A stretch of DNA of 44,937 nt, from assembly GCA_025700225.1 (NCBI GenBank), contig GCA_025700225.1_4339.1; one strand, written 5' to 3'. How positions within the stretch are numbered: the stretch's first letter is position 1; each line of letters opens with the position of its first letter. The notes beneath the pieces are model-generated. The model did no database searches and was not told the DNA's origin. It was given only the letters and a program-made list of their open reading frames with translations. This document shows, one piece after another, positions 1-44,937 of this stretch. Source of the stretch: a phage. Position numbers and translations under genes: made by a program.

Positions 1-32
1 AAAAAAAAATCCCGGCTGGGTCAGGGCCGGGA
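1..32 (-). terminator. intrinsic terminator (GC hairpin + T-run on minus strand)
   Basis: 7-bp stem tcccggc/gccggga (10-32); read on the minus strand it is followed by nine T (plus-strand A1-9). Confidence 0.55.
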
Positions 33-285
33 GAAACAGAGAGTAGAGGGATGATACAGGAGGTCGGAATAGTCCTCAAGGCACTGCCATTCCCTGTTAC
101 GGATGTCACCATACGGCGACCAATGGTCTTATGTATCTTGAGTGGATGAAACCAGTATGAAGCGGCCGTTGTTGGGTGTCAACAGAGATTTCCGGCTCGC
201 GTTACCGCACATCGGCTCGACCTTGCCACAGGTCCGCGCGGGTGATGATACCCGGAATGCCCGCAATGTTGTTTATCTTCTGTTG

Positions 286-318
286 ACGAAATAAAACCCG
301 GATTCGCGGTCCGGGTTT
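286..318 (-). terminator. intrinsic terminator downstream of endolysin gene
   Basis: stem aacccgga/tccgggtt with 7-nt loop; on the minus strand followed by TTTATTT; lies 40 nt past the endolysin stop. Confidence 0.55.
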
Positions 319-356
319 CGGGGTGGCGCAAGCACAAACAGCGTAGAGTGATTATA

Positions 357-845
357 TCAACCTTTCACCGCACGTCCAATAGCAACAGCCTCTTGCCACG
401 GTTTACCATCGAACAGTGCCAGTCGCCCGGCTGTACGGCGTCGCAGGCCAAGTAGGGGTTTGCCATTCTGATTAATGAACAACGCCAGCTTAGCCCGCAG
501 AGTCTTAACATCACCCGAGCGCAGTGCCTTTCCTGTGCCGGTAGTAGCAGCAATAACGCCAGCACCCGCGTTAAACACCAGGTCACACACTGCGTCGAAC
601 TGGCCCTGAGTCAGCGAGTGGTGCGCTGCGGAATCAACGGCAGCTACTGCCTTCGCCATATCGCGATTGAGTAGCAGCAGTCCCTGACCCGGCGTGATGG
701 TCTGCCCCGGCTTAACGTCGGCACCGTAATGCCCGAACCCTACGGTCAGGTACTTTTCATCCGGGGTAGCGCGATACGCAGTTCCGCGGAACCCCTCAAA
801 TGCGGCAGTGAAATGCAGCCCATTATCTGAAATGTTTCGAGACAC
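357..845 (-). CDS. endolysin, GH24 lysozyme (T4 E / lambda R-like muramidase)
   Basis: 162 aa; catalytic-region motif FEGFRGTAY...TVGFGH typical of phage lysozymes; GTG start preceded by AAGGAGG. Confidence 0.88.
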   Translation of the reverse strand: MSRNISDNGLHFTAAFEGFRGTAYRATPDEKYLTVGFGHYGADVKPGQTITPGQGLLLLNRDMAKAVAAVDSAAHHSLTQGQFDAVCDLVFNAGAGVIAATTGTGKALRSGDVKTLRAKLALFINQNGKPLLGLRRRTAGRLALFDGKPWQEAVAIGRAVKG

Positions 846-1104
846 GCTTATGTCCTCCTTTCGACTGGTAATGCAGCCACGACTGACGAATCTGTCGCAG
901 CGCTACCAGGGTAATTAATGTTTCCGGCAGCGTCGGTGACATGCTGCCTTGTAACAGGTGGATACAACCGGCAGCGCAGACAATAGCAGTCAGGATATAG
1001 AGCACTCGGCCAAACAGGCCATCGTCTACGCTGGGGTGGTATACGTTAAACAGCGATGTACCCCCGATTGCGAGCATACCGCCAAACCAGAATAACTCAT
1101 TCAT
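823..1104 (-). CDS. holin (two predicted TM helices, highly basic C-terminus)
   Basis: 93 aa from internal ATG at 1104 preceded by GGAGG; hydrophobic segments LFWFGGMLAIGG and VLYILTAIVCAAGCIHLL; overlaps endolysin start. Confidence 0.7.
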   Translation of the reverse strand: MNELFWFGGMLAIGGTSLFNVYHPSVDDGLFGRVLYILTAIVCAAGCIHLLQGSMSPTLPETLITLVALRQIRQSWLHYQSKGGHKRVSKHFR

Positions 1105-1405
1105 TGCCACCTCCGCGACGTGCGATGTATTCTCCGGCGACAATGCCAGAGAGACGGGAATAAATCGGCATCCAGAGAATAGCAATGATGAACCCAAGGC
1201 CCGCTATTTCGCGTTCACCTGCGATACCGAACCATTGAGCGGCCAGAGGTGCACCGAATACGGCGCACGCAAAGCCAGTGGCGAGAAAACAGAGAGCATC
1301 GACAGGGCCGGTAATAGTAGCTTTGTGTTGCCGTAGGCCTATTACCCCGCCAGCTAATGCGGCAGCCAGAAGCCAGCCTGTCACAGTTTCAGTAAATTTA
1401 TCCAA
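1097..1405 (-). CDS. holin-like/antiholin membrane protein (three predicted TM helices)
   Basis: ORF in track 1097-1537; best RBS (GGAGG) precedes a TTG at 1405; three hydrophobic helices; immediately upstream of holin and endolysin. Confidence 0.5.
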   Translation of the reverse strand: MDKFTETVTGWLLAAALAGGVIGLRQHKATITGPVDALCFLATGFACAVFGAPLAAQWFGIAGEREIAGLGFIIAILWMPIYSRLSGIVAGEYIARRGGGNE

Positions 1406-1621
1406 GATGAATCCTCCAGGTGCGTATTTAGTATGCTGTACCTGGAGGATACCACGGTTAGGAATTATCCGAATATCTCTTATTCCAATATTCAGCCAGT
1501 CGTTGTGCGGGTGTCTTCCGGCGCTCATGTAATTCAAGATACGTCGGATGCGTGTTGAAATGTCTTTTACGTGGTGACAGCGGCGCTTTGCCGCTGTGTT
1601 TCAGAATGTCAGTTGCGAGCG

Positions 1622-1825
1622 TCATTCAACCCCTTCCACATGTGTAACTGACCCGCAGTTAGCGCACTCGACGTAATCCGGGAACTGGTCTTTGTATTTC
1701 TGTAACTCGGCTTCTACTTCTTGCAGCTTAAAGTCCAGGTTTTGGTAATCCTCAAATTTAACCCACTTCCCGTTTCTGTCTATGAAATGGTTATCAGAAC
1801 CATACTTTGAATACCTGGTTACCAT
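1622..1825 (-). CDS. hypothetical early protein
   Basis: 67-aa ORF packed in the leftward small-gene array; CxxC motif near C-terminus. Confidence 0.5.
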   Translation of the reverse strand: MVTRYSKYGSDNHFIDRNGKWVKFEDYQNLDFKLQEVEAELQKYKDQFPDYVECANCGSVTHVEGVE

Positions 1826-1826
1826 C

Positions 1827-2030
1827 TTATTTCTCCTGTTTACCTAATCGTTTCGTTGAACATGTTGCGCGCACCTCGGTATCAATCGGCTTATCACCCT
1901 GAAACAGAAAGTGCACGTTCTCTGCGTTGCGTGCCGCAGCCTGGCACGCCTCCAGTGAGTAAAACGTTTCTGTTGCCGCTAGTTGTAACTGGCCTGCGGT
2001 CAGTGTCCAGATGAAAAGGAGCGTTGTCAT
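1827..2030 (-). CDS. hypothetical protein with hydrophobic N-terminus
   Basis: 67-aa ORF; N-terminal hydrophobic stretch TTLLFIWTLTAGQLQLAA; abuts neighbouring genes. Confidence 0.45.
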   Translation of the reverse strand: MTTLLFIWTLTAGQLQLAATETFYSLEACQAAARNAENVHFLFQGDKPIDTEVRATCSTKRLGKQEK

Positions 2031-2509
2031 TCAGTAATTACCCCGCATTTAGCACAACGCCGGTGTTCTTCACCGTTAGGGTAATAATACTCCCACTCAT
2101 GTTTGCATTTCTGGGTATCTTCTTTCGGTTTGTATTCCTCGTCGTCCCACTCGCGCTTACCGCATTCACAGCAAAACCGACTACCAGGCACGTTGTCCGG
2201 GTTGCCTTCGCCAAGAAACAATCCAGGAGCGATAATCCAATTGTGGTCGCATTCCTGAGTATCATTCTTACGGCAACCAGATTGCTCCGGCTCATGCGGA
2301 AACTTATTAACCAGCACTGATATTTCTTCCTGCAACTCAGACACCAGCGCCGAAGCATCACGTAACTGGTTCTTAAGTGACAACACCTCATGTGCCAGGT
2401 CTTCGCACTGTTGCTTGTATGGGTTGTTCGTTAGCTGCTGCCGTAGTTGGTTAAGCAGGAACTCGATTACTGCGTCGTTGTTACTCACCATCACCTTCCC
2501 CTTCTTCAT
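2027..2509 (-). CDS. Cys-rich hypothetical protein (putative zinc-ribbon clusters)
   Basis: 160 aa; C-terminal half has clustered Cys (GCRKNDTQEC, FCCECGK, RCAKCG); start may be ATG at 2491, which has a better SD. Confidence 0.6.
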   Translation of the reverse strand: MKKGKVMVSNNDAVIEFLLNQLRQQLTNNPYKQQCEDLAHEVLSLKNQLRDASALVSELQEEISVLVNKFPHEPEQSGCRKNDTQECDHNWIIAPGLFLGEGNPDNVPGSRFCCECGKREWDDEEYKPKEDTQKCKHEWEYYYPNGEEHRRCAKCGVITE

Positions 2510-2702
2510 CGATTAACTCAAACTTACCGTTCGCGTGCTGTATAGCTTCTTGTCCGCAATAATCACATACAACGAGTTTATCGAAGCCGTCGAACTCGTC
2601 ACCAACAACGCAAGATAGTACGAATTTGTGGTCGGTACATACCTCTTGCCGCGGCAGGAAGATTGCGCTAATCGACCCTGCTATTGCTTTAATTAAGTTC
2701 AC
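2481..2702 (-). CDS. hypothetical protein
   Basis: 73 aa; GTG start preceded by GGAGG; CDYCG motif. Confidence 0.5.
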   Translation of the reverse strand: MNLIKAIAGSISAIFLPRQEVCTDHKFVLSCVVGDEFDGFDKLVVCDYCGQEAIQHANGKFELIDEEGEGDGE

Positions 2703-2814
2703 CGTCTACCTCCAGTTCGCCGTAAACATGTTCATTGTCGCCGTCGCATACACCGCAAACTTGCAACTCAGCATAAAGCTGTTCCAGTCGTTCTACCGTC
2801 AGATACTTATACAT
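2689..2814 (-). CDS. small hypothetical protein (41 aa, CxxC)
   Basis: ATG at 2814 preceded by GAGGAGAGA; below the ORF-track size cut-off; overlaps the next gene start. Confidence 0.35.
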   Translation of the reverse strand: MYKYLTVERLEQLYAELQVCGVCDGDNEHVYGELEVDGELN

Positions 2815-2840
2815 CTTCTGTCTCTCCTCTCGTTCGTGTA

Positions 2841-2875
2841 AATGAATAGTAGCCTATTCTATCTTAGTGTGCAAG
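2841..2875 (-). promoter_or_regulatory. promoter-operator motif copy (GAATAG-N4-CTATTC palindrome; TTGCAC...TAGAAT read leftward)
   Basis: member of the repeated motif family; sits 25-60 nt upstream of the leftward gene start at 2814. Confidence 0.5.
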
Positions 2876-2881
2876 TAAATT

Positions 2882-3076
2882 TTATTGGTGTTTTAAATAT
2901 AATCGTTCACTGCGAATCCAGTAGTACCTCGGACGTCTGGCCCACTGACGCCATCGCATAACACGGTACTTGCTGCCGTTTAACGCAACAATAAGACCGA
3001 ATCGCTTTTCTCCGTTTCTACCGGTCCAGGTTACGATGTCATTCAGTTTCATTGTTGCATCTCCTGCAATAGTCAC
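2882..3076 (-). CDS. hypothetical protein
   Basis: 64-aa ORF, basic C-terminus. Confidence 0.45.
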   Translation of the reverse strand: MTIAGDATMKLNDIVTWTGRNGEKRFGLIVALNGSKYRVMRWRQWARRPRYYWIRSERLYLKHQ

Positions 3077-3186
3077 TTCGATTGTTGCGTTTGGTGAAAG
3101 TGTCGCTTTTTGACGACACTAATCTAAAGTTGTACGCTGCTACACAGCAGCGTAAGTCACTCAGTAAAATCCCAAACTATTGAACA

Positions 3187-3396
3187 TCACATTCCCGGCG
3201 GCTCAGGTAAAGGCATCCAGTGTGTTGGTTTCCACGAAGCTCCAGGAATTAGCCACCCATCATCAGCGTCAGGATGTCCCGGAATATAAGTAGCCCACTT
3301 CATACGCCAATCACCTTTATGCCCGAACTCCGTTGCTACGAGAACGCCCGTCATTTTAGGAGGCATCCGCTCACTACACTTAATCCACTTGCTCAT
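3187..3396 (-). CDS. DUF551-like phage protein
   Basis: 69 aa; W-rich pattern MSKWIKCSERMPP...THWMPLPEPP resembles DUF551 proteins. Confidence 0.65.
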   Translation of the reverse strand: MSKWIKCSERMPPKMTGVLVATEFGHKGDWRMKWATYIPGHPDADDGWLIPGASWKPTHWMPLPEPPGM

Positions 3397-3554
3397 AAAT
3401 CGCCTCTCTTCTCAAACGCACCAGCCATTACATTCGCACCAGCTTTCCACGCCCGCCACGCAAGACGAGTCTTAACGTTCAGGTACTCTTTCTTCGAACC
3501 CTTGTTAACGGGCAGCCCCTCGACGACGGCCCACCGTTCAAATGCTTCTCTCAT
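3393..3554 (-). CDS. small hypothetical protein (53 aa)
   Basis: ATG at 3554 preceded by GAGGA; stop overlaps next start (ATGA); fills gap between track ORFs. Confidence 0.4.
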   Translation of the reverse strand: MREAFERWAVVEGLPVNKGSKKEYLNVKTRLAWRAWKAGANVMAGAFEKRGDL

Positions 3555-3557
3555 AAC

Positions 3558-3749
3558 TTAGTAATCCTCGTCTTCTTCTTCCTGATACTCGATGAACGCA
3601 CCCAGGCGCTGCAACTCGGCACACGCCATAAAATACCCCAACGCATCGGCGCGTTCCGAATCTGTCTTAAACTCGGATAGTGGATAACGCTCATAGAACT
3701 TGTTAATCAAAAACGCCTGGTCGAATTTAGTAGCGTCGTAATTACTCAT
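3558..3749 (-). CDS. hypothetical protein (acidic C-terminus)
   Basis: 63-aa ORF in coupled array. Confidence 0.5.
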   Translation of the reverse strand: MSNYDATKFDQAFLINKFYERYPLSEFKTDSERADALGYFMACAELQRLGAFIEYQEEEDEDY

Positions 3750-3952
3750 AACTCAACTCCGTTATGTTTCATAAAACTGTTTAACTTATACCTCCGGTAC
3801 CGCGCTACCTCCTTAGCGTGGGCCAAATGCCACGACTTCCACGGAGTGTATTTCGCCTTTTCCCAGCATTCAACACCAAACTCTGCGGCGCGCAGACCAC
3901 CAACCAGACGCGCCAAACGAAATTTGTTATACGGACTCATACCAACCCCCAT
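3746..3952 (-). CDS. hypothetical protein
   Basis: 68-aa ORF, overlapping stop/start with neighbour. Confidence 0.5.
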   Translation of the reverse strand: MGVGMSPYNKFRLARLVGGLRAAEFGVECWEKAKYTPWKSWHLAHAKEVARYRRYKLNSFMKHNGVEL

Positions 3953-4010
3953 AACGCGTGCACCACATAAACGGCGCTGACAATTAAAATAAACGGGTAA
4001 TTATTCATAC

Positions 4011-4268
4011 TTAGTCCTTAACTCTTACCCAAAACTCACCACAATACCAACACCACATAAGATTCGGCGACTCACGCACCCACCCGTAGTCCTTACGCGC
4101 ACGAATTGGGATAATACCTTTAACGCAATAATAGCCTGTGCGCAGAAACTCAGGGTCGCGGGTCGCAGTACGCCACATATTATAAAACTGCGCCAACCCC
4201 GCACCGCGACGCATAACCCGCACCTTATGAAGGGTGTCCGTAACCTTTTCCAGTTCAGTGTTATTCAT
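4011..4268 (-). CDS. hypothetical protein (Cys/Trp-rich)
   Basis: ATG at 4268 preceded by GGGAGG; track ORF extends to a TTG at 4277. Confidence 0.5.
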   Translation of the reverse strand: MNNTELEKVTDTLHKVRVMRRGAGLAQFYNMWRTATRDPEFLRTGYYCVKGIIPIRARKDYGWVRESPNLMWCWYCGEFWVRVKD

Positions 4269-4471
4269 TAACGGCAACCTCCCTCAGAGTCGTCGGCGCT
4301 AGCATCATGATTCGATGCCGTTCGTAGTGCACGTAAAACTTTCAGCAAATCTTCACATGCCTCAGAAGAAACAGTTGAACCGCCTAATAAAGTAACCTTG
4401 TAATGGTTAACTATGAAATGCACTTCTTCCAGTTCATGATGTTTAAGTTCTTCAAATAATTCTTCCATCAC
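4268..4471 (-). CDS. hypothetical protein
   Basis: 67-aa ORF. Confidence 0.5.
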   Translation of the reverse strand: MMEELFEELKHHELEEVHFIVNHYKVTLLGGSTVSSEACEDLLKVLRALRTASNHDASADDSEGGCR

Positions 4472-4662
4472 TTCGCCCCTTTGAATTTAAAATTGTTGCC
4501 GATGAGTTCCATATCCTGCGCGTATAAAACGGTGAGATACGACCCTGCTAAAGATTTTGCGAAATAGACGCTACACTCTTTGTGGTGTACGAATGAAATA
4601 ACCGCTAGCTCTCCTGTCTCAGTAATCCTTACCAACTGACCCTTCTTAAACATAACCCTCAC
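4468..4662 (-). CDS. hypothetical protein, first gene of leftward early arm
   Basis: 64-aa ORF; RBS GAGGAG upstream; adjacent to divergent control region. Confidence 0.55.
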   Translation of the reverse strand: MRVMFKKGQLVRITETGELAVISFVHHKECSVYFAKSLAGSYLTVLYAQDMELIGNNFKFKGAK

Positions 4663-4675
4663 TCCTCTGTCTCGT

Positions 4676-4721
4676 TTCGATAAGTGAATAGTAGCCTATT
4701 ATATTGGTATGTGCAAGCGAA
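4676..4721. promoter_or_regulatory. promoter-operator motif copy in divergent control region
   Basis: tcgataaGTGAATAGtagcCTATTATATTggtatgtgcaag; near-identical to the copy at 37505-37556 in the opposite orientation. Confidence 0.55.
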
Positions 4722-4892
4722 GATTCGTTGCCGTTGTGATTCTTTGGAGGAGGGTTGTGCCTTTATTCTTTTTACTTGGTAACTAGAGGGCAGGCCTTAA
4801 GGCCTGCCCAATAATAGTTACATTTTTACGGTTGCGAATCTACGGCACTTTAAGAAAATCAGTTACTTAGTAACTTTGAGGGATTTTTACAA

Positions 4893-5035
4893 TAGACTAT
4901 GGCCCTTCCGAACGCGTCAGCGTAACTACACTCAGGACTAACGTCCCGCTCCGTTACATGCCGCGCCGCGGTCGCTTGCTCATACTTCACAAGCTCATGT
5001 GGAGCTTACCATATTTTTAAGTAAAAGTCAATACC
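4893..5035. repeat. conserved ~140-bp non-coding element, copy A (candidate structured RNA / cis-regulatory leader)
   Basis: about 85% identical to 37311-37455 in the same orientation; no ORF; hairpins with compensatory changes. Confidence 0.6.
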
Positions 5036-5078
5036 TGTAGCATCTTTTGTATCTTAGTAACTTTGTTCATGGATTGGG

Positions 5079-5107
5079 TTGCTTTTACATTCCCGCTATC
5101 ATATACT
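5079..5107 (+). promoter_or_regulatory. sigma70-like promoter for the rightward replication operon
   Basis: TTGCTT-N17-TATACT about 30 nt upstream of the GGAGG RBS of the gene at 5139. Confidence 0.5.
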
Positions 5108-5138
5108 TGGCTTCATCAAACAGAGAGGAGGTATATAA

Positions 5139-5321
5139 ATGCAACATTACATGACGCAGAATGAAGTAGCTGAACGTATCGGGGTGACTCGCCAGACAAT
5201 TAATAACTGGTTACGCAGTGGTAAATTCCCTGACTGCTGTATTAAGGTAATGGGCCGCCGATTACCAGGTACATTTGACCGTAATAAAGTTGAAGAATGG
5301 ATTAAGGAGAACGTGAAATGA
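5139..5321 (+). CDS. small HTH DNA-binding protein (AlpA/Xis/MerR-like)
   Basis: 60 aa; MTQNEVAERIGVTRQTINNWLRSGKFP is a classic helix-turn-helix; strong RBS GGAGG. Confidence 0.7.
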   Translation: MQHYMTQNEVAERIGVTRQTINNWLRSGKFPDCCIKVMGRRLPGTFDRNKVEEWIKENVK

Positions 5322-5551
5322 TTGGTCGTATGGGTTGTAGCTATAGAGAAGACGGCAGTGTTAAGCATTATTTTAAAATAGCATCTGCTATCTCAGCAGA
5401 AGGTTGTTACGTTGAACTTTTCCCTTACACATTCCGTGGGCCTACTAAGATAGTTAAATACTCTATCGAGGATATTTTGGATTGCCGGTTTTTCCAGACA
5501 GAAGTTGAATGGGTGAACGCCGCCAATATTAAAAAGAAACCCCAACGCTAG
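5318..5551 (+). CDS. hypothetical protein
   Basis: 77-aa ORF, ATGA-coupled to the upstream gene. Confidence 0.5.
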   Translation: MIGRMGCSYREDGSVKHYFKIASAISAEGCYVELFPYTFRGPTKIVKYSIEDILDCRFFQTEVEWVNAANIKKKPQR

Positions 5552-5601
5552 AACGTCGGGGCTAAGGTACAAATCATCAAAGTAAGCACAAGGATTATAC
5601 A

Positions 5602-5730
5602 ATGACAAAGTTAATTGTTCCACAACTACGCCGTCAGAGACACGGCGCTGATTTCTTCGCACCTGTGAAGATGAACCGCGCTATGCGCCGTATGCAGGAA
5701 GCTTTAGAACGTGCGGAGAAAAAGAAATGA
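5602..5730 (+). CDS. small basic hypothetical protein (42 aa)
   Basis: ATG preceded by AAGGA; stop overlaps primase/helicase start (ATGA). Confidence 0.35.
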   Translation: MTKLIVPQLRRQRHGADFFAPVKMNRAMRRMQEALERAEKKK

Positions 5731-7934
5731 ATATCATCTTCGCTACCCTTAGAAACACGTTCGATAAAAACCCGGTCGCGCGCGAGATGCCACTGGAACA
5801 GTTTGTCGAGTTTGTGTGTGATACGTCGAAACGTATGTCCGTCGACCCGTCGTGGACAAAAGAAGAATACGACGCAGCTAAGATTAAGCAGAAGGCTATC
5901 GCTCCTGTTGGTGGTCGCCGTAAAAACGCGATACTCGAAGACAGCGTGGTTAAGTTCGACTTCGACCATCTTACACGCGCGCAGTACCGCGACCTTACCC
6001 GCAAATTCAAGAACGCGCCGTTCTTCAATATTCTGCATACAACGGCGTCGCACCAGCACGCGTGCAAGAACGGTGACTACGCGTTCCGTGTTCTTGTTCC
6101 TGCACGAACCCCGTTTAACACTAACGATGCCTGGATGGTGCAACGCGCTATTTGCGCAGAGTTAGAGATTGACGAATCTCTTCGCGACCACTGCACAGAG
6201 GACGGCAACCGTCTTATCTACCTGCCGCATAAAGAGTCGAAGATAACTGTTACAGAAGGTCGTGTTATCCGCGCCGAACGCTACATAAAAAAAGCTGAGG
6301 GGATGGGGCTTAAGAAACGTGAAGCTAAGACACTTGCCGCCGATGAGCACGGTCTTAACGCGGATATAGCGCATTTTTGCGAAGCAGAGTTGGGCCTTGA
6401 AGCGCTGTCGTCAGGTCGTGGATACGAAGTACCATGCCCCAACGAACACCTGCATACGGGGAAAGGCTCCACCAGTATCATGTTAGATGGTAAAGAGGTG
6501 CGTTTTGTATGTCAGCATACTAACAACGGCTCGTGCACTGAACTTAACCGCCGCCAGCATCTGGCCTTGCGTATGTGCGGTTTACCAGATGAACTGAACG
6601 TTGATAAGCAGCCAATCAGCATCAACAGTATCCGCGCCGCGCTCCCAGATTTACCGGAAGAAGAGATTGAAGAACTGCACCGTACAGAAAACGAAGAATC
6701 GGTAACTTGCACGCTGGAAGACCTTGAAGAAGAGGATGAGTTACCGGAACCGGTAAAGGCCGATTTCGTCGTCGAGGGCTACATGCCGTCAGATTGCATA
6801 TGGGATATCGTCGGTGAGTCCGGCACATATAAGTCTTTCTACACCCTGGGCATGATGTACCTTAGCGCCGCCGGGTACCGGTTCGCAGGCGCTGATACGC
6901 AGCGCTGCCATCACTTCTACATTGACGGGGAAGGCGGCGCGGCTACACGCACACGTATTGACGCACTGGCGGCTAAGTACGGAGAGGAAGGCAAGAACTA
7001 CATCCACGTTATCGATATGGGTGAAGTCGGAAAACTGAAAAGCCTGATTAAGCTGATGCGCGAAACTGCTGGCGACGAGCCAATTGGCATGGTTGCGTTC
7101 GATACCCTCAACCAGACGCTGGCCCTGACTATTGATAAGTTCGACGAGAATAGCTCATCAACGGCAATCGGTATGGGTAAAGTTATCGCCATACTGAAAG
7201 AAGTCCGCGATGCGACTAAAGCTGCCGTTGGAGTTGTACACCACACGCCAAAAGGCGGAAAGAAAGCCCGTGGTAGCGGTGCGCTGTACGCGGGCGTGGA
7301 CGTTGAACTGACAATTGAGCGCGCAACAGACCGCCAGATTAACGTCTCGCACACTAAATTTAAGCACGGGCCGCAACAGAAAACGATTGGTATGGTGCTG
7401 GAGCCGGTGCAGTTTCGTGAAGCCCCTCCACCGAAAGAGTACCGCGCGGTAGAGTTCATCGGTAGCACCGAGGAATACGGCGCAATCGTAAACCTTGACC
7501 TGCCGGAACCCCATAAGGCGCTCGTGTTAATGCCGTGGGGCTTTGAGCCGTTCAAGACAGATGAGGAAAAAGAGCGGGAAGAAGGGCTGTCTAAAGAAGG
7601 GAAAGAAAAAGTAAAGGAAGAAGTTAAACGCGGCAGGGATGAAGTAAGGAAGGAGTCAATACTCTCGGCACTCGAAGACCTGCAACAGTCCGACGACACT
7701 GGCCGCGGGTTTACACAACGGCAGATAGTAGCCAATTCTGGCGACCACTCTATAACTAACCACCATCTTGAGAAGATGCTGAAAGACGGTGAGTTGATGT
7801 TGGGGTGTGACGTTAACGGTGAGGTGATACCGGGAACATACCGGATACCAGAAAAGATGGGGGACAGGCTGAGGCCGAAGACAGTGTACGAACCGAATGA
7901 AATGCTGGTAGTGACCGAGGAGGATTTGGAATGA
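5727..7934 (+). CDS. DNA primase/helicase (N-terminal primase-like region plus P-loop NTPase/helicase domain)
   Basis: 735 aa; Walker A-like GESGTYKS and a second nucleotide-binding region; Glu/Lys-rich C-terminal extension; sits in the replication module. Confidence 0.8.
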   Translation: MNIIFATLRNTFDKNPVAREMPLEQFVEFVCDTSKRMSVDPSWTKEEYDAAKIKQKAIAPVGGRRKNAILEDSVVKFDFDHLTRAQYRDLTRKFKNAPFFNILHTTASHQHACKNGDYAFRVLVPARTPFNTNDAWMVQRAICAELEIDESLRDHCTEDGNRLIYLPHKESKITVTEGRVIRAERYIKKAEGMGLKKREAKTLAADEHGLNADIAHFCEAELGLEALSSGRGYEVPCPNEHLHTGKGSTSIMLDGKEVRFVCQHTNNGSCTELNRRQHLALRMCGLPDELNVDKQPISINSIRAALPDLPEEEIEELHRTENEESVTCTLEDLEEEDELPEPVKADFVVEGYMPSDCIWDIVGESGTYKSFYTLGMMYLSAAGYRFAGADTQRCHHFYIDGEGGAATRTRIDALAAKYGEEGKNYIHVIDMGEVGKLKSLIKLMRETAGDEPIGMVAFDTLNQTLALTIDKFDENSSSTAIGMGKVIAILKEVRDATKAAVGVVHHTPKGGKKARGSGALYAGVDVELTIERATDRQINVSHTKFKHGPQQKTIGMVLEPVQFREAPPPKEYRAVEFIGSTEEYGAIVNLDLPEPHKALVLMPWGFEPFKTDEEKEREEGLSKEGKEKVKEEVKRGRDEVRKESILSALEDLQQSDDTGRGFTQRQIVANSGDHSITNHHLEKMLKDGELMLGCDVNGEVIPGTYRIPEKMGDRLRPKTVYEPNEMLVVTEEDLE

Positions 7935-8128
7935 GCGGTAAATTTAAAGAAGTTAGCGACGAACTGAAAGGTAATAAATACATGAACCACAGAGGTGAGA
8001 TAGTAGAAGTCCTGAATGTTACTACTTATGGCCGTGGTTACCATGTTATATACAGTTACACAGAGGCGTACAGCGTATACTGCGGTCTTGGTAAGTTTAG
8101 GAAAAGATATCCGATAAAAGTAGAGTAA
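7931..8128 (+). CDS. hypothetical protein
   Basis: 65-aa ORF, ATGA-coupled to primase/helicase. Confidence 0.5.
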   Translation: MSGKFKEVSDELKGNKYMNHRGEIVEVLNVTTYGRGYHVIYSYTEAYSVYCGLGKFRKRYPIKVE

Positions 8129-8152
8129 AAAGAAAGGGGCGTTAAGCCCCTT
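8121..8152 (-). terminator. hairpin terminator for the leftward XRE gene
   Basis: stem aaggggc/gcccctt; on the minus strand followed by TCTTTTTACT; XRE stop codon lies in the loop. Confidence 0.5.
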
Positions 8153-8366
8153 GAGTCTGGTCTCCGAAAGCCAACCACTCTGGTTTAACTTCGAGAACTT
8201 CCGCGAGTTTAAACAGAGTGGTTCGACGGACATCCTGAGTTACGCCGAGGGCCAGTTGATTAATTGCCCCCTGGGAAACGCCGACCAGAGTAGCTAAACG
8301 GCGCTGAGACAGGCCAAGCTCTTTACGGCGTTGCTCCATACGAGCGCCAATTGGTGACTGTTGCAT
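8142..8366 (-). CDS. XRE-family HTH transcriptional regulator (Cro/CI-like)
   Basis: 74 aa; LSQRRLATLVGVSQGAINQLA matches the XRE HTH pattern; AAGGAG RBS; lone opposite-strand gene inside the rightward operon. Confidence 0.8.
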   Translation of the reverse strand: MQQSPIGARMEQRRKELGLSQRRLATLVGVSQGAINQLALGVTQDVRRTTLFKLAEVLEVKPEWLAFGDQTQGA

Positions 8367-8387
8367 AATGATTACTCCTTAGCTGAT

Positions 8388-8415
8388 TGATATGTGAATA
8401 GTAGCATATTAATTT
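8388..8415 (-). promoter_or_regulatory. promoter-operator motif copy upstream of XRE gene
   Basis: gtGAATAGtagcATATTA 20-50 nt upstream of the XRE RBS. Confidence 0.4.
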
Positions 8416-8429
8416 TTTGATAAAAAGCG

Positions 8430-8458
8430 TTGACAGGTGAATAGTTGGCTATTATAGT
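8430..8458 (+). promoter_or_regulatory. consensus sigma70 promoter with embedded palindromic operator
   Basis: TTGACA-N17-TATAGT; spacer contains GAATAG-ttgg-CTATTA; divergent from the XRE gene. Confidence 0.7.
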
Positions 8459-8491
8459 TAGCTCATACCAAACGAGAGGAGAGAAAGAAAA

Positions 8492-8668
8492 ATGGCTAAG
8501 AGAAAAGATTACGACGCCAACTGGAAAGTATGGTTTCCTGATTTCATACTTGAGGGTCGTGGTAATGTTAAAGGTATGGTTGTGCAAGCATTTAGCTATA
8601 TACCAGAAAACATGCAGAAAGATATTTTGAAAGAACTTAAAACTATCTCAGAAGAGGAGAACAAATAA
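8492..8668 (+). CDS. small hypothetical protein (58 aa)
   Basis: ATG at 8492 preceded by AGGAGAGA, downstream of promoter 8430-8458; stop overlaps next ATG. Confidence 0.45.
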   Translation: MAKRKDYDANWKVWFPDFILEGRGNVKGMVVQAFSYIPENMQKDILKELKTISEEENK

Positions 8669-9198
8669 TGTTAGAGAAATTCTTAGTATTACTGGAACGT
8701 TTCGTAGTTGCACACGAACTGATTGCTGCTAACAGCGTTCGCCGTACGGAACTGCCGAAGGCCATTACTGCGCCGTATGGTAAAGGCGCCGCGCCGCTAG
8801 AAGTAGAGACGGTAGTGTATACCAAAGAGGCGGTAGCCGAGTGCGCTGAAGAAGCAACAAAAGAAATCCCGGTCGAAGGTGAAGACGTCGTTGATACTAA
8901 ACCGGCAGAGGAAGAGAAGCCAAAACGCAAGCCGCGTAAAGCTAAAGTAGAGGAACCTGCGCCAGAGCCGGAAGAAGAGAAGGAAGAAGTCGATTATCAG
9001 TCTCTGCGTGACCAGATTCAGGCTATCGACGATGCGATTAACGAAGGCCCGAGCGATGCCGCGTGTGATGATTCTGATGAACTGCTGGAAGAGTTCACCG
9101 GTAAGAAGATGAAGATTGCCGCGATTAAAGACGAAGACCTGGCTGAATACCTGGAACGTCTGACGGCGATTAAGAACAAGTATTTCGAAGAAGAATAA
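8668..9198 (+). CDS. highly acidic hypothetical protein
   Basis: 176 aa, strong excess of Asp/Glu (EEEKPKRKPRKAKVEEPAPEPEEEKEEVD...). Confidence 0.6.
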   Translation: MLEKFLVLLERFVVAHELIAANSVRRTELPKAITAPYGKGAAPLEVETVVYTKEAVAECAEEATKEIPVEGEDVVDTKPAEEEKPKRKPRKAKVEEPAPEPEEEKEEVDYQSLRDQIQAIDDAINEGPSDAACDDSDELLEEFTGKKMKIAAIKDEDLAEYLERLTAIKNKYFEEE

Positions 9199-9211
9199 CT
9201 ACTTAACTTAT

Positions 9212-9235
9212 GGTGCCCTCAGTAGCGAGGGCACC
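9212..9235 (+). other. 9-bp GC stem-loop (attenuator-like, no T-run)
   Basis: ggtgccctc-agtagc-gagggcacc directly upstream of the conserved GAGGGTCGGAAA initiation region. Confidence 0.4.
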
Positions 9236-9253
9236 AAACTGAGGGTCGGAAAC

Positions 9254-9490
9254 ATGATTATTAAAGATATCAACAACGATGAAGCCAGAGTTAGCCTTGA
9301 GGTTCGCAACACGATACAGGGAAAGCAGAAAAGAGTAACCCTAGATTTCGACCCTGCGGATGAGATGAACGGGCTGTCGTTCATGGAATATACGCCTGAT
9401 ATGGCGCGCGAACTTGCTAAAGCACTTATTTCCGCCGCAGATGAAGCGGAGGCTATGCTGGACGAACTTGACTTTTATAGTTTTGAATGA
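9254..9490 (+). CDS. acidic hypothetical protein
   Basis: 78 aa; conserved initiation region GAGGGTCGGAAACATGATT. Confidence 0.55.
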   Translation: MIIKDINNDEARVSLEVRNTIQGKQKRVTLDFDPADEMNGLSFMEYTPDMARELAKALISAADEAEAMLDELDFYSFE

Positions 9491-9501
9491 GGGTCGGAAA
9501 T

Positions 9502-9774
9502 ATGATTTACCAACTATATCGCGCTGTAGACAGGCGGGATAACACAGAGGCGCTATGGCTGTTACGTGCCCCGTCCGGCGCGCACCAGATGGACGAGATG
9601 GCGTACTTAGGCAAAGTACCACGGCCTAAAGATATAGGCCGTCACGTGTCGCAGATTAAGCGCACGACTTTCGCCAAACCTGACTTTTATGTCTTCGAGT
9701 CGATGTATGGGTGGGCTATGCATTGCCAGCACCAGACCAGACATTTAATTGACCAGTGGGAGAACAGGGTATGA
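9502..9774 (+). CDS. hypothetical protein
   Basis: ATG at 9502 preceded by GAGGGTCGGAAAT; track ORF extends to 9487. Confidence 0.5.
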   Translation: MIYQLYRAVDRRDNTEALWLLRAPSGAHQMDEMAYLGKVPRPKDIGRHVSQIKRTTFAKPDFYVFESMYGWAMHCQHQTRHLIDQWENRV

Positions 9775-10115
9775 CTGATAAATGGTGGCTTAATTTGCGC
9801 AGCGGTGACAAAGTTTACACCGTCGGCGACCGCAGAAAGAACAGTGGTGCAGCTACTGTGCTGCAAAACGGTAGAAAGTACATCCACATTGCGCATGAAG
9901 CTCGCGTGCTACGTGTGAATAAATCGTCTGGCAGACTTGAGGATTACCCGAAAACATTAATATACAAAAGTGAAAAGCATCACATGTCTGCTGTTGACGC
10001 AAGACGTAAGTTCGCGGGGATGCTGCAACAGTTAAGCGACTTACATCGCGATGATTCTTTCATACCAACAGAAGAACAGTTACAGGCATTAAACTTGTAT
10101 TTGGAGAGTTTATGA
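9771..10115 (+). CDS. hypothetical protein
   Basis: ATG at 9771 overlapping upstream stop (ATGA); 114 aa. Confidence 0.5.
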   Translation: MTDKWWLNLRSGDKVYTVGDRRKNSGAATVLQNGRKYIHIAHEARVLRVNKSSGRLEDYPKTLIYKSEKHHMSAVDARRKFAGMLQQLSDLHRDDSFIPTEEQLQALNLYLESL

Positions 10116-11356
10116 TGATTCTAAAAGAACGCGGCGGCAATAACGACGTACACGCCCTGCTGTCGCCGTCAGGTGCTAAAAAGTGGCTGGCGTGCAGCGC
10201 TTCGTTAGCCTGTGAAAAAGATATCCCGAACACGTCCGGTAAAGCTGCCGTATTAGGCACGGCTATGCACACAATATCTGAGATTCACTTGAATCAGTAC
10301 ATCAAGGGCACTGCGCTACCGTTAGAGCGTGAAGTCGGTGCTTACGTGCTGGATGAGGGTAAAGGCCAGATTAAGGCACTAATCAGCCCGATGAAAGGCG
10401 CGGTACTGATTACGGCGGATATGATTGAGCAGGTTCGCAAGTACACAGACTACTGCAAAGCTATTATCGATGTAGCGACTTACGCCAAGCTGGAAATGCG
10501 CGTCAATCTTACTGAGGTATTGCATCCTGGCTACGAAGGTGTCGAGACGTTCGGGACTGCTGACCTTGTTGCCGTACAGGAACTGGCTAACACCGACGAG
10601 TACATGCTCATTATCGGAGACCTGAAAACTGGACGGCATCGTGTTGAAGCGAAAGAAAACAAGCAGCTTATGCTTTACGCTCTCGGTGTTTATCGCCGAC
10701 TCAAGAGACGTTATAGCATCACCGTGGTTCGTCTGGTCATCTTCCAGCCGTATGCTGGCGGTGCGTCGGAGTGGGACATATCGGTTGAAGGTCTGGAACT
10801 GTTCGCTAAGTTCGCGCAGAAACGTGCGCTGTTAGCTCTTGATGCGTATTTCCGTGGCAAGAAGAACCTGAAAGCGTCAGACTTCAAACCGTCGGTGGAC
10901 GGTTGCCAGTGGTGCCGGTTCTCTGAACAGTGCGCTGCGCGTACAAAGACGGTTAATTCTGTACTGGCAGAAGAACTGGATGGCGACTTCGCGCTGGAAC
11001 TGACGCCAGAGCAACTTGTAGCTGAATATGAGAAGTTGCCGTTGTTGCGCCAGCATATCGACAAGGTAGAAAAAGCGATGTCTGCCGCGTTGCATTACGG
11101 TAAGAAAGTGCCGGGATACAAGTTGGTGGAAGGCCGTCCGGGTAATCGTGCGTGGAAAGACGCCGACAAGGTGGCTGAGAAATACGGCGACAAGCTGACT
11201 AAAGAAGTGCTCATGACGCCGACCGAAGCGGTTAAGGTTATCCCGGAAGAAGAACTGAAAGACTTCATCACACGTAAGCCAGGTTCACCATGTGTAGCAA
11301 CGGTAGACGACAAACGGCCTGAGTGGAATCAGGTAACAGAGGAGGATTTAGAATGA
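10112..11356 (+). CDS. PD-(D/E)XK exonuclease, Cas4/RecB-like with Fe-S Cys cluster
   Basis: 414 aa; N-terminal LACSASLAC and C-terminal CQWCRFSEQC (CX2CX5C) as in Cas4/AddB nucleases; replication-module context. Confidence 0.75.
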   Translation: MMILKERGGNNDVHALLSPSGAKKWLACSASLACEKDIPNTSGKAAVLGTAMHTISEIHLNQYIKGTALPLEREVGAYVLDEGKGQIKALISPMKGAVLITADMIEQVRKYTDYCKAIIDVATYAKLEMRVNLTEVLHPGYEGVETFGTADLVAVQELANTDEYMLIIGDLKTGRHRVEAKENKQLMLYALGVYRRLKRRYSITVVRLVIFQPYAGGASEWDISVEGLELFAKFAQKRALLALDAYFRGKKNLKASDFKPSVDGCQWCRFSEQCAARTKTVNSVLAEELDGDFALELTPEQLVAEYEKLPLLRQHIDKVEKAMSAALHYGKKVPGYKLVEGRPGNRAWKDADKVAEKYGDKLTKEVLMTPTEAVKVIPEEELKDFITRKPGSPCVATVDDKRPEWNQVTEEDLE

Positions 11357-11604
11357 TTCGTAAAATGTTCAGAGTACTTGGCGGGTTTGTAGCGTGTATT
11401 GTTTTCTGGGTTCTTATGCTTCCTCTGACGATACCAACATTTGTCTTAATGTGCCTTACGGTGTGTATAACGCAAACACGTGACATTGAAGCCATCCTGA
11501 ATGACAAATCGTGGAAGACACAGGCGCTTCGTTCCATAAACAACATGAAATGGCCAAACAAGTATATTGAGATAGTTGAGAAAATAACTGGCTGGAAGTG
11601 TTGA
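11353..11604 (+). CDS. small membrane protein (two predicted TM helices)
   Basis: ATG at 11353 coupled to upstream stop; hydrophobic VLGGFVACIVFWVLMLPLTIPTFVLMCLTVCI. Confidence 0.5.
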   Translation: MIRKMFRVLGGFVACIVFWVLMLPLTIPTFVLMCLTVCITQTRDIEAILNDKSWKTQALRSINNMKWPNKYIEIVEKITGWKC

Positions 11605-11629
11605 CACCTGAATAGTTAGCTATTATAGT
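11601..11629 (+). promoter_or_regulatory. consensus sigma70 promoter with embedded palindromic operator
   Basis: TTGACA-N17-TATAGT with GAATAG-ttag-CTATTA in the spacer; 55 nt upstream of the SSB-like gene. Confidence 0.7.
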
Positions 11630-11686
11630 TCTAATCACTGGCCGGGCAGCTTCCCGGAGTAAACTGAAAAACTGAGGAATCGAGAG

Positions 11687-12316
11687 ATGGGTATTAAGCT
11701 GAATCTGCGTAAAGTAAACACTGCTTGGGTTAACGTATTCGAACGCGAAAAAGACCGTGAAAACGACGATGGCTCTATCACTAAAGGTCAGTACAGCGCA
11801 ACTATCATCATGCCGTCTGACCATGCGCAAATCGACGAAATGTACGACACCGTTTACGCTGTAGTTGAAGAGGCGTTGGGTGCAGCCGCTGCCGAGAAAT
11901 GGATGAAGTCCAACTACGGCGAAGGTAAGCACATGGATAAATGCGCGATTAAAGACATTGCCGAGCGCGACAATCCGTTTGAAGACTTCCCGGAAGGCTT
12001 CTACTTCAAAGCGAAGGCACAGAAACAGCCGCTGATTGTAACCTCTAAAAAAGGTGAGACTCAGGTAGAGCAGGACTTCAACGTAGACGGCGAGCAGATT
12101 GAAGGCGAACAGGTTTACAGCGGCTGCGTCGCTAACGTTAGCGTTGAAATCTGGTTCAGCCAGAAATACAAAGTCCTCGGCGTTAACCTGCTGGCGATTA
12201 AATATGTTGGCGAAGGTAAAGCGTTTGGTGGTTCTAAAGTTGCAGCCAGCGTCAATGACCTGGAAGACGACGAAGAAGATGAAGCACCGCGCCGCGAACG
12301 TCGTCGCCGTGGTTAA
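11687..12316 (+). CDS. phage ssDNA-binding protein (DUF2815-like) with acidic tail
   Basis: 209 aa; acidic C-terminal tail DLEDDEEDEAP typical of SSBs; precedes DNA polymerase. Confidence 0.7.
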   Translation: MGIKLNLRKVNTAWVNVFEREKDRENDDGSITKGQYSATIIMPSDHAQIDEMYDTVYAVVEEALGAAAAEKWMKSNYGEGKHMDKCAIKDIAERDNPFEDFPEGFYFKAKAQKQPLIVTSKKGETQVEQDFNVDGEQIEGEQVYSGCVANVSVEIWFSQKYKVLGVNLLAIKYVGEGKAFGGSKVAASVNDLEDDEEDEAPRRERRRRG

Positions 12317-12335
12317 TATCTGAATATGTTTAATT

Positions 12336-12358
12336 AAGGCCCTTTATTGGGCCTTTTT
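12336..12358 (+). terminator. intrinsic terminator after SSB-like gene
   Basis: stem aaggccc/gggcctt followed by TTTTT. Confidence 0.7.
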
Positions 12359-12374
12359 ACTAAGGGTCGAAATA

Positions 12375-12518
12375 ATGATTTTCTGTAAGCACGTATACCG
12401 CTATATAAAACCGCTTCCGTGGTACGCGGATGAGTACCGGCATGTGTGGATTTGCCGTGATTGTATGAAAATAAGATTCAGCGAAACGAAGGCACTGGAT
12501 TTAAGGAAAAAGAAATGA
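12375..12518 (+). CDS. small basic hypothetical protein (47 aa)
   Basis: ATG preceded by AAGGGTCGAAATA motif; stop overlaps DNA polymerase ATG (ATGA). Confidence 0.35.
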   Translation: MIFCKHVYRYIKPLPWYADEYRHVWICRDCMKIRFSETKALDLRKKK

Positions 12519-14698
12519 ACCGCTACTTATACTTAGACTTTGAAACCTTCTCCGAAGCCGATTTGAAGAAAGTCGGTTCTTATGCTTACGCCGAACATCC
12601 GACTACCGAAGTGCTTATCTGCACCTATGCCTTTGATGATGAACCGGTTCAGGTATGGGACTGCACTGACGGCAGCGATATGCCGGGAGATTTGCACCGC
12701 GCGTTACGCCGTCTGGTGAAGCCAAACAGCCGTATCAAGATGGTCTGGCACAACGGCTCAATGTTCGACCGCCTCATCATGAAGAACTGCTGGGGCTTTG
12801 ATATCCCGGTCAGCAATACCATCGATACGATGATTTGGGCGTTTCGTCACGCGCTGCCAGGTTCACTTGACGCATTGTGCGAAGTGCTGGGTGTATCCGC
12901 CGACAATGCGAAAGATAAACGCGGCAAGGCGCTGATTCAGCGTTTCTCAAAACCTACGCCGAAGAACTACAAAATCCGCCGCTACACCGCCGAAACACAC
13001 CCGGACGAGTGGGCGCTGTTCATCAAGTACGCCGTGAGCGACATCACCGCGATGCGTGAAGTCTTTCATAAGCTGCCGCGTTGGGGTAACTCCGAGTTCG
13101 AGGACCGCGTACTGGAACTGGACCAGTTAATCAATGACCGCGGGTTTAAGGTTGACGTTGCACTGGCGGAAGCCGCGATTGAAGCCGTAGAGAAACACAA
13201 GGCGCAGTTGCAGGAAGAAGCTCAGCGTAAATACGGCGGCTCACTTACCGGTAAAGACTTCCTGCCGATTCTGCGTGAACTGGCTCCTGCGCATCGCATA
13301 CACAACGCGCAGAAGTCGACGCTTAACGACCTGCTGGCGGACGAGGATTTACCGGACGACGCGCGCACGATTATCGAAATGCGCCTCGGGGCTGCGTCTA
13401 CCGCGTCAACGAAATATAACCCGCTGCTGTTAGGTCGCTCGTCGGACGACCGCCGCCGCGGTTGCATCCAGTACGGCGGAGCTAAGCGTACATTACGATT
13501 CGCCGGTAAAGGCTTCCAGCCGCAGAACCTGGCGCGCGGGTACTATCATGACGATGAGCTGGATAAAGGGATTTCTGCGTTGCTGAAAGGACGTGCTCAT
13601 CGTCGGTTTGATGTAGCCAAGCTAACGGCGTCAACAGTGCGTAGCTGCATCATCCCGGAAGCCGGGCATAAGTTTGTTGTTGCCGATTACTCTAACGTGG
13701 AAGGCCGTGGCCTGGCGTGGTTGGCGGGCGAAGAAACCGCGCTTGATACGTTCCGCGCCGGGCTGGATATTTACTGCGTAACGGCTGGCAAGATGTTTGG
13801 CCTGGAACCAGATTACATTAAGAAAGAACGTAAAGACTTACGCCAGATTGGTAAAGCCTGCGAATTGGGCCTTGGGTACGCTGGGGGTGTCGGGGCTTTC
13901 GTTCAGTTCGCCAAGAACCTCGGCCTTGACCTCGTAGACATGGCTAAGACAATGGCGGGTACATTCCCCGACCATATCTGGGCCGCTACGGCACGGGGTT
14001 ACGAGTGGGCTCGTATTCAGGAAGCTAAGCGCCCCCCGCGTCCGGGTGAAAAGGACGACAGACCATCATATATCCTTGATAAGAAAGTCTGGCGTACATG
14101 CGACGCGATTAAGCGTATGTGGCGTGAGTCTCACCCGGAAACAGTAGCTTTCTGGCGAGATATTGAAGACGCGGCTATGGCAGCTATCCGCAATCCAGGT
14201 AAAGAGTTCACCGCAGGGCCGCGCGGTGTTAAGTTTTCGCGTAACGTAGAAACAGACAACAACGGCAACAAAGTCGCCGGTTGGTGGCTGCGCATGACGT
14301 TGCCGTCCGGTCGCGTTATGTCTTACCCGGGTGTAGGATTGAGCGTGTCGAAAGAGACAGACGAAGACGGGAAGGTGTCTACTAACGTGCGCATCAAGTA
14401 CCAGGGTGAAAACCAGTTAACCCGTCAGTGGGGCTTCCAGTACACCTACTCCGGTAAACTCGTGGAAAACTGTACGCAGGCGCTGTGCCGTGATTTGCTG
14501 GCCAATGCGCTGCTGAACGTAGAGGCAAACGGCTACCCGATTGTACTTCACGTACACGATGAGATTATCTGCGAGACGCCAGATTTACCGGAATACAATG
14601 TCACAGAGCTTGAGCGGTTGATGTGTTCGCTGCCTGAGTGGGCTGAGGGGTTCCCTCTTGTGGCAGAAGGTGCGGAGATGAAGCGTTATGCTAAGTAA
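12515..14698 (+). CDS. family A DNA polymerase with N-terminal 3'-5' exonuclease domain
   Basis: about 727 aa; DnaQ-like Exo I motif YLDFETFS; polymerase motifs C-terminal (VHDEIICE); start taken at ATG 12515 with AAGGA RBS (track ORF begins at 12461). Confidence 0.88.
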   Translation: MNRYLYLDFETFSEADLKKVGSYAYAEHPTTEVLICTYAFDDEPVQVWDCTDGSDMPGDLHRALRRLVKPNSRIKMVWHNGSMFDRLIMKNCWGFDIPVSNTIDTMIWAFRHALPGSLDALCEVLGVSADNAKDKRGKALIQRFSKPTPKNYKIRRYTAETHPDEWALFIKYAVSDITAMREVFHKLPRWGNSEFEDRVLELDQLINDRGFKVDVALAEAAIEAVEKHKAQLQEEAQRKYGGSLTGKDFLPILRELAPAHRIHNAQKSTLNDLLADEDLPDDARTIIEMRLGAASTASTKYNPLLLGRSSDDRRRGCIQYGGAKRTLRFAGKGFQPQNLARGYYHDDELDKGISALLKGRAHRRFDVAKLTASTVRSCIIPEAGHKFVVADYSNVEGRGLAWLAGEETALDTFRAGLDIYCVTAGKMFGLEPDYIKKERKDLRQIGKACELGLGYAGGVGAFVQFAKNLGLDLVDMAKTMAGTFPDHIWAATARGYEWARIQEAKRPPRPGEKDDRPSYILDKKVWRTCDAIKRMWRESHPETVAFWRDIEDAAMAAIRNPGKEFTAGPRGVKFSRNVETDNNGNKVAGWWLRMTLPSGRVMSYPGVGLSVSKETDEDGKVSTNVRIKYQGENQLTRQWGFQYTYSGKLVENCTQALCRDLLANALLNVEANGYPIVLHVHDEIICETPDLPEYNVTELERLMCSLPEWAEGFPLVAEGAEMKRYAK

Positions 14699-14819
14699 AC
14701 TGATTATCGCGGTACTGGCGGGATTCGCCGCCGGTGTCTATTGTCACGAGGGGCAATACGGCATGATTGTCGCCGTATTGGGTATGTTAGTAGCAATTTA
14801 TCTGTGGGTGCTGGAATGA
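14688..14819 (+). CDS. tiny membrane protein (43 aa)
   Basis: ATG overlapping end of polymerase gene; hydrophobic; first of three ATGA-chained mini-ORFs. Confidence 0.25.
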   Translation: MLSKLIIAVLAGFAAGVYCHEGQYGMIVAVLGMLVAIYLWVLE

Positions 14820-14905
14820 AAATTTACTGGTTATACGAAGAAGACTGCCGAATCTGTCCGCGCTGCGGGATTGAGCATACGAAACGTGAGGGGTGTGTAT
14901 TATGA
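14816..14905 (+). CDS. tiny Cys-rich peptide (29 aa)
   Basis: CRICPRCG motif; ATGA-chained. Confidence 0.2.
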   Translation: MKIYWLYEEDCRICPRCGIEHTKREGCVL

Positions 14906-15054
14906 CAATGTTTGTATTTTGGACGATAGTAACCATGCTCGCACTGTTACTCGGTGCAGGAATAGCCGCGGTGTTCTGTTATGGCCTGTTCTTTAAGTTT
15001 GTCGGTGTTGCCGTTCTAGGAGGGGCTTTCCTTACTTGGGTTCTGCGATCATGA
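14902..15054 (+). CDS. tiny membrane protein (50 aa)
   Basis: hydrophobic throughout; ATGA-chained to the VRR-NUC gene. Confidence 0.25.
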   Translation: MTMFVFWTIVTMLALLLGAGIAAVFCYGLFFKFVGVAVLGGAFLTWVLRS

Positions 15055-15335
15055 CCCCGGAAGGCAAAATACAGAAATACGCGAAAGAGCGATTCGAGGC
15101 CCTCGGAGGCCTCGTTAGAAAATTGTCGTACGAAAATAGAGTAGGCGCCCCCGACCTGTTAGTAATCCTCCCCGGCGGCATCATCTGGTTCGTCGAGGTG
15201 AAGAAAGACGAAAATACGAAGCCAGACCCGCACCAGCTACGTGAGCACGAACGGCTGCGTAAACGCGGTGCAAATGTTTTTGTCGTTGGCTCGTTTAAAC
15301 AGGTTGACGACCTAATAGCAAACTATTATAGTTAG
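15051..15335 (+). CDS. VRR-NUC domain nuclease (PD-(D/E)XK)
   Basis: about 94 aa; GAPDLLVILPGG...FVEVKKDE carries the D...EVK signature; frequent partner of SNF2 helicases in phages. Confidence 0.75.
   Translation: MTPEGKIQKYAKERFEALGGLVRKLSYENRVGAPDLLVILPGGIIWFVEVKKDENTKPDPHQLREHERLRKRGANVFVVGSFKQVDDLIANYYS
15304..15332 (+). promoter_or_regulatory. consensus-like sigma70 promoter with perfect palindrome TAATAG-N4-CTATTA
   Basis: TTGACG-N17-TATAGT inside the 3' end of the VRR-NUC gene, 35 nt upstream of the next gene. Confidence 0.55.
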
Positions 15336-15365
15336 TCCTACACCAACAATATAAGGAATTGATAA

Positions 15366-15557
15366 ATGAAACACGAATATGACCGCAAGCCCGCACGTGA
15401 CATCGTACCTGGGGACATGATTTTCAACGTTAAGACGCGCCAGCCTGTTGCCGTTGATACCGTGTTCGTCGAGTCGAACGGTAAACTGGTTATCGAGGAC
15501 GTAACAGGTAACGTTACGGCGTTCGGGCGTAAAGAACTGGTGCTGGTGGCAAAATGA
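15366..15557 (+). CDS. hypothetical protein
   Basis: 63-aa ORF with RBS AAGGA. Confidence 0.5.
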   Translation: MKHEYDRKPARDIVPGDMIFNVKTRQPVAVDTVFVESNGKLVIEDVTGNVTAFGRKELVLVAK

Positions 15558-16237
15558 TTGTCTGGTCATTGTTTGACGGTTCGGGCCTTATGGCCCAACC
15601 GTGGGCAGAAGCGGGCCATACTTGCTATTGTTTCAACTACGACGGTGCCGACCACGGAGACTACGCACGATTGGGCGCAAAAGTTGAACATGAAAATATC
15701 CACTATATAAACGCGTGGATTGATAATAAATTCGACTTCGACGTTGCTCCTGATATTATTTTCGCGTTCCCTCCGTGCACAGATTTAGCCGTTAGCGGCG
15801 CGGCTCATTTCGAAACGAAGCGGAAGAAGAATCCGACGTTCCAGGTAGAGGCTGTGATTACATGCAAAGTGGCGGCGCGTCTGGCTAAAAAGTACAACGT
15901 ACCTTATATGATTGAGAACCCGGTTAGTGTTCTTTCGTCTCTATGGCGTAAGCCCGACTACGTGTTCAATCCGTACGAATACGGCGGGTATTTACCGGAA
16001 GACGACACGCATCCAATGTTCCCTGAATACATAAAACCTCGGGACGCGTACCCTAAGAAGACATGTATTTGGGCCGGTAACGGTTTTGTTATGCCCGTTA
16101 AATCATGTGTTGCCGTTGGTGATGGGTACGCAGACCAACACAATAAATTGGGCGGTAAATCAGTGCGGACAAAAACAATCCGCAGCCTTACTCCGCGGGG
16201 TTTCGCAAAAGCAGTTTACGAGGCAAATCATGTCTAA
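15554..16237 (+). CDS. minimal DNA (cytosine-5) methyltransferase-like protein
   Basis: 227 aa; motif I LFDGSG, motif IV-like FPPCTD (catalytic Pro-Cys), motif VI-like ENP, C-terminal RSLTPRGF; too short for a normal target-recognition domain. Confidence 0.65.
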   Translation: MIVWSLFDGSGLMAQPWAEAGHTCYCFNYDGADHGDYARLGAKVEHENIHYINAWIDNKFDFDVAPDIIFAFPPCTDLAVSGAAHFETKRKKNPTFQVEAVITCKVAARLAKKYNVPYMIENPVSVLSSLWRKPDYVFNPYEYGGYLPEDDTHPMFPEYIKPRDAYPKKTCIWAGNGFVMPVKSCVAVGDGYADQHNKLGGKSVRTKTIRSLTPRGFAKAVYEANHV

Positions 16238-17654
16238 GTTTCAAAGGCGCGAATACCAGAAGCTCATGACTTCGTTCATGTTGCGACACCATCGCTGCAA
16301 CATATGGGCAAGCATGGGTGCCGGGAAGACTGGCAGCGTACTGTGGACGTTAAACCGCCTGTTCCGCAACGGGCAACTTACGGACGACGACCGCGTGTTA
16401 ATACTCGCCCCATTACGCGTTGCATCAGGCACGTGGCCCGCCGAACAAACTAAATGGGGTTTCCCGTGTCTGCGTGTCGTAGATGCGACCGGTTCAGAGA
16501 AGCGCCGTATAGCGGCGCTGGAGTCTGACGCCAACGTGGTGTGCACTAACTACGAAGTTATCGAATGGCTGATCGACTATTACGGCAAAGACGACTGGCC
16601 TTTCACTGTTATCGTTGCCGATGAAAGCACGAAGCTCAAATCGTTCCGTAGCCGTTCTGGTGGCAGCAAGCGGGCAAAGGCGCTCAGTAAGGTCGCGTTT
16701 GGTAAGGTTAAGCGTTTCATTAACCTGACAGGTACACCGTCGCCAAACGGTCTCAAAGACCTGTGGGGCCAGAACTGGTTTATAGACGCGGGCGAGCGCC
16801 TGGGGTCTTCATATACAGCATTCACCGACCGCTGGTTTAACTCAGTGCAGAAAGGAAAATCAGCAATGGCGCGCGAGTATCATGCGCGCCCGGGCGCAGA
16901 TAACGAGATTCACCAGAAGATGAAGGACATTAGTCTCACGATTGACGCTGCCGAGTGGTTTGGGTGTGAAGCGCCGATTATTGTACCGGTTGAAATCGAC
17001 CTGCCGAAGAAAGCGCGCCAGGCGTACATCGATATGGAGGAGAAGTTATTCGCGGAACTGGAGAGCGGAGAAGTTGAAGCGGCTAACGCTGCGGCGAAGA
17101 CGTCGAAATGTTTGCAGATTGCATCCGGTGCTGTATATGTGTCAGGGCCAGACGGCGAAGCAACGAAAGACTGGGAGAAAGTGCACGACACGAAACTGGA
17201 TGCGCTGGAGTCAATTGTTGAGGAGTTGCAGGGTGCGCCGTTACTGGTGGCCTATCAGTTCAAGCACGAACTTGAGCGCATCCTTAAGCGATTCCCGCAG
17301 GCGCAGGCGTTCGCAAAAGGCTCTAAGGGTAATAAGCAGATGGAGGCGTGGAACCGTGGTGAAATCGAGATTTTGTGTGTGCATCCTGCGTCAGCTGGCC
17401 ACGGCCTCAATTTACAGGACGGCGGGCACCATCTGGCGTTCATTTCACAAGGCTGGAACCTTGAGCACTATTTACAGGTTGTCGAGCGTATAGGCCCGGT
17501 ACGCCAGAAGCAGGCAGGCCACGAGCGACCGGTGTTCCTGTATCACATCGTTGCTAAAGACACGCTGGACGAGGTTGTTGCCGCGCGTACAGACGAGAAG
17601 AAATCGGTCCAGGAAGAGTTGCTTAATTACATGAGGAGACGAGGTAAGAAATGA
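16230..17654 (+). CDS. SNF2-family helicase
   Basis: about 474 aa; Walker A ASMGAGKTGS, DExx box IVADESTKLK, helicase C region; start at ATG 16230 overlapping the methyltransferase-like stop. Confidence 0.85.
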   Translation: MSKFQRREYQKLMTSFMLRHHRCNIWASMGAGKTGSVLWTLNRLFRNGQLTDDDRVLILAPLRVASGTWPAEQTKWGFPCLRVVDATGSEKRRIAALESDANVVCTNYEVIEWLIDYYGKDDWPFTVIVADESTKLKSFRSRSGGSKRAKALSKVAFGKVKRFINLTGTPSPNGLKDLWGQNWFIDAGERLGSSYTAFTDRWFNSVQKGKSAMAREYHARPGADNEIHQKMKDISLTIDAAEWFGCEAPIIVPVEIDLPKKARQAYIDMEEKLFAELESGEVEAANAAAKTSKCLQIASGAVYVSGPDGEATKDWEKVHDTKLDALESIVEELQGAPLLVAYQFKHELERILKRFPQAQAFAKGSKGNKQMEAWNRGEIEILCVHPASAGHGLNLQDGGHHLAFISQGWNLEHYLQVVERIGPVRQKQAGHERPVFLYHIVAKDTLDEVVAARTDEKKSVQEELLNYMRRRGKK

Positions 17655-17830
17655 AACTTAATACAGCGTTAACAGTTTTGTGGCTATTCTGCCGAGTGTT
17701 GCCTGGGTCAGTATTATTATTGTGCGGTATCTTGGACGAAAAAACATTTGATGCGGGCTTGATGGTGGGTGCAGGAATGATGTTGTTGGCTGCGGGCATT
17801 GCAGAATTGTATAAGGATTTTAAGAAATGA
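17651..17830 (+). CDS. small membrane protein (59 aa)
   Basis: ATGA-coupled to SNF2 stop; two hydrophobic segments. Confidence 0.35.
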   Translation: MKLNTALTVLWLFCRVLPGSVLLLCGILDEKTFDAGLMVGAGMMLLAAGIAELYKDFKK

Positions 17831-17964
17831 ATATCATAGCTCCGATTCCGGCATTGCAAAAACGTATCAAGGAACTCGAAGAAGAGGTTCTACGACTACG
17901 ACAGCAAAGAGACGCTGCTAATGCGCAACTGGCGTTTGTACTGGAGAAGTTATCAGAAGAGTAG
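17827..17964 (+). CDS. small coiled-coil protein (45 aa)
   Basis: ATGA-coupled; heptad-like KELEEEVLRLRQQRDAANAQLAFVLEKL. Confidence 0.35.
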   Translation: MNIIAPIPALQKRIKELEEEVLRLRQQRDAANAQLAFVLEKLSEE

Positions 17965-17966
17965 AG

Positions 17967-17997
17967 AAAAGGCCCCGTTTGGGGCCTTATTTTTTTT
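17967..17997. terminator. bidirectional intrinsic terminator at the convergent junction
   Basis: stem aaggcccc/ggggcctt followed by T8 on plus; placed between the end of the rightward operon and the tail-fibre stop. Confidence 0.75.
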
Positions 17998-19753
17998 ACA
18001 CTAGTTTTGTAACAGTAAAAGCGAATGCGCTTGATATACCTGCGCCGCCGACAGTGTTCCTCAGTGTAACCCTGAAGCTGGTTGTGCTGGTGTATATAAC
18101 ATCACAACTCACGGAATCAGGGGCGCTTACAGGGGTTACTTGCACTACGTATCCGTTGGAGGATGCCGCTAAGGCATGGGAAAATGTTACATCGTAAACT
18201 CCGGTTGCTACCTGGTTAACTGAGGACACACCAGGGGCGATGTTGATGGTTCCGTTGGCATTTATCTTACCAGAGCGAGGAATGCTGCCCGCAGATACAG
18301 AAGTAGTCTTACTGGTTTGTTCCATGAACGTACAACCAATATCAATTACTTCGCAATTAGCGCCGGTAACCCAGTACGGCCTTGCGCTACTTGGCACATA
18401 AGAGCCTACACTCTGGAATGTTGTTCCGTTGAGGATTACGGTCACCTTGCCGCCGCCTGAACTTGTGATATTTAAGTTCTGTATGGTGTACATGGAACTG
18501 CTGACACGGTGGAAATTACCACCGTTAATGACTACGGTGACAGGGCGGGTTCCTGTATTATCAATTACAAGGTCCGCTCCACCCTTATTTGCTTCGAAAT
18601 ATGGATTGTTCAGCACGAGTGCACCGGAACCATTTAAGCCATTCACCGCGATGTTCATTCCACCAGTGCTTAAATTATCTTGGGTACCATTACCCTCGCA
18701 GGTTAACCCTGTAATGGTGTCACCTGCACCCCAGCTGTCACCTAAAATGCCCCAATCTGAATTATCGCTTGCAGTAATGCGGTTAAAACTAACTGCGTTT
18801 AACTCTGAACCAGTACTACTAGCAAGCACTCGGAGGCCGATGCGGTTAGATTGCAGATACACATTATCCAAATCTGAGGTCAATACATCCTCCAGACGAA
18901 GACCTTCACCGTTAGTGTGCCCGTACGATACGAAGTCATGTAGGCGCGTATACGCCTTGCCTTTAATATGCATGCCGTAAGAAGTGCTGTTTCCTTTAAG
19001 GGTGAAGCCGCCAACGGAGTCGTAAGCATGTACTCGTTGAGATGTGAATGTGCTGTCCCCGAGCATCTTCATGTTAAAATCGGCAACCTGACAGTTGAAG
19101 ATTGTCTCTGCCATATTATCGCCGGAGTAGTGCGCACGAACTCCAGGAGACCCAATAAAGGCAGCGTCAAAGTTGCCATAATCAAGGACGAGGGGGGTAT
19201 CTACGTCATAAACCCCATGCTTTATTTTCAGAGCCCCGCCTAAAGGCCAATTAGTTAAGGGGTCCTGGTATATAGAGGAATCAATGCGACCTATCACATC
19301 GGACACCGATTCGGTATTACTGTATGCCACGAGGTCAGCGCCTTTACCTTCGTCGGGGTTCGCGAGGTCAGCCCTCAAATCAGGGTCCGTTTGTGGCTTC
19401 CAGTTAGCGTTACCAACCGGGTTAAACGACGCAGGGACAACAACCGGCAGCGTACCAGCGTATGAGTACCACGTCTGGCTAACCGGGTCGTAAACCACTT
19501 TGTCGCGGTCATTAACTGTTAACGTACCGCCGGTGGAAAAGTCCCATGACACCGGAGAAAAACCTGCGTCGCGTAACACCGCAGGAAGCGTCTTCTGTGT
19601 CTGCCCTGTAACGGCATTGGTTGCGTAATCAATATCGGCACCGCCAGCGACACCCCCGGATTTGCCGGTGATGACCTCAGCTTCAAAAATCTGATGTTTC
19701 TTGGCGGTCTGTAAATCCGCCAGACTTAAAACGTCACCGCATCCGCTTGACAT
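17996..19753 (-). CDS. tail fibre / tailspike-like receptor-binding protein
   Basis: 585 aa; last gene of the tail operon; Gly/Asn/Thr-rich repetitive central region of the kind seen in beta-helical phage fibres. Confidence 0.65.
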   Translation of the reverse strand: MSSGCGDVLSLADLQTAKKHQIFEAEVITGKSGGVAGGADIDYATNAVTGQTQKTLPAVLRDAGFSPVSWDFSTGGTLTVNDRDKVVYDPVSQTWYSYAGTLPVVVPASFNPVGNANWKPQTDPDLRADLANPDEGKGADLVAYSNTESVSDVIGRIDSSIYQDPLTNWPLGGALKIKHGVYDVDTPLVLDYGNFDAAFIGSPGVRAHYSGDNMAETIFNCQVADFNMKMLGDSTFTSQRVHAYDSVGGFTLKGNSTSYGMHIKGKAYTRLHDFVSYGHTNGEGLRLEDVLTSDLDNVYLQSNRIGLRVLASSTGSELNAVSFNRITASDNSDWGILGDSWGAGDTITGLTCEGNGTQDNLSTGGMNIAVNGLNGSGALVLNNPYFEANKGGADLVIDNTGTRPVTVVINGGNFHRVSSSMYTIQNLNITSSGGGKVTVILNGTTFQSVGSYVPSSARPYWVTGANCEVIDIGCTFMEQTSKTTSVSAGSIPRSGKINANGTINIAPGVSSVNQVATGVYDVTFSHALAASSNGYVVQVTPVSAPDSVSCDVIYTSTTSFRVTLRNTVGGAGISSAFAFTVTKLV

Positions 19754-19765
19754 ATAGAGTCCTCT

Positions 19766-22321
19766 TTAATAAAAACCGTTGCTGAATCCGTCGGAGAAAC
19801 CGCGACCGAAAGGTGCGACGCCGTCGTATTTGTAGAAACCTTCATCATAGTTGTAGCCTGTAATCTTAACCGTGCGGTCGTCGCCAGGGTCGATTGAAGA
19901 GACAACTATCCTCTGTGCATTATGCCTTGCTTCGTTGCCGAATGAAAACTCAGTTTTTAGCGCACTATTCCCTGTATAGATTGCTTCCTCCGGCGCAGAG
20001 AGCATAATAACCTCGCGGTCGTGGCTTCCTTTGATAACAGAAATACTCTGCACCGAGCCGTCGCGCTTCTTGAGGATGATTGAGTGGTCGTCTCCAGGAG
20101 TGAAAGTAACAGGCTGTGACAGCGTCAACGTAAGCCCATTAACGGCGACAACATAACCATCCTGTGGCGCGATACGAGAACCTTTAACCACGCTGATTAC
20201 ACCCCCAGGTGTAGCGAGCGCACCCTCTTCAGTAGCTTCGAACTCAACGACAACTTTGCTTAACGCATTGCGCTGGTATCGACGCCACGCCAGCCAGTAC
20301 GCCTGTTGGTAGTTGCGCACGCCCTTAGACTCATATTCCTCGGTGTTAGCACCGAGTTCCTCAGGGATATAAATGGTTTCCTGTACGTTCGTATCGGGGT
20401 CGATGTATGAGAACGACAGGCTATCGTAAGTCGTAGAATCGTTGAAAGTGCGTGTCCATTTCTCCGTACCGGTTGTTTTGCTGCGGTGAGTGAATACCAT
20501 TTCAGGTCCTGCAACCGGTCGGTCGAAGCGCAGCATAACATCCGCGCCTTTACGATACGCAGTACAGAACACGGCTTCCGCTATGGTCTGGACGATATCC
20601 TGCATCGTGGTGTCGTAATCATCGAACGTGTAACAGAATTGTCCGGCTAACTCACTGCCGAAATAGGATTCAATTTCTTCCTGAACGGCGAGTAACTTAT
20701 CCATGTTTGCAGTCGTCAGCTCCAGATTGCCGACAGCCGGGTCGCGGGCCAGTCGGATTAGCGACTGCACAGCCTGCGTGTTCGGCGTCATTACCGTGTC
20801 AAATACACCGTTGCCGAGGTATTTATAACACATCTCGGTCGCAATCATGCGCAGTTCCGGGTTGTCGATACTGGCGGCACGCGGTGTCTGTTTACGTGCG
20901 CAATGTACAGTGGTCCGGTTGCCGTAATGTGGGGTCGTGTCCAGTGACTGCCCGTACAGGTTAATGAAGGTTATTTCGTCGCTTACTGTCCCTTCGTAAT
21001 CCTTATCAAAATTAGTTATACGGCGCATACGGGCGCGGAAGCGCGATGCTGTTGGCAACTGCCCATAGATAGACGTACCGACATAATCCGTACTATTACC
21101 AGTAATCGTGGCCTGCACAGTGTATATATCGCTTAACGGATTACGTTGCGAGTCAATCATCTGGTACTGGAGTTCTACTGTTACGCTGGTGCGGTTATAG
21201 CCGCCGTCGTATTTGTAGAGGCCGTTTTGCCCCGCAACGTTAACGAGCACCCGGTCAACTTCACCGCGCACCATGTAATACCAGTCGGTAAGCGACACAT
21301 CATAAGTGTTGCTCGGGCCTATAAACGTATCTGAACGCTCGGTTAAGGTGTACGTCTGCCCGCTGGTTAACGCGGCCCAGTTGGACGCTCCGTTTACCGC
21401 CAGCCTGACTTCGAAGTCGTCAACGTATAAAACCTCAAACGAGCCGTTCAGGTTAGTGACGTCAGCGACGTCAAAGTTGCTGAGCACCGCCACATCGCCA
21501 ACGCTAAGAAACTCCGAAAACGCAGAGTCGCCGGACGGGTCGTAGATATACCCGGTGTTAGAAATACGCTTGGCGGTTCCGTCGGCGCTTGGGTTAGCCC
21601 CAATATCGTTTGGCGCTTTCAATACAATGCCGTCTACATCATCATTGGAGTAGGTGACGTATAACTTCTGGTCAATGATATCGCCGATTTGCAACTGCGG
21701 TGATGTCGTATTGTTGGGTGATGTGTATGGTGCATACACGGCAACAGACGACCCCGTAATGTCGCTTATCAGGGTGTCACCTTCTGTAACGCCGTCTGCT
21801 TCAATATGCAGATGTCCGCGACCGGCGTCATAGTAAGAATACTCAAGCAAAGCACCGGTAGAATTGAACGCCTTATACGTTTGCATCAGGTCATTAGGGA
21901 TGGTCTGCACGGTGCCGCAGATGTCATAAGAGCGCTCGTACGGCCGCGGCTTGTTTGAGCGGTCCGTGAGGCTGTTGTTTGGTGATGTTGTCTGATTGTT
22001 TGTCGCCGTGTAGTTGGCGTTGGCCGACATGTTAAGACCAAACAGTTTTGCTATTGGCTTGAGGATAAAACCAAAGACCTTACTAACCGCACCAAGCGCA
22101 CCACTACCAGCACCCTCGATAATGTGGTAAACCGCTTCTTCATCTTTAAGTGCATCGAAGTCATCGGTTACGTCAGTATCCTCTCCGATTTCACCGAGGT
22201 AGACGCGCACGGGCACACCGTCCGGGATACGGTTGACTACAAACTCCATCGGCATCCCGGTGTGCTTTGTGCGGTCGAATGCTCCGTCAGCGTTTCGTGT
22301 GTAATGCAGGATTATCGCCAA
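19766..22321 (-). CDS. tail tip / host specificity protein (J-like central fibre)
   Basis: 851 aa; follows the NlpC/P60 tail assembly gene as lambda J follows K/I. Confidence 0.6.
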   Translation of the reverse strand: MAIILHYTRNADGAFDRTKHTGMPMEFVVNRIPDGVPVRVYLGEIGEDTDVTDDFDALKDEEAVYHIIEGAGSGALGAVSKVFGFILKPIAKLFGLNMSANANYTATNNQTTSPNNSLTDRSNKPRPYERSYDICGTVQTIPNDLMQTYKAFNSTGALLEYSYYDAGRGHLHIEADGVTEGDTLISDITGSSVAVYAPYTSPNNTTSPQLQIGDIIDQKLYVTYSNDDVDGIVLKAPNDIGANPSADGTAKRISNTGYIYDPSGDSAFSEFLSVGDVAVLSNFDVADVTNLNGSFEVLYVDDFEVRLAVNGASNWAALTSGQTYTLTERSDTFIGPSNTYDVSLTDWYYMVRGEVDRVLVNVAGQNGLYKYDGGYNRTSVTVELQYQMIDSQRNPLSDIYTVQATITGNSTDYVGTSIYGQLPTASRFRARMRRITNFDKDYEGTVSDEITFINLYGQSLDTTPHYGNRTTVHCARKQTPRAASIDNPELRMIATEMCYKYLGNGVFDTVMTPNTQAVQSLIRLARDPAVGNLELTTANMDKLLAVQEEIESYFGSELAGQFCYTFDDYDTTMQDIVQTIAEAVFCTAYRKGADVMLRFDRPVAGPEMVFTHRSKTTGTEKWTRTFNDSTTYDSLSFSYIDPDTNVQETIYIPEELGANTEEYESKGVRNYQQAYWLAWRRYQRNALSKVVVEFEATEEGALATPGGVISVVKGSRIAPQDGYVVAVNGLTLTLSQPVTFTPGDDHSIILKKRDGSVQSISVIKGSHDREVIMLSAPEEAIYTGNSALKTEFSFGNEARHNAQRIVVSSIDPGDDRTVKITGYNYDEGFYKYDGVAPFGRGFSDGFSNGFY

Positions 22322-22677
22322 AATTCAATCTCCGTGTACGTGTCTCTGAGGTCAGAAAGGCGGTCGAGACGCACCTGACGTGACGCCATCTCGCAATGAC
22401 TCACCATACCATCAAAATACACCCCAGCGTGCCACACAATACGCCCGCTACGGCGATAACCAAGCAGAACAGCACACATGTTTTCAGGCTTATCTATCTT
22501 CGTTAGCCCTTTCGGGTTACGGTGGCCCTGCTCAAATGCCGTGTCTATCGCCGTTGGGCTGGTTACGTCGAAAGCGGGGGTATCAAGCCCCGCATCTGCA
22601 CGCACCATGCGGACATGCTGCCAGCAATTACGCTTACGGAAATCATACGGCAGCCCGGTATAATCGTTGATATTCAT
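22312..22677 (-). CDS. tail assembly protein, NlpC/P60-like (lambda K-like)
   Basis: 121 aa; candidate Cys/His catalytic residues (NCWQH, WHAG, SHC). Confidence 0.6.
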   Translation of the reverse strand: MNINDYTGLPYDFRKRNCWQHVRMVRADAGLDTPAFDVTSPTAIDTAFEQGHRNPKGLTKIDKPENMCAVLLGYRRSGRIVWHAGVYFDGMVSHCEMASRQVRLDRLSDLRDTYTEIEFWR

Positions 22678-23189
22678 GTTGTCAGAAGACCGCGAAGTAG
22701 TGGTATCTCTTTAGGTGTCATCAGTATACCAGTGCTTCGTTGGTTCAGCATAGGTGTACCGACGTCCGCCGAGAACTCGCCTTTCTCCTGGTTGATTGCC
22801 TGCAACTCATACACGACAGGACCATCTGCAGGGTACGACAGGTCTGTGCTGACGTAGCGCCGGAAGATGAACTTCGGCAACTCGGTATTACTCATCGGAA
22901 TTTTATCCATCTCGTCGTCAAGTTGATTGAGGATATCCGGCAGAGTAAACGTCGTCGTCTGGTCCATATCGCTGTTGTTAGCCGCCCCCGACGCCTCCAT
23001 CGGGGTGGGATCGAACGTGATAGTTTCGCCAGTCTCCAGTGTTGCCGTAAGTTCCTGTAACCCGCGCACAAGATAGTACGTCTTCGACAGCAATGGGTGG
23101 CTGATTTGCAATGTGATGTAATCCATCTCGCCGTCTGGGTTTGACGCGAGCTTACGGCGATAGGCTGCTTCTACTGATTCCTGGCTCAT
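22674..23189 (-). CDS. minor tail protein (L-like position)
   Basis: 171 aa; position between distal tail and K-like genes. Confidence 0.5.
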   Translation of the reverse strand: MSQESVEAAYRRKLASNPDGEMDYITLQISHPLLSKTYYLVRGLQELTATLETGETITFDPTPMEASGAANNSDMDQTTTFTLPDILNQLDDEMDKIPMSNTELPKFIFRRYVSTDLSYPADGPVVYELQAINQEKGEFSADVGTPMLNQRSTGILMTPKEIPLLRGLLTT

Positions 23190-23192
23190 AAG

Positions 23193-24578
23193 TTAACCGT
23201 CCACATTAAAATCAATACGGGTTATATATTTACTACCCCACGCAGAATTAGCTTGGGGAATGGCGGCGTAATCGTCAACAGCCTGAACGTTTATCACGGA
23301 GCCGTCGGAATAGGTAACGTCAATACTTGTTGCGCCGTTCATTGCTACTTTTGCCGATGCCGTTGGTCTGGTCGCAGGGGTTGTTGGCGCTGCGATATAT
23401 GAAGTTCTAAGTGAACCTGGCTCTAGTTGTAGTATATTTGCGTAAAAAACTGACCCTACAGGGATTACGTGGTCCCCCGTCGCTGCGCGAACACGTAACT
23501 GGGCTGTGTAGGTTTCGGTTACTTGGGCGGTGTAAGTGGCGGAAAAGAAGATAGAGCCATCGCCCATAATGTATGTGGTTACGTCAGAATATCCGCTGTC
23601 GCTAATATATTGCCCGTCTAACAGGTCGATGAATACACTAGCGGCAGCGGTTGATAATCCTGCCATTCTAATGCGCAATCTCCCGTAAGAGCCGCGTATA
23701 ACCCCCGAAAATGTTACAGAGTCGCCAGATGAAATATCTACATTAGAACTAATAAATGTAGCATCTTCTCTGGATGTCAATGTTGTTATTTTTCCGGCAA
23801 CCAGTAGATTATTAGGATCGACCTCTGACTCTACTGAAATCTGATTTGTCGAAAACCCCCACTCAGATGGGTTTTGACTTTCATTAAATAGGTTTTTGCT
23901 GCTATCCTCAGGCGGAACACGACCAACTGCCACCCCATCAATAAACGTAATGGGCCATTCATTAGCAACTGACTGCACAAGATTGCCGTTTCTGTTGATG
24001 TAGTAAACCTGTGGCCCTTCGTAAACGATACGGCTATCAAGAGTCGACGCCAGAAGGTTAATCGGCGGATAACCGGCAGGGCCTTCGTTACTCCAGATAC
24101 GAGGGAACGTTGTTTCGTAGTTCGCGTATATCTTAAGGAAACTGCCCAGACAATCCCCGTAACAGCCATACAAATCTGGCAGATTGTTAATCAGGCACTG
24201 GTTCTCAAGGTCCTGGAACGGTGATTTCTCAGCGGTTGCCGTGAAAGTTATCGTCCAGTTAATCCCGTCTTCCGTAGACTCGGCGATGGTGGACGTAATG
24301 GTTACCTGATAATCCGCGATACCCATGCCGAAGTCGTGCGCCATCCAGAAACTGGACGCGCCGCCGTCTACTTTCTCAAGAAACGCAAGGAAAGTCTGGC
24401 GTCCAAGCGCGGAGGTGATGAGCGTCACACTTACAGGGAACACGTCGTAATACGTGTCACGCCCCTGACGGACGCCACCTCCAGCTAAATCAACACTCCA
24501 GACGTTGTTACGTCTGGTCATTGAGTAGCCTTTTGATACCACAGGCTTAAGGCTACGTGGAAAAAATAAGTCACCCAT
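23193..24578 (-). CDS. minor tail protein (distal tail protein-like, M position)
   Basis: 461 aa; first gene after tape measure. Confidence 0.5.
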   Translation of the reverse strand: MGDLFFPRSLKPVVSKGYSMTRRNNVWSVDLAGGGVRQGRDTYYDVFPVSVTLITSALGRQTFLAFLEKVDGGASSFWMAHDFGMGIADYQVTITSTIAESTEDGINWTITFTATAEKSPFQDLENQCLINNLPDLYGCYGDCLGSFLKIYANYETTFPRIWSNEGPAGYPPINLLASTLDSRIVYEGPQVYYINRNGNLVQSVANEWPITFIDGVAVGRVPPEDSSKNLFNESQNPSEWGFSTNQISVESEVDPNNLLVAGKITTLTSREDATFISSNVDISSGDSVTFSGVIRGSYGRLRIRMAGLSTAAASVFIDLLDGQYISDSGYSDVTTYIMGDGSIFFSATYTAQVTETYTAQLRVRAATGDHVIPVGSVFYANILQLEPGSLRTSYIAAPTTPATRPTASAKVAMNGATSIDVTYSDGSVINVQAVDDYAAIPQANSAWGSKYITRIDFNVDG

Positions 24579-24678
24579 TATTAAAACCTCGATAGATTGG
24601 ATGTTATGGCAAGGATAACATGGAGGGGAAGCCTAAACTACACCATACATATGGCCCTTTCGGGCCATATTTTTGTTA

Positions 24679-26991
24679 CTACTTAAAGCCAGGTGCGTTT
24701 CTTGTAGCCTTCCTCGCTTTCGATATTTTGCTGTTGCTATTCTGCAAAGAGGCGGCCACTTGCTCTTCTATGATGATACGTAAACGTCCTTCATCGTCCT
24801 GTTCAACGCTGGTGTTGCCAATTTGTGCGCTGGTGTTATTTATAATGCTGATATTGGCTGGGCCGGAAGAAGACCCGTTTTGCCCCATAATCTCTTTCAT
24901 TTGCTGCGCGGTGCGGACACGTGACGCCCCCGCTGGCATAATTACCTCAGGCTTACCGCGTTCTGCGATGGTAGATGCTTGCCCTGCGGATAACTGACCA
25001 CCCTGCTCACGTGCCGACCGGATAGCTGAAACCTGCGCCATGCCCGCACCAACGGCAGCGGCAGCGGCTACAGGGGCCAGGAACGGGCCAACTACAGGGA
25101 TAGCCGCCGTGGACTTGTACGCCTCGATAGCTGCGGTGTAAGTGGCTATGGTGGCCTGTACGATAGCGAATGCCTTATACGCGCCAGAGGCCTCGCCCAA
25201 CGCAGACCCGATGTTTGAGGCCATGTTACCGAAGGCGGTTGCCGTTGCGTCGGCACGCTTGGTTGCGTATTGCTCATTGATGGCGTTAAGCGCGGCCTGA
25301 TACTGCTTCTCACTAATAAGCCCCTGCTCACGGTACTTATCAGCTACCGCCAATTTCTGCTGTTCCTGGATGTCGAGAAGCTCAAGCTCAGTAGCGTTCT
25401 GGCCCATAATCTGAGCCATGAAGTCGTCGCCTTTCTGTTGCTTTTCCTGGGCTTCTTTCTGGCGTTTGTCCAGTTCATCTTGTCTGGCCTGCTCGGCTGT
25501 GAGCATAATTTGAGTTTTGGCGTTTTCGTACTGCTGCTGGCTTATCGTTCCGGCGCGGTTGAACTCCTCCAGTTTCGCCAGTTTCTGTTCTTCTGCCGCC
25601 GTGATACGAGAAATTTCGTCTCCAGTTGTGCGGTCAACCGTAGCGAGGAAATCTTCCGCCGCTTTTTTCTGACGTTGTGCTGCCGTTTCTTCACGTTTGG
25701 CCTGCGCCGCCAGACGTTTCTCGTTCGATTTAGCCTCTCGGTCTGCCTTCGCTTTTTCGGTCGCGTCGATGCGAGCGATGTCTTGCTGCGCTTCCGCATC
25801 CCGGGCCGCGTTATACGCGGCTATCTGCTCTTTGGTGACAGCGTCACGTTTAGCGAATGCCTGCTTATCAAGTTCAGCTTGCGCCCGGATACGCTCACGG
25901 TCGCTTAAGATGGCAATTTGCTGATTCTTAACGATAGCTTCGTTCTGTTCCTGGAATCTCTGCGTGGTTGAGTTAACGTTACGACCGAGATTCTTTTGGG
26001 CCTCCGCGGCGGCATTTGCTGACTTCTCTGCGTTTTCCAGTGCCGTTGCATTTTTGTTGGCGTTGTCCGTCAGGCGGATAAGTTCCGGGTTCAACTGTTT
26101 TGTGTTACCTAGCCAGTCGGTAAACACATCGGCGATGCGACGGGCATTCTCGGCAGTTGGCGCTTTGTTAAACGCGCTCTGCGCCGCTATCATCTCCAGC
26201 GCCTGGTCACGGTTAACCCCAAACTTACCGCTAAGCTCTGCGATATTCTGCGCCAGCATGTTGACGCCTACGATGTTACCCTCGTAAGTGCCCCCGAGTT
26301 TTTCTAACGTGTCGCCTACATCCGCACCTTTAGAGACCAATGCATCATACTGGCTGATAGCTGATGCTGTGGATGCTTTCCATGTCTCCCATGATTCTGC
26401 GTCCTCACGAACAGCTTTAGCTGTTTGCTGTGCGATAAGGTCTGCGTTAGCCTTAGCCAGAGCAAGCTGAGTCTCCGCCGCTTCTCGGCTTATTTGGGTA
26501 AGCTGTATGAGGCCGTCTGTCAGTTCGAGAGAGCCGGACGCCGTTTGCTGGAAGGTGTCTTTTAACTGTTTCTGCGCGGCTTCGAGGTCTTTTGAACTAC
26601 CTTCTGCTTCGGTTAGCGATTTGTACAGGACACCGCCAACAGCCGACGCAAGCGCAATTACAGCCCCAAGCACCGCCCCACCAGGGCCAAAAGCACCCGC
26701 AAGCTGCGAGCCTTGTTGCCCGATTGCTACGAATGCGGACGTACCGGACTGCAACTGGACAACCATGTCCTGTACCTGGAAGCCAACCTGCCCTGCGGCG
26801 TTACGGAATTTAGCGAAACCGTCAGAGGCCGCTTTAGAGGTAGCTGTGTTAACTTTATTAACATCTGGGGTCAGCTTGTTTACTGCGGTATCCGCACGGT
26901 CTGCAGACGACGTCATAGCGTCAAGCTGTTTGGCAGCTACGTCAGCACCTTCTGTTTTTACTCTGGCGATTAGGGAAGCCGTATCAGCCAT
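24679..26991 (-). CDS. tail tape measure protein
   Basis: about 770 aa; Ala/Gln/Lys-rich coiled-coil throughout; ATG at 26991 preceded by GAGGG (track ORF begins at a TTG, 27006). Confidence 0.85.
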   Translation of the reverse strand: MADTASLIARVKTEGADVAAKQLDAMTSSADRADTAVNKLTPDVNKVNTATSKAASDGFAKFRNAAGQVGFQVQDMVVQLQSGTSAFVAIGQQGSQLAGAFGPGGAVLGAVIALASAVGGVLYKSLTEAEGSSKDLEAAQKQLKDTFQQTASGSLELTDGLIQLTQISREAAETQLALAKANADLIAQQTAKAVREDAESWETWKASTASAISQYDALVSKGADVGDTLEKLGGTYEGNIVGVNMLAQNIAELSGKFGVNRDQALEMIAAQSAFNKAPTAENARRIADVFTDWLGNTKQLNPELIRLTDNANKNATALENAEKSANAAAEAQKNLGRNVNSTTQRFQEQNEAIVKNQQIAILSDRERIRAQAELDKQAFAKRDAVTKEQIAAYNAARDAEAQQDIARIDATEKAKADREAKSNEKRLAAQAKREETAAQRQKKAAEDFLATVDRTTGDEISRITAAEEQKLAKLEEFNRAGTISQQQYENAKTQIMLTAEQARQDELDKRQKEAQEKQQKGDDFMAQIMGQNATELELLDIQEQQKLAVADKYREQGLISEKQYQAALNAINEQYATKRADATATAFGNMASNIGSALGEASGAYKAFAIVQATIATYTAAIEAYKSTAAIPVVGPFLAPVAAAAAVGAGMAQVSAIRSAREQGGQLSAGQASTIAERGKPEVIMPAGASRVRTAQQMKEIMGQNGSSSGPANISIINNTSAQIGNTSVEQDDEGRLRIIIEEQVAASLQNSNSKISKARKATRNAPGFK

Positions 26992-27256
26992 CTTCTCTGC
27001 CCTCAAATATTCCGTCTAAGCCCATGATAACCTCGGCTTCGAACAAACTTATGCCGTAACCGGCGACATCACGAAACGCTACCAAATCTTGCCATTTGAG
27101 CGCATCGCGCGGGATTATAACGATAGTATCATCTGTTTCGCGCTGTAGGAATTTAATGGCACGGTATTTCTCGAACACGTCGATAAGAGAAACGGGGCAT
27201 TCAGGCCCCGTCGCTTCTTTCATCTGCGGTTCTTTAATCACGCCCATTGCAATCAA
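26984..27256 (-). CDS. tail assembly chaperone T-like segment (probable frameshift extension of G)
   Basis: 90-aa ORF in the -1 frame relative to the upstream chaperone; overlaps tape measure start. Confidence 0.45.
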   Translation of the reverse strand: MIAMGVIKEPQMKEATGPECPVSLIDVFEKYRAIKFLQRETDDTIVIIPRDALKWQDLVAFRDVAGYGISLFEAEVIMGLDGIFEGREDG

Positions 27257-27345
27257 AGCCGCCTGGTGCCCCGCCGCGATGTCGTCGAATTGCTTACGCT
27301 TGTGACGGTCAACAAAACACCATTGCGCAAATTCATACAGCGCTT

Positions 27346-27762
27346 TTACTTTTCAGATAGTTTCTCGCGGCTATCGGTGTGATGCTTAACTACGGCCTCC
27401 GCCAGCCCACTGTACTGGTCGAATAGGTTAGCCAGCGCCTCTTTGCTGAACGGTTCGTCGAATGACCAACCGGTGACGATTTCCACGGCAAGCTGCTTGT
27501 TCAGGTCCATCACCCGCCAACCCTTCTCATCGTTATAGCGCGCCCAGTTATTCAGCGCCTCGCACTCTTTATCTAATGGCGCAAGTTCTTCCGTAAGGCG
27601 TCGAATTGCCGTTGTGTAGGCGCGGCCTGCGCGAACACCGGCATCGCAATCGGGGCCGATAACCTGCAGCCATTCACCGGAATCTTTACCACTCGGCAGA
27701 AGGATGGGCATTTTAGTGCCTACAGCATGGCGGTCAGCAAAATAAAAATCAGAAAGTTTCAT
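27346..27762 (-). CDS. tail assembly chaperone (G-like)
   Basis: 138 aa; immediately upstream of the T-like ORF and tape measure. Confidence 0.55.
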   Translation of the reverse strand: MKLSDFYFADRHAVGTKMPILLPSGKDSGEWLQVIGPDCDAGVRAGRAYTTAIRRLTEELAPLDKECEALNNWARYNDEKGWRVMDLNKQLAVEIVTGWSFDEPFSKEALANLFDQYSGLAEAVVKHHTDSREKLSEK

Positions 27763-27867
27763 TCTTTAATCCTTTGGTTAAGAGGTTACTGGTTAAGATT
27801 AACGCGCCAGACGGGAACCACCCGCTTTTCGTGTGCGACACTAGGCGCAAACTTATTCTAGCACACT

Positions 27868-27905
27868 ACTTGCACACCCCAATATAATAGGGCACTATTC
27901 ACCTG
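27868..27905. promoter_or_regulatory. promoter-operator motif copy (TTGCAC...TATAAT rightward; TAATAG-N4-CTATTC palindrome)
   Basis: 35 nt upstream of the plus-strand island gene at 27924; reverse reading faces the chaperone gene. Confidence 0.55.
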
Positions 27906-27923
27906 TAACTTACTGAGGAAATA

Positions 27924-28253
27924 ATGATGCGTAAATTAGTATTAGCTCTGGGGTTTATGTCTTTTGCTGCTTTCGGGTCCCCGTGCGAACAGGTATTTAG
28001 TGAATCTGTTCTTATGACTTCTGGCGTGCTTGAGAAAGCCGACATTACTATCGTAAAGGCATTTAGGGACTCTACAGTTCGTGAATGCGAGGCCGCCGTA
28101 GAGGTCGGTAAATCAGGCCTACCTCCGCAGGCCGTAACATACACGGTAATACGTTCGGTAGAGAAAAACGGGGACGCGTTTTACAGCCTACTGACAGCCA
28201 CCCGCCTGCAAATGGTAGTGACCGGATGGGCAATAGGCGCAGAAAGTAAATAG
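27924..28253 (+). CDS. secreted/periplasmic hypothetical protein (signal peptide)
   Basis: 109 aa; N-terminus MMRKLVLALGFMSFAAFG; two Cys; RBS GAGGA. Confidence 0.6.
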   Translation: MMRKLVLALGFMSFAAFGSPCEQVFSESVLMTSGVLEKADITIVKAFRDSTVRECEAAVEVGKSGLPPQAVTYTVIRSVEKNGDAFYSLLTATRLQMVVTGWAIGAESK

Positions 28254-28318
28254 TCGCCTTTATTTAAATGAATGCACTGTGGTTAAATAGGACAAATCCT
28301 AAACACGAGGAAGTAGGC

Positions 28319-29449
28319 ATGGCCCAGAAGAAAATAACCGACGAACAGTTACAGGAAGAATTGAACGCCGGGATGAAGAATATCGATATCGCCCGTAAAT
28401 ACGGAATCTCAGACCGCGTTATCCGAATCCGTAAAGCGAAGCTGGCGAAGAAAGGTGTAGGCCACGGGCGAGACGTAAGCCACCTTGTACCAGACGGCTA
28501 CAAAATTAAAGGCACGTCGTCTCTGGTGGACGAGTTCGGCAACACCAAATTGCAGTGGGTTAAGACCGACACTGATGCCGAACGGCAGGTCGAGTTGATG
28601 AAAGCTGTAATCGAGGGCATGAAGTCAGAGATTACGCCCGTTGCGCCAGTTAAGGCCGCCAGGACTAAACGCGACGACAAGCTGCTTAACCTGTACACCG
28701 TGTCTGATTTCCATCTCGGCATGTTAGCCTGGGCGGACGAGAGCGGCGACGACTGGGATATGAAAATCGCGGAGGACTTATTTTCACGATGGTTTGACGC
28801 GGCATTCCAGAAAGCACCGGATGCCGGTACGGGAGTTATTAATCTTCTTGGCGACTTAGCTCACTTCGATAGTCTGGATGCCGTTACGCCCGCAAGCGGT
28901 CATGTCCTTGACGCTGACACGCGCTACCAGAAACTTGTTCGCTACATGATTCGCATGGTGCGCCGTGTCGTCGATATGGCACTGGTTAAACATAAGACTG
29001 TTCGCTTGCTTATAGTTCAGGGAAACCACGACGAATCCGGGATGATTTGGCTGGCGGAGATGTTTAGCACACTGTATGACAACGAGCCTCGTGTATTCGT
29101 CGATACGTCGCCGGATGTATATAAGATGGTGCAACACGGCAAAACTACGCTGTTCTTTCACCACGGACATAAGGCACGCTTCGACGCAATCGAGCCTGTT
29201 ATGATTGCCAAGTTCCGCAAAGCGTTCGGCGAGAGCGTCTACAGTTACGCTCATGTAGGCCACCTTCACCACCAGAAGATTGTCGAAAGCCGTAACATGG
29301 TTGTTGAACAACACCGCACCCTGGCTGCTAAAGACGCCTACGCCTCACGCGGCGGATGGATGTCAGGACGAAGTGCAAACGTAATTACTTATAGCGACCA
29401 ATACGGCGAGGTTGCTCGTTTAACTATTTCACCGGAGATGTTGGGATGA
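28319..29449 (+). CDS. calcineurin-like metallophosphoesterase with N-terminal HTH-like region
   Basis: about 376 aa; SDFHLG (DxH), GDLAHFD (GDxxD), GNHDE, FHHGH, GHLHH; N-terminus IDIARKYGISDRVIRIRKAK; start at ATG 28319 with GAGGAAG RBS. Confidence 0.78.
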   Translation: MAQKKITDEQLQEELNAGMKNIDIARKYGISDRVIRIRKAKLAKKGVGHGRDVSHLVPDGYKIKGTSSLVDEFGNTKLQWVKTDTDAERQVELMKAVIEGMKSEITPVAPVKAARTKRDDKLLNLYTVSDFHLGMLAWADESGDDWDMKIAEDLFSRWFDAAFQKAPDAGTGVINLLGDLAHFDSLDAVTPASGHVLDADTRYQKLVRYMIRMVRRVVDMALVKHKTVRLLIVQGNHDESGMIWLAEMFSTLYDNEPRVFVDTSPDVYKMVQHGKTTLFFHHGHKARFDAIEPVMIAKFRKAFGESVYSYAHVGHLHHQKIVESRNMVVEQHRTLAAKDAYASRGGWMSGRSANVITYSDQYGEVARLTISPEMLG

Positions 29450-29934
29450 AAGATATTGTGATTTTCGATTTAGACGGGACATTGGCGGATGGTACTCATC
29501 GTTTACACCTGCTGCCAAAAGACAACTACGGCGAAACCTGGGCGTGGAAGCCTTTTAACATGGCCTGTAAAGATGATGCGCCGATATATGACAACATTCA
29601 CTTGTGCAACACGCTGTGGCACACGGGGATAACCATAATCATACTTACCGGGCGAAGCGACGACGCCGAAGAAGAAACCCGGGAGTGGTTACACAAAAAC
29701 AATGTCAAGTTCGACGTTCTGTTAATGCGTAGCAAACATGACAACAGAAAAGACATCGTAATTAAAGAAGAAGTGTTGCGCGCTATCGGGTTAGAAAGAA
29801 TCTTGTGCGCGTTCGACGATTCGCCCGCGGTGATTAAGCATTTCCGCAGCTTAGGAATCACTACGCACGCGGTTACGGAATACGACTGCAACGGTACTTC
29901 TACACACTTAAAATCACACGGGGGCGATAAATAA
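29446..29934 (+). CDS. HAD-family phosphatase resembling the T4 Pnk 3'-phosphatase domain
   Basis: 162 aa; motif I FDLDGTL, motif II ILTGR, Lys motif, FDDS; C-terminal stretch RKDIVIKEEV...FDDSPAVIKHF parallels T4 Pnk as recalled from memory; ATGA-coupled. Confidence 0.75.
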   Translation: MKDIVIFDLDGTLADGTHRLHLLPKDNYGETWAWKPFNMACKDDAPIYDNIHLCNTLWHTGITIIILTGRSDDAEEETREWLHKNNVKFDVLLMRSKHDNRKDIVIKEEVLRAIGLERILCAFDDSPAVIKHFRSLGITTHAVTEYDCNGTSTHLKSHGGDK

Positions 29935-30488
29935 TGGCTAAGGTAATCATTCTTAACGGCCCTGCAGGTTGCGGTAAAGATACGCTCGCTATGGCGCTGG
30001 TAGAAATGGGCTTCGCGAAAGGAACAACCAGCTTCAAGAATCCAATGTTCAATATCGCTCTCGCGGCATTAGGGCCGGATGCCTATCACGAGTTCCTCGA
30101 TGGTTACGACGACCGGGCGCGGAAAGAAAAGCCAGAAGATTTTCTAAACGGTCTGTCGCGACGTCAGTTCATGATTGCTATCTCTGAACAATTCATTAAA
30201 CCGGTATTTGGTAGTGAGTATTTCGGCAAGTATCTAGCCGAAAACTTGCCCGACGGCGACGAAATTTTCGTAGTGTCCGACGGCGGATTTGCCAGTGAAG
30301 TAGCCCCTATCGTCGCCGCAGGGCATGATGTGCGAATCGTTCGCCTTCATCGTGACGGGTACACGTTTGACGGTGATAGCAGGGGATATCTGTACGATGT
30401 TAGTGGTGTAAAAGATTACGAAGCCTACATCATACCCGGTGACGTTAAATCTAACGTTATAGACATCGCTTTAAAATTAGGTTTGTAA
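29934..30488 (+). CDS. P-loop kinase, dNMP-kinase-like (T4 gp1-like)
   Basis: 184 aa; Walker A GPAGCGKDT; overall pattern resembles phage deoxynucleoside monophosphate kinases; TAATG-coupled. Confidence 0.7.
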   Translation: MAKVIILNGPAGCGKDTLAMALVEMGFAKGTTSFKNPMFNIALAALGPDAYHEFLDGYDDRARKEKPEDFLNGLSRRQFMIAISEQFIKPVFGSEYFGKYLAENLPDGDEIFVVSDGGFASEVAPIVAAGHDVRIVRLHRDGYTFDGDSRGYLYDVSGVKDYEAYIIPGDVKSNVIDIALKLGL

Positions 30489-30516
30489 GAAAAAGGCCCC
30501 GAGAGGGGCCTTAGTT
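30488..30516. terminator. bidirectional intrinsic terminator
   Basis: stem aaggcccc/ggggcctt, loop gaga; T-rich flank on both strands; between kinase stop and major tail protein stop. Confidence 0.75.
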
Positions 30517-31689
30517 TTATGCGTAGGTGATACGCTGGATAACGATAGACGACTGATACTGGTTGCCGGTGGCCTGGCCTTCAATAGACTGAGTGATTGA
30601 CTCTGGGCCGCCAATCTCAGGTGTAACCGCCGTAAGCTCCGCGCGTTTCAGGCTGAATGACATAGCCCCGTTTACGCCCGCCAGAATAGAGTTAATCTCT
30701 ACCTGTTGCTCGTTGATAAACTTCTGAATCATAGCCATGTCGTACAGCTTACCCGCGATGGAAAAGGTGTTAGCCGCACGGCCTCGTTCAACGAACGCTA
30801 CGTTACTGTTGCCGAGTTCGAACTGGGCGGAGGCACCGTTATTGTTGGTGATGGTCAGCGTGTCGCAACGCAACGGCGACGTACCATCGAACACTGACAC
30901 ATCAACCGAAGAGAACGGCTCGTCGGTGAAGGTGACCGTAGAGAAGTCGGATCCAGCTGGAGGCGCGGTAAGAATCTCCTGACTCAGGCCGATGAACGGG
31001 AAGCTGCCGGTTACCATCGCGTTAACCGCCTGCTCGATGGTAAAGCCAGAGATTTCCACACCTTTGGTCAGCATGTACGCGTCAGGGTTTCCGCACTGGC
31101 CTTTGAACCAGGTCAGGATAGAGAACGTTTTACACGCGTTGCCAGTTTCCAGCTTGTCGCCGGTTTTAGCATCGGTCGTTACAGTTTCTGCGGTAAGCGT
31201 GTGCTGAATACCTGCACCCGTTACGACAAGAGCGGAAACTTCGGTAACGATGAACGGCTTAGCGTTATCTCCAGTCAGACCGGTGAACGCAATCAGGTCA
31301 CCCACTTCAACACCGTCGGTAATGAAGCTGCCAGATGCGCGGGTGAACGTTTTACCGGCCGGCGCTACGGTAATAGAGGCTCCAGTAATCTCGACGCCCG
31401 CCTGCCATGTAGAGGTCATTGCGCCTGCAAGGAAATCATCCTGACTTTTCGAGCTAAGCTCGATGGCGTATTCACCAGTTACCTGTTTGTTACCTGTGCG
31501 GATAGACGTGGTTTCACGGCTGCCGTCCAGTTCGTTGGAGGTCAGCGCGTCGCGCGTTACCGCGGGAACACCGCCAGTATTGCGCAACGGCGACCATACC
31601 GGGGAAGTCGGTGTTACGCCCGGGGTAGTTTCCGCCACATAGAATTGCGCGGTGTTCGCGCCCTTAAAAGGAGTTGTAGCCATATTCAC
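30517..31689 (-). CDS. major tail protein
   Basis: 390 aa; Thr/Gly-rich; positioned after head-tail connector genes and followed by a strong terminator. Confidence 0.65.
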   Translation of the reverse strand: MNMATTPFKGANTAQFYVAETTPGVTPTSPVWSPLRNTGGVPAVTRDALTSNELDGSRETTSIRTGNKQVTGEYAIELSSKSQDDFLAGAMTSTWQAGVEITGASITVAPAGKTFTRASGSFITDGVEVGDLIAFTGLTGDNAKPFIVTEVSALVVTGAGIQHTLTAETVTTDAKTGDKLETGNACKTFSILTWFKGQCGNPDAYMLTKGVEISGFTIEQAVNAMVTGSFPFIGLSQEILTAPPAGSDFSTVTFTDEPFSSVDVSVFDGTSPLRCDTLTITNNNGASAQFELGNSNVAFVERGRAANTFSIAGKLYDMAMIQKFINEQQVEINSILAGVNGAMSFSLKRAELTAVTPEIGGPESITQSIEGQATGNQYQSSIVIQRITYA

Positions 31690-32102
31690 AGCCTCTTGGT
31701 GAATGCAATAAAGTTAATCGACAATGGTCTTTTGGCCCATCCATTTTCTACAATCAGCGGCCCCAGGCTAACCGATTGCACTTCGGCGCAGATGTCGTTA
31801 CGTGAAAAAGACTTACCTGCTTTGAATGCCGTGTTAAGTAAGTCTGCCATTTTATTGATTGGCGCGCTACCTTTCACCGATGCGTAGTTAATGTCCACCT
31901 GATAAATACCAGCGCGTTGCTCTGTGAAAAATAAGTCAGCCTGCTCGGTATCCGCCAGTAGCATGTAGCTAGCCAGGTATGGCGTATCGGTTGACGTCGG
32001 CGCGTCGATATTCTCAAGCGCAACTTTGATGCCGTTGGTGTTTCCGAAGGCTACCAGCGGCACGTCGAACGCTTTGGTTAAGTCCTCAAAGTAGCCCATC
32101 AT
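31686..32102 (-). CDS. tail completion / tail terminator-like protein
   Basis: 138 aa; position immediately upstream of major tail protein. Confidence 0.45.
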   Translation of the reverse strand: MMGYFEDLTKAFDVPLVAFGNTNGIKVALENIDAPTSTDTPYLASYMLLADTEQADLFFTEQRAGIYQVDINYASVKGSAPINKMADLLNTAFKAGKSFSRNDICAEVQSVSLGPLIVENGWAKRPLSINFIAFTKRL

Positions 32103-32494
32103 TTCACCTTGTTGGCTTCTTCATTAATTAGCTGCTGGAAGCGTGACACGTTAGTCCTGACGAAGCCTTGCGGAGCCTGTTGAGACCAACCGTACTCCAG
32201 CCGTTGTGCATACGGCAGGTTATTAGTCAGCGTAAACTCGTGCCAGTCTGCGGCTTTCAGCACGAAACTAGTGGCGTTTCCGGTTGCGGTGTTTCCCGAT
32301 TTATCCGTAGCATCTGTAGTTCCAGAAGCGGGAGTTCCGCCAGACGCCATCCAGTTCATGCGAAAACGCCCGGTGTCTACCGGACTCGCCTTTATAATAG
32401 CGGAAAACAGCTTGATAGACACCTGACGCATCACCGTTTCAGGGTTCTTCTTCGCCTTCTCGACGAACTTAGAGACATCAAGCGCGAAACTCAT
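32099..32494 (-). CDS. head-tail joining protein (HK97 gp10-like)
   Basis: 131 aa; ATGA-coupled in the connector cluster. Confidence 0.5.
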   Translation of the reverse strand: MSFALDVSKFVEKAKKNPETVMRQVSIKLFSAIIKASPVDTGRFRMNWMASGGTPASGTTDATDKSGNTATGNATSFVLKAADWHEFTLTNNLPYAQRLEYGWSQQAPQGFVRTNVSRFQQLINEEANKVK

Positions 32495-32850
32495 TTTCTC
32501 ACCTGAATGAAGTAAGCCACGACATCATCGTTAACCATCTTCTTCTCGATGGCTTCTACCGACCACTGCTCGCCGCCGAATTGCACCTTGTCTTCCATCT
32601 TCGGGACGACGCTGTAATCGGCTTTAACAATCATGTCTCCCGCCTGAATGGTTGTGCCGTTAACCAAGCCCGCGTTAACCGGAACAGGTACGGCTTTCAG
32701 CGGCAGCACTTCATCCGCAGACCAGATGTACTCTCCGAGAACCTCATCCCACACTTTCGAGCCAGCGCGAACCAGAGATACCGTGCTACCGAATTTGGTT
32801 AGCAGGCGTGTACCTACGCCCTGCATACGTTTACTAAAGGCGGTGCTCAT
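32491..32850 (-). CDS. head closure / head-tail adaptor protein
   Basis: 119 aa from ATG 32850 overlapping upstream stop; track ORF extends to 32904. Confidence 0.5.
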   Translation of the reverse strand: MSTAFSKRMQGVGTRLLTKFGSTVSLVRAGSKVWDEVLGEYIWSADEVLPLKAVPVPVNAGLVNGTTIQAGDMIVKADYSVVPKMEDKVQFGGEQWSVEAIEKKMVNDDVVAYFIQVRK

Positions 32851-33464
32851 TACGCGGCCTCCAGTCTCGAGATAACCAGTAGTGCTGACGGTGCGGTACC
32901 CCATGCGGTTACGGTAGCCGCTTGCGGATATACGCCGCCGAAGTTCGTCCCGGCGCTGTCACGCATAATCTGAACTGCAAATGTTTGCCCTGCGGTCGGG
33001 TTAATCACTACACGGGATTCAATAGGAATGGTGGTTTCCGCGCTAACCAGTTTCGTAGCTGCCGGCGAGCCGTATTGCGCGCCGTTTACCAGAATGCGTG
33101 ATAACAAGATAGACGTGCCGCTGGCCCCTGTTCGCCCGGCCTGTAACTTGATGCGAACGGCGTAGTTACCGGCGGTGTTGAAAGTCACCAGACCCGCCGC
33201 GTTAATCATAACCGGGTCTGAGGCGCTACCTTGCGCGGAACCGAAGGTTAGTTGCAGTGCGGTATCGACAGCGGACGGAGCCTGGGTGACAGTAGACGCG
33301 GCGCGTAGCACCTCAACCTCTTTCACGCCAGGAGTGACATAAATAGGTGAGTCAGCCATTTGAGTGAGAACACCACGTAACTTAGCCGGTGTGATTAGCC
33401 CGGATGTGTTATCCGGCAATTCAGACCCGATTAGCGTAAATATCTCTGTTTTAGTCTTCGCCAT
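32850..33464 (-). CDS. hypothetical virion protein
   Basis: 204-aa ORF in the connector cluster. Confidence 0.5.
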   Translation of the reverse strand: MAKTKTEIFTLIGSELPDNTSGLITPAKLRGVLTQMADSPIYVTPGVKEVEVLRAASTVTQAPSAVDTALQLTFGSAQGSASDPVMINAAGLVTFNTAGNYAVRIKLQAGRTGASGTSILLSRILVNGAQYGSPAATKLVSAETTIPIESRVVINPTAGQTFAVQIMRDSAGTNFGGVYPQAATVTAWGTAPSALLVISRLEAA

Positions 33465-33466
33465 TT

Positions 33467-33979
33467 TTAACCCCGGTACACGTTAAACGAGAAGCCATTG
33501 TTAAGGCCGCCGCAAAGAAGCGGGCGTAAGGCGTCATCCGCTGCGGTAATAGCAGTTGTAGCCCCACTGTTGCCGTTGTTGAAGTAAGTCACTGTTACCG
33601 CACCCTCTACGCGCTCGGTCTGTACTGAACGCCCGTCCGAGTTGGCGCGCACCTCTGTACCCGAACCGTATGTTACCGCAGCGATTACCTGCGCAAGAAT
33701 TACCTGCTTAGGAATTATATTGTTAGCCACAGGGAAGCCATTCAGCGTTACCCCGGTGCGTGGGTATGCCAGCGACTGCTCGGCGGACACACGGCGACCG
33801 CACATCTGCGGTTCGGACAGGCCGGCGTACGTTGCTCCATTTCGCAGGGCTACTTCGGCATCTGTATCGTCAACAGGTAGCTCAAGACCATAATTAGCCG
33901 CTAACGCGCGGGCGTCAGCCAGACTAACGTAACTGTCAGCATTCGGGACTATTGACCCGTCTTCCACGATTAGCGGCAT
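33467..33979 (-). CDS. putative head-tail connector protein
   Basis: 170-aa ORF between capsid-associated and connector genes. Confidence 0.45.
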   Translation of the reverse strand: MPLIVEDGSIVPNADSYVSLADARALAANYGLELPVDDTDAEVALRNGATYAGLSEPQMCGRRVSAEQSLAYPRTGVTLNGFPVANNIIPKQVILAQVIAAVTYGSGTEVRANSDGRSVQTERVEGAVTVTYFNNGNSGATTAITAADDALRPLLCGGLNNGFSFNVYRG

Positions 33980-33982
33980 AAA

Positions 33983-34162
33983 TTATTCCTCAGACTTACG
34001 GCGACGACGTTTAGTACCACCGCCGTTGTTGTGCGCTTCTTCGTTATCTGGTTGCGTTGCTACAAGCTCATCTGCATCTACAACACCGCGCACTGGCATC
34101 ACCTGACCATCAACCATACCAACATGGGTGTACTTTTCGCGGATTACATAATTATCTGCCAT
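33983..34162 (-). CDS. small hypothetical protein (59 aa, basic C-terminus)
   Basis: ATG at 34162 preceded by AAGGAAAGG; ends KRRRRKSEE; below track cut-off. Confidence 0.35.
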   Translation of the reverse strand: MADNYVIREKYTHVGMVDGQVMPVRGVVDADELVATQPDNEEAHNNGGGTKRRRRKSEE

Positions 34163-34198
34163 GACCTTTCCTTATTACGGCCCCGAAGGGCCGTTGTA

Positions 34199-34549
34199 TT
34201 AAGACACAGTTGCTACAGTGCTGCTGGAGATAATATTACCATACACATCGTGAACAACCACTTTATACGTGCCTGAATCTGCGGTAGTAGTGGACGCCTT
34301 CGCATAAGAAGCAGCGTTTGCGCCAGCGATAGCGTTGTTATCTTTGTACCACTGGTAGGAGTACGGTGCCAGACCACCAGTAACGACTACGGTCAGGGTC
34401 ATAGTCTGCCCGGCGGTTACTGCCGTAGTGGCAGCCAAAGCGGTAGAAAAAGACGCAGGTGAAATGTTCACCATGTCGATTTCCAGTTGACCGTCGGCCG
34501 GACCGTCGTCAGTTACACCGGTGGTGCGACGCTTGATTACATCAACCAT
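34199..34549 (-). CDS. Ig-like domain protein (candidate capsid decoration)
   Basis: 116 aa; YQWYKDN...GTYKVVV pattern typical of Ig-like folds. Confidence 0.55.
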   Translation of the reverse strand: MVDVIKRRTTGVTDDGPADGQLEIDMVNISPASFSTALAATTAVTAGQTMTLTVVVTGGLAPYSYQWYKDNNAIAGANAASYAKASTTTADSGTYKVVVHDVYGNIISSSTVATVS

Positions 34550-34561
34550 GTTAAATCTCCT

Positions 34562-34816
34562 TTACGATTCAATTACGCCAGCGGCGCGAAGTTGCGCCAG
34601 AAGTGCGTTCAATTTAGTACCTACTGCGTTAACCGCGGTCTGCGCGGACGTAGCCACGGCAGCGGCGTCTTCGCCAGTAACGGTCTGTGATCCGATGTTC
34701 GTTACCGCAGCGCCTTTCTTAACCAGTCCAGCGGTTTCTGCCGTTGCTTCTGGCACAACACTGCTGAAATCGGTGTTCTCAAGGCTGCGCGGTAAGCCCT
34801 TTCCGGTCTTAGCCAT
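34562..34816 (-). CDS. hypothetical head protein
   Basis: 84 aa, Ala/Thr-rich; directly downstream of major capsid gene. Confidence 0.5.
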   Translation of the reverse strand: MAKTGKGLPRSLENTDFSSVVPEATAETAGLVKKGAAVTNIGSQTVTGEDAAAVATSAQTAVNAVGTKLNALLAQLRAAGVIES

Positions 34817-34875
34817 AATTTACCTCTTAGTAAATGAAAAGAGGGACCGAAGTCCCTCTCGATTATAACTTAACC

Positions 34876-35925
34876 TTAAGCCCCTACACCAGTTACCAGG
34901 AAGGCAATCGGTACATGCTTACGATCAACAACGCGGTTCCAGTTGGAGGCGTTCGACAGGTCCTGCCAGGAAGCAGAGCGGGCTACGGTTTCAGTACCGT
35001 TACCGGTGATTACCGCGCTGGTGAAGCTGTAACCCAGCGGATGCAGCAACCAGGTCTTACGGGTCCACAAGGTTTCGACGCCACCGCCGTTACCGCGAGA
35101 TGCTTCGCGCTCGTATTCCAGTGGATTAGACGGATTGCCTTCGCCATAACCGATAGCGCCGTTGCCGAAGATGATGGAGATGAACTTACGGCTAGAGCCG
35201 GTGCCAACTACAGTCATGCTGTCGTCAACAATCACACGGTAGCCCTGGTAGGTGGCAAACATGGTGTTGTTGTCGGCGTCGCGGATGAAGTCAATAAGCT
35301 GCTGCTTACGCGCCTGTGCATACACAAAGCTATGCATCGCGATTGCACCCAGCACTTCACCACCGTTACCCATCAGAGCATCGCCCATAGTCTGGGTGGC
35401 GTCGATAAACGCGCCGGAGTCGAAGCCCAGAGTTGCAGACACGTCGATAACCATGTCGTTCTGCTCGTGGTAAGCATCGGTTGCGGACACGTTGTCGTTA
35501 TACAGGCCGAGAGCGGTGGCAATCAGACGACGCTGCGCCTGACGCTGCCAGAAGTTATCCAGACGAGCGGCAACAGATTGAAGCGGGTTCTGGCTGGTCA
35601 GTTCAACGGTCAGGTCGGCCTGCCCGAAACCTTCGTTCAGATAAGCGACGCGTGCCATCATCTCGCCGGTTTGTACGTTGCGCGGGGTTGCGATGTCCTG
35701 ATACACGTCGTTCGAGTAGTTCGGCTCGATAGAGGTATCAATCGCTTTCCAGAAAGGAATATTAGCGATGTTGGACGGGCCGCGAGCAATCTCTGCAGCG
35801 TACGGGGTCGGGGTCAGGATGCCGGACTGGAAGAACGCAGTTTTCTCTACCGGGTCCTCAGTCATATAAGACAGAAGGACGGGTACGTTGCCAGTTACGA
35901 TATCGCCGATAGTGGTAATTGCCAT
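34876..35925 (-). CDS. major capsid protein
   Basis: 349 aa; follows scaffold gene; strong RBS context. Confidence 0.8.
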   Translation of the reverse strand: MAITTIGDIVTGNVPVLLSYMTEDPVEKTAFFQSGILTPTPYAAEIARGPSNIANIPFWKAIDTSIEPNYSNDVYQDIATPRNVQTGEMMARVAYLNEGFGQADLTVELTSQNPLQSVAARLDNFWQRQAQRRLIATALGLYNDNVSATDAYHEQNDMVIDVSATLGFDSGAFIDATQTMGDALMGNGGEVLGAIAMHSFVYAQARKQQLIDFIRDADNNTMFATYQGYRVIVDDSMTVVGTGSSRKFISIIFGNGAIGYGEGNPSNPLEYEREASRGNGGGVETLWTRKTWLLHPLGYSFTSAVITGNGTETVARSASWQDLSNASNWNRVVDRKHVPIAFLVTGVGA

Positions 35926-35927
35926 TA

Positions 35928-36629
35928 TTATTTCCTCAGGGCTTTAAGTTGCCGTTCAAATTCGGCAGGGTTCGATTTGTACAGAGCTAAACGCTCCGCT
36001 TCGTTCATGTCTTTAAACGCTGGTGCGGCCCCGCCGCCTTTGCCACCGGAAGCCCCGCCGCCGGAAGCTGCATTTGCTTTAATCAAATGCGAAAACGCTT
36101 TGTGTTCACGCAGGTATTTGCGGAACTGTTCAGGGTCAGTCGTGATTACATTGCCATCTGCACCGACAAACTTAGTAACCACATCATCGCCCTCAAACTC
36201 AGTCTTAACGAACGGAGCAAGAATGTCTACTGCTTCCGGTGTAATGAAGTCACCCGCGAAAGAGCCTAACACTGCTTTACGTTCGCTGCCGAGGATGCGC
36301 TCTGCCATTTTGGAGATGCGACCGTCTTTCTCGGCTAACACCGGGTCATACTGGCTACGAATCGTCTTTTCGAACTCGTCCATCTTACCAGCGGCTTTTA
36401 ACGCCTCCTGGTGTGCGCGCTGCCGTTCTTCTTCGGCCTCTTTTGCTTTACGAGCAGCTTCTTTCTTCTCGTTCAGCAATGCTTCCTGGTTAGCCTTAAG
36501 CCCGGCAACTTCTTTCTCAATCAGCGCCTGAACTTCTTCGGCTGTGTACATTTTAGGAGCGTCACCGCCACCTGATTTATCTTCTGCCCCAGCTTCTTCC
36601 TGGAACGGATAACGTAAAAAACGATTCAT
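35928..36629 (-). CDS. scaffolding protein
   Basis: about 233 aa; charged coiled-coil EEVQALIEKEVAGLKANQEALLNEKKEAARKAKEAEEERQRAHQEALK; directly upstream of capsid gene; start ATG 36629 (track extends to a TTG at 36683). Confidence 0.6.
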   Translation of the reverse strand: MNRFLRYPFQEEAGAEDKSGGGDAPKMYTAEEVQALIEKEVAGLKANQEALLNEKKEAARKAKEAEEERQRAHQEALKAAGKMDEFEKTIRSQYDPVLAEKDGRISKMAERILGSERKAVLGSFAGDFITPEAVDILAPFVKTEFEGDDVVTKFVGADGNVITTDPEQFRKYLREHKAFSHLIKANAASGGGASGGKGGGAAPAFKDMNEAERLALYKSNPAEFERQLKALRK

Positions 36630-36711
36630 AGTCAGTATGTCCCCTGGACGTTGGAATCCGGGCCACCCGGATTTACATGTCAAGAATAAATTATTCCAAC
36701 ATGCAAGGCAA

Positions 36712-36975
36712 CTATTCCAGAATATTCCTTACATAATCCTGCAACATGAACACTTTCAGACGCAGTTGCCGTACACATTCGGCGTTCTGGACATCAATAG
36801 CTAAATCCTCGTCAGCGTCGTTACTTGGTGAGGCCAGCTTGCACGGAGGCTGCATCATCGTCGTATCCGGGGATGGAATTAGCGTTTGCGACGGCGCGAG
36901 ATTTGAGCAGGACGCGAGCATCATCGAAAGTGCACACGCTGCGGCCGGGCGTTTTAATGTACTTAACGACTTCAC
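36712..36975 (-). CDS. Rz1: o-spanin (Rz1-like outer-membrane lipoprotein), overlapped with Rz
   Basis: 87 aa in the +1 frame of Rz; lipobox LASC after signal peptide; Pro-rich mature region; GTG start with GAGG. Confidence 0.55.
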   Translation of the reverse strand: MKSLSTLKRPAAACALSMMLASCSNLAPSQTLIPSPDTTMMQPPCKLASPSNDADEDLAIDVQNAECVRQLRLKVFMLQDYVRNILE

Positions 36976-37207
36976 GGGTGATTACCTCAGATTCAGTCTT
37001 GCCTTTGGAATCGGCGGCGGCGGCCTTAGATTCATCCTGCTGCTGCCGTTGTGTTTTCTTCGCTAACTCAGCCTGTGCTTTCCGCTGTTGCTGCGAAACG
37101 AGATTCGCCCGACCTTCGTTCCAGCCGCTGCGATACTGGTAGATTCCGTAGCCGTATGTCAGGAGGATGAAACATGCTCCTGCTACGACAGTTGCGTTAA
37201 GATTCAT
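36821..37207 (-). CDS. Rz: i-spanin (Rz-like)
   Basis: 128 aa; N-terminal TM VVAGACFILLTYGYGIY, then Gln/Ala/Lys-rich periplasmic coiled-coil; RBS AAAGGAGAAAC. Confidence 0.65.
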   Translation of the reverse strand: MNLNATVVAGACFILLTYGYGIYQYRSGWNEGRANLVSQQQRKAQAELAKKTQRQQQDESKAAAADSKGKTESEVITREVVKYIKTPGRSVCTFDDARVLLKSRAVANANSIPGYDDDAASVQAGLTK

Positions 37208-37229
37208 GTTTCTCCTTTCTCGATAAGTA

Positions 37230-37255
37230 AAGCCCCGCCCTAAAGCGGGGCGCTA
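37230..37255 (-). terminator. GC hairpin upstream of Rz (attenuator/terminator on minus strand)
   Basis: stem gccccgc/gcggggc; on the minus strand followed by TTTACTTATC and then the Rz RBS. Confidence 0.45.
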
Positions 37256-37310
37256 GTCCTTATCATTTAAACATAGAAACGGCGTAATCTTAAGATAATT
37301 CTCAGACAAG

Positions 37311-37455
37311 TAGACTGGCGGCCTTCCGGATACGTCAGCGGAACTACACTCAGTGCTTACGCACCGCTCCGTTCCCTGCCGCAACGCGGTCGCTTGCGAT
37401 AACTCACAAGCTCAGGTGGAGCTTAGCATATTTTTAGTGAAAAGTCAACTATTAG
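37311..37455. repeat. conserved ~140-bp non-coding element, copy B
   Basis: about 85% identical to 4893-5035, same orientation; stem positions covary. Confidence 0.6.
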
Positions 37456-37504
37456 AATAGTTTTATTCCATTTTTACAATTGAGTGTAATAATTGGAATA
37501 GTCG

Positions 37505-37556
37505 GTATCTGTGCTTGCGTACACCAATATAATAGGGTACTATTCACTTATCGAAA
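37505..37556. promoter_or_regulatory. promoter-operator motif copy (near-identical to 4676-4721, inverted)
   Basis: TATAAT at 37527-37532 facing the plus gene at 37578; TAATAG-N5-CTATTC palindrome. Confidence 0.55.
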
Positions 37557-37577
37557 CGAGAGATAAGGAACTTAAAT

Positions 37578-37790
37578 ATGAAAGAATTAATTATCGCGAT
37601 ATTGCTGACATTGGCAGTTTCACTGGTAATTGCTGCTGGTATACGTAGCTTAGATAAACACGGGTGTGAGAACTACGGAGATATCACAGGCCGAGAGGTA
37701 ATGTATAGTTACACAACTTGTTATGTAAAAACTGATAGGGGGTTTATCCCTCGTGAAGAACTTAATTTTAGAGCAGCGACACATGAATAA
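37578..37790 (+). CDS. small membrane-anchored protein (moron)
   Basis: 70 aa; N-terminal TM/signal MKELIIAILLTLAVSLVIAAG; RBS AAGGAA; lone plus-strand gene with own promoter and terminator inside the leftward virion operon. Confidence 0.6.
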   Translation: MKELIIAILLTLAVSLVIAAGIRSLDKHGCENYGDITGREVMYSYTTCYVKTDRGFIPREELNFRAATHE

Positions 37791-37792
37791 AA

Positions 37793-37820
37793 CTAAGGCC
37801 CCATAACGGGGCCTTTTATC
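37793..37820. terminator. bidirectional intrinsic terminator
   Basis: stem aaggcccc/ggggcctt, loop ataac; followed by TTTTATCATT. Confidence 0.65.
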
Positions 37821-38280
37821 ATTCCGGCTTAGTAACCTTCGCCGCTTTACTCACGGCCTCTACGCCATCGGCATCGGTAACTTTCACGAAGTATTCGCCT
37901 ACCGCGTTTACTGTCAGAGACAAAGCCTCTTCTGGCGCGTTGACAACTTCCTTCCCGTCTTTGTACCAGGTCAGTGAATACGGCGCTTTACCCGCCTTAA
38001 CTTCTACCGTGATTACCGCACTTCCGTCTACCAGTTCCGCGTCTTTCGGTTGCACAGAGAAATACACGTCACCAGCGTCTTCCAGATACGGAATCTCGTA
38101 GAGCATACCCGCTGCCGTTAGCGCAATACCGGTTTTATCTGCGTACGGCATCTCGTCTACAGGTGTACCCAGTACACTTTCATCTTCAACGTAGGTCACG
38201 TTCTCGCCGGAGCCTGACACGCGGGCGTACTGGACAACACGGCGCGACGGAACATCGGTTACTTTGAAAAAGCCCATCAT
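37819..38280 (-). CDS. Ig-like domain virion protein
   Basis: 153 aa; C-terminal YSLTWYKDGK...GEYFVKVTDADG resembles Ig-like domains. Confidence 0.55.
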   Translation of the reverse strand: MMGFFKVTDVPSRRVVQYARVSGSGENVTYVEDESVLGTPVDEMPYADKTGIALTAAGMLYEIPYLEDAGDVYFSVQPKDAELVDGSAVITVEVKAGKAPYSLTWYKDGKEVVNAPEEALSLTVNAVGEYFVKVTDADGVEAVSKAAKVTKPE

Positions 38281-39323
38281 TATTCCCCTTTCAGATAATC
38301 AGCAACACGTTTATCGAGTTCCGCCATCTGCTTAAGCGTCAGCGGATTCCCGAAACCATCTACAGATATTACGCGAAACTCTTCCGGCGATATACCGCTG
38401 TTGCGGAAAATCTTACCGCGCACCGGGCCTAACGCCTGGTCCTGAAACCACGCTGGTTGTTGCTTAAGGAACTCATAGTAAGTGGTGTCCGCGCTTACTT
38501 GCGTACCGCCATCAGCGCCCCTAGCCGCACGTTTTGCGCCAGCGTCGAGAAAATCGAACTCTGAACTGATTACGGGTGCTGTGGTACTTCGGCAGTTCGG
38601 ATGGGCTGGGGGCATAGGGCCTTTACCAATTTCCCATGTCATGCCATCTCTGGCCCTGCATATTGTGCTGGTACGGCTGTCCAGCGTAGACACCCACTCG
38701 TATTTCTCAATGATGTCGCTGTTCTGCCTGTAAGTCTCGTTGCGGGCTTCGTTAGATATGTGCGAAAGCGCGGTGCGGATTACGGTAGCGGCATTGCGTT
38801 CGGAGATGTCCGCCAGTCCGCCAGAGCCGACCACACTTTTAACAATCTGCCGTGTTGTCTGGCCCTGTACAAAGCCCATCTTAACGCCAGTTATGAGGCG
38901 TGATACCTCCGTTTCACCCCAGCCTTCCATCAGTTTAGTGAAATCAACTGGCTTGTCGTTTAGCGCCAGTGGTTGAAACACGGCGGCGGACCACACCTGT
39001 TCAGCGGTCGGGGTAACAAATTCCGCATTAACGTTAGCCGTGAGTGTCTTCACATTCCACTCAGCCTCATACGCTGCAAGCTCCTTAAGGTCTTCTGTCA
39101 ACTTCGTTTGCCAGCCACCCGTAAGCCCTGTCAGCGCTTCTTCCAGGTCGCGTAACAGTTTATTCAGCCGCGCGGTGCTTCTCCCGTCGTCACCGAACAA
39201 TAGCACCTGCCGTTTGATTTCGTCGCGCATCTCCTGAATGAAAGGCGCAAGGTCTTTCACTTCACCAGATGCGTTGCGTTGCAGCCAAATCTGGTGGCTG
39301 ATTAAGGATGTTAGTAAGCTCAT
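38280..39323 (-). CDS. head morphogenesis protein (Mu F / SPP1 gp7 family)
   Basis: 347 aa; conserved STLDSRTSTICRARDG...HPNCRST signature of the minor head protein family; follows portal. Confidence 0.85.
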   Translation of the reverse strand: MSLLTSLISHQIWLQRNASGEVKDLAPFIQEMRDEIKRQVLLFGDDGRSTARLNKLLRDLEEALTGLTGGWQTKLTEDLKELAAYEAEWNVKTLTANVNAEFVTPTAEQVWSAAVFQPLALNDKPVDFTKLMEGWGETEVSRLITGVKMGFVQGQTTRQIVKSVVGSGGLADISERNAATVIRTALSHISNEARNETYRQNSDIIEKYEWVSTLDSRTSTICRARDGMTWEIGKGPMPPAHPNCRSTTAPVISSEFDFLDAGAKRAARGADGGTQVSADTTYYEFLKQQPAWFQDQALGPVRGKIFRNSGISPEEFRVISVDGFGNPLTLKQMAELDKRVADYLKGE

Positions 39324-39391
39324 AAATAACCCTGTGGCGCTAAAGTTAATAGCATACTATAAGAAAGCCCCTTTCGGGGCTACAGGTGAAC

Positions 39392-40873
39392 TTATTGCTG
39401 GGCGGCGTCCTGCTGTTGCGCCGACTGCGGAATCTCGCCAGTTACCTGAGTAACCGCACCCAACGGCACAGGAGCGTCCTCAATCGCTGTTGTAATCTCC
39501 TCGTCGGTCCAGTCAGTCACCCCGGCCTTACGCAACGCGGCGTAGTAAGCAGTTGCAGGTAGTAAACCGGCGTTAATGTCCGCCATCCACTGCGCACGGT
39601 CTTGCGCGGTCATCGGTTGCAGGAAGAATTCCATATTCAGCTTGAACTCAATCTCCGTGCCTTCGCGTAGCCCCAGCATAGCAGCTACCCAACGCAACGC
39701 CTCTGTGTACGCCATGCTTACGTTACGTGCAATGGTTGCCATTACGGACGTATCAGCGCCGCGTTGCAGGCGGGCAGATTCAGCGGTGATTTGCTGCGTC
39801 GGGGTGATAAGCTGCGCGCCAATCTGGATTGCCTGATTCTCTTTATCCAGCATGTTCTGCTTGGCAAGGTTGTTCTCTCCTGCCTGAACCAGAAACGCAT
39901 TGCCGCCGTAGCCGATGTTATGGCCCGAACGCGACCCCATGCGCACACCGTGTGGGTTAGCTTCTTTCCACTGTTTCATGCTCATATTCTCACCGGGGGC
40001 GATGAACAGAGTTGGCTGACCCACAACGAAGCTGGATTCCTCATTGTCCGCGCTGTTACGGAAATGCCCAATATTAAGCTCGGCCAACGGCAGCAAAGGT
40101 GCATCGTCAATGGTTGCATCGTTGTTGCTTGCACCAATGAACGTGAACGGGATTTTGCCGCGCAACTGTTCGCCGAGTTCCGGGAATATTTCAATTACGT
40201 CTCCCTGGGCACCACCTTCGGCGTCGAAGCGGTAAATGCGCTGGCGGTAGCGCCCGTCAATCAAATCGAGAACGCGGTATTGCTCACCGAATTTGGTCTC
40301 AAATTCCGCGCCAGGCTCAGAGTATTCCCACACCTCGCGCAACACAACCATTGTCACGCGGTTAACTGAACCAACGCGAGTCAGCCGCCAGTTGATGATG
40401 TTCTCTGCGGTATAGAATGCGATGACCGGGTTTAATAACCCTGCGTTCTGTTCGGCTGCCGTTGCGGCGGCGGTCTCCGGGGCGTCCACCAGCAACCCGC
40501 CACGGCCTATCGAGTTAATCTCCATCAGCGTATCCTGCGCGTGCTGCCACAGCCCGACACCTGAACCGTCAGCATTGTGCAACAGGTACTCAAGTTCAGG
40601 CGGGATAATCTGCTCAGGGTCTTTGCGCATCACTGACCCCGTCATCCCCGCCAGCGTGCGTTTGGTGAAATTGTAGCAGATAGCGCCGTTCTCGTATTCT
40701 TCCTGTCGCTGTGCTGCGTAGGTCTGGTCAGGCTCGTTCTTCCCGACGTTGCGCAGATAGCGGATAAGGTCGCCTTCAAGAGCGTGGCGTACCTTCTGCC
40801 ATTTATCGAAGTGATGCAGCCATTCCCGGTGTTTTGTCTTAACACCCTGATTCTGACCGTTCATAGTTAACAT
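39392..40873 (-). CDS. portal protein
   Basis: 493 aa; immediately downstream of large terminase and upstream of the Mu F-like gene. Confidence 0.78.
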   Translation of the reverse strand: MLTMNGQNQGVKTKHREWLHHFDKWQKVRHALEGDLIRYLRNVGKNEPDQTYAAQRQEEYENGAICYNFTKRTLAGMTGSVMRKDPEQIIPPELEYLLHNADGSGVGLWQHAQDTLMEINSIGRGGLLVDAPETAAATAAEQNAGLLNPVIAFYTAENIINWRLTRVGSVNRVTMVVLREVWEYSEPGAEFETKFGEQYRVLDLIDGRYRQRIYRFDAEGGAQGDVIEIFPELGEQLRGKIPFTFIGASNNDATIDDAPLLPLAELNIGHFRNSADNEESSFVVGQPTLFIAPGENMSMKQWKEANPHGVRMGSRSGHNIGYGGNAFLVQAGENNLAKQNMLDKENQAIQIGAQLITPTQQITAESARLQRGADTSVMATIARNVSMAYTEALRWVAAMLGLREGTEIEFKLNMEFFLQPMTAQDRAQWMADINAGLLPATAYYAALRKAGVTDWTDEEITTAIEDAPVPLGAVTQVTGEIPQSAQQQDAAQQ

Positions 40874-40885
40874 TGAATAATCCTC

Positions 40886-42136
40886 TTAAAGTGCGAAAGT
40901 CACCGGGATGTTGATTACTGGTTTAACCACCGGCATCTCGTAAACTACAGGATAGCCGAGAGCGTCCGCCATATGGTCAATGACGCCGTCTTTAGCTGGC
41001 TCTCCGTTATCATCGTATGCCTGCTGCTCCAGCGTCTTGGCTATCTCAGGGCATAAGTGGTCGTTAACCCACAGCTTACCTTTTTCCAGCGCGGTATTCA
41101 CGGCTAAAACACGGTCTTTAACCGGGGGGTTGGCAGATTTAGCGCGAACATCAAACCCGGCCTGCTGGAGTAATGCAATATCTGAGATTGATGCCGAGTT
41201 TGTCTTGCGGTTCTTGCCGCTGGCGTCGGGGTAAACGACGATACGGTGGCCTTGCGACTTCCACTTCTCGGTAATTACACGCACGGTATCCGGCGTATCG
41301 AACAGGCCTTTCAGTTCTGCTACCGCGTGCCAGCCGTCCTTACGTTGCACATAAACGGCGCTCGCGTTCTTCGTAACGTTGAAGTCCTGCCCGATGTACA
41401 AAGTGTCACCCGGTTGAATTGTCTCTTTGCTGCGGTGCTTACGGCGGTCGTATGCATAATACACGCTGCCGGAGGTCAGGTTGACGAACTCACCATTCAG
41501 ATACGCGTTAATCAACTGCGCCGGGTAGGTCTCTGTCAGCGAGCTAATATAATCCGACGGCAGGAATCGCGCATTCTCGTGAGTTGACGCCTGCACCATT
41601 GAGTAACTTGGCGTCGGGTTCTCTTTGAACTTGGCATAGACGAACTTGAACCCTTCCGGCGTCGTGGTGACGGAGATGTGGTTAATTACACCAGGAATAA
41701 CAAGACGCATACGGGCGACGATTTTGTTCCACGCCAGTTCAGCTTTCTCGCGGCTCAATACATCGAGCTCATCCACGCATGCTGCGGCGATTTTGAAACC
41801 CACAATCGAACCGGGGTTATCCATCGAACGACAGATAACCGTTCCTAGCACCGTCTTACCGCGAGTAACCACGACTTCTTTGTCGCCGGATTTAACCAGC
41901 ACATCAAGGCCGAGCAGGTTAGCCGCTTCCTCGAATGTCGGGTAGAAGATGTCACGTATGGCCGGGTATGTCGGGCCGAAGTAGCCCAGGCGCGTACCGG
42001 GGTGCTTGAGCATAAACGTAAGCAGGTCAAGGCAGCCGACAAACGTCTTGCCGCTGCCGAAGCCGCCGACATAGGCCTTATATTTGTTATCACAATTCAG
42101 GAACAGCGCCTGTGGTGCGGATAGCTGAATACTCAT
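40886..42136 (-). CDS. terL: terminase large subunit
   Basis: 416 aa; Walker A GGFGSGKT, Walker B AACVDELD, C-terminal nuclease region. Confidence 0.88.
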   Translation of the reverse strand: MSIQLSAPQALFLNCDNKYKAYVGGFGSGKTFVGCLDLLTFMLKHPGTRLGYFGPTYPAIRDIFYPTFEEAANLLGLDVLVKSGDKEVVVTRGKTVLGTVICRSMDNPGSIVGFKIAAACVDELDVLSREKAELAWNKIVARMRLVIPGVINHISVTTTPEGFKFVYAKFKENPTPSYSMVQASTHENARFLPSDYISSLTETYPAQLINAYLNGEFVNLTSGSVYYAYDRRKHRSKETIQPGDTLYIGQDFNVTKNASAVYVQRKDGWHAVAELKGLFDTPDTVRVITEKWKSQGHRIVVYPDASGKNRKTNSASISDIALLQQAGFDVRAKSANPPVKDRVLAVNTALEKGKLWVNDHLCPEIAKTLEQQAYDDNGEPAKDGVIDHMADALGYPVVYEMPVVKPVINIPVTFAL

Positions 42137-42678
42137 TCCTCTACCTCACCCATATTCGTTGTTACGATTTTACCTACAGGCTCCGCGACACTGAAAATAA
42201 TCTCAGTCGGTGCTGTTTCTTCGGTGGATTCAACTGGTTTCTCTTTGCTAAGGCCCAGCTTAGCCGCCGCAAATGTAGCGGAGATGCCCGCGGCGCCTGT
42301 CTCGGTGAAATACGCCTCTTCCAGTGCCTGTGCGGTTTCATAGGCTTCGGCAAACGCCGGAATCTCGCGCAGCCACAGCTTAATAATCGGGATAGTGACG
42401 CCGATATGTAAGGCGAAGCGGGCCAGTGACGGGGGTTTATCCTGAATAAGCGGTCGTTCATCACCCTTGGACGTAGGTACGAGTTCCCATGAGTTGCGGT
42501 CAAAGAACCGGATTAACTCATCGCAATAATCCGGGTCCCACAATGCAGCAGAATTACGGGAAGACTGGTAAAGGCTCTGTTTGCCGCGCGGTCGTTTACG
42601 GCGACGATTGGCGCTAACCGCCTCTTCATGTGCAGCTTGCACCACCTCAGGTGATGGTTGCTTAAGTGTAAGTTTCAT
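42133..42678 (-). CDS. terS: terminase small subunit (putative)
   Basis: about 181 aa from ATG 42678 with GGGGG RBS (track extends to 42717); basic N-terminal region; position directly upstream of terL. Confidence 0.55.
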   Translation of the reverse strand: MKLTLKQPSPEVVQAAHEEAVSANRRRKRPRGKQSLYQSSRNSAALWDPDYCDELIRFFDRNSWELVPTSKGDERPLIQDKPPSLARFALHIGVTIPIIKLWLREIPAFAEAYETAQALEEAYFTETGAAGISATFAAAKLGLSKEKPVESTEETAPTEIIFSVAEPVGKIVTTNMGEVEE

Positions 42679-42769
42679 ATAACCCCCTGACATATGCGTC
42701 TGACCATCAGAGCGCATCAGACGCGCCCTACGCGTCTAAAGGGATTATATAAGGGGATTGGGCGGGATG

Positions 42770-42796
42770 TACAGAAAAGCCCTCCGTAGAGGGCTT
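42770..42796 (-). terminator. intrinsic terminator after the leftward early gene cluster
   Basis: stem agccctc/gagggct; on the minus strand followed by TTTTCT; separates small early genes from the terminase operon. Confidence 0.6.
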
Positions 42797-42801
42797 GATG
42801 G

Positions 42802-43023
42802 TCAGACCGAGGTCCAGCTTATACTATTCAGGACATGCGGGCTTTTAGTTCTCTTTACCAGGCCTCTTTTCTCCATATCCTTAAGCTTACGAAGAACAGA
42901 TGCTGTGTCTAAATTGCGGTATTTATAAGATAATATGTTGCGGATATAGTAAGTTGGTTCCCCGTTGCGTATCTTACCCACACAATCAAGGACATCCGCA
43001 TCCAATATTAGTGAAATTTTCAT
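42802..43023 (-). CDS. hypothetical protein, possible winged-helix DNA-binding
   Basis: 73 aa; LDTASVLRKLKDMEKRGLVKR resembles a recognition helix plus wing. Confidence 0.45.
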   Translation of the reverse strand: MKISLILDADVLDCVGKIRNGEPTYYIRNILSYKYRNLDTASVLRKLKDMEKRGLVKRTKSPHVLNSISWTSV

Positions 43024-43135
43024 CTCTTACTCTCCAATCAGTTGTATAGGCCGTGTCGCGGTGCTCTTTTACCATCTCCGCCATAATGGTCGTTAGCTAC
43101 GGGAATGGCCCAGGTGTTAGGGATGATTAGTAGTC

Positions 43136-43294
43136 TCATTTGAAGAAACCATCCTTGACAAGCTGACGGTATAGTTTAGCTGCGTAACGCTCTGCCTGGC
43201 CTTTGCGCCGAAACATTTTTCCATTAACTGAATACTTGTTCAACTCTGGCTCATAGAAAACTTGGTGGTCGATGTACTCCAGAATACTAATCAT
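43136..43294 (-). CDS. small hypothetical protein (52 aa)
   Basis: ATG preceded by GAGGAGAG; ATGA-coupled. Confidence 0.35.
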   Translation of the reverse strand: MISILEYIDHQVFYEPELNKYSVNGKMFRRKGQAERYAAKLYRQLVKDGFFK

Positions 43295-43551
43295 TCCCCA
43301 CTCTCCTCTCGTGCAATGCGTTGCTCAGTTTTTGTGATACCGCGGCGCGTGAATAACACCGGGCTTGTCTTAACGTGCGTCATAAGACGGTTGTTATAAA
43401 TTACATGGCGCTCACAGTCTACGTCTTTGCTGTACTTGCGAATCGTCATTTCGTTGATGCCGGTTTGTCGGCATGTCTCCGCCATCGTGCCGTATTCTTT
43501 AATCAGGTTCGGAATGCTGGTAATCATCCTAAGAAACTCCGCGTCGTCCAC
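43291..43551 (-). CDS. HTH-containing hypothetical protein
   Basis: GTMAETCRQTGINEMTIRKYSK is HTH-like; start could be ATG at 43527. Confidence 0.5.
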   Translation of the reverse strand: MDDAEFLRMITSIPNLIKEYGTMAETCRQTGINEMTIRKYSKDVDCERHVIYNNRLMTHVKTSPVLFTRRGITKTEQRIAREESGE

Positions 43552-43696
43552 ATTGCATTCGGGTATTTATTATCCCGGTCCTGTACCACGGCAATCATGT
43601 TACCACGCTGCACAAGGCAGAAGTGTCGTTGTTGCTCACCGTTGTAGCGACGCCAGATTGCTTCTTCGATTGCTGCGTTGATGTCACTGAACATAC

Positions 43697-43897
43697 TCAC
43701 CCCACTATCTCGTCACCAAGCCACGCCGTCTCTCGTATATCGTCTACCACGCAAGCGGCGTGCTCACGGCTAATTGCAAAAATGTAGAAACTGAACTTCT
43801 TCCCGTCGGCGTCGATGTGGTTAACCGAGTAAGGTTTCCACAGGACGCCATCGATAACTACTGGCTTAGGCGCTTTCATCTTCTGGCCCGACGACAT
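43697..43897 (-). CDS. hypothetical protein
   Basis: 66-aa ORF. Confidence 0.45.
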   Translation of the reverse strand: MSSGQKMKAPKPVVIDGVLWKPYSVNHIDADGKKFSFYIFAISREHAACVVDDIRETAWLGDEIVG

Positions 43898-44165
43898 TGT
43901 CGTACAGCGGGACTATCACATCAGCCCCGTTCTTTAAGGCCGCGTTCGCCGTGTTGTAGTAAGCCAGGGACGACTCACTCTCGCCAACAAATAACCCAGC
44001 GTACACGTTCGGCTCTTGTTTCATAATGCTGAGAAGAACCTTAAATGCGGCTAACTGGTACTCACCGTTGATAGACAGTTGCCCGCCTAACGTCTGTTTC
44101 TCCGACTCAAGCACCAGGATACGGCGCTCGAGTGATGCGATTGTGATTTTAGGCATTGGTGTCAC
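43866..44165 (-). CDS. hypothetical protein
   Basis: track ORF of 99 aa (GTG start); ATG at 44156 with AGGTGA is an alternative. Confidence 0.5.
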   Translation of the reverse strand: MTPMPKITIASLERRILVLESEKQTLGGQLSINGEYQLAAFKVLLSIMKQEPNVYAGLFVGESESSLAYYNTANAALKNGADVIVPLYDNVVGPEDESA

Positions 44166-44334
44166 CTTTGTTCAGGTTGAAGCGGTTAATCAGTTCACGG
44201 CGCGTCTCGTAAAGCGACTCCACCATTTGCTCAGCTACTGCGATTTTGGTGTTCAGGACGTGCATAACGTGGCTGATATCTACGCCGCTGTTAACAGCCT
44301 CTACCATCATCTTCTCATATTCACGGTCAGTCAT
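44149..44334 (-). CDS. hypothetical protein
   Basis: 61-aa ORF. Confidence 0.5.
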   Translation of the reverse strand: MTDREYEKMMVEAVNSGVDISHVMHVLNTKIAVAEQMVESLYETRRELINRFNLNKGDTNA

Positions 44335-44488
44335 TTTTACGCTCTCCCCATATGCGATTGAGATACTTGTTCTTGTCTGGCCCCGGGAAACTGTTACGTT
44401 TCATCAGTTCCTCGCGTGTCGGGAACGTGGTGTGACTTACTTTACGGCCTACACGTAACGGTTGGCTTACTTCACCATGTTCGCTCAT
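44327..44488 (-). CDS. small hypothetical protein (53 aa)
   Basis: ATG preceded by AGGAGAGAAG; overlaps both neighbours. Confidence 0.35.
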   Translation of the reverse strand: MSEHGEVSQPLRVGRKVSHTTFPTREELMKRNSFPGPDKNKYLNRIWGERKND

Positions 44489-44640
44489 TTCTTCTCTCCT
44501 GCATAAGCTGCTTTCAGTGTCTGCATCGCGGCGAACCAGAACGCGTCCGCGGGTACAGTAGTGCTCAGGTTACTAACGGCAATACGTGCCATCAGTTGTG
44601 CGTCTTCGAATGCTTCGGTATCTGTGATTTTCATTTTCAT
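44485..44640 (-). CDS. small hypothetical protein (51 aa)
   Basis: TAATG-coupled to the upstream gene and ATGA-coupled to the downstream gene. Confidence 0.35.
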   Translation of the reverse strand: MKMKITDTEAFEDAQLMARIAVSNLSTTVPADAFWFAAMQTLKAAYAGEKK

Positions 44641-44852
44641 TATCCTGCGTTGAAAGAGCCAAGTACAATGCCACTTTCTTTTGGTTTCTTGATTTCGGTA
44701 ACTTTTACGTTATCGTCGAAGTTATTCATGGTTGTTGGGTCGTCCTTAGCGCGAACTAAGCTCAATGCTTCTTCCGGGGACTTAGCCCACACCACAAAAG
44801 AATCGTATTGGTCATAATCACACCAGTCGGCTTCTACCAAATATAATTTCAT
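44640..44852 (-). CDS. hypothetical early protein
   Basis: 70 aa; first gene downstream of the promoter at 44887-44916. Confidence 0.5.
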   Translation of the reverse strand: MKLYLVEADWCDYDQYDSFVVWAKSPEEALSLVRAKDDPTTMNNFDDNVKVTEIKKPKESGIVLGSFNAG

Positions 44853-44886
44853 TTCTCTCTACTCCGTTCTCGTTGTCGATGGAGTA

Positions 44887-44916
44887 AATATAATAGGGTC
44901 TAAGGTAATAGTCAAC
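44887..44916 (-). promoter_or_regulatory. sigma70-like promoter with TAATAG repeats, reading leftward
   Basis: on minus strand TTGACT-N18-TATATT; contains two TAATAG half-sites; about 30 nt upstream of the gene at 44852. Confidence 0.5.
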
Positions 44917-44937
44917 TAGTCATTGCAGAAAATAGAT

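Follow-up and report, generated by a model that had tools for sequence, protein, structure and literature searches.

The 227-aa protein studied here is probably a free-standing, AdoMet-dependent, Dcm-like short C5 methyltransferase, which is encoded in an accessory slot of a phage genome and methylates phage DNA at a specific motif for protection. This reading is based on homology, fold, conservation of the catalytic residues and variable genomic context; the protective role and the target motif we infer. Its gene lies in a 44,937-nucleotide stretch of phage DNA that was analysed as a whole (the window). The phage is of the Kagunavirus/Jerseyvirus type, and the gene is located within its replication operon. 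The original prediction had regarded a VRR-NUC nuclease, a minimal C5-methyltransferase-like protein and an SNF2 helicase as one coupled unit. The minimal C5-cytosine methyltransferase identity is supported by the fold and the catalytic motifs, and the gene can be annotated as a true orphan enzyme, a cytosine-C5 methyltransferase from a short phage family that is already known. Since the short family is known and the position is an exchangeable accessory one, the finding is largely ordinary. The features of the region are as follows.

15051-15335, + strand: VRR-NUC / PD-(D/E)xK nuclease gene, 94 aa, with P34-D35 ... E49-V-K51 (Pfam, PHROG)
15304-15332, + strand: sigma-70-like promoter candidate, TTGACG-17-TATAGT, inside the 3' coding end of the VRR-NUC gene
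15366-15557, + strand: gene of a 63-aa protein (PHROG 4879, 1e-46, annotated as function unknown)
15554-16237, + strand: gene of the short Dcm-like DNA cytosine-C5 methyltransferase, 227 aa, accessory cassette
15572-15586, + strand: motif I, F7-D-G9-S-G11, putative AdoMet loop
15770-15784, + strand: motif IV, P73-P74-C75-T-D, with the predicted catalytic cysteine
15914-15922, + strand: motif VI, E121-N-P
16022-16153, + strand: variable segment, residues 157-200, at the target-recognition-domain position, flanking the conserved motif VIII-like K168-K169-T170
16181-16204, + strand: motif IX-like R210-S-L-T-P-R-G216-F
16230-17654, + strand: gene of a minimal SNF2-family ATPase/helicase, 474 aa, with GAGKT 30-34, DEST 131-134, LTGTP 166-170 and GHGLNL 390-395
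17651-17964, + strand: two small downstream ORFs (59 aa, hydrophobic; 45 aa, coiled-coil-like) from the ORF list, continuing the operon
17969-17988, + strand: strong intrinsic terminator closing the rightward operon (8-bp stem with 6 GC pairs, T-run)

The signature motifs of the original prediction, FDGSG (aa 7-11), PPCTD (73-77), ENP (121-123) and RSLTPRGF (210-217), are all present and are conserved in close homologues. Motif I is invariant among these close homologues and aligns by hhalign with F18-x-G-x-G of M.HhaI; its first Gly varies across the wider family. C75 shows no variation in either a 30-sequence or a 76-sequence alignment, and P74-C75 aligns with PC81 of M.HhaI in a low-confidence hhalign comparison. 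The ENP motif aligns by hhalign with ENV 119-121 of M.HhaI, and neither E121 nor P123 varies among 76 diverse members. K168-K169-Thr is found at the strand equivalent to the Arg-x-Arg of motif VIII, an equivalence taken from the DNMT3A superposition made by the authors of the K42 study described below; hhalign yielded no dependable alignment in this half of the protein. The four residues C75, E121, K168 and K169 do not vary among close homologues, and their conservation across the wider family is 95% or higher. RSLTPRGF resembles motif IX and may correspond to canonical motifs IX/X; its R210, P214 and G216 reach 90% conservation or more across the wider family, the AF2 model places helices at 204-211 and 215-225 in this C-terminal region, and the protein ends 10 residues after the motif. 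No separate motif X is visible in the 227-aa protein, and position 28, where motif II has its acidic residue, carries Asn in this subfamily; 92% of the wider family have Asp there. Thus, cofactor binding may differ from that of canonical enzymes.

A check suggested along with the original prediction, namely comparison with C5-methyltransferase families by HMM and structure, gave a divided outcome. The AF2 model of the 227-aa protein (pLDDT 85.9) has a C5-methyltransferase catalytic-domain fold according to Foldseek, with DNMT3A/B as the top matches. The Pfam threshold for PF00145, on the other hand, was missed: the score was 16.3 bits against a threshold of 22, only motifs I-IV were aligned, and only 3 of the 76 family members reached PF00145 at E 0.01. 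When the protein and two family profiles were used as sequence queries against all PDB chains, no methyltransferase was retrieved at E up to 10, so that the link to C5 methyltransferases comes from structure comparison only. In hhalign of the family profiles against M.HhaI, either on its own or combined with a profile built from close relatives, no significant match was obtained (E 0.009-0.27, probability <5%), and agreement among the alignments was limited to motifs I, IV and VI and an N-x-x-[DE]-Y-G element. All sequences retrieved in the homologue search with M.HhaI were 71% or more identical to it and thus added little. NCBIfam holds no model for the 227-aa protein, and PADLOC gave an orphan-methyltransferase match of 13 bits only.

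Among phage protein families, the 227-aa protein matches PHROG 757 (1.2e-86, residues 1-226). The family comprises 7173 homologous clusters with 2035 representatives at 50% identity, and full-length conservation was observed in 1476 phage records. Among the best 150 representatives, the full-length ones are mostly 210-260 aa, shorter entries being fragments, indicating that shortness characterizes the family and does not reflect truncation. Sequence comparison thus assigns the 227-aa protein to a large known family of short phage C5 methyltransferases. The original prediction had put it about 100 residues under the canonical length, and the difference from M.HhaI (327 aa), one of the canonical PF00145 type II enzymes, is exactly 100 aa. 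Judging from the secondary structure of the model and the low-confidence hhalign, the phage protein apparently lacks the helix that follows motif VI in M.HhaI before the next strand, carries a 20-residue insertion ahead of the motif VIII-like KKT, has a recognition segment of ~40 aa instead of ~85, and stops right after the motif IX-like RSLTPRGF. The DNMT3A/DNMT3B catalytic domains share only 13-17% sequence identity with it. DNMT3 catalytic domains are ~280 aa long and form oligomers with DNMT3L; their motif VIII has the canonical Arg-x-Arg, and a motif X is present.

Experimental data are available for a relative. The 227-aa protein is 56% identical over its full length (E 8e-96) to the Dcm of phage KarlJaspers (bas06_0055, 711 bp). 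The K42 orthologue of KarlJaspers dcm raises 5mC on the msDNA of retron Ec86 as measured by LC-MS, this activity is lost in the C82A/E128A/K175A/K176A mutant, and the K42/KarlJaspers Dcm is the trigger of retron Ec86 (bioRxiv 10.1101/2023.08.16.553469). Residues C82, E128, K175 and K176 of K42 Dcm correspond to C75, E121, K168 and K169 of the window protein. The original prediction had allowed for a non-methylating role such as base flipping; this is not borne out, since the 56%-identical family member forms 5mC in dependence on the conserved Cys, Glu and Lys-Lys. By analogy with this homologue, the window protein would also form 5mC. The KarlJaspers/K42 enzyme (236 aa; KarlJaspers is Bas06, a Hanrivervirus) belongs to the same family, has the same architecture and is likewise an orphan methyltransferase in a small siphovirus of enterobacteria. 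Unlike the window locus, the KarlJaspers gene has no adjoining SNF2, VRR-NUC or PolA gene; the helicase in its neighborhood was considered as SNF2-like and rejected, as it is unrelated to the window helicase.

The shortness of the protein had been taken to leave almost no room for a target-recognition domain, which was overstated, since a discrete variable segment, residues 157-200, is located at that position. It occurs as two mosaic alleles. The window protein carries allele A ('PEYIKPRDAYP ... GYADQHNK'); compared with allele B Guernseyvirinae orthologues, identity is 89-97% in residues 1-156 and 201-227 and 50-61% in 157-200. From this pattern, the segment may be a miniature recognition (specificity) element. 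The KarlJaspers/K42 enzyme has allele B ('DNPGWAK'). Since the enzyme with experimental data thus represents the other allele, the target specificity of the window protein may differ. The CCWGG specificity of K42 Dcm is itself an assumption of that study (bioRxiv 10.1101/2023.08.16.553469), and, if the alleles set different motifs, the allele-B assumption would not hold for the allele-A window protein. It is conceivable, though somewhat doubtful, that the DNA recognition of the short family relies on at least two discrete cassette alleles of 157-200, which are shuffled among 89-97%-identical enzymes and unrelated phage groups. If each allele set its own motif, no smaller natural, modular specificity element would be known among C5 methyltransferases, and a 227-aa enzyme whose 40-residue recognition element can be swapped would be valuable as a minimal engineering scaffold. 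Motif counts for CCWGG and other sites in the window, SF5 and KarlJaspers gave no usable signal for the target (CCWGG ratios of 0.70 in the window, 0.88 in SF5, which has no methyltransferase, and 1.03 in KarlJaspers). In the literature searched, no methylome or restriction-digest data bearing on the enzyme were found for Guernseyvirinae, Dhillonvirus or Webervirus DNA.

The genomic context does not support the one coupled unit with the nuclease and the helicase, because most family loci have neither gene and the contents of the slot vary. In ~54 of 80 related loci, no homologue of SNF2, VRR-NUC or PolA was found within 6 kb, and family members in annotated phages of other groups likewise have no SNF2 or VRR-NUC gene nearby. 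The methyltransferase adjoins an SNF2 gene in 26 of the 80 loci, which are of the Guernseyvirinae type, the Dhillonvirus type and two others; in Dhillonvirus-type loci it comes after the helicase, not before. The loci L014-L018, which are the closest outside Guernseyvirinae (70-73% identity), lack this module within 6 kb. Of 454 related records, no more than 50 span 80% or more of the region. Salmonella phage SF5 keeps the VRR-NUC gene (92%), the 63-aa gene (98%) and the helicase (92%), and its genome contains no methyltransferase anywhere; its 63-aa gene directly overlaps the helicase start. In vB_SenS_4FS1, the slot is occupied by an HNH endonuclease. In the related Guernseyvirinae genome of Kagunavirus K1ind2, a C5 methyltransferase of 309 aa (FDH15_gp32) lies in the same slot directly upstream of the orthologous SNF2 helicase, with PolA further upstream. 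Its predicted chemistry is the same (PF00145, E 1.8e-16), but it has the full canonical motif set (FFAGIGG, PPCQPFS, GNAIVP) and no BLASTP similarity to the 227-aa protein. On sequence grounds, the K1ind2 slot represents a non-orthologous replacement, in which an unrelated gene supplies the same enzymatic function. The site bounded by the 63-aa gene and the SNF2 helicase is an insertion slot for exchangeable accessory genes.

As originally noted, the methyltransferase is not coupled to a restriction enzyme. With respect to type II restriction-modification, no cognate endonuclease is linked to it, the sole nearby nuclease being VRR-NUC. VRR-NUC is not a cognate endonuclease, since it persists without the methyltransferase in SF5 and is absent beside most family members. 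It is instead a backbone gene of a PolA-VRR-NUC-SNF2 replication module. Its match to Pfam PF08774 (E 0.0012, 19.4 bits) is under the cut-off of 23.8, and it matches PHROG 93 'endonuclease' (5e-33) and PHROG 5702 'Holliday junction resolvase' (1e-20). The SNF2 helicase, another backbone gene of the module, matches Pfam SNF2-rel_dom (4e-13) and PHROG 62 'DNA helicase' (1.6e-168). The 63-aa gene, restricted to 10 of the 80 loci, all of the Guernseyvirinae type, is also a backbone gene and is translationally coupled to whichever gene comes next; Pfam and NCBIfam searches with its product gave only insignificant matches, to P-type ATPase models. Membership of the region in DISARM (DrmD/DrmM), Dpd or Zorya (ZorD) was considered and rejected on the basis of helicase scores and context. 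The helicase scored 28.9 bits against NCBIfam DrmD (cut-off 950) and 13.8 bits against ZorD (cut-off 1500), and its PADLOC matches to ZorD (49.9 bits) and DpdE (44 bits) were weak; other marker genes of DISARM, Dpd and Zorya are absent, and the context is a phage replication operon.

In the mechanism that we propose, the methyltransferase gene would be transcribed along with early/middle replication genes, and as a result newly replicated phage DNA would be methylated at a specific short motif. AdoMet would be bound by F7-x-G9-x-G11, and residues ~157-200 would act as a miniature target-recognition element. By analogy with canonical C5 methyltransferases, the target cytosine would flip out of the helix; its C6 would be attacked by Cys75 (Pro-Cys, motif IV) and its N3 protonated by Glu121 (ENP, motif VI), with Lys168/Lys169 presumably standing in for the canonical motif VIII Arg-x-Arg. 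The methylation may shield phage DNA from restriction enzymes that share the motif, at the cost of exposure to sensors of foreign methylation, e.g. retron Ec86. For phage biology and therapy, the gene matters in that it may mask restriction sites and may also trigger methylation-sensing defences such as retron Ec86.

Several other explanations were weighed against a motif-specific protective methyltransferase. A promiscuous enzyme, or one recognizing only 1-2 bases and heavily methylating phage DNA, would be accounted for by the minimal recognition element, as the recognition segment has only ~35-45 residues. The K42 authors also mention toxicity 'of Dcm itself' on over-expression, and the host Dcm of MG1655 did not give high 5mC on msDNA despite a CCTGG site; in the same study, however, changing either C of the msDNA CCTGG abolished triggering of the retron (bioRxiv 10.1101/2023.08.16.553469). 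In addition, two sharply distinct alleles of 157-200 look like a specificity switch, which a non-specific enzyme would not need, and small siphoviruses generally and Kagunavirus isolates, taken here without regard to carriage of this family, are reportedly highly sensitive to the restriction-modification systems of the BASEL studies (PMC11990801), which is an indirect argument. Such low specificity is rather unlikely. It is quite improbable that the enzyme transfers a non-methyl group (e.g. carboxymethyl, with Cx-SAM as donor, to initiate a hypermodification) or acts on a substrate other than double-stranded DNA, such as single-stranded DNA, or RNA in the manner of DNMT2. The cofactor-side motifs are divergent in the features described above (Asn28, the first Gly of motif I, no clear motif X), which would fit such an activity. 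The homologue has been documented to act on msDNA, a hairpin carried by a DNA-RNA hybrid, but the LC-MS product of the K42 homologue matched the 5mC standard (bioRxiv 10.1101/2023.08.16.553469). Moreover, no partner modification genes (TET-like, glycosyl- or amino-transferases) adjoin the methyltransferase in the window.

That the methyltransferase-like protein, the SNF2 motor and VRR-NUC form one machine, for instance with the protein as a subunit for base flipping or recognition, or with the helicase opening the DNA for it, is very improbable. The 227-aa gene overlaps both neighbours and is translationally coupled on both sides, and SNF2 adjacency recurs in the 26 loci. This proposal is contradicted by the differing gene order relative to the helicase in the Guernseyvirinae-type and Dhillonvirus-type groups, by the loci and phage groups without SNF2 and VRR-NUC, among them L014-L018, and by SF5, which runs the same module without the methyltransferase; elsewhere the slot holds an unrelated C5 methyltransferase or an HNH endonuclease. 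K42 Dcm also works when it is expressed alone from a plasmid (bioRxiv 10.1101/2023.08.16.553469). The nuclease-methyltransferase-helicase 'unit' is an effect of operon position and thus does not merit follow-up as a novel machine for DNA modification. A degenerate remnant that has lost catalysis, and is either retained for DNA binding or unused, might be suspected from the short length relative to M.HhaI, the sub-threshold Pfam score and the missing canonical motif X. This is extremely improbable in view of the (near-)invariant catalytic Cys, Glu and Lys-Lys across 76 members at 33-62% identity, the full-length conservation among phage records and an active homologue of the same length (K42 Dcm, bioRxiv 10.1101/2023.08.16.553469).

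A shared internal promoter at 15304-15332 had also been proposed. TTGACG-17-TATAGT has the top sigma-70-like score across 12-18.5 kb (10 of 12) and is plausible as a promoter by its sequence, but sigma-70-like sites are not in excess in this range (7 observed vs 5.4 +/- 2.4 in shuffled sequence). The candidate is kept only where VRR-NUC abuts the 63-aa gene, so that coding constraint may equally explain its conservation. The site is missing from hz69, L010, L011 and L073, and relatives with an extra ORF at this position have a GC-rich hairpin instead of the site.

All four ORFs, 15051-15335, 15366-15557, 15554-16237 and 16230-17654, were recovered at the positions originally given. Of the start-to-stop overlaps claimed for them, those between the 63-aa and 227-aa genes (ATGA) and between the 227-aa gene and the helicase (8 nt) were confirmed, whereas VRR-NUC and the 63-aa gene are separated by a 30-nt gap. 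The operon is not limited to 15051-17654 and extends both upstream and downstream: the VRR-NUC start overlaps an upstream 53-aa ORF by ATGA, and the helicase stop overlaps the 59-aa ORF by ATGA, which is followed by the 45-aa ORF.

The 227-aa protein (15554-16237, + strand) contains all of the C5-methyltransferase motifs cited in the original prediction. Its sequence alone hardly identifies it as a C5-methyltransferase: it scored 16.3 bits against PF00145 (cut-off 22) over motifs I-IV only, and only 3 of 76 diverse relatives reached an E value of 0.01 to this profile. Neither the protein itself nor the family profiles matched a methyltransferase among the PDB sequences, and hhalign of the family profiles to M.HhaI was not significant. 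The assignment was borne out by the match to PHROG 757 'DNA methyltransferase' (1.2e-86) and by structure comparison, in which the closest match was DNMT3A, as the authors of a study on phage K42 found for its Dcm-like enzyme (10.1101/2023.08.16.553469). The family is very large: clustering the homologues at 90% identity gave 7173 clusters, and 50% identity left 2035 representatives, which typically have 210-260 aa. Homologues occur in 1523 phage records, including Dhillonvirus, Hanrivervirus, Webervirus, and Vequintavirus, and also in T4-like myoviruses and in Roseobacter, Shewanella, and Arthrobacter phages. Judged from these sequences, the short length is a trait of the whole family. The identification is already known, as 'DNA cytosine methyltransferase' is annotated in phages hz69, SZH-1, and skrot.

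Experiments on a homologue back the reading as a minimal C5-methyltransferase, which was right. BASEL phage KarlJaspers (Bas06) has a gene annotated as a 711-bp 'Dcm-like C5 cytosine methyltransferase', whose product is 56% identical to the 227-aa protein over the full length (E 8e-96). Its orthologue in K42, the genome of which is 95.4% identical to that of KarlJaspers, was studied in a preprint (10.1101/2023.08.16.553469); in passages of later papers that cite it, the same work appears as 'DNA methylation activates retron Ec86 filaments'. Retron Ec86 escape mutants mapped to the 711-bp K42 gene, which was toxic when expressed alone in the presence of the retron, and LC-MS revealed that msDNA gained 5mC with the K42 gene but not with its C82A/E128A/K175A/K176A mutant (10.1101/2023.08.16.553469). 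These residues correspond to C75, E121, K168, and K169 of the 227-aa protein, which are invariant in close homologues and at least 95% conserved in 100 representatives (33-62% identity). Since 5mC formation by the K42 homologue depends on residues conserved here, the suggested non-methylating role is unsupported.

The window region and its surroundings resemble Guernseyvirinae siphoviruses (Kagunavirus/Jerseyvirus), with ~87-90% nucleotide identity to Escherichia phages AV104, hz69, SZH-1, and UTI-CM001 by megablast. The methyltransferase gene and the three neighbours with which it had been read as one coupled unit were all present as predicted, and they belong to the 3' end of a rightward replication operon. 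Upstream of them lie, in order, genes for a primase/helicase, a RecB-like nuclease, an SSB-like protein, and PolA (12461-14698), followed by small ORFs.

Genes and signals at the operon end, in order
15051-15335, + strand: VRR-NUC nuclease gene
15366-15557, + strand: 63-aa gene
15554-16237, + strand: 227-aa methyltransferase gene
16230-17654, + strand: SNF2 helicase gene
within 17651-17964: 59-aa ORF, hydrophobic, probably a membrane protein; overlaps the helicase stop by ATGA
within 17651-17964: 45-aa ORF, coiled-coil-like, between the 59-aa ORF and the terminator
17969-17988: terminator, closing the operon

The nuclease assignment was supported by matches to PHROG 93 and PHROG 5702 and by a PD...E-x-K motif, with a Pfam score below threshold, and the helicase has the GAGKT, DEST, LTGTP, and GHGLNL motifs of a minimal SNF2 ATPase. 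The predicted start-to-stop overlaps were found between the 63-aa and 227-aa genes (ATGA) and between the 227-aa and helicase genes (8 nt), whereas a 30-nt gap lies between VRR-NUC and the 63-aa gene. The overlaps also reach past the proposed limits of the unit, to an upstream 53-aa ORF, which is overlapped by VRR-NUC, and to the downstream 59-aa ORF. At this post-helicase position (17651-17964), gene content differs in relatives, and Salmonella phage SF5 has a 171-aa Toprim-like protein. As for the proposed internal promoter, TTGACG-17-TATAGT at 15304-15332, within the coding end of VRR-NUC, was the top sigma-70-like site across 12-18.5 kb. However, such sites were not in excess (7 versus 5.4 +/- 2.4 in shuffles), and a GC-rich hairpin takes the place of the site in relatives where an additional ORF separates VRR-NUC from the 63-aa gene. 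By its sequence, 15304-15332 is a plausible candidate promoter.

Each of 80 viral loci with relatives of the 227-aa protein was searched for the neighbour genes of the window. The order VRR-NUC, 63-aa gene, methyltransferase, and SNF2 was observed in 10 loci, which are Guernseyvirinae-type, and methyltransferase followed by SNF2 in one. SNF2 preceded the methyltransferase in 15 loci, mostly Dhillonvirus-type (one, L031, is more divergent), so that the methyltransferase lies on the opposite side of the helicase; PolA and VRR-NUC were upstream wherever these loci reach far enough. No SNF2, VRR-NUC, or PolA homologue was found within 6 kb in ~54 of the 80. The helicase near the KarlJaspers gene is unrelated to that of the window, while the methyltransferase gene lies among small early genes in Roseobacter phage CRP-2, adjoins another methylase in Arthrobacter phage Coral, and has replication protein P on one side and a Dam-like enzyme on the other in Shewanella phage X14. 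Klebsiella phage Sushi is a further annotated example agreeing with the lack of linkage. The replication module was not found in this survey with the closest non-Guernseyvirinae relatives (70-73% identity), which indicates that the methyltransferase gene moves independently of the module.

Within Guernseyvirinae, 454 records share the region, but at least 80% of it is covered in only 50, and only 53 records have a protein at least 80% identical to the 227-aa protein. The junction of the 63-aa and helicase genes (15557-16230) is a variable insertion slot.

Contents of the slot
Window: short Dcm-like gene
Salmonella phage SF5 (locus L088, 1996/1993): empty; the 63-aa gene overlaps the helicase start
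K1ind2 (locus L089, 1985-2914): canonical 309-aa PF00145 enzyme (E 1.8e-16)
vB_SenS_4FS1 (locus L090, 1289-1786): HNH endonuclease

SF5 keeps VRR-NUC (92%), the 63-aa gene (98%), and the helicase (92%), and a tblastn search of its whole genome detected no methyltransferase homologue (best E 1.4). BLASTP detected no similarity between the K1ind2 enzyme and the 227-aa protein. Thus, the slot variants indicate a backbone that includes the 63-aa gene and the nuclease, with the methyltransferase as an accessory gene that can be exchanged. In K1ind2, an unrelated C5 enzyme has taken its place, which suggests that the activity favoured in the slot is cytosine-C5 methylation as such. Given the many loci without these neighbours, the differing gene order, and the lack of the methyltransferase in SF5, the SNF2 helicase and VRR-NUC are not supported as partners of the methyltransferase in one functional unit.

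In the predicted model of the 227-aa protein, the strand order fits the C5-methyltransferase core.

Elements of the predicted model
beta1: followed by F7-x-G9-x-G11
beta2: ends at N28
beta4: followed by P73-P74-C75
beta5: carries E121-N-P
after beta5: short strand, then a highly conserved loop with P140, G144, D151, P154, D164, and Y166 (model and conservation)
strand after the conserved loop: starts with K168-K169-T170

A low-confidence hhalign alignment to M.HhaI (reference sequence verified against 10mh) matched motifs I, IV, and VI and placed 'NPYEYGG' opposite 'NALDYGI' of M.HhaI. Compared with M.HhaI, and partly by inference, the protein seems to lack the helix after motif VI, to have an insertion ahead of the motif VIII-like KKT, to have ~40 rather than ~85 residues at the recognition-domain position, and to stop 10 residues past RSLTPRGF; because of this early C-terminus, motifs IX and X are possibly fused or motif X is possibly lost. 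In the wider-family alignment, the first Gly of motif I (position 9) is not conserved, the usual residues there being Tyr, Arg, Phe, or Glu, and 92% of members have Asp at position 28, whereas the enterobacterial subfamily of the window has Gly at position 9 and Asn at position 28. Compared with canonical C5-methyltransferases, the cofactor pocket may therefore be different.

The 227-aa Guernseyvirinae orthologues are 89-97% identical to the window protein in residues 1-156 and 201-227, whereas residues 157-200 (16022-16153) are only 50-61% identical in 35 clusters that have 'DNPGWAK' instead of 'GYADQHNK'. Salmonella phage skrot is among the relatives with the allele of the window, and both alleles recur in other, unrelated phage groups. 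The variable segment flanks the KKT strand on both sides and sits where the recognition domain would be, and it may be a swapped mini specificity (target-recognition) element. The K42/KarlJaspers enzyme has the 'DNPGWAK' allele, unlike the window; since the segment looks swapped, the K42 target motif is not transferable to the window enzyme. The CCWGG specificity of the K42 enzyme was itself assumed from E. coli Dcm, and its sole support is the loss of defence on changing CCTGG in msDNA (10.1101/2023.08.16.553469). Motif statistics on the window, SF5, and KarlJaspers revealed no target motif. In the first 50 kb of KarlJaspers, CCSGG is strongly depleted (2 observed, 11.7 expected) and CCWGG is at expectation (125 versus 121). 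GATC is almost absent from the window (1-44937; 7 sites versus ~148 expected under a Markov model, ratio 0.05), in the examined part of which no Dam-like gene was found; SF5 has 11 versus 140 expected, and KarlJaspers, which encodes a Dam-like enzyme, 269 versus 270.

Taken together, the 227-aa protein most likely acts on its own as an AdoMet-dependent C5-methyltransferase. Its gene would be expressed together with the replication genes, and progeny DNA would be methylated at one specific short motif. Such methylation would protect from restriction enzymes sharing the motif and would expose the phage to methylation sensors, of which retron Ec86 is an example, and possibly to restriction enzymes of type IV. 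Methylation that is both heavy and non-specific is unlikely, because small siphoviruses generally, and Kagunavirus isolates, taken regardless of whether they carry the gene family, are reported from the BASEL studies to be highly sensitive to the tested restriction-modification systems (PMC11990801).

The gene for the 63-aa protein (PHROG 4879; 15366-15557) always lies directly 5' of, and overlaps, the gene upstream of or at the helicase start. In Dhillonvirus-type loci (L047, 4342-4575), the SNF2 helicase is immediately preceded by a 77-aa ORF whose 'KPGD-hydrophobic' motif is similar, and the two may represent a conserved small helicase-associated protein. In Salmonella phage vB_SenS_4FS1, the DNA polymerase (L090 1-613) is annotated as intein-containing, and the SNF2 helicase gene (L090 1783-4248) has 2466 bp rather than 1425 bp, suggesting that it too contains an intein or some other insertion. 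In Dhillonvirus-type loci, a Dam-like N6-adenine methyltransferase with an NPPY motif (L047, 7049-7582) is encoded two genes 3' of the short Dcm-like gene, and the two methylase genes form a small cluster closing the replication operon of the Dhillonvirus type.

What the first reader, a model, noticed from the sequence alone, without database searches (positions are those of the whole stretch)
26984..27350. Candidate programmed -1 frameshift joining tail chaperone G to the T-like ORF
The G-like chaperone gene ends at 27346. The next ORF (26984-27256) is in the -1 frame and, traced upstream, stays open back to the last two codons of G. The only overlap is therefore at the sequence CTG-AAA-AGT-AA (G frame ...tct gaa aag taa), where an A-AAG lysine codon sits next to the stop codon, a context known to promote tRNA-Lys slippage in E. 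coli. A slip there would produce the G-T fusion that lambda-like phages need for tape-measure assembly. No canonical X-XXY-YYZ heptamer is present, so the site is atypical.
Basis: inference. Interest (0 to 1): 0.45.

Follow-up and report, generated by a model that had tools for sequence, protein, structure and literature searches.

The report
Tail chaperone frameshift at A-AAG-stop
This E. coli phage almost certainly makes its longer tail-assembly chaperone by a ribosome slipping back one base on the last lysine codon (A-AAG) just before the stop codon; the site is unusual in form, but the same fusion is already annotated in sister phages, so it is a sound and largely ordinary finding.

Summary
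On the minus strand, the G-like chaperone (27762..27346, 138 aa) ends GAA AAG TAA. The -1 frame is closed by TGA at 27355-27353 and then stays open from 27352 to 26984. A shift can therefore only happen on A_AAG next to the stop.

The window is a Kagunavirus-like (Guernseyvirinae) coliphage. The fusion this slip predicts (…SEK|VKALY…, 259 aa) is already deposited for phages K1H and fFiEco02.

Comparative evidence for a frameshift:
- A_AAG followed directly by TAA or TAG is invariant in 14 lineages, down to 44% protein identity.
- The preceding codon keeps its third-base A although its amino acid changes (E/V/A/G).
- Synonymous variation drops to zero over about 17 nt, against 0.54 overall.
- The T-frame protein is conserved right from the junction, and no start codon there is conserved.
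- Distant homologues carry canonical heptamers such as T_TTT_TTC.

No conserved downstream stimulatory structure was found.

Best explanation: tRNA-Lys slips from AAG to AAA, probably while the ribosome waits at a weak stop codon, giving a small fraction of G-T fusion. Nothing here was tested experimentally. Novelty is low. The tetramer-plus-stop form is atypical for tail chaperones.

The parts
27346..27762 (-). G-like tail assembly chaperone gene (138 aa; ATG 27762, stop TAA 27348..27346)
   Evidence: ORF list. Pfam PF08748 Phage_TAC_4, E 1e-8. phrog_15027 positions 1-138, E 2.6e-65.
27349..27352 (-). Shift site A_AAG: A 27352 is the third base of Glu137 GAA, and AAG 27351..27349 is Lys138. 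Proposed tRNA-Lys re-pairing from AAG to AAA (27352..27350).
   Evidence: Sequence. Invariant in all 45 unique relatives / 13 effective lineages plus Shashou. The base before AAG is always A although codon 137 varies between GAA, GTA, GCA and GGA.
27346..27348 (-). G stop codon TAA directly 3' of the shift codon (candidate 'shifty stop'); the +4 base is A
   Evidence: In 14 lineages the stop is always adjacent to AAG: TAG 10, TAA 4, TGA 0, and the +4 base is always A or C. Window baseline: TAA 33 / TGA 23 / TAG 6, with +4 T the commonest.
27353..27355 (-). TGA in the -1 frame that closes that frame just upstream of the shift site. It comes from a window-specific synonymous TCT Ser136; relatives have TCG.
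   Evidence: the overlap is 7 nt in the window and 19-208 nt in relatives.
26984..27349 (-). T-like segment read in the -1 frame after the shift (GTA 27349..27347 through stop TGA 26986..26984; 121 aa). GT fusion = complement(join(26984..27349, 27349..27762)), 259 aa.
   Evidence: Pfam PF23812 Phage_TAC_18, E 8.6e-18. phrog_15027 positions 138-259. The N-terminal motif KV.ALY.[FY]A.W is conserved from the junction. Identical-junction fusions are deposited.
27337..27354 (-). Island of zero synonymous variation, G.A AAG TAR NN GCG CTG T. It includes a 3' GCGCTG (27343..27338) whose role is unexplained.
   Evidence: synonymous-difference fraction 0.0 at codons 137, 138, 139, 141 and 142, against 0.54 overall. 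Shashou has GCGTTG, so the CTG is not absolute.
24679..26991 (-). Tape measure protein gene (ATG 26991, 770 aa). Its start overlaps the T stop (ATGGCTGA).
   Evidence: phrog_1538, E 7.6e-198. Same gene boundaries as K1H gp23.

Best explanation
This is the G/GT tail assembly chaperone pair of a Kagunavirus-like coliphage. Most ribosomes translating G stop at TAA (27348..27346) and release the 138-aa G protein. A minority shift -1 on A_AAG: the single E. coli tRNA-Lys decoding AAG (27351..27349) re-pairs with AAA (27352..27350). The next codon read is then GTA (27349..27347), and translation runs on through the T frame to 26984. The product is a 259-aa G-T fusion (…REKLSEK-VKALYEF…). By analogy with lambda gpG/gpGT, its G part would bind the tape measure protein encoded immediately downstream and its T part would recruit the tail tube protein. 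I think the slip most likely happens with peptidyl-tRNA-Lys in the P site while the A site holds a slowly decoded stop codon in a weak +4 context (a 'shifty stop'). No downstream RNA structure would then be needed. Shown here: the reading-frame geometry, homology of both parts, nucleotide-level conservation of A_AAG plus stop, and the deposited fusion annotations. Inferred: that the fusion is made, its ratio to G, the P-site/stop-pause mechanism, and the chaperone roles.
For: Geometry: the -1 frame is open only from 27352, so a productive shift must occur on GAA/AAG. Homology: G matches PF08748, T matches PF23812, and the two halves match one 259-position PHROG fusion profile. The tape measure gene follows directly. 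Prior annotation: K1H and fFiEco02 carry 2-piece joins of 779 nt, which implies -1. Their deposited proteins equal the predicted fusion exactly. Conservation: A_AAG+TAR is found in 47 IMG/VR relatives at 44-100% G identity, in SETP3 and in Shashou. Synonymous variation is 0.0 at codons 137-139, 141 and 142, against 0.54 overall. Lys138 is always AAG, and codon 137 is always GNA with varying amino acid. The T-frame protein is conserved from the junction, and the first ATG/GTG/TTG lies 92 nt downstream in the window and 140-281 nt downstream in L016/L028/L029. Remote homologues have T_TTT_TTC, A_AAT_TTT or T_TTT_TTT in the G/T overlap, and their T parts hit the same Pfam family. Literature: A_AA.G is the most shift-prone Z_ZZ.N tetramer in E. 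coli (PMC4066793). A_AAG shifting depends on the 5' NNA codon and is used by IS1222, and 'shifty stops' are a known phenomenon (PMC5009743). Termination efficiency depends on the +4 base, with U the strongest (PMC5289835 abstract). The window encodes no tRNA that could alter Lys decoding.
Against: There is no experimental evidence for the fusion protein in this phage or, as far as I could find, in any Guernseyvirinae phage. In reporter assays the A_AAG tetramer alone was barely above background (about 0.15%) and reached 5.6% only with the IS3 pseudoknot. Here no conserved downstream structure was found: the RNAalifold energy is about 0, the highest mean pair probability is 0.25, and the window's +3..+102 fold has z = +0.71. 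The rate therefore depends on an untested stop-codon effect. Several depositors annotate T as a separate gene (Bas71; Shashou). The Shashou authors state that there is no canonical slippery sequence. The A/C preference at +4 could also reflect amino-acid preference at T codon 140.
Confidence: 0.85

Rival explanations
1. T is made as a separate protein, not as a fusion. Translation would start on its own or by termination-reinitiation, either at the near-invariant CTG/TTG codon five bases after the G stop (27340..27338) or at TTG 27256 / ATG 27247.
For: Bas71 annotates a 118-aa T starting at that CTG. phrog_4557 (118 positions) begins there. Shashou has TTG at that codon, annotated with an RBS. 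The codon shows no synonymous variation in 13 lineages. The Pfam T domain proper begins at about residue 33, near TTG 27256.
Against: Reinitiation gives no reason for Lys138 to be always AAG, or for the preceding base to be always A across four different amino acids. The window has no Shine-Dalgarno-like sequence before CTG. CTG is a very poor initiator in E. coli (own knowledge). Residues upstream of TTG 27256 are strongly conserved as protein. Several lineages have no ATG/GTG/TTG for 140-281 nt. Remote homologues carry canonical heptamers in the overlap. A free T could not bridge the tape measure and the tube in the lambda model (established knowledge, Xu et al. 2013/2014 as cited in PMC5009743).
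Confidence: 0.08
2. The -1 shift is on the same A_AAG but follows the classical tetramer route. The A-site tRNA-Lys slips during translocation, driven by a downstream mRNA structure that starts at the conserved GCGCUG 5 nt after the shift site. The adjacent stop would be incidental.
For: GCGCUG sits at the spacing typical of stimulators and shows no synonymous change in 13 lineages. In several relatives the minimum-energy fold pairs GCGCUG with CGGCGC near +85 around an inner stem: L013 z -4.75, L019 z -2.66, L015 z -2.05. Tetramers needed a stimulator in reporter assays.
Against: The window itself lacks the partner sequence and folds no better than shuffled sequence (z +0.71). No column-conserved pairs were found. 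Shashou has GCGUUG. The stop stays adjacent to AAG in all 14 lineages, although overlaps of 19-208 nt would allow other positions.
Confidence: 0.25
3. The frame change arises at the RNA level: RNA polymerase slips on the A run and produces mRNAs with one extra A.
For: There is an A4 run at the junction in the window.
Against: The run is only 3-4 A. Lineages with GTAAAG, GCAAAG or GGAAAG have A3. Known transcriptional slippage needs much longer homopolymer runs (own knowledge; reviewed in PMC5009743).
Confidence: 0.01

Closest known systems
Escherichia phage K1H ORF19A/19B (YP_009168854.1 / YP_009168853.1) and fFiEco02 FE2_025/026: annotated tail assembly chaperone and its frameshift product
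   Same: Same genes at about 95% DNA identity, the same 138-aa G, the same A_AAG-TAA junction and the same fusion length (259 aa). The deposited fusion sequences equal the product predicted by a slip on A_AAG.
   Different: Those records have TCG at Ser136 and a 25-nt overlap. The window has TCT, which puts TGA in the -1 frame and narrows the overlap to 7 nt. These are annotations, not experiments.
Phage lambda gpG/gpGT -1 frameshift (Levin, Hendrix and Casjens 1993; Xu, Hendrix and Duda 2004, 2013, 2014)
   Same: Two ORFs directly upstream of the tape measure gene. The second is in the -1 frame and has no start of its own. tRNA-Lys slips on an AAG codon near the end of G. A low-level fusion is expected (role described in PMC5009743).
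   Different: Lambda uses the heptamer G_GGA_AAG (own knowledge), where the P-site tRNA can also re-pair. Here only the tetramer is conserved (T_GAA_AAG in the window), and the shift codon is the last sense codon, abutting the stop. The Pfam families found here are PF08748 and PF23812; lambda's own families were not compared. The tail tube gene is separated from G by four opposite-strand genes.
Z_ZZ.N tetranucleotide -1 frameshifting on A_AAG in E. coli (IS3-derived constructs, IS1222 G_CGA_AAG, B. subtilis cdd A_CGA_AAG)
   Same: The same minimal motif and the same tRNA-Lys AAG-to-AAA re-pairing. The 5' NNA codon has a known influence (PMC4066793, PMC5009743).
   Different: Those cases rely on a pseudoknot, hairpin or upstream SD-like stimulator. 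Here none is conserved, and an adjacent stop codon is conserved instead.
'Shifty stop' frameshifting (Weiss et al. 1987; prfB +1 at CUU_UGA)
   Same: A slow-to-decode stop in the A site next to a slippery P-site codon (PMC5009743; PMC6815119).
   Different: prfB shifts +1 and needs an upstream SD-like stimulator. Here the shift is -1, the stop is UAA or UAG and never UGA, and no conserved SD-like element was seen upstream.

Membership tests
Phage tail assembly chaperone G/GT pair expressed by programmed frameshift (Xu et al. 2004 class) | Two same-strand ORFs immediately upstream of the tape measure protein gene | tested here: met
   G is 27762..27346, T runs to 26984, and the tape measure gene starts at 26991, overlapping the T stop.
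Phage tail assembly chaperone G/GT pair expressed by programmed frameshift (Xu et al. 2004 class) | The pair lies directly downstream of the major tail (tube) gene | tested here: not met
   The tube-like gene 31689..30517 (-) is separated from G by four plus-strand genes at 27924..30488. The same layout occurs in K1H and Shashou. Gene order is kept but contiguity is not.
Phage tail assembly chaperone G/GT pair expressed by programmed frameshift (Xu et al. 2004 class) | The second ORF is in the -1 (or +1) frame, overlaps the end of the first, and lacks a conserved start codon of its own | tested here: met
   -1 frame with a 7-nt overlap. There is no ATG/GTG/TTG for 92 nt in the window and up to 281 nt in relatives, while the protein is conserved from the junction.
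Phage tail assembly chaperone G/GT pair expressed by programmed frameshift (Xu et al. 2004 class) | A slippery sequence in the overlap, conserved among relatives | tested here: met
   A_AAG is invariant in 14 lineages with zero synonymous variation.
Phage tail assembly chaperone G/GT pair expressed by programmed frameshift (Xu et al. 2004 class) | Canonical X_XXY_YYZ heptamer | tested here: not met
   The window has T_GAA_AAG. Relatives have G_GAA_AAG, G_GTA_AAG, A_GCA_AAG, C_GCA_AAG or G_GGA_AAG. Only remote homologues have true heptamers.
Phage tail assembly chaperone G/GT pair expressed by programmed frameshift (Xu et al. 2004 class) | Sequence membership of both parts in tail assembly chaperone families | tested here: met
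   PF08748 at 35.9 bits (cut-off 21.1) and PF23812 at 64.7 bits (cut-off 27). phrog_15027 and phrog_313.
Phage tail assembly chaperone G/GT pair expressed by programmed frameshift (Xu et al. 2004 class) | The fusion protein is made at a low fixed ratio and is required for tail assembly | not testable with these tools
   Needs proteomics, reporter assays and phage genetics.
Z_ZZ.N tetranucleotide -1 frameshift site (A_AAG type) | A_AAG in the zero frame, with the AAA codon available in the -1 frame | tested here: met
   27352..27349.
Z_ZZ.N tetranucleotide -1 frameshift site (A_AAG type) | A downstream structure or upstream SD-like stimulator at functional spacing | tested here: inconclusive
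   No conserved structure was found, and the window fold has z +0.71. A conserved GCGCUG lies 5 nt downstream, and some relatives fold well. No conserved SD-like element lies upstream.
Shifty-stop frameshifting | A stop codon immediately 3' of the slippery codon, conserved | tested here: met
   The stop is adjacent in all 14 lineages: TAG 10, TAA 4.
Shifty-stop frameshifting | Frameshift efficiency depends on the stop codon and on release-factor level | not testable with these tools
   Needs reporter assays with stop-to-sense substitutions and RF1/RF2 titration.

The most novel reading that the evidence does not exclude
The conserved ~17-nt module GNA_AAG-UAR-(A/C)N-GCGYUG may be a self-contained, structure-independent -1 frameshift cassette. 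In this reading, competition between release factor (mostly RF1-only UAG, with a weak +4 base) and tRNA-Lys slippage sets the G:GT ratio. The invariant 3' GCG YUG would act through an undescribed contact, such as the mRNA entry channel or rRNA, rather than by forming a hairpin. That would make it a natural bacterial example of -1 'shifty stop' recoding used for stoichiometry control.
Probability: 0.2. Interest if true: 0.45.

Novelty: already known. Interest (0 to 1): 0.22.

Why it matters
For annotation, this phage should carry a joined GT coding sequence, complement(join(26984..27349, 27349..27762)), rather than a free-standing 'hypothetical protein' before the tape measure gene. Public records for this clade disagree. 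Some carry joins, some annotate separate ORFs, and one genome announcement states that there is no canonical slippery sequence. The comparative evidence here argues for the frameshift. For recoding biology, the clade offers a clean natural case. A heptamer found in remote homologues is replaced by a bare A_AAG abutting a stop codon, and the window's own TGA confines the shift to a single codon. That makes it a convenient system for measuring how much a stop codon alone can stimulate -1 slippage in E. coli. It does not open a new kind of mechanism.

Tried and rejected
1. Downstream stimulatory structure. RNAalifold on 13 lineage representatives over five windows gave about -0.1 kcal/mol and no real helix. 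Averaged base-pair probabilities peaked at 0.25. Single-sequence z-scores ranged from -4.75 to +1.49, and the window scored +0.71. A conserved stimulator is rejected for the window and left open for some relatives.
2. Rfam scan of 26500..28000 found no frameshift element.
3. Independent start for T. No conserved start codon was found, so this is kept only as a minor rival.
4. Transcriptional slippage is rejected because the A run is only 3-4 nt.
5. A phage tRNA that alters Lys decoding: none is encoded.
6. A solved-structure relative of GT by sequence: none at E below 0.4.
7. Literature. 'Kagunavirus' plus 'frameshift' returned nothing, and the 'Jerseyvirus' plus 'frameshift' hits were not about this site. 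PMID 25663216 (the Jerseyvirinae proposal cited in the Shashou record) is not held. PMC3483164 mentions K1H only for capsid and tail similarity.
8. I did not run structure prediction, the large protein searches or the metagenome scan. The question was settled without them.
Full report
**What is there**

All genes discussed are on the minus strand. The G-like ORF runs 27762..27346 (138 aa) and ends …cta tct gaa aag TAA. The next ORF listed mechanically, 27256..26984, is in the -1 frame relative to G. Reading that frame upstream gives TGA (27355-27353), then AAA (27352-27350), GTA (27349-27347), AAA, GCG, CTG and onward without a stop down to TGA 26986-26984.

The -1 frame and the G frame therefore overlap by only 7 nt. 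A productive shift can only occur while GAA/AAG is being decoded. There is no X_XXY_YYZ heptamer; the sequence is T_GAA_AAG. The tape measure gene starts at ATG 26991, overlapping the T stop, and encodes 770 aa. Only the hyphenation 'CTG-AAA-AGT-AA' is not the productive frame.

**Identity of the genes**

- G matches Pfam PF08748 (Phage_TAC_4, E 1e-8).
- The -1 product matches PF23812 (Phage_TAC_18, E 8.6e-18).
- Against PHROGs, G matches positions 1-138 and the -1 product positions 138-259 of one 259-position profile, phrog_15027 'tail assembly chaperone'. That profile was evidently built from fusion proteins with this junction.
- The downstream gene is a tape measure protein (phrog_1538, E 7.6e-198).
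- DNA similarity places the window in Kagunavirus / Guernseyvirinae coliphages, 95-97% identical over this region to phages such as L AB-2017, NTEC3, K1H and fFiEco02.

**Already annotated elsewhere**

RefSeq K1H (NC_027994.1) and fFiEco02 (MT711523) each carry a two-piece joined CDS of 779 nt. That length implies a -1 shift. They are labelled 'tail assembly chaperone' / 'frameshift product'.

I built the fusion predicted by a slip on A_AAG (…REKLSEK|VKALYEF…, 259 aa) for those two phages and looked it up by exact sequence. Both are in the public collection, as ADA82316.1/YP_009168853.1 and QNO11587.1. The same junction has therefore been annotated by depositors.

Other depositors disagree. 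Bas71 annotates T as a separate 118-aa protein starting at the CTG five bases after the G stop. [quoted passage not shown] Shashou nevertheless has cag GAA AAG TAG ac GCG TTG at the junction.

**Comparative test of the shift site**

A scan of IMG/VR with the G protein returned 50 loci.

- In all 47 loci whose G is 44-100% identical and complete, G ends in A_AAG followed directly by TAA or TAG. The -1 frame then runs 119-121 codons (one contig-truncated locus shows 46).
- The codon before AAG is GAA, GTA, GCA or GGA. The amino acid changes, but the third base stays A.
- A codon-level analysis on 13 effective lineages shows a synonymous-difference fraction of 0.0 at codons 137 (GNA), 138 (AAG, never AAA), 139 (GTA), 141 (GCG) and 142 (CTG). 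The overall value is 0.54, and neighbouring conserved residues give 0.4-0.8.
- This roughly 17-nt island (G.A AAG TAR NN GCG CTG T; window 27354..27337) marks a nucleotide-level signal, not a protein-level one.
- In the window, only 1 of 113 mechanical ORFs of at least 80 aa ends in A_AAG plus a stop, and that ORF is G.

**Is T translated on its own?**

The T-frame protein is conserved from the first post-shift codon (KV.ALY.[FY]A.W.[FY]V…KFD.I..GH) in all relatives. The first ATG/GTG/TTG in that frame lies 92 nt past the G stop in the window. In L016, L028 and L029 it lies 140-281 nt past the stop.

The only candidate start close to the junction is the CTG (TTG in Shashou and in L013/L014). 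The window has no Shine-Dalgarno-like sequence before it. A reinitiation model also does not explain why Lys138 must be AAG preceded by A. I keep this as a minor rival (0.08).

**Remote homologues**

Four loci with G only 29-35% identical lack the A_AAG-stop. In the G/T overlap, 18-51 nt before the G stop, they carry canonical heptamers: T_TTT_TTC (L049, L051, L053), A_AAT_TTT (L052) and T_TTT_TTT (L053). L053 also has T_TTG_GGC abutting its stop. Their -1 products hit the same Pfam PF23812.

So this G/T family is expressed by -1 frameshifting generally.

**Mechanism**

A_AA.G is the most shift-prone Z_ZZ.N tetramer in E. coli. Frameshifting reached 5.6% with the IS3 pseudoknot and was about 0.15% (near background) without a stimulator (PMC4066793). 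The review PMC5009743 describes four relevant points:
- A_AAG shifting as a known class;
- its dependence on the 5' NNA codon;
- its natural use in IS1222;
- the single E. coli tRNA-Lys, and 'shifty stops'.

I looked for a stimulator:
- RNAalifold found nothing conserved.
- Averaged pair probabilities peaked at 0.25.
- The window's first 100 nt after the stop fold no better than shuffles (z +0.71), although L013, L019 and L015 fold well (z -4.75, -2.66, -2.05).
- No upstream SD-like element is conserved.

What is conserved instead is the stop codon itself. It is always adjacent to AAG, even though relatives have overlaps of 19-208 nt. It is TAG in 10 lineages, TAA in 4 and never TGA, and the +4 base is always A or C. 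The window's proxy genes use TAA 33, TGA 23 and TAG 6, with +4 T the most common. Termination efficiency depends on the +4 base, with U strongest (PMC5289835 abstract).

I therefore favour P-site slippage of peptidyl-tRNA-Lys while a weakly recognised stop occupies the A site, followed by capture on GUA. This step is inferred. The alternative is A-site slippage driven by a structure beginning at GCGCUG. It gives the same protein and is kept as a sub-rival (0.25). Transcriptional slippage is rejected because the A run is only 3-4 nt. The window encodes no tRNA.

**What the window adds**

Relatives have TCG at Ser136. The window has TCT, which creates TGA in the -1 frame and also removes the partial G_GA re-pairing option for the P-site tRNA-Glu. 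If this phage is viable, as its intact genome suggests, the tetramer plus stop is sufficient. The shift site is naturally mapped to one codon.

**Unexplained**

The synonymous invariance of GCG and, apart from Shashou and L013/L014, of CTG, 5 nt after the shift site, has no demonstrated partner or role.

**Comparison and novelty**

Functionally this works like lambda gpG/gpGT. By sequence it belongs to the PF08748/PF23812 chaperone families rather than lambda's own (own knowledge; lambda's proteins were not compared). Two typical features are not met: a canonical heptamer, and contiguity with the tube gene, because four opposite-strand genes intervene.

The site type (A_AAG tetramer, shifty stop) is known from IS elements and synthetic constructs. 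The fusion is already deposited for sibling phages. I rate it 'already known', with low-moderate interest. Its value lies in settling inconsistent annotation and in offering a tidy natural model for stop-stimulated -1 slippage. No experimental evidence for the fusion exists in the literature I could search.

**Confidence**

- 0.85 that a -1 frameshift on A_AAG produces a G-T fusion.
- About 0.55-0.6 that the adjacent stop is the main stimulator.

Noticed in passing
window 27787..27851 (minus strand), 5' leader of G; also L031:1412-1476, L045:1414-1477, L001:1450-1514: A near-threshold match to Rfam int-alpA RNA (RF02996): 31.6-34.7 bits against a gathering score of 35.8, E down to 2.9e-5. It lies just upstream of the G start, at the same place in relatives whose G is only about 50% identical. 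An alignment of 13 leaders gives an outer stem GCGCC/GGCGC enclosing two hairpins. The first hairpin shows compensatory changes (GC versus CG 6:5; UA/GC/CG/AU). An extended -10-like TGcTAGAAT (27863..27855) sits just upstream, so the element may be the 5' end of the G-GT-tape measure transcript.
   Followed up: partly
window 32485..32500 (minus strand); junction of ORFs 32904..32491 and 32494..32099: RefSeq K1H annotates a second two-piece join here (ORF12/13, head-closure Hc1-like plus tail completion/Neck1-like). phrog_17193 (250 positions) is matched by the two window ORFs at positions 1-119 and 120-250. The junction reads gtg aga aaa TGA g, that is A_AAA plus a stop, with an overlapping ATGA start. 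It could be plain stop-start coupling or a second tetramer-plus-stop -1 site.
   Followed up: partly
window 27337..27343 (minus strand): GCG CTG T, starting 5 nt after the shift site, shows no synonymous change in 13 lineages, although Ala and Leu codons vary freely elsewhere. Only Shashou and L013/L014 depart from it (Shashou GCGTTG; L013/L014 keep GCG CTG but TTG replaces the next TAY codon). No pairing partner is conserved.
   Followed up: partly
window 27191..27212 (minus strand), inside the T segment: A terminator-like hairpin GACGGGGCC-TGAAT-GCCCCGTT (8 pairs, 6 G-C) followed by TCTCTTATCG. It encodes …TGPECPVS…. Some relatives share the GPECP motif but others do not (for example L015), so it may be incidental.
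   Followed up: no
window 27924..30488 (plus strand): A four-gene opposite-strand cassette interrupts the tail module between the tube-like gene (31689..30517, minus) and G. It encodes a hypothetical protein, a DNA repair exonuclease / metallophosphoesterase-like protein, a polynucleotide kinase-like protein and a dNMP kinase-like protein. The layout is conserved in K1H and Shashou, so G-GT-tape measure needs its own promoter.
   Followed up: partly
L049, L051, L052, L053 (IMG/VR contigs), about 1833-1890 in each locus: Remote homologues of the same G/T pair use canonical heptamers (T_TTT_TTC, A_AAT_TTT, T_TTT_TTT) 18-51 nt before the G stop. L053 also has T_TTG_GGC abutting its stop. This points to evolutionary turnover of the slip site within one chaperone family.
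   Followed up: partly

Follow-up and report, generated by a model that had tools for sequence, protein, structure and literature searches.

Known spanin systems

The largest family of overlapped spanin genes listed by Kongari et al. (2018, BMC Bioinformatics 19:326, PMC6139136) is the Jersey family, which has 27 members, including K1G, K1H, K1ind1-3 and HK578, and in which the two genes overlap by 155 bp and the o-spanin cysteines at positions 45 and 67 are constant. The two-component systems named there as experimentally tested are only those of lambda and T7 (embedded) and of P2 (overlapped), and complementation is reported for T4 pseT.3/pseT.2 and for T1 gp11 (Kongari et al. 2018, PMC6139136). 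T4 is also the classical precedent for spanin genes that are unlinked from the holin and endolysin genes (Kongari et al. 2018, PMC6139136). Among phages closer to the one studied here, the genetic separation of the spanins from the holin/antiholin and endolysin was stated explicitly for phage Schulenberg (PMC6763661), and the papers on phages Golestan and SeF1 number the spanins as ORF7/8 or gp9/10 and the holin and endolysin as ORF66-68 or gp63-65. Our literature search turned up no Jersey-family spanin that had been tested experimentally.

The stretch of DNA that we analyzed, referred to below as the window, is 44,937 bp long and is the genome of a Kagunavirus-like (Guernseyvirinae) siphophage. 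It contains two overlapping genes that we read, with a probability of about 0.9, as a two-component spanin of the Jersey family, with a predicted function in lysis, the last step of which, the breaking of the outer membrane, is the task of spanins. The genes and their ribosome binding sites are as follows.

36821-37207, minus strand: i-spanin gene, an ORF of 128 aa with an N-terminal membrane helix, a long helical Gln/Ala/Lys-rich domain predicted to be periplasmic, and a periplasmic Cys92
37212-37217, minus strand: Shine-Dalgarno sequence AAGGAG of the i-spanin gene, read from the sequence
36712-36975, minus strand: o-spanin gene, 87 aa with a GTG start; lipobox LAS-C with the Cys at 23, Ser24, a Pro-rich linker, a C-terminal helix, Cys45 and Cys67
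36985-36988, minus strand: Shine-Dalgarno sequence GAGG of the o-spanin gene, within the i-spanin coding sequence and 9 nt before the GTG

Family membership of the pair

The ORFs, their signals and reading frames, their conservation, family membership and synteny were established directly. The locus matches 340 phage records at 60-95% nucleotide identity, 235 of them at 80-95% (nine above 90%) and the other 105 at 60-80%. These records come from Escherichia, Salmonella and Raoultella phages, mostly of the genera Kagunavirus and Jerseyvirus (Guernseyvirinae), and many of those of close relatives annotate the pair as i-spanin and o-spanin. At the protein level, a tblastn search located an o-spanin homologue in 665 phage records from several genera, with identities of 81-91% to full-length Kagunavirus hits and 71-79% to Jerseyvirus hits. 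A PHROG search matched the i-spanin to phrog_2536 at 1e-54 and the o-spanin to phrog_5672 at 6e-30 and to phrog_1267 at 4e-17, all three annotated as 'Rz-like spanin', so that both subunits are similar to members of the Jersey family (phrog_2536 for one, phrog_1267/5672 for the other). Because the overlap has the same length of 155 nt and the o-spanin cysteines are exactly at 45 and 67, the pair is a plain member of that family. The preliminary description of this DNA, made without database searches, had proposed an i-spanin/o-spanin pair, and the PHROG families, the annotations of relatives and the Jersey-type overlap and cysteines all agree with it.

Comparison with described members of the family (Jersey, SETP3, SS3e, K1G, K1H, K1ind1-3, HK578 and others) revealed the same 155-nt overlap, the same +1 frame, the same Cys45 and Cys67, the same helix-linker-helix i-spanin and the same place between the head-morphogenesis/Hoc-like genes and the scaffold gene. 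The differences are only allelic, namely Asn4 in place of Lys4 in the i-spanin and a few substitutions in the Pro linker, and the o-spanin of K1ind1 is 83% identical to that of the window. Schulenberg (QEG06797/QEG06798; MRA 2019, PMC6763661) shares about 90% nucleotide identity over the locus as well as the gene order; it differs in that its o-spanin is annotated with 48 aa and that another plus-strand gene, annotated as a sliding clamp, lies between its Hoc-like gene and its spanins.

Scans of both proteins against Pfam (E<=1) and NCBIfam returned no spanin family, and cross-matches to the other PHROG families of 'Rz-like spanin' were weak (2e-5 to 1.5e-3). Membership in the lambda Rz (Pfam Phage_lysis)/Rz1 sequence family was rejected on the missing Pfam and NCBIfam matches. 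The name Rz/Rz1, under which the pair was first described, is therefore suitable as a functional analogy but not as a statement of detectable homology, since no Pfam hit was obtained even at E<=1. The pair would share with lambda Rz/Rz1 the functional class, periplasmic cysteines, an inner-membrane protein of type II whose periplasmic domain is helical, and an outer-membrane lipoprotein that is small, Pro-rich and encoded in the +1 frame; unlike in lambda, the o-spanin gene is overlapped and not fully embedded, the genes are outside the lysis cassette, and the mature o-spanin, with its 65 aa, is longer and has a C-terminal helix. T4 pseT.3/pseT.2 resembles the pair in being unlinked from the holin (t) and endolysin (e) genes and in having an o-spanin with a C-terminal helix and two periplasmic cysteines, whereas its genes are separated instead of overlapped, its sequence family is another one and its i-spanin has no cysteine.

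Features of the i-spanin

The i-spanin gene starts with an ATG, and its AAGGAG lies 4 nt 5' of the start. Hydropathy analysis delimited a hydrophobic stretch at about residues 3-23, with Kyte-Doolittle values of 1.98 over 15 residues (3-17) and 1.54 over 19 residues, and residues 33-66 include 8 Gln, 8 Ala and 4 Lys. In the AlphaFold model, residues 5-64 form one unbroken helix (pLDDT 77-93), followed after residue 64 by two short helices of low confidence; the models of both spanins were computed from single sequences and their mean pLDDT is only 65 and 57. The protein thus has the single N-terminal TM domain and the otherwise helical prediction of the i-spanin class as defined by Summer 2007 and Kongari 2018, and hydropathy, composition and AlphaFold agree with the initial account of a 128-aa protein with one N-terminal TM helix and a long Gln/Ala/Lys-rich helical part. 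A type II (N-in/C-out) topology is predicted from homology.

The first four residues (37196-37207) are MNLN, and relatives have MNLK or MNWK at this place. With Asn4 instead of the Lys4 of relatives, the cytoplasmic tail carries no positive charge, an uncommon state among type II signal anchors. The stretch VVAGAC, ending in Cys12, fits the bare lipobox pattern. We nevertheless rejected the i-spanin as a lipoprotein, since a charged n-region is missing, the Cys stands at residue 12 and the hydrophobic helix extends beyond it.

Features of the o-spanin

The N-terminus of the o-spanin, MKSLSTLKRPAAACALSMMLAS followed by the lipobox Cys, fits the PROSITE PS51257-type lipobox rule, with the Cys at 23 and a K/R within the first 7 residues. 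The protein thereby carries what is expected of an o-spanin, a signal for signal peptidase II with a lipobox and an invariant Cys. In E. coli, a lipoprotein with Ser at +2 goes to the outer membrane. The +2 residue of the mature o-spanin (residue 24) is Ser rather than Asp, so the protein would be sorted to the outer membrane. The mature form would have 65 aa, and all six of its prolines are within its first 30 residues. The single-sequence AlphaFold model consists of a signal helix, a disordered Pro linker and a C-terminal helix at residues 55-86 (pLDDT 76-93). Both subunits have cysteines in the parts predicted to be periplasmic: Cys92 in the i-spanin and Cys45 and Cys67 in the o-spanin.

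In 8 loci representing 5 lineages the signal peptides have diverged beyond recognition but the lipobox Cys persists. The lipobox itself varies and reads LASC or LSAC in Kagunavirus, LNGC in Jerseyvirus SS3e, LVGC in Pantoea phage AH01, LTAC in Serratia phage Tsm2 and LSAC in Dhillonvirus BMA1. LNGC is listed among the lipobox variants of o-spanins (Kongari et al. 2018, PMC6139136). Both the LAS-C lipobox and the Pro-rich body attributed earlier to the 87-aa ORF are borne out, the former by its fit to the PROSITE-type rule and the conservation of the Cys, the latter by the position of the six prolines.

A unimolecular spanin of the T1 gp11 type, which has an N-terminal lipobox and a C-terminal TM domain, was considered and rejected for the o-spanin. 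Its last 20 residues (VRQLRLKVFMLQDYVRNILE) include 6 charged ones and correspond to an amphipathic helix, not to a TM domain.

A lipobox scan covered every start codon in the six frames of the 44.9-kb window. It returned six ORFs with a rule-conforming lipoprotein signal, of which only the o-spanin has a Shine-Dalgarno sequence upstream; the five others are all without one and none is spanin-like.

Genome position and relation to the lysis cassette

The neighboring head genes and the genes of the lysis cassette were identified by their PHROG matches.

37819-38280: Hoc-like Ig decoration protein (phrog_3945 at 1e-84)
35928-36683: head scaffolding protein (phrog_206 at 4e-56)
357-845, minus strand: endolysin, lysozyme-type (phrog_33703 at 1e-45, phrog_7 at 8e-38)
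823-1537, minus strand: two holin-family genes (holin/antiholin) upstream of the endolysin (phrog_2508 at 4e-30, phrog_2359 at 1e-28)

The placement of the holin and endolysin given in the preliminary description agrees with the matches at 823-1537 and 357-845, but the distance of 36 kb that it gave between them and the spanins does not hold. The genomes of relatives are unbroken across the junction between the end and the start of the window (44538-44937 joined to 1-400) and no terminal repeat was found within the window, from which it follows that the window is a complete genome opened at an arbitrary point; its length is the whole-genome size for phages of its group. Since distances across the window depend on the linearization, the 36 kb is an artefact of the map. 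On the circular or permuted map the two loci share a strand, and 8,086 nt separate the endolysin stop from the start of the i-spanin gene downstream of it; the genes between them are those for terminase, portal, head morphogenesis and the Hoc-like protein.

The spanins had also been described as embedded among head genes of the virion operon. They are indeed located between the Ig-like head gene and the scaffold gene, but the upstream head operon does not include them: they are split from the Hoc-like gene by a promoter region of 370 nt, a plus-strand ORF of 70 aa and a bidirectional terminator (37795-37815), and they are the first genes of a leftward unit that continues into the scaffold and major capsid genes. 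The order head-morphogenesis/Hoc-like, spanins, scaffold, capsid recurs in K1ind1, SS3e, Pantoea phage AH01, Serratia phage Tsm2 and Dhillonvirus BMA1, and in BMA1 the i-spanin gene and the head-morphogenesis gene overlap by 8 nt. The emphasis initially put on an unusual placement is consequently not sustained, because the arrangement is conserved across Guernseyvirinae and Dhillonvirus and has already been published. The family, the architecture and the unlinked position are all known from the literature and from many GenBank annotations, and the pair is an ordinary member of a known family at the genomic place usual for it, of little weight as a discovery. The Jersey family as such is large, with a homologue in those 665 records, and its spanin annotation has been widely propagated.

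A second spanin encoded next to the endolysin in a complete genome had been named beforehand as one part of a result that would speak against the pair. The PHROG search and the window-wide lipobox scan detected no rival spanin beside the endolysin or elsewhere in the window, and no PHROG was matched by the ORFs at 129-337, downstream of the endolysin.

Several minor features surround the boundary with the Hoc-like gene. Three hairpins, at 17967-17994, 30491-30518 and 37795-37815, are nearly identical. They consist of AAAAGGCCCC, a loop and GGGGCCTT, with a T-run, and appear to close the three leftward structural transcription units. The one at 37795-37815 divides the Hoc-like gene from the spanins and has a terminator-like score in both orientations. 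The 70-aa ORF (37578-37790, plus strand) between the Hoc-like gene and the spanins is convergent on the head operon, has an N-terminal hydrophobic segment and matches only PHROGs of unknown function. We consider its place a variable moron slot because relatives differ there, with a sliding-clamp-like gene in Schulenberg and an endonuclease VII in SETP13.

Proposed mechanism

The topology, lipidation, complex formation, expression timing and lysis function proposed for the pair are inferred from the lambda, T4 and P2 paradigms. The N-terminal helix of the i-spanin would insert in the inner membrane and its helical domain would reach into the periplasm. The o-spanin would be translated from the internal GTG in the +1 frame, exported, lipidated on Cys23, cleaved by signal peptidase II and, with Ser at +2, sorted to the outer membrane. 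The C-terminal regions of the two proteins would then bind each other across the periplasm, possibly stabilized by intermolecular disulfides (Cys92 with Cys45 and Cys67 as the candidate residues), and the complex would stay caged in the peptidoglycan mesh until the holin and endolysin destroy the wall. Once the wall is gone, the complex would fuse or disrupt the inner and outer membranes and lysis would be complete. Because such a complex would be harmless until then, spanin genes would need no linkage to the lysis cassette, and their expression together with the capsid genes would cost nothing.

The two membrane proteins could also have a role other than lysis, in superinfection exclusion or in a membrane-associated step of head assembly. 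A role of this kind would explain the placement beside the scaffold and capsid genes; the pair heads the scaffold-capsid unit, it is coupled in Dhillonvirus to the head-morphogenesis gene by the 8-nt overlap, and the literature on the Jersey family contains no experiment that we could find. An E. coli phage with a holin and an endolysin normally needs an outer-membrane disruptor, and the lipobox scan provided no other candidate for one in this genome. All the defining sequence features of spanins are present in the pair and T4 demonstrates that spanin genes need not be linked to those for holin and endolysin, so we consider a non-lysis role very unlikely and retain the assignment as a spanin.

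The start of the o-spanin gene

Part of the records give the o-spanin a shorter form. Genes of 147 nt are annotated in GenBank for Schulenberg, EC3-1 and many other records (the truncated genes include L001 3311-3457 from Schulenberg and L002 3313-3459 from EC3-1), and phrog_5672 is a profile of 47 positions built on this form. In the window, the corresponding product would be a protein of 48 aa from the ATG pair at 36858/36855 (MMQPPCK...), soluble or cytoplasmic and without a lipid anchor, and the pair would not be a canonical spanin. Such a protein would have no signal peptide and could not reach the periplasm. The 40 codons upstream are open in every relative and encode a hydrophobic stretch and the lipobox Cys even where the sequence has fully diverged, and the GTG has a GAGG 9 nt ahead of it, whereas no sequence resembling a Shine-Dalgarno precedes the ATGs. 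The long form is the one used in the K1ind1 RefSeq record (87 aa) and in the numbering of Kongari et al. (Cys45, Cys67), who also found 64 o-spanins with wrong starts in the databases (Kongari et al. 2018, PMC6139136). Even the Schulenberg sequence, with its truncated annotation, holds the full VKSLSTLKR...LASC signal in frame. We therefore regard the short form as highly improbable. The 87-aa GTG form, for which the GTG is the first possible start because of an in-frame TAA at 36982-36984 on its 5' side, is the conserved and biologically sensible o-spanin. It should replace the 48-aa annotation, which, together with its PHROG profile, omits the lipoprotein signal.

Overlap and coding in both frames

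The two ORFs of the preliminary description, 36821-37207 and 36712-36975, were both recovered on the minus strand in the overlapped architecture that it proposed. The o-spanin gene is in the +1 frame of the i-spanin gene, shares 155 nt with it and runs 109 nt past its stop, which defines the overlapped class; the genes are therefore adjacent in the manner of spanins, with the o-spanin in the other frame. In the 109 nt beyond the i-spanin stop, compared among 5 relatives, codon position 3 of the o-frame takes 22/37 variable sites as against 10/72 for the remaining sites (Fisher p=1.6e-6). In the same number of relatives, the part of the i-spanin gene outside the overlap has its variable sites enriched at position 3 of its own frame (p=1.4e-4), and the 155-nt overlap has a clear third-position signature in neither frame, as expected for dual coding. 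Judged from this substitution pattern, the o-frame beyond the i-spanin stop is under purifying selection. That the +1 ORF is an untranslated frame left open by chance, as overlapping ORFs of such size may arise in GC-balanced DNA and as the missing third-position signature within the overlap could suggest, is already refuted by the pattern of conservation seen in the sequences, namely the third-position excess past the i-spanin stop, the presence of the ORF in 665 phage records of several genera and the conserved lipobox of its relatives.

The region upstream of the spanin genes

The region upstream of the i-spanin gene contains a hairpin, a repeated non-coding element and a second promoter-like site.

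37232-37251, minus strand: GC-rich hairpin of 8 bp (7 G-C pairs) with the loop TTTA, followed by TTTACTTATC; 25 nt upstream of the i-spanin start
37306-37448: copy B of the non-coding element of about 140 nt, a direct copy of 4888-5031 (copy A), 80-86% identical
37526-37554, minus strand: second promoter-like site, TCGATA-17-TATATT, pointing towards the spanins; repeat families D1, D2 and I1

Both the GC hairpin and the element copy B that had been reported to precede the spanins were found. The hairpin is terminator-like on the minus strand, and its stem is kept through a compensatory C-to-T / G-to-A change in the metagenomic relatives L013 and L025. A repeat search matched 37311-37448 of the element to 4893-5031. 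The element is present in 181 phage records, almost always without annotation, and in 53 IMG/VR loci. By blastn, two copies were detected in only 43 of these 181 records.

The right end of copy B, read on the minus strand, has a -35 sequence TTGACT (37443-37448), a spacer of 17 nt, and TGn with TAAGCT (37420-37428). TTGACT, TGn-TAAGCT and the 17-nt spacing are invariant in the 32 distinct copies that were aligned, and the sequence of the spacer varies. Such an arrangement matches a leftward promoter of the extended -10 type, and we predict the site to be promoter-like. The roughly 100 nt downstream of it are structured, with covarying helices: for A2 of the element, columns 30 and 69 pair as UA in 16 copies, AU in 10 and GC in 6, with none of the 32 broken, and the inner hairpin occurs with at least 5 different complementary stems. 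Single-sequence folding z-scores of the element were not significant on either strand, and the counts of G-U against A-C favor neither strand. The element matched no Rfam family, at the gathering threshold or at E<=1, and ARAGORN found no tRNA in it. A coding reading was ruled out by indels of 1 nt among the copies.

Copy B lies ahead of the spanin-scaffold-capsid unit and copy A ahead of a leftward arm of small genes that ends in the holins and the endolysin. No terminator above chance was detected between copy A and the holin and endolysin genes. The element may be a leader, an antiterminator, an operator region or a plus-strand sRNA, and inspection by eye revealed no convincing plus-strand sigma-70 promoter for the last of these. 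As a more specific and rather doubtful proposal, it could combine a promoter with a structured cis-acting leader RNA, for example a put-like antiterminator or attenuator acting with the GC hairpin that follows. If this were true, the unlinked spanins would be co-regulated with the holin and endolysin through a shared RNA element. A literature search for transcriptomes of Guernseyvirinae yielded nothing usable. The element is the only thing at the spanin locus that is possibly new, and with most of its 181 records leaving it unannotated, this promoter-leader element could merit a separate look.

The second promoter-like site (37526-37554) belongs to a family of promoter-plus-palindrome sequences that is repeated in the genome. 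Members are located at 2837, 4679, 8389, 8432, 11603 and 15299 on the plus strand and at 27869-27902 and 37507-37561 on the minus strand, and their layout is TTGACA/TCGATA followed by GTGAATAGTAGCCTATTATA, with an AATAG...CTATT palindrome in the spacer. The family looks like a set of regulated promoters with one common operator. A related AATAG/CTATT palindrome adjoins the element at 37450-37461.

What the first reader, a model, noticed from the sequence alone, without database searches (positions are those of the whole stretch)
37505..37820. Self-contained moron encoding a small membrane protein between head genes
The gene at 37578-37790 is the only rightward gene in a 25-kb leftward virion operon. 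It has a TATAAT-containing promoter copy directly upstream, a good RBS and its own bidirectional terminator (37793-37820), and encodes a 70-aa protein with one N-terminal TM/signal segment and two Cys. Independently transcribed small membrane proteins of this kind in phages are often superinfection-exclusion or host-envelope modifying factors.
Basis: partly seen in the sequence, partly recalled or inferred. Interest (0 to 1): 0.45.

Follow-up and report, generated by a model that had tools for sequence, protein, structure and literature searches.

The report
Swappable accessory gene slot in phage
A small membrane-protein gene sits in a promoter-plus-terminator "socket" among the head genes of an E. 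coli phage; related phages fill that socket with other genes or leave it empty, so the gene is an optional add-on, and its function is untested.

Summary
The window is a Kagunavirus-like (Guernseyvirinae) siphophage. The 70-aa ORF at 37578-37790(+) is real, with a good RBS, a repeated promoter/operator module upstream and a bidirectional terminator downstream. It is under purifying selection and is compositionally foreign (39% GC against 50.7%).

Of 333 related phage records, only EC3-1 carries this gene. Eleven other genomes examined at the same site hold unrelated cargo or none. A 73%-identical copy sits in a different socket, with the same promoter, 5'UTR and terminator. Moron status is therefore well supported.

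Two claims fail. It is not the only rightward gene: a second rightward island at 27924-30488 uses the same promoter and terminator modules. The virion block is probably not one operon.

The protein belongs to a large uncharacterised family of 67-107-aa proteins, found so far only in phage genomes or phage-like contigs (939 clusters at E<=0.001). It has an N-terminal membrane helix and a small domain with two conserved Cys. The AF2 model has pLDDT 90. There is no Pfam, NCBIfam, PADLOC or PDB match.

An envelope or superinfection-exclusion role is plausible, because the sister phage drives a T4 Imm homologue from the same promoter module. That role is untested.

The parts
37514..37547 (+). Repeated promoter/operator module CTTGCGTACACCAATATAATAGGGTACTATTCAC. 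It contains TATAAT (37528-33), the palindrome AATAG-N4-CTATT (37531-37544), and a possible weak sigma-70 pair TTGCGT (37515-20) - 17 nt - TACTAT (37538-43).
   Evidence: Six matches at <=3 mismatches against 0 expected. Repeat families D2, D8 and D16. The core is invariant in 11 of 12 relatives examined. Each of the four same-type copies lies about 44-51 nt upstream of an ATG in the same orientation. The motif was reported as a 7-copy PHIRE motif in fBC-Eco01 (PMC9825357). Read on the other strand it is TCGATA-17-TATATT.
37548..37577 (+). 5' UTR with RBS AAGGA (37565-37569), 8 nt before the ATG.
   Evidence: Sequence. The same UTR and RBS travel with the gene into another slot in L024.
37578..37790 (+). 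Cargo CDS of 70 aa. TM helix at about residues 4-22. Conserved C30-x2-Y33-x3-T37-G-R39 ... C48-Y-V-K-T ... I57-P58-R-x-E61.
   Evidence: ORF. PHROG hits 26710, 18961 and 27356 at E 6e-12 to 1.5e-7. Homologues. Alignments. dN/dS 0.14-0.67. AF2 pLDDT 90.3. GC 39%, GC3 31%.
37795..37815 (.). Bidirectional intrinsic terminator AAGGCCCC-ATAAC-GGGGCCTT, shared by the moron and the convergent Hoc-like gene.
   Evidence: The same core AGGCCCC-N-GGGGCCT occurs at 17970-17987 and 30494-30511, against 0 expected. It is conserved in relatives whatever the cargo.
37208..37513 (-). Backbone regulatory region divergent from the moron. Leftward sigma-70-like promoter TTGACT (37448-37443) - 17 nt - TAAGCT (37425-37420). 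Conserved structured leader (about 37413-37300). Hairpin 37251-37232. The Rz start follows at 37207.
   Evidence: Conserved across Kagunavirus and partly in phiEap-2. Duplicated at 4889-5031. The minus-strand fold has z -2.4 against +0.4 for the plus strand. Seven pairs show compensatory changes and there are many G-U pairs on the minus strand. The promoter hexamers were read from the sequence.
27869..30511 (+). Second socket of the same design. Promoter module 27869-27902, four rightward genes 27924-30488, terminator core 30494-30511.
   Evidence: In EC3-1 this socket starts with an Imm_superinfect gene.
37819..38280 (-). Right flank of the slot: Hoc-like head-decoration gene (153 aa).
   Evidence: phrog_3945, E 1e-84.
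36712..37207 (-). Left flank of the slot: overlapped spanin pair, Rz (36821-37207) and Rz1 (36712-36975).
   Evidence: phrog_2536 at E 1e-54; phrog_5672 and phrog_1267.

Best explanation
The locus is an accessory expression cassette (a moron). It is plugged into one of several standard 'sockets' in the Kagunavirus backbone. Each socket is a repeated promoter/operator module pointing against the structural genes, closed by a repeated bidirectional terminator. Cargo genes are gained, lost, replaced and moved between sockets, probably by recombination at these repeats.

This cargo encodes a 70-aa single-pass inner-membrane protein of a large, uncharacterised family found so far only in phage contexts. 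A membrane helix continues into a small three-strand-plus-helix domain that carries two conserved cysteines.

Inferred steps:
1. The module shares its palindromic operator with the early promoters and heads the leftward early operons, so the gene is probably made early from host RNA polymerase under a phage regulator.
2. The conserved Cys pair suggests the domain faces the periplasm and is disulfide-bonded.
3. There it most likely binds an envelope or incoming-phage component. This would protect the infected cell from secondary infection or envelope damage, that is, superinfection exclusion in the style of T4 Imm/Sp or HK97 gp15.

Likelihoods: accessory mobile cassette encoding a membrane protein, about 0.9. 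Acts at the envelope, about 0.6. Specifically superinfection exclusion, about 0.3.
For: Shown:
- The gene is present in 1 of 333 related phage records.
- Twelve genomes share an invariant promoter core and terminator. The cargo between them is 11 bp (empty), 143, 177, 234, 249, 274, 316, 396, 540 or 568 bp, encoding unrelated products.
- A 73%-identical copy lies between the MuF and portal genes in L024, with the same promoter, UTR, RBS and terminator, while no gene is called in the Rz/Hoc gap there.
- A Jersey-like homologue lies on the other side of the spanins, with a canonical TTGACA-17-TAATAT promoter and its own terminator.
- GC is 39% against 50.7% (lowest 1.5% of 213-nt windows). GC3 is 31% against 55-65%.
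- dN/dS is 0.14-0.24 at dS of about 0.9, and amino-acid changes lie mostly in the TM segment.
- The family comprises 939 representative clusters at E<=0.001, and the best 150 are all 67-107 aa. C30, Y33, T37, C48 and E61 are invariant or nearly so.
- The AF2 model is confident: pLDDT 90.3, helix 2-37, strands 41-44/47-52/55-58, helix 59-68.

Context for an envelope or exclusion role:
- The same module drives an Imm_superinfect protein (51 bits, cut-off 27.9) in EC3-1, and a signal-peptide protein in this window.
- Other cargoes in this slot include a lipoprotein and TM peptides.
- Family members elsewhere sit among early or replication genes in Dhillonvirus, Acinetobacter T4-like phages and others.
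- The module also heads the leftward early genes at 4717-4670 and 2875-2828.
Against: - No expression data exist. In the moron orientation the module is a poor sigma-70 match: TATAAT has no -35, and TTGCGT-17-TACTAT scores 3/6 and 4/6. The scan called a promoter only on the opposite strand.
- The module persists in the empty slot of BEU33, so it may serve the backbone rather than the cargo.
- Topology is undecided. K/R counts on the two sides of the helix are equal across 186 family members. Cys30-Cys48 proximity could not be measured because the tool returns no coordinates.
- No similarity to any known exclusion, lysis or defence family. No fold match in PDB.
- Other cargoes in the same slot are soluble proteins or an HNH-like protein, so slot membership does not imply an envelope role.
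Confidence: 0.55

Rival explanations
1. Host-takeover or counter-defence factor. The protein binds a host inner-membrane protein, for example a membrane-anchored defence effector, a cell-division or envelope-biogenesis enzyme, or the O-antigen/capsule export or polymerisation machinery. This would favour the phage's own cycle rather than exclude other phages.
For: - The family occurs in many phages of groups described as virulent, and usually among early genes.
- A narrow pattern scan found no relatives in 185,579 representative bacterial genomes, which argues against a lysogenic-conversion role.
- The neighbouring socket carries RNA-repair-like genes typical of counter-defence.
- Kagunavirus phages depend on surface glycans (PMC11990801).
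Against: - No homology to any known anti-defence or takeover protein.
- The gene is rare within Kagunavirus (1 of 333).
- No candidate host partner has been identified.
Confidence: 0.25
2. Lysis modulator. A periplasm-facing, membrane-anchored partner of the spanins or holins that tunes lysis timing or blocks premature spanin action.
For: - In three Guernseyvirinae lineages the gene directly flanks the Rz/Rz1 pair: upstream in Kagunavirus and phiEap-2, downstream in the Jersey-like contig.
- In podovirus contig L009 it lies near a convergent chitinase-like gene and a TM-protein gene.
- Its conserved Cys pair recalls the cysteines known to be functionally important in spanins (established knowledge, not tested here).
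Against: - In L024 the gene lies between MuF and portal, away from the spanins.
- In Dhillonvirus and T4-like phages it is among replication genes.
- It is transcribed opposite to the spanins, from an early-type module.
- 332 of 333 relatives lack it, and one has an empty slot.
- No PHROG lysis family matches it.
Confidence: 0.12
3. No benefit to the phage. The ORF is hitch-hiking or decaying filler in a recombination hotspot, or it is a minor virion or assembly protein.
For: The slot tolerates any content, including nothing. Some cargoes look like remnants, such as a 27-aa peptide in M01.
Against: - Purifying selection, with dN/dS down to 0.14.
- A nearly invariant C-terminal domain across six Kagunavirus-type copies.
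- 939 family clusters with conserved motif positions, and a confident fold.
- Absence from almost all relatives excludes a core virion role.
Confidence: 0.05

Closest known systems
HK97 gene 15 moron (gp15, YebO-like inner-membrane superinfection-exclusion protein; PMC3594210)
   Same: Both are small single-gene insertions inside a virion gene block, absent from close relatives, compositionally atypical, with their own promoter and terminator. Each product is a small inner-membrane protein (for HK97; here).
   Different: No YebO-type Pfam match at E<=1; the gp15 sequence was not compared directly. The host phage here appears virulent: no integrase in EC3-1, and fBC-Eco01 is described as lacking lysogeny genes. 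Expression from a prophage therefore does not apply. The exclusion phenotype is untested.
PeSL mobile regulatory cassettes of T4-type phages (Arbiol et al. 2010, PMC2839356; PMC4122927)
   Same: Repeated composite promoter and stem-loop terminator motifs bracket non-essential ORFs of unknown function. Differences between close relatives are insertions, deletions and replacements bounded by the motifs. An empty slot is simply promoter plus stem-loop.
   Different: This is a siphovirus with only 2-3 sockets, embedded antisense in the structural block. PeSLs occur in long hyperplastic regions. The promoter motif carries a palindromic operator and is not a strong sigma-70 consensus. Promoter and terminator activity and mini-circles have not been shown here.
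T4 Imm (Pfam PF14373 Imm_superinfect) and T4 Sp (spackle)
   Same: They are small, early-expressed envelope proteins of a virulent phage that block secondary infection (established knowledge). An Imm-family gene is driven by the same promoter module in sister phage EC3-1.
   Different: The 70-aa protein does not match PF14373 or any other Pfam family. It has one TM helix plus a beta-rich domain, which is a different architecture.
T4 RI antiholin / lambda Rz i-spanin type bitopic periplasmic lysis proteins
   Same: An N-terminal membrane anchor with a small Cys-containing domain presumed to be periplasmic. The gene lies next to the spanin genes in Guernseyvirinae.
   Different: No match to any PHROG lysis family. 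The gene is on the opposite strand, under an early-type promoter. It is not linked to lysis genes in most other phage groups.

Membership tests
Moron (Juhala/Hendrix definition, as summarised in PMC3594210) | Extra DNA present in one phage but absent from closely related genomes | tested here: met
   Only EC3-1 of 333 related records has it. The slot is empty in BEU33 and holds other cargo in 10 genomes.
Moron (Juhala/Hendrix definition, as summarised in PMC3594210) | Own promoter | tested here: inconclusive
   A conserved repeated module lies 45 nt upstream and travels with the gene to another slot. It is a weak sigma-70 match and was not called by the scan. It also persists in the empty slot. 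The Jersey-like homologue has a canonical TTGACA-17-TAATAT. There are no transcript data.
Moron (Juhala/Hendrix definition, as summarised in PMC3594210) | Own terminator | tested here: met
   A predicted bidirectional intrinsic terminator starts 4 nt after the stop codon, at -15.4 kcal/mol. This is a prediction only.
Moron (Juhala/Hendrix definition, as summarised in PMC3594210) | Nucleotide composition different from neighbours | tested here: met
   GC 39% against 50.7%; GC3 31% against 55-65% in flanking genes.
Moron (Juhala/Hendrix definition, as summarised in PMC3594210) | Expressed from a repressed prophage to the host's benefit | not testable with these tools
   The relatives appear virulent: no integrase in EC3-1, and fBC-Eco01 is reported to lack lysogeny genes. 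This criterion probably does not apply.
Superinfection-exclusion proteins (T4 Imm, PF14373, and other families present in Pfam/NCBIfam) | Sequence membership in a described exclusion family | tested here: not met
   No Pfam hit at E<=1 other than a sub-threshold PapR match. None for 64 family members. No NCBIfam hit.
Superinfection-exclusion proteins (functional class) | Expression blocks infection or DNA entry by the same or other phages | not testable with these tools
   This needs EOP, adsorption and DNA-entry assays.
PeSL-like mobile regulatory cassettes | Repeated promoter and stem-loop motifs bracketing variable non-essential ORFs | tested here: met
   Promoter module copies. Terminator core copies. 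Variable cargo.
PeSL-like mobile regulatory cassettes | Exchange between motif copies moves ORFs within or between genomes | tested here: met
   The same gene, with the same UTR, is found in the Rz/Hoc slot (window, L025, L027, L028) and in the MuF/portal slot (L024). The recombination mechanism is inferred.
PeSL-like mobile regulatory cassettes | Demonstrated promoter and terminator activity; mini-circle formation | not testable with these tools
   Experimental.
PHROG families 26710 / 18961 / 27356 (unknown function) | Significant match to the family HMM | tested here: met
   E 5.6e-12, 1.9e-8 and 1.5e-7, each covering nearly the whole protein.
Phage lysis proteins (holin, antiholin, spanin) | Match to a lysis family profile | tested here: not met
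   No PHROG lysis family at E<=0.1. The neighbouring Rz and Rz1 do match.

The most novel reading that the evidence does not exclude
Two linked ideas remain open.

1. Kagunavirus genomes may carry a standardised plug-in system: identical promoter/operator and terminator 'sockets' at 2-3 fixed points in the structural block, which capture and shuffle accessory genes. This would be a siphovirus counterpart of T4 PeSLs.

2. The 70-aa TM-plus-Cys-pair family (939 clusters, no Pfam entry, no solved fold relative) may be a new and widespread class of early envelope effectors of virulent phages, for example a new superinfection-exclusion family.

Separately, the duplicated structured leader beside the slot could be a new cis-regulatory RNA controlling read-through into the spanin and head genes.
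Probability: 0.3. Interest if true: 0.6.

Novelty: new member of a known kind. Interest (0 to 1): 0.4.

Why it matters
The locus gives a clean natural experiment. Near-isogenic phages differ only in what fills a defined promoter-terminator socket, and one has an empty socket. The contribution of each cargo to exclusion, lysis timing or host range can therefore be tested by simple swaps.

The cargo here represents a large family that has no annotation and no solved-structure relative, and has so far been seen only in phage contexts. Assigning it a function would annotate hundreds of phage genes. That includes genes in phage groups studied for therapy, such as Kagunavirus, Dhillonvirus and Acinetobacter T4-like phages.

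The sockets are also ready-made, evolution-tested sites for inserting payloads into a small siphovirus chassis.

Tried and rejected
- Rfam, whole window at gathering threshold and 37150-37900 at E<=5: nothing credible.
- Pfam, NCBIfam and PADLOC on the protein and its relatives: nothing.
- BFVD returned only uncharacterised phage proteins.
- The afdb50 library was unavailable.
With the close alignment it found no relatives, but its patterns were narrow, so prophage members of the wider family are not excluded.
- Positive-inside analysis of 186 family members did not resolve the topology.
- The literature search found no study of this gene or slot. The fBC-Eco01 paper lists only the repeated motif.
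- A cleavable signal peptide was considered and judged unlikely. The model shows one continuous helix over residues 2-37, and no cleavage motif stands out in the alignments.
- A type IV pilin-like protein was considered. No PDB match reached significance, and no prepilin-type leader was seen.
- The 43-aa minus-strand ORF 37253-37384, annotated as a 36-38-aa protein in relatives, was rejected as a gene. Its start codon varies (ATG, GTG, TTG), an indel shifts the frame, and the C-terminus differs in the window.

Full report
**Identity of the window.** Megablast of 36600-38400 finds 333 phage records, mostly Escherichia and Salmonella Guernseyvirinae. The closest is Escherichia phage EC3-1, at 89.5% identity over 100% of the query. 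Most other records cover only 87% of the query, in two pieces. The EC3-1 annotation and PHROG scans give the local gene order on the minus strand: terminase, portal (39392-40873), Mu-F head morphogenesis (38280-39323) and a Hoc-like decoration protein (37819-38280). The finding comes next. Beyond it lie Rz (36821-37207), Rz1 (36712-36975), scaffold (35928-36683), major capsid (34876-35925) and the tail genes.

**Check of the observation.**
- The ORF 37578-37790(+) encodes 70 aa from an ATG.
- AAGGA lies 8 nt upstream of the ATG.
- TATAAT is at 37528-37533.
- A GC-rich hairpin at 37795-37815 has T-runs on both strands. It folds at -15.4 and -15.9 kcal/mol, with z-scores of -2.7 and -3.7.
- The hairpin fills the 28-nt gap between the moron stop codon and the stop codon of the convergent Hoc-like gene.
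- The protein has one strongly hydrophobic segment (residues 4-22) and two Cys.

These points are confirmed. The statement that this is the only rightward gene in a 25-kb leftward operon is wrong. Four contiguous rightward genes occupy 27924-30488:
- a 109-aa protein with a signal peptide (phrog_14165);
- a metallophosphoesterase-like protein;
- a PNKP-type HAD phosphatase;
- a kinase.

**The promoter module.** TATAATAGGGTACTATTCA matches six sites at <=3 mismatches, against 0 expected. Four copies share a longer module, CTTGCRYAC..CCAATATAATAGGSYACTATTCA. Each lies about 44-51 nt upstream of an RBS and ATG in the same orientation:
- 37514-37547(+), the moron;
- 27869-27902(+), the second rightward island;
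- 4717-4670(-) and 2875-2828(-), the leftward early genes.

The module contains a palindrome, AATAG-N4-CTATT. The same palindrome sits in the spacer of the canonical TTGACA-17-TATAGT promoters of the rightward early genes at 8425, 11596 and 15299. The fBC-Eco01 paper reports the motif as a seven-copy PHIRE hit and attributes it to a phage RNA polymerase. No RNA polymerase gene is annotated in EC3-1.

In the moron orientation the sigma-70 fit is poor. TATAAT has no -35, and the alternative is TTGCGT-17-TACTAT. The scan called only the opposite strand, TCGATA-17-TATATT. 'Promoter' is therefore an inference from repetition, conservation and constant spacing to start codons. The shared operator suggests co-regulation with early genes.

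**Comparative evidence for a swappable slot.** An alignment with EC3-1, fBC-Eco01, Bas76 and phiEap-2 shows three zones. The upstream region is conserved up to about 37560, the terminator is conserved, and the sequence between them is unrelated. I then extracted the interval between the promoter core and the terminator in twelve genomes:

| Genome | Interval | Content |
|---|---|---|
| BEU33 | 11 bp | empty |
| M01 | 143 bp | 27-aa TM peptide |
| EcoPhCCP1 | 177 bp | 41 aa |
| Bas76 | 234 bp | 67-aa acidic protein |
| window, EC3-1 | 249 bp | this gene |
| LM08P2 | 274 bp | 81 aa |
| LM02P1 | 316 bp | 97 aa |
| hz69 | 396 bp | 55 aa |
| fBC-Eco01 | 540 bp | 33-aa TM peptide plus 114-aa lipoprotein |
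| UTEC10 | 568 bp | 179-aa HNH-like protein |

A tblastn search of 50,697 phage records finds the gene in Kagunavirus only in EC3-1, at 96% identity. Metagenomic and SRA contigs add a few close variants at 73-89% identity. Three of these (L025, L027, L028) sit in the same slot.

The fourth, L024 (73% identity), sits between the MuF and portal genes. It has the same promoter core, the same 5'UTR and RBS (…TATAATAGGGTACTATTCAGTTATCGAAACGAGAGATAAGGAATTTAAAGATG) and the same type of terminator. In L024 no gene is called in the Rz/Hoc gap. That MuF/portal position is a third socket. It carries other cargo in fBC-Eco01, L025, L027 and L028. In the window it holds only a hairpin.

A Salmonella Jersey-like contig carries a 36%-identical homologue (alignment identity). 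It lies on the other side of the spanin pair, with a canonical TTGACA-17-TAATAT promoter and its own terminator. phiEap-2 has a 49% homologue in the Kagunavirus position.

The terminator core AGGCCCC-N-GGGGCCT occurs three times in the window, against 0 expected. Each copy lies where a rightward unit meets leftward genes: 17970, 30494 and 37796.

The gene has 39% GC against 50.7% for the window. That places it in the lowest 1.5% of 213-nt windows. Its GC3 is 31% against 55-65% in neighbouring genes.

All sequence-testable moron criteria, as summarised in PMC3594210, are therefore met. The exception is proof of promoter activity. The architecture closely parallels the PeSL cassettes of T4-type phages, which are promoter plus stem-loop repeats mediating modular shuffling (PMC2839356).

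**The gene is a real protein-coding gene.** Pairwise dN/dS among six Kagunavirus-type copies is 0.14-0.67. It is lowest (0.14-0.24) at the largest divergence, dS of about 0.9. Replacements lie mostly in the membrane segment, while residues 29-70 are almost invariant.

**The protein family.**
- PHROG profiles 26710, 18961 and 27356, all of unknown function, match at E 6e-12 to 1.5e-7.
- A profile search of 5.8 billion proteins gives 41 relatives.
- An exhaustive HMM search of 1.84 billion cluster representatives gives 939 clusters at E<=0.001 and 90 at E<=1e-10. The best 150 are all 67-107 aa with a single architecture.
- Conserved positions are C30, Y33, T37(G-R), C48(Y/W-V), I/P57-58 and E61.
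- Members occur in Dhillonvirus next to HNH, ligase-like and Dam genes, and in Acinetobacter T4-like phages between regA and the DNA polymerase gene.
- They also occur among early hypothetical genes in other phages, and in 9NA, Titan-X, CBB, Cronobacter and Proteus phages by structural match.
- A narrow pattern scan of 185,579 representative bacterial genomes found none.
- No Pfam, NCBIfam or PADLOC model matches.

The continuous helix argues for an uncleaved membrane anchor. Charge bias does not decide orientation: mean K/R is 1.27 on the N side and 1.37 on the C side across 186 members. The invariant Cys pair, with no other conserved metal ligands, is the only argument for a periplasmic, disulfide-bonded domain. 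That is an inference.

**Function.** Nothing here tests function. Context favours an early-expressed envelope factor, for four reasons.
- The promoter module is shared with the early leftward operons.
- In EC3-1 the same module drives a protein that passes the Pfam threshold for Imm_superinfect (51 bits against 27.9). The window has no Imm homologue.
- Cargoes of these sockets include a lipoprotein, TM peptides and a secreted protein.
- Family members elsewhere lie among early genes.

I therefore rank superinfection exclusion or envelope protection first, at about 0.3. A membrane-directed takeover or counter-defence role follows at about 0.25. A lysis or spanin modulator comes third at about 0.12. 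That last idea rests on adjacency to Rz/Rz1 in three Guernseyvirinae lineages, and is contradicted by L024 and by the other phage groups. A non-functional or virion role is unlikely, at about 0.05.

**Surroundings that change the picture.** The 370-bp region left of the moron is not empty spacer. On the minus strand it holds:
- a sigma-70-like promoter, TTGACT(37448-37443)-17-TAAGCT(37425-37420), with a TG two bases upstream of the -10;
- a conserved leader of about 110 nt;
- a strong hairpin at 37251-37232 (-17.2 kcal/mol);
- the Rz RBS immediately after the hairpin.

A stretch of about 140 nt covering the promoter and leader is duplicated at 4889-5031, in the early control region, at about 81% identity. 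That second copy is 90-93% identical to the Rz-side copies of other Kagunavirus phages. It is absent from the EC3-1 early region, so it looks recently acquired.

The minus-strand RNA folds better than shuffled sequence (z -2.4), while the plus strand does not (z +0.4). The consensus structure has seven pairs with compensatory changes and several G-U pairs possible only on the minus strand. The small ORF annotated there in relatives is not conserved in frame or start codon.

The moron therefore sits in an inter-operon gap, back to back with what is probably the promoter and leader of the spanin-head-tail transcription unit.

**Verdict.** The 'only rightward gene' and 'single operon' statements are wrong. 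The functional suggestion remains a reasonable, untested hypothesis. This is a new member of a known kind of element, and its cargo family is large and unannotated.

Noticed in passing
window 27869-30511: A second rightward island has the same promoter module and terminator core. It encodes a 109-aa signal-peptide protein (phrog_14165), a metallophosphoesterase-like protein, a PNKP-type HAD phosphatase and a kinase. This looks like an RNA- or nucleotide-repair (counter-defence-like) set. In EC3-1 the island instead begins with an Imm_superinfect gene and also holds an HNH endonuclease.
   Followed up: partly
window 37300-37448 and 4889-5031: A non-coding element of about 140 nt is duplicated. 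It comprises a minus-strand sigma-70-like promoter (TTGACT-17-TAAGCT) and a structured leader with compensatory base changes, followed by a hairpin before Rz. There is no Rfam match. The 4.9-kb copy resembles other phages' Rz-side copies (90-93%) more than the window's own copy (81%), and it is absent from the EC3-1 early region. It may be a cis-regulatory or read-through control RNA.
   Followed up: partly
window 2843-2861, 4685-4703, 8389-8411, 8438-8456, 11609-11627, 15299-15333, 27883-27901, 37528-37546: The palindromic operator-like motif AATAG-N4/5-CTATT overlaps the -10 region of both the canonical early promoters and the socket modules. This suggests one phage regulator controls them all. 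The motif was reported as a 'phage RNAP promoter' motif in fBC-Eco01, although no RNAP gene is annotated in EC3-1.
   Followed up: partly
window 36712-36975 (-): The o-spanin ORF read from the GTG at 36975 gives 87 aa with a proper lipoprotein signal (…MMLASC). The 47-48-aa versions annotated in EC3-1, fBC-Eco01 and the Bas phages start at MMQPPC, after the lipobox, and would lack a signal peptide. They are probably mis-started.
   Followed up: partly
window 39324-39391; L002 4584-; L024 2451-2740; L027 4303-; L028 3657-: A third socket lies between the MuF and portal genes. In the window it holds only a hairpin (AAAGCCCCTTTCGGGGCT) and no promoter module. In relatives it carries the promoter module plus varied cargo, including a gene annotated as a sliding clamp in fBC-Eco01 and the 70-aa family member in L024.
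   Followed up: partly
window 37253-37384 (-); L002 2203-2319; L003 2203-2313: A small hypothetical ORF annotated in relatives inside the leader region is not conserved. Its start codon is ATG, GTG or TTG, an indel shifts the frame, and the window has a different C-terminus. It is probably not a gene.
   Followed up: yes
L018 (BEU33) 1241-1290; L014 (UTEC10) 1283-1822: These are the extremes of slot content. In BEU33 the promoter core is followed 11 bp later by the terminator, a natural empty socket. UTEC10 carries a 179-aa HNH-like ORF (motif HIDHMLPL…N) with no Pfam hit at E<=0.01.
   Followed up: partly
window 34834-36531 (+): A 565-aa open frame runs antisense to the capsid and scaffold genes. 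It was not scanned for homologues. It is most likely an artefact of codon bias on the opposite strand.
   Followed up: no

Follow-up and report, generated by a model that had tools for sequence, protein, structure and literature searches.

The pac and cosB sites of phages SPP1, P22, P1 and lambda lie in or beside the small terminase gene (terS), and the sites of SPP1 (pacL and pacR), P22 (pac), P1 (pac) and lambda (the cosB R sites) are unique, terS-proximal, duplex-DNA motifs with short repeats in both orientations. The boxB hairpin of the lambda nut sites has a 5-bp stem and a GNRA-like pentaloop, and the loop is recognised by a protein. The 5′ untranslated regions of ompA (hairpins hp1 and hp2) and papA have a hairpin at or near the 5′ end, a second hairpin, and a single-stranded segment with the ribosome binding site, and in these stabilisers almost any stem-loop works. 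The enzymes RppH and RNase E require single-stranded 5′ ends (PMC3997798 and its references 92–95). The put RNA of phage HK022, a processive antiterminator that is factor-independent, is about 70–73 nt long; its stems are long and bulged, and it forms a triplex in the minor groove (PMC9378689).

The leader described here precedes terS in a Kagunavirus-like virulent siphophage (subfamily Guernseyvirinae), represented by a stretch of 44,937 nucleotides that we refer to as the window. Among siphophages of E. coli and Salmonella, both therapeutic and model, the Guernseyvirinae and Dhillonvirus are some of the most frequently isolated; to our knowledge nothing has been described about control of their packaging and late genes, and we know of no late-gene regulator. 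Literature searches for these phages found no description of the leader and no mapped pac site or transcription starts, and the only Kagunavirus transcriptome paper reports no start sites. The predicted structure is conserved with compensating changes in at least seven groups of enterobacterial siphophages. Structured 5′ leaders that act in cis are a known kind of element; as a motif this one is new, the way it is conserved is unusual, and it is spread widely, with Guernseyvirinae, Dhillonvirus and Eiauvirus among its carriers.

A 1-kb query around the leader matches 170 phage records (Escherichia, Salmonella, Kagunavirus) and none of the complete E. coli genomes. The packaging operon is transcribed on the minus strand in the order terS (181 aa, 42678–42133), terL (42136–40886; Pfam Terminase_6N and 6C), the portal gene (40873–39392) and a head-morphogenesis gene. 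The ATG at 42678 reported as the terS start in the earlier note agrees with PHROG 3064 (‘terminase’, E = 2e-72), which aligns from residue 1 (M42678). The N-terminal part of TerS is strongly basic (ANRRRKRPRGK at residues ~25–40, window ~42560–42605), and a PRRK- or KRK-type patch is retained by all clades despite 23–30% overall identity (alignment A4), suggesting that it could be a nucleic-acid-binding arm.

Upstream of terS is a block of ~90 bp containing a terminator, a promoter and the leader, all on the minus strand, which would offer a natural insulated expression unit for engineering. The terminator (42796–42771; inverted repeat I7) is a hairpin, AAGCCCTC-TACG-GAGGGCTT, followed by a T run, and its RNA reads AAGCCCUC-UACG-GAGGGCUU then UUCUGU, with an 8-bp stem, a UACG loop and a UUUUCUGU tail. 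A simple terminator scanner did not list 42796–42771; the site nonetheless has the GC-rich hairpin and U run of an intrinsic terminator together with compensatory change, as CCCTC/GAGGG is replaced by CCCGC/GCGGG in Jerseyvirus and Cornellvirus and there are G.U variants besides. It would close the upstream (early, nin-like) transcription unit. Homology with most relatives begins exactly at the terminator, and the sequences upstream of it are unrelated, with different small genes there.

A promoter scan identified a −10 hexamer, TATAAT (42749–42744), and, 18 nt upstream of it, a −35 hexamer, TGTACA (42773–42768), together matching at 10 of 12 positions; both this TATAAT and the terminator hairpin with its T run are where the earlier note had placed them. 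TGTACA is invariant in Kagunavirus and Jerseyvirus, in which the 18-nt spacer drifts in sequence and is constant in length, and the other clades have TTGCCT or TTGGTG at a spacing of 17 nt. Five of the six −10 bases (T1, A2, A4, A5 and T6; TAnAAT) are invariant among 22 distinct sequences from seven clades, and Dhillonvirus has an extended −10 (TGtTATAAT). A sigma-70 promoter is thus predicted, with hexamers spaced within the expected 16–18 nt and conserved despite spacer drift, and by the usual spacing rule transcription would start at the A at 42737, 7 nt past the −10. The terS Shine-Dalgarno sequence (GGGGG, 42687–42683) ends 4 nt before the ATG, and a purine-rich block occupies this position in all clades.

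The minimum-free-energy fold of the sense strand consists of two adjacent hairpins (−25.8 kcal/mol, z = −2.68), and only 3 of 200 shuffled sequences fold as stably. Hairpin A (42738–42718) has the sequence UAGACGCGU-AGG-GCGCGUCUG, with nine base pairs including two terminal U.G pairs and an AGG triloop. Hairpin B (42717–42694) directly adjoins it and reads AUGCG(C)UCUGA-UGG-UCAGACGCAU, with ten base pairs, a bulged C at 42712, and a UGG triloop closed by an A-U pair. The whole element is 45–47 nt long; neither hairpin includes the Shine-Dalgarno sequence, which together with the AUG is mostly unpaired in the folds. A covariance model has one hit in the 44.9 kb (E about 1e-15; the runner-up has E about 0.6), so that the leader is single-copy. 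An E-value search of 42400–43100 against Rfam places no family on 42694–42738, and the four sub-threshold hits in that interval (13–19 bits, against gathering scores of 35–70) fall on the terminator (three, 42769–42843) and at 43001–43032 (one). The case that the leader is a real feature rests on the fold energy and, above all, on conservation with covariation in relatives.

This arrangement upstream of terS is common to Kagunavirus, Jerseyvirus, Cornellvirus, Dhillonvirus, Eiauvirus, and unclassified Serratia and Klebsiella phages. All 50 IMG/VR loci collected by TerS retain the terminator, TGTACA, the 18-nt spacer, TAnAAT, hairpins A and B, the Shine-Dalgarno sequence and the ATG. Remoter phages were reached by sensitive blastn with the leader and tblastn with TerS, and include Cornellvirus-like members (SenTO17, STM-ZS, W5, GRNsp27, TS6 and St162), the Dhillonvirus phages Envy and WF5505, Serratia phage Otaku, Klebsiella phage 37P2 and Edwardsiella phage eiAU; the TerS proteins of all of these have only 23–30% identity to that of the window. 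A covariance model (R1) built from Kagunavirus, Jerseyvirus and Cornellvirus only has as its top sense-strand hit the site upstream of terS in Otaku, 37P2, eiAU and Dhillonvirus. A second model (R2) found the element in 20 further loci (L186–L210), including the new clades L208 and L209, and had zero hits in unrelated contigs when run on 638 kb of viral DNA. An IMG/VR scan anchored on GGCTTTTCTGTACA returned mostly unrelated contigs, which served as a negative control; for a TerS profile scan no stretch of TerS was conserved enough, and a single-protein scan for Otaku gave no match.

The stems turn over completely among these phages. Hairpin A has a wholly different stem in 37P2 (GUGGCCC-UGG-GGGCCAC), Otaku, eiAU (GGGGCGGGCC-AGG-GGUCCGCCUC), Dhillonvirus (with a variant AGGUGGU-UGG-GCCACCU) and L208, and hairpin B of Envy is AUG(U)UGCCGA-UGG-UCGGCGCAU. 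Between Kagunavirus and Jerseyvirus a C-G pair of hairpin B is exchanged for A-U (UCUGA/UCAGA to UAUGA/UCAUA). Insertions and deletions in Cornellvirus and Dhillonvirus leave hairpin B intact, and a 2-nt insertion in Cornellvirus shifts its bulge from the 5′ arm to the 3′ arm. Despite this turnover the loops are kept across seven to eight clades, NGG in hairpin A and UGG closed by A-U in hairpin B, and AUGGU is invariant in 22 distinct sequences.

When all clades were aligned with MAFFT, hairpin A fell out of register in the divergent genera, and model-guided alignments were used instead. In alignment A2 (15 sequences) 98.9% of cells pair, compared with 21–56% when the partners are slid. In the all-clade alignment A3, which like A5 was fitted to the model structure and is thereby biased toward pairing, although the registers are unambiguous by eye, 97.8% of cells pair and 12 of 19 pairs have two-sided changes (43 cells); none of 500 shuffles reaches these values, and slid partners give 21–59%. 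The two helices behave alike, with 97.9% of cells pairing in helix 1 (hairpin A; six of nine pairs change on both sides) and 97.7% in helix 2 (hairpin B; six of ten). Among paired cells that are not Watson-Crick, G.U outnumbers A.C by 49 to 3, or by 17 to 3 when counted per column and clade event (binomial p = 0.003). As G.U is tolerated only in folded RNA of the sense strand, and A.C corresponds to G.U on the opposite strand, this excess indicates a folded sense-strand RNA. Together these substitution patterns show secondary structure of the sense strand to be under selection. The structure is fixed in place after a conserved promoter and terminator, is non-coding, and occurs once per genome.

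We favour, with moderate confidence, the reading that the packaging-operon mRNA begins with a structured leader that acts in cis, protecting the 5′ end and binding some additional factor. Host sigma-70 RNA polymerase would initiate about 7 nt past TATAAT, and the first ~45 nt of the transcript would fold into the directly adjacent stem-loops A and B, after which a brief unpaired region would carry the Shine-Dalgarno sequence and the start codon of terS. Hairpin A would leave almost no unpaired 5′ nucleotides and so shield the mRNA from RppH and 5′-end-dependent RNase E, much like the 5′ stem-loops of ompA and papA. When the start is placed 6–8 nt past the −10, hairpin A begins 0–3 nt from the predicted 5′ end in eight of nine clades; in eiAU it lies only 3 nt past the −10, such that part of the 5′ arm may be untranscribed, and in a fold of Envy from the predicted start, hairpin A is missing from the minimum-free-energy structure.

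The arrangement resembles the ompA and papA leaders in having a hairpin at or within a few nucleotides of the predicted 5′ end, a second hairpin, and a single-stranded ribosome binding segment, and there is no sequence relationship to either. Unlike those stabilisers, which depend on pairing and leave loop and stem sequence free, the leader keeps its AGG and UGG triloops, the AUGGU and the bulge while its stems turn over, and this loop conservation implies that more than generic pairing is under selection. Stabilisation alone does not explain survival of the loops and bulge, and we infer a specific trans-acting partner, for which the NGG triloops and the bulge would be the contacts, tuning the stability or translation of the packaging genes. 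Two loops kept while every stem pair is replaced provide a small, easily mutated handle for finding that partner. Several candidate roles were rejected: the hairpin loops lack the GGA of CsrA sites and the stems are too short for an RNase III site, and pairing of loop B (UGAUGGU, 42703–42709) with ACCAUCA in terS codons 7–9 (42652–42658; I8) is absent in Jerseyvirus. The CCAUC core of these codons is retained in Kagunavirus, and a conserved long-range pairing with loop B is unlikely on this comparison.

The earlier note had drawn attention to the DNA repeats of this region, describing three GCGTCT(G)A copies in direct and inverted orientation that formed two nested palindromes, and proposing a late-promoter regulatory site or part of a pac/cos region. 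The quoted sequence is present at 42691–42741 (plus strand), as are the three copies, with GCGTCTGA at 42696–42703 (plus) and 42717–42724 (minus) and GCGTCT at 42732–42737 (plus), giving inverted pairs I5 (8 nt, 13 nt apart) and I10 (7 nt, 5 nt apart). Rather than being nested, the two palindromes have the middle copy in common and are mutually exclusive. There is also a fourth, imperfect copy that had been overlooked, GCGCTCTGA (42716–42708, minus), and it is this copy, rather than copy 2, that pairs with TCAGACGC in the minimum-free-energy and conserved folds. The GCGTCTGA/TCAGACGC pairing is itself not conserved: it is broken in half of the sequences, among others by the C-G to A-U exchange in hairpin B between Kagunavirus and Jerseyvirus, and on A3 only 78.4% of its cells pair (shuffled mean 77.5%) with no two-sided changes. 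The copies are confined to Kagunavirus and Jerseyvirus and are not the conserved unit. The number of GCGTCT (30 observed, 27 expected) and GCGTCTGA (3 observed, 1.6 expected) occurrences genome-wide is at chance level, and simulated sequences of the window size contain on average 2.7 cases of a 6-mer occurring three times in both orientations within 42 bp, compared with two in the window. Because such trios arise at this rate, the repeat cluster alone is not significant and was rejected as a feature. The only other such cluster in the window is ACGGTG (plus, minus, plus; 14-nt spacing) at 18506–18539. What survives of the suggested late-promoter regulatory site is its position in the terminase leader, directly downstream of the conserved TATAAT and terminator, which makes regulation of late or packaging expression a reasonable role, with the relevant unit being RNA hairpins and not DNA repeats.

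Two alternatives treat the region as a binding site in duplex DNA. In one, a TerS oligomer would bind the GCGTCT(G)A repeats or palindromes and so determine where, close by, the first headful cut is made; the genome has a single such site and it adjoins terS as known pac and cosB sites do, headful packaging has been inferred for the group from TerL phylogeny and PhageTerm (PMC10783031, PMC5582158), and the Terminase_6N and 6C matches of TerL are in keeping with it. However, where those sites are sequence-conserved duplex motifs, the leader is selected for pairing within one strand; its stems covary and differ completely between clades, the repeats are limited to two genera, and the distance is fixed to the −10 element and not to terS. 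One-sided changes are nearly all to G.U in the sense strand, which would be meaningless mismatches in duplex DNA, and hairpin B is an asymmetric palindrome with a bulge, which with the G.U bias fits a folded transcript and not a duplex site for TerS or a symmetric protein. Jerseyvirus K47 yields no submolar pac fragment, and PhageTerm found no termini in Kagunavirus fBC-Eco01. GenBank record starts, considered as a pac proxy, lie 10, 39 and 51 nt upstream of the ATG, and were rejected; as these positions coincide with the ribosome binding site or start codon, they reflect annotation convention and not physical ends. We conclude that the pac/cos proposal lacks positive evidence and is quite improbable, that the leader more probably acts as a control element in RNA than as a packaging site in DNA, and that inverted repeats beside terS should not be read as pac without mapping of the ends. 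The same strand asymmetry and covariation count against an operator at which a dimeric phage or host regulator would bind the palindrome overlapping +1 and repress or time the terS promoter. The palindromes do occupy +1 to +45 relative to a near-consensus promoter, genes for small HTH-type proteins lie upstream, and a weakly MarR-like gene is directly upstream in the window; but the half-sites differ completely between clades while the hairpin loops, which would be the dyad centres, are conserved, and the MarR-like gene, found in just the window, EC3-1 and NBSal006, cannot be the general partner. We view this explanation as very improbable.

Two further alternatives concern the transcript itself. 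The sequence from hairpin B onward could be coding, either as an N-terminal extension of TerS from an ATG or GTG at 42717 or as a conserved leader peptide, and indeed no in-frame stop codon separates 42717 from terS in Kagunavirus and Jerseyvirus, the alternation of ATG and GTG preserves a start codon, and the bulged base of hairpin B is a third codon position (CGC, CGA, CGT). The substitutions are of the wrong kind, however, as the 12 codons past 42717 have no synonymous and six non-synonymous differences between the two genera, compared with 36 synonymous and seven non-synonymous in the first 99 terS codons (Fisher p = 1.2e-4). Moreover, a 2-nt insertion in Cornellvirus turns the upstream ATG into a 9-codon ORF ending in TGA, the upstream ATG of Dhillonvirus is out of frame, the 5′ base of hairpin B lacks an AUG in Otaku and eiAU, and the invariant GAUGGU falls in differing frames among clades. 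With the PHROG terminase profile also beginning at M42678, we take this stretch to be non-coding and terS to start at 42678, and a coding role to be barely credible. An upstream ORF or translational coupling, starting from either of two AUGs, one in loop B and the other at the hairpin's 5′ base, was likewise rejected as a conserved peptide, as frames and stops are inconsistent among clades. Many GenBank records, including that of EC3-1 (locus L211, 686–1270), begin terS at the upstream ATG or GTG and are 13 codons too long, a widespread annotation error that can now be corrected. The last alternative is processive antitermination: the two-hairpin RNA, while still being made, would engage the polymerase that transcribes it, unaided in the manner of HK022 put, whose read-through depends on the beta′ zinc-binding domain, or assisted by a small phage protein as nut is by N, and the polymerase would then pass the terminator-like hairpins of the packaging and morphogenesis operon. 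The leader is single-copy at the operon head, its two stem-loops follow directly on the promoter much as putL is at +3 of the PL transcript (PMC9378689), and conservation of loops and bulge with stems turning over suggests a specific macromolecular contact. There are terminator-like hairpins downstream on the minus strand (39381–39366, 37815–37795, 37251–37232 and 34860–34839), and the interval from 39366 to the next gene start at 39323 has no promoter-like site. The likeness to put is one of architecture only, namely a cis-acting pair of stem-loops heading a long, terminator-containing operon, and put is found in early operons of a lambdoid phage whereas the leader precedes the packaging genes of virulent siphophages. 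The leader is much smaller than put (45–47 nt against ~73 nt), its stems being 9 and 10 bp long with one bulge where put has long stems and a triplex, and neither similarity to put nor an Rfam match was detected. Like nut it is a promoter-proximal leader RNA with small hairpins, and the 5′ arm of hairpin B contains a boxA-like core (CGCUCU), but this is found only in Kagunavirus among the clades, the loops are triloops unlike boxB, and no N-like gene was identified. The run of U residues after the first downstream hairpin is interrupted (UUUCUUAU), making factor-free partial read-through plausible and suited to the required protein ratios, and there are weak promoter-like sites past the terminators at 37.8 kb. 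Antitermination is on balance unlikely. We would likewise assign only a small chance to the broader notion of a compact processive-antitermination or polymerase- or ribosome-loading RNA, whether a miniature functional counterpart of put or one that, like nut, is recognised by a small basic phage protein, for which the arginine-rich N-terminus of TerS, acting in autoregulation, is a possibility; were it so, the leader would mark transcripts from a packaging promoter common to several virulent siphophage genera (Guernseyvirinae, Dhillonvirus, Eiauvirus).

The window differs from most of its relatives in having a 73-aa gene (42802–43023, minus strand) inserted between the stop codon of a conserved upstream gene and the terminator. 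Its hits to MarR-type families are weak and fall short of the Pfam cut-off; it matches PHROG 9799, a family of unknown function, and in phage EC3-1 it is labelled ‘ferric uptake regulation protein’. Of the 170 related records, EC3-1 and NBSal006 alone share it with the window, and on this distribution it looks like a moron-like insertion. The sequence GTCTGACCATCA (42796–42807), which spans the stop codon of this gene, forms a perfect 12-nt inverted repeat with TGATGGTCAGAC (42698–42709) in hairpin B. The repeat could open hairpin B on read-through transcripts, and may be due to chance. As a fifth copy it was considered as a part of the conserved element and rejected, because it is absent in all relatives, including EC3-1 with the same inserted gene.

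Further along the operon, the hairpin at 39366–39381 (minus strand; AGCCCC-GAAA-GGGGCU then UUCUUAU) is located between the portal and head-morphogenesis genes, and is probably an attenuator that sets the ratio of these two proteins. Within the structural module there is a segment of ~600 nt (37207–37819) without an ORF of 100 aa or more, which contains two strong terminator-like hairpins (37815–37795, bidirectional, and 37251–37232) and four weak promoter-like sites on the minus strand, and may be a boundary between transcription units.
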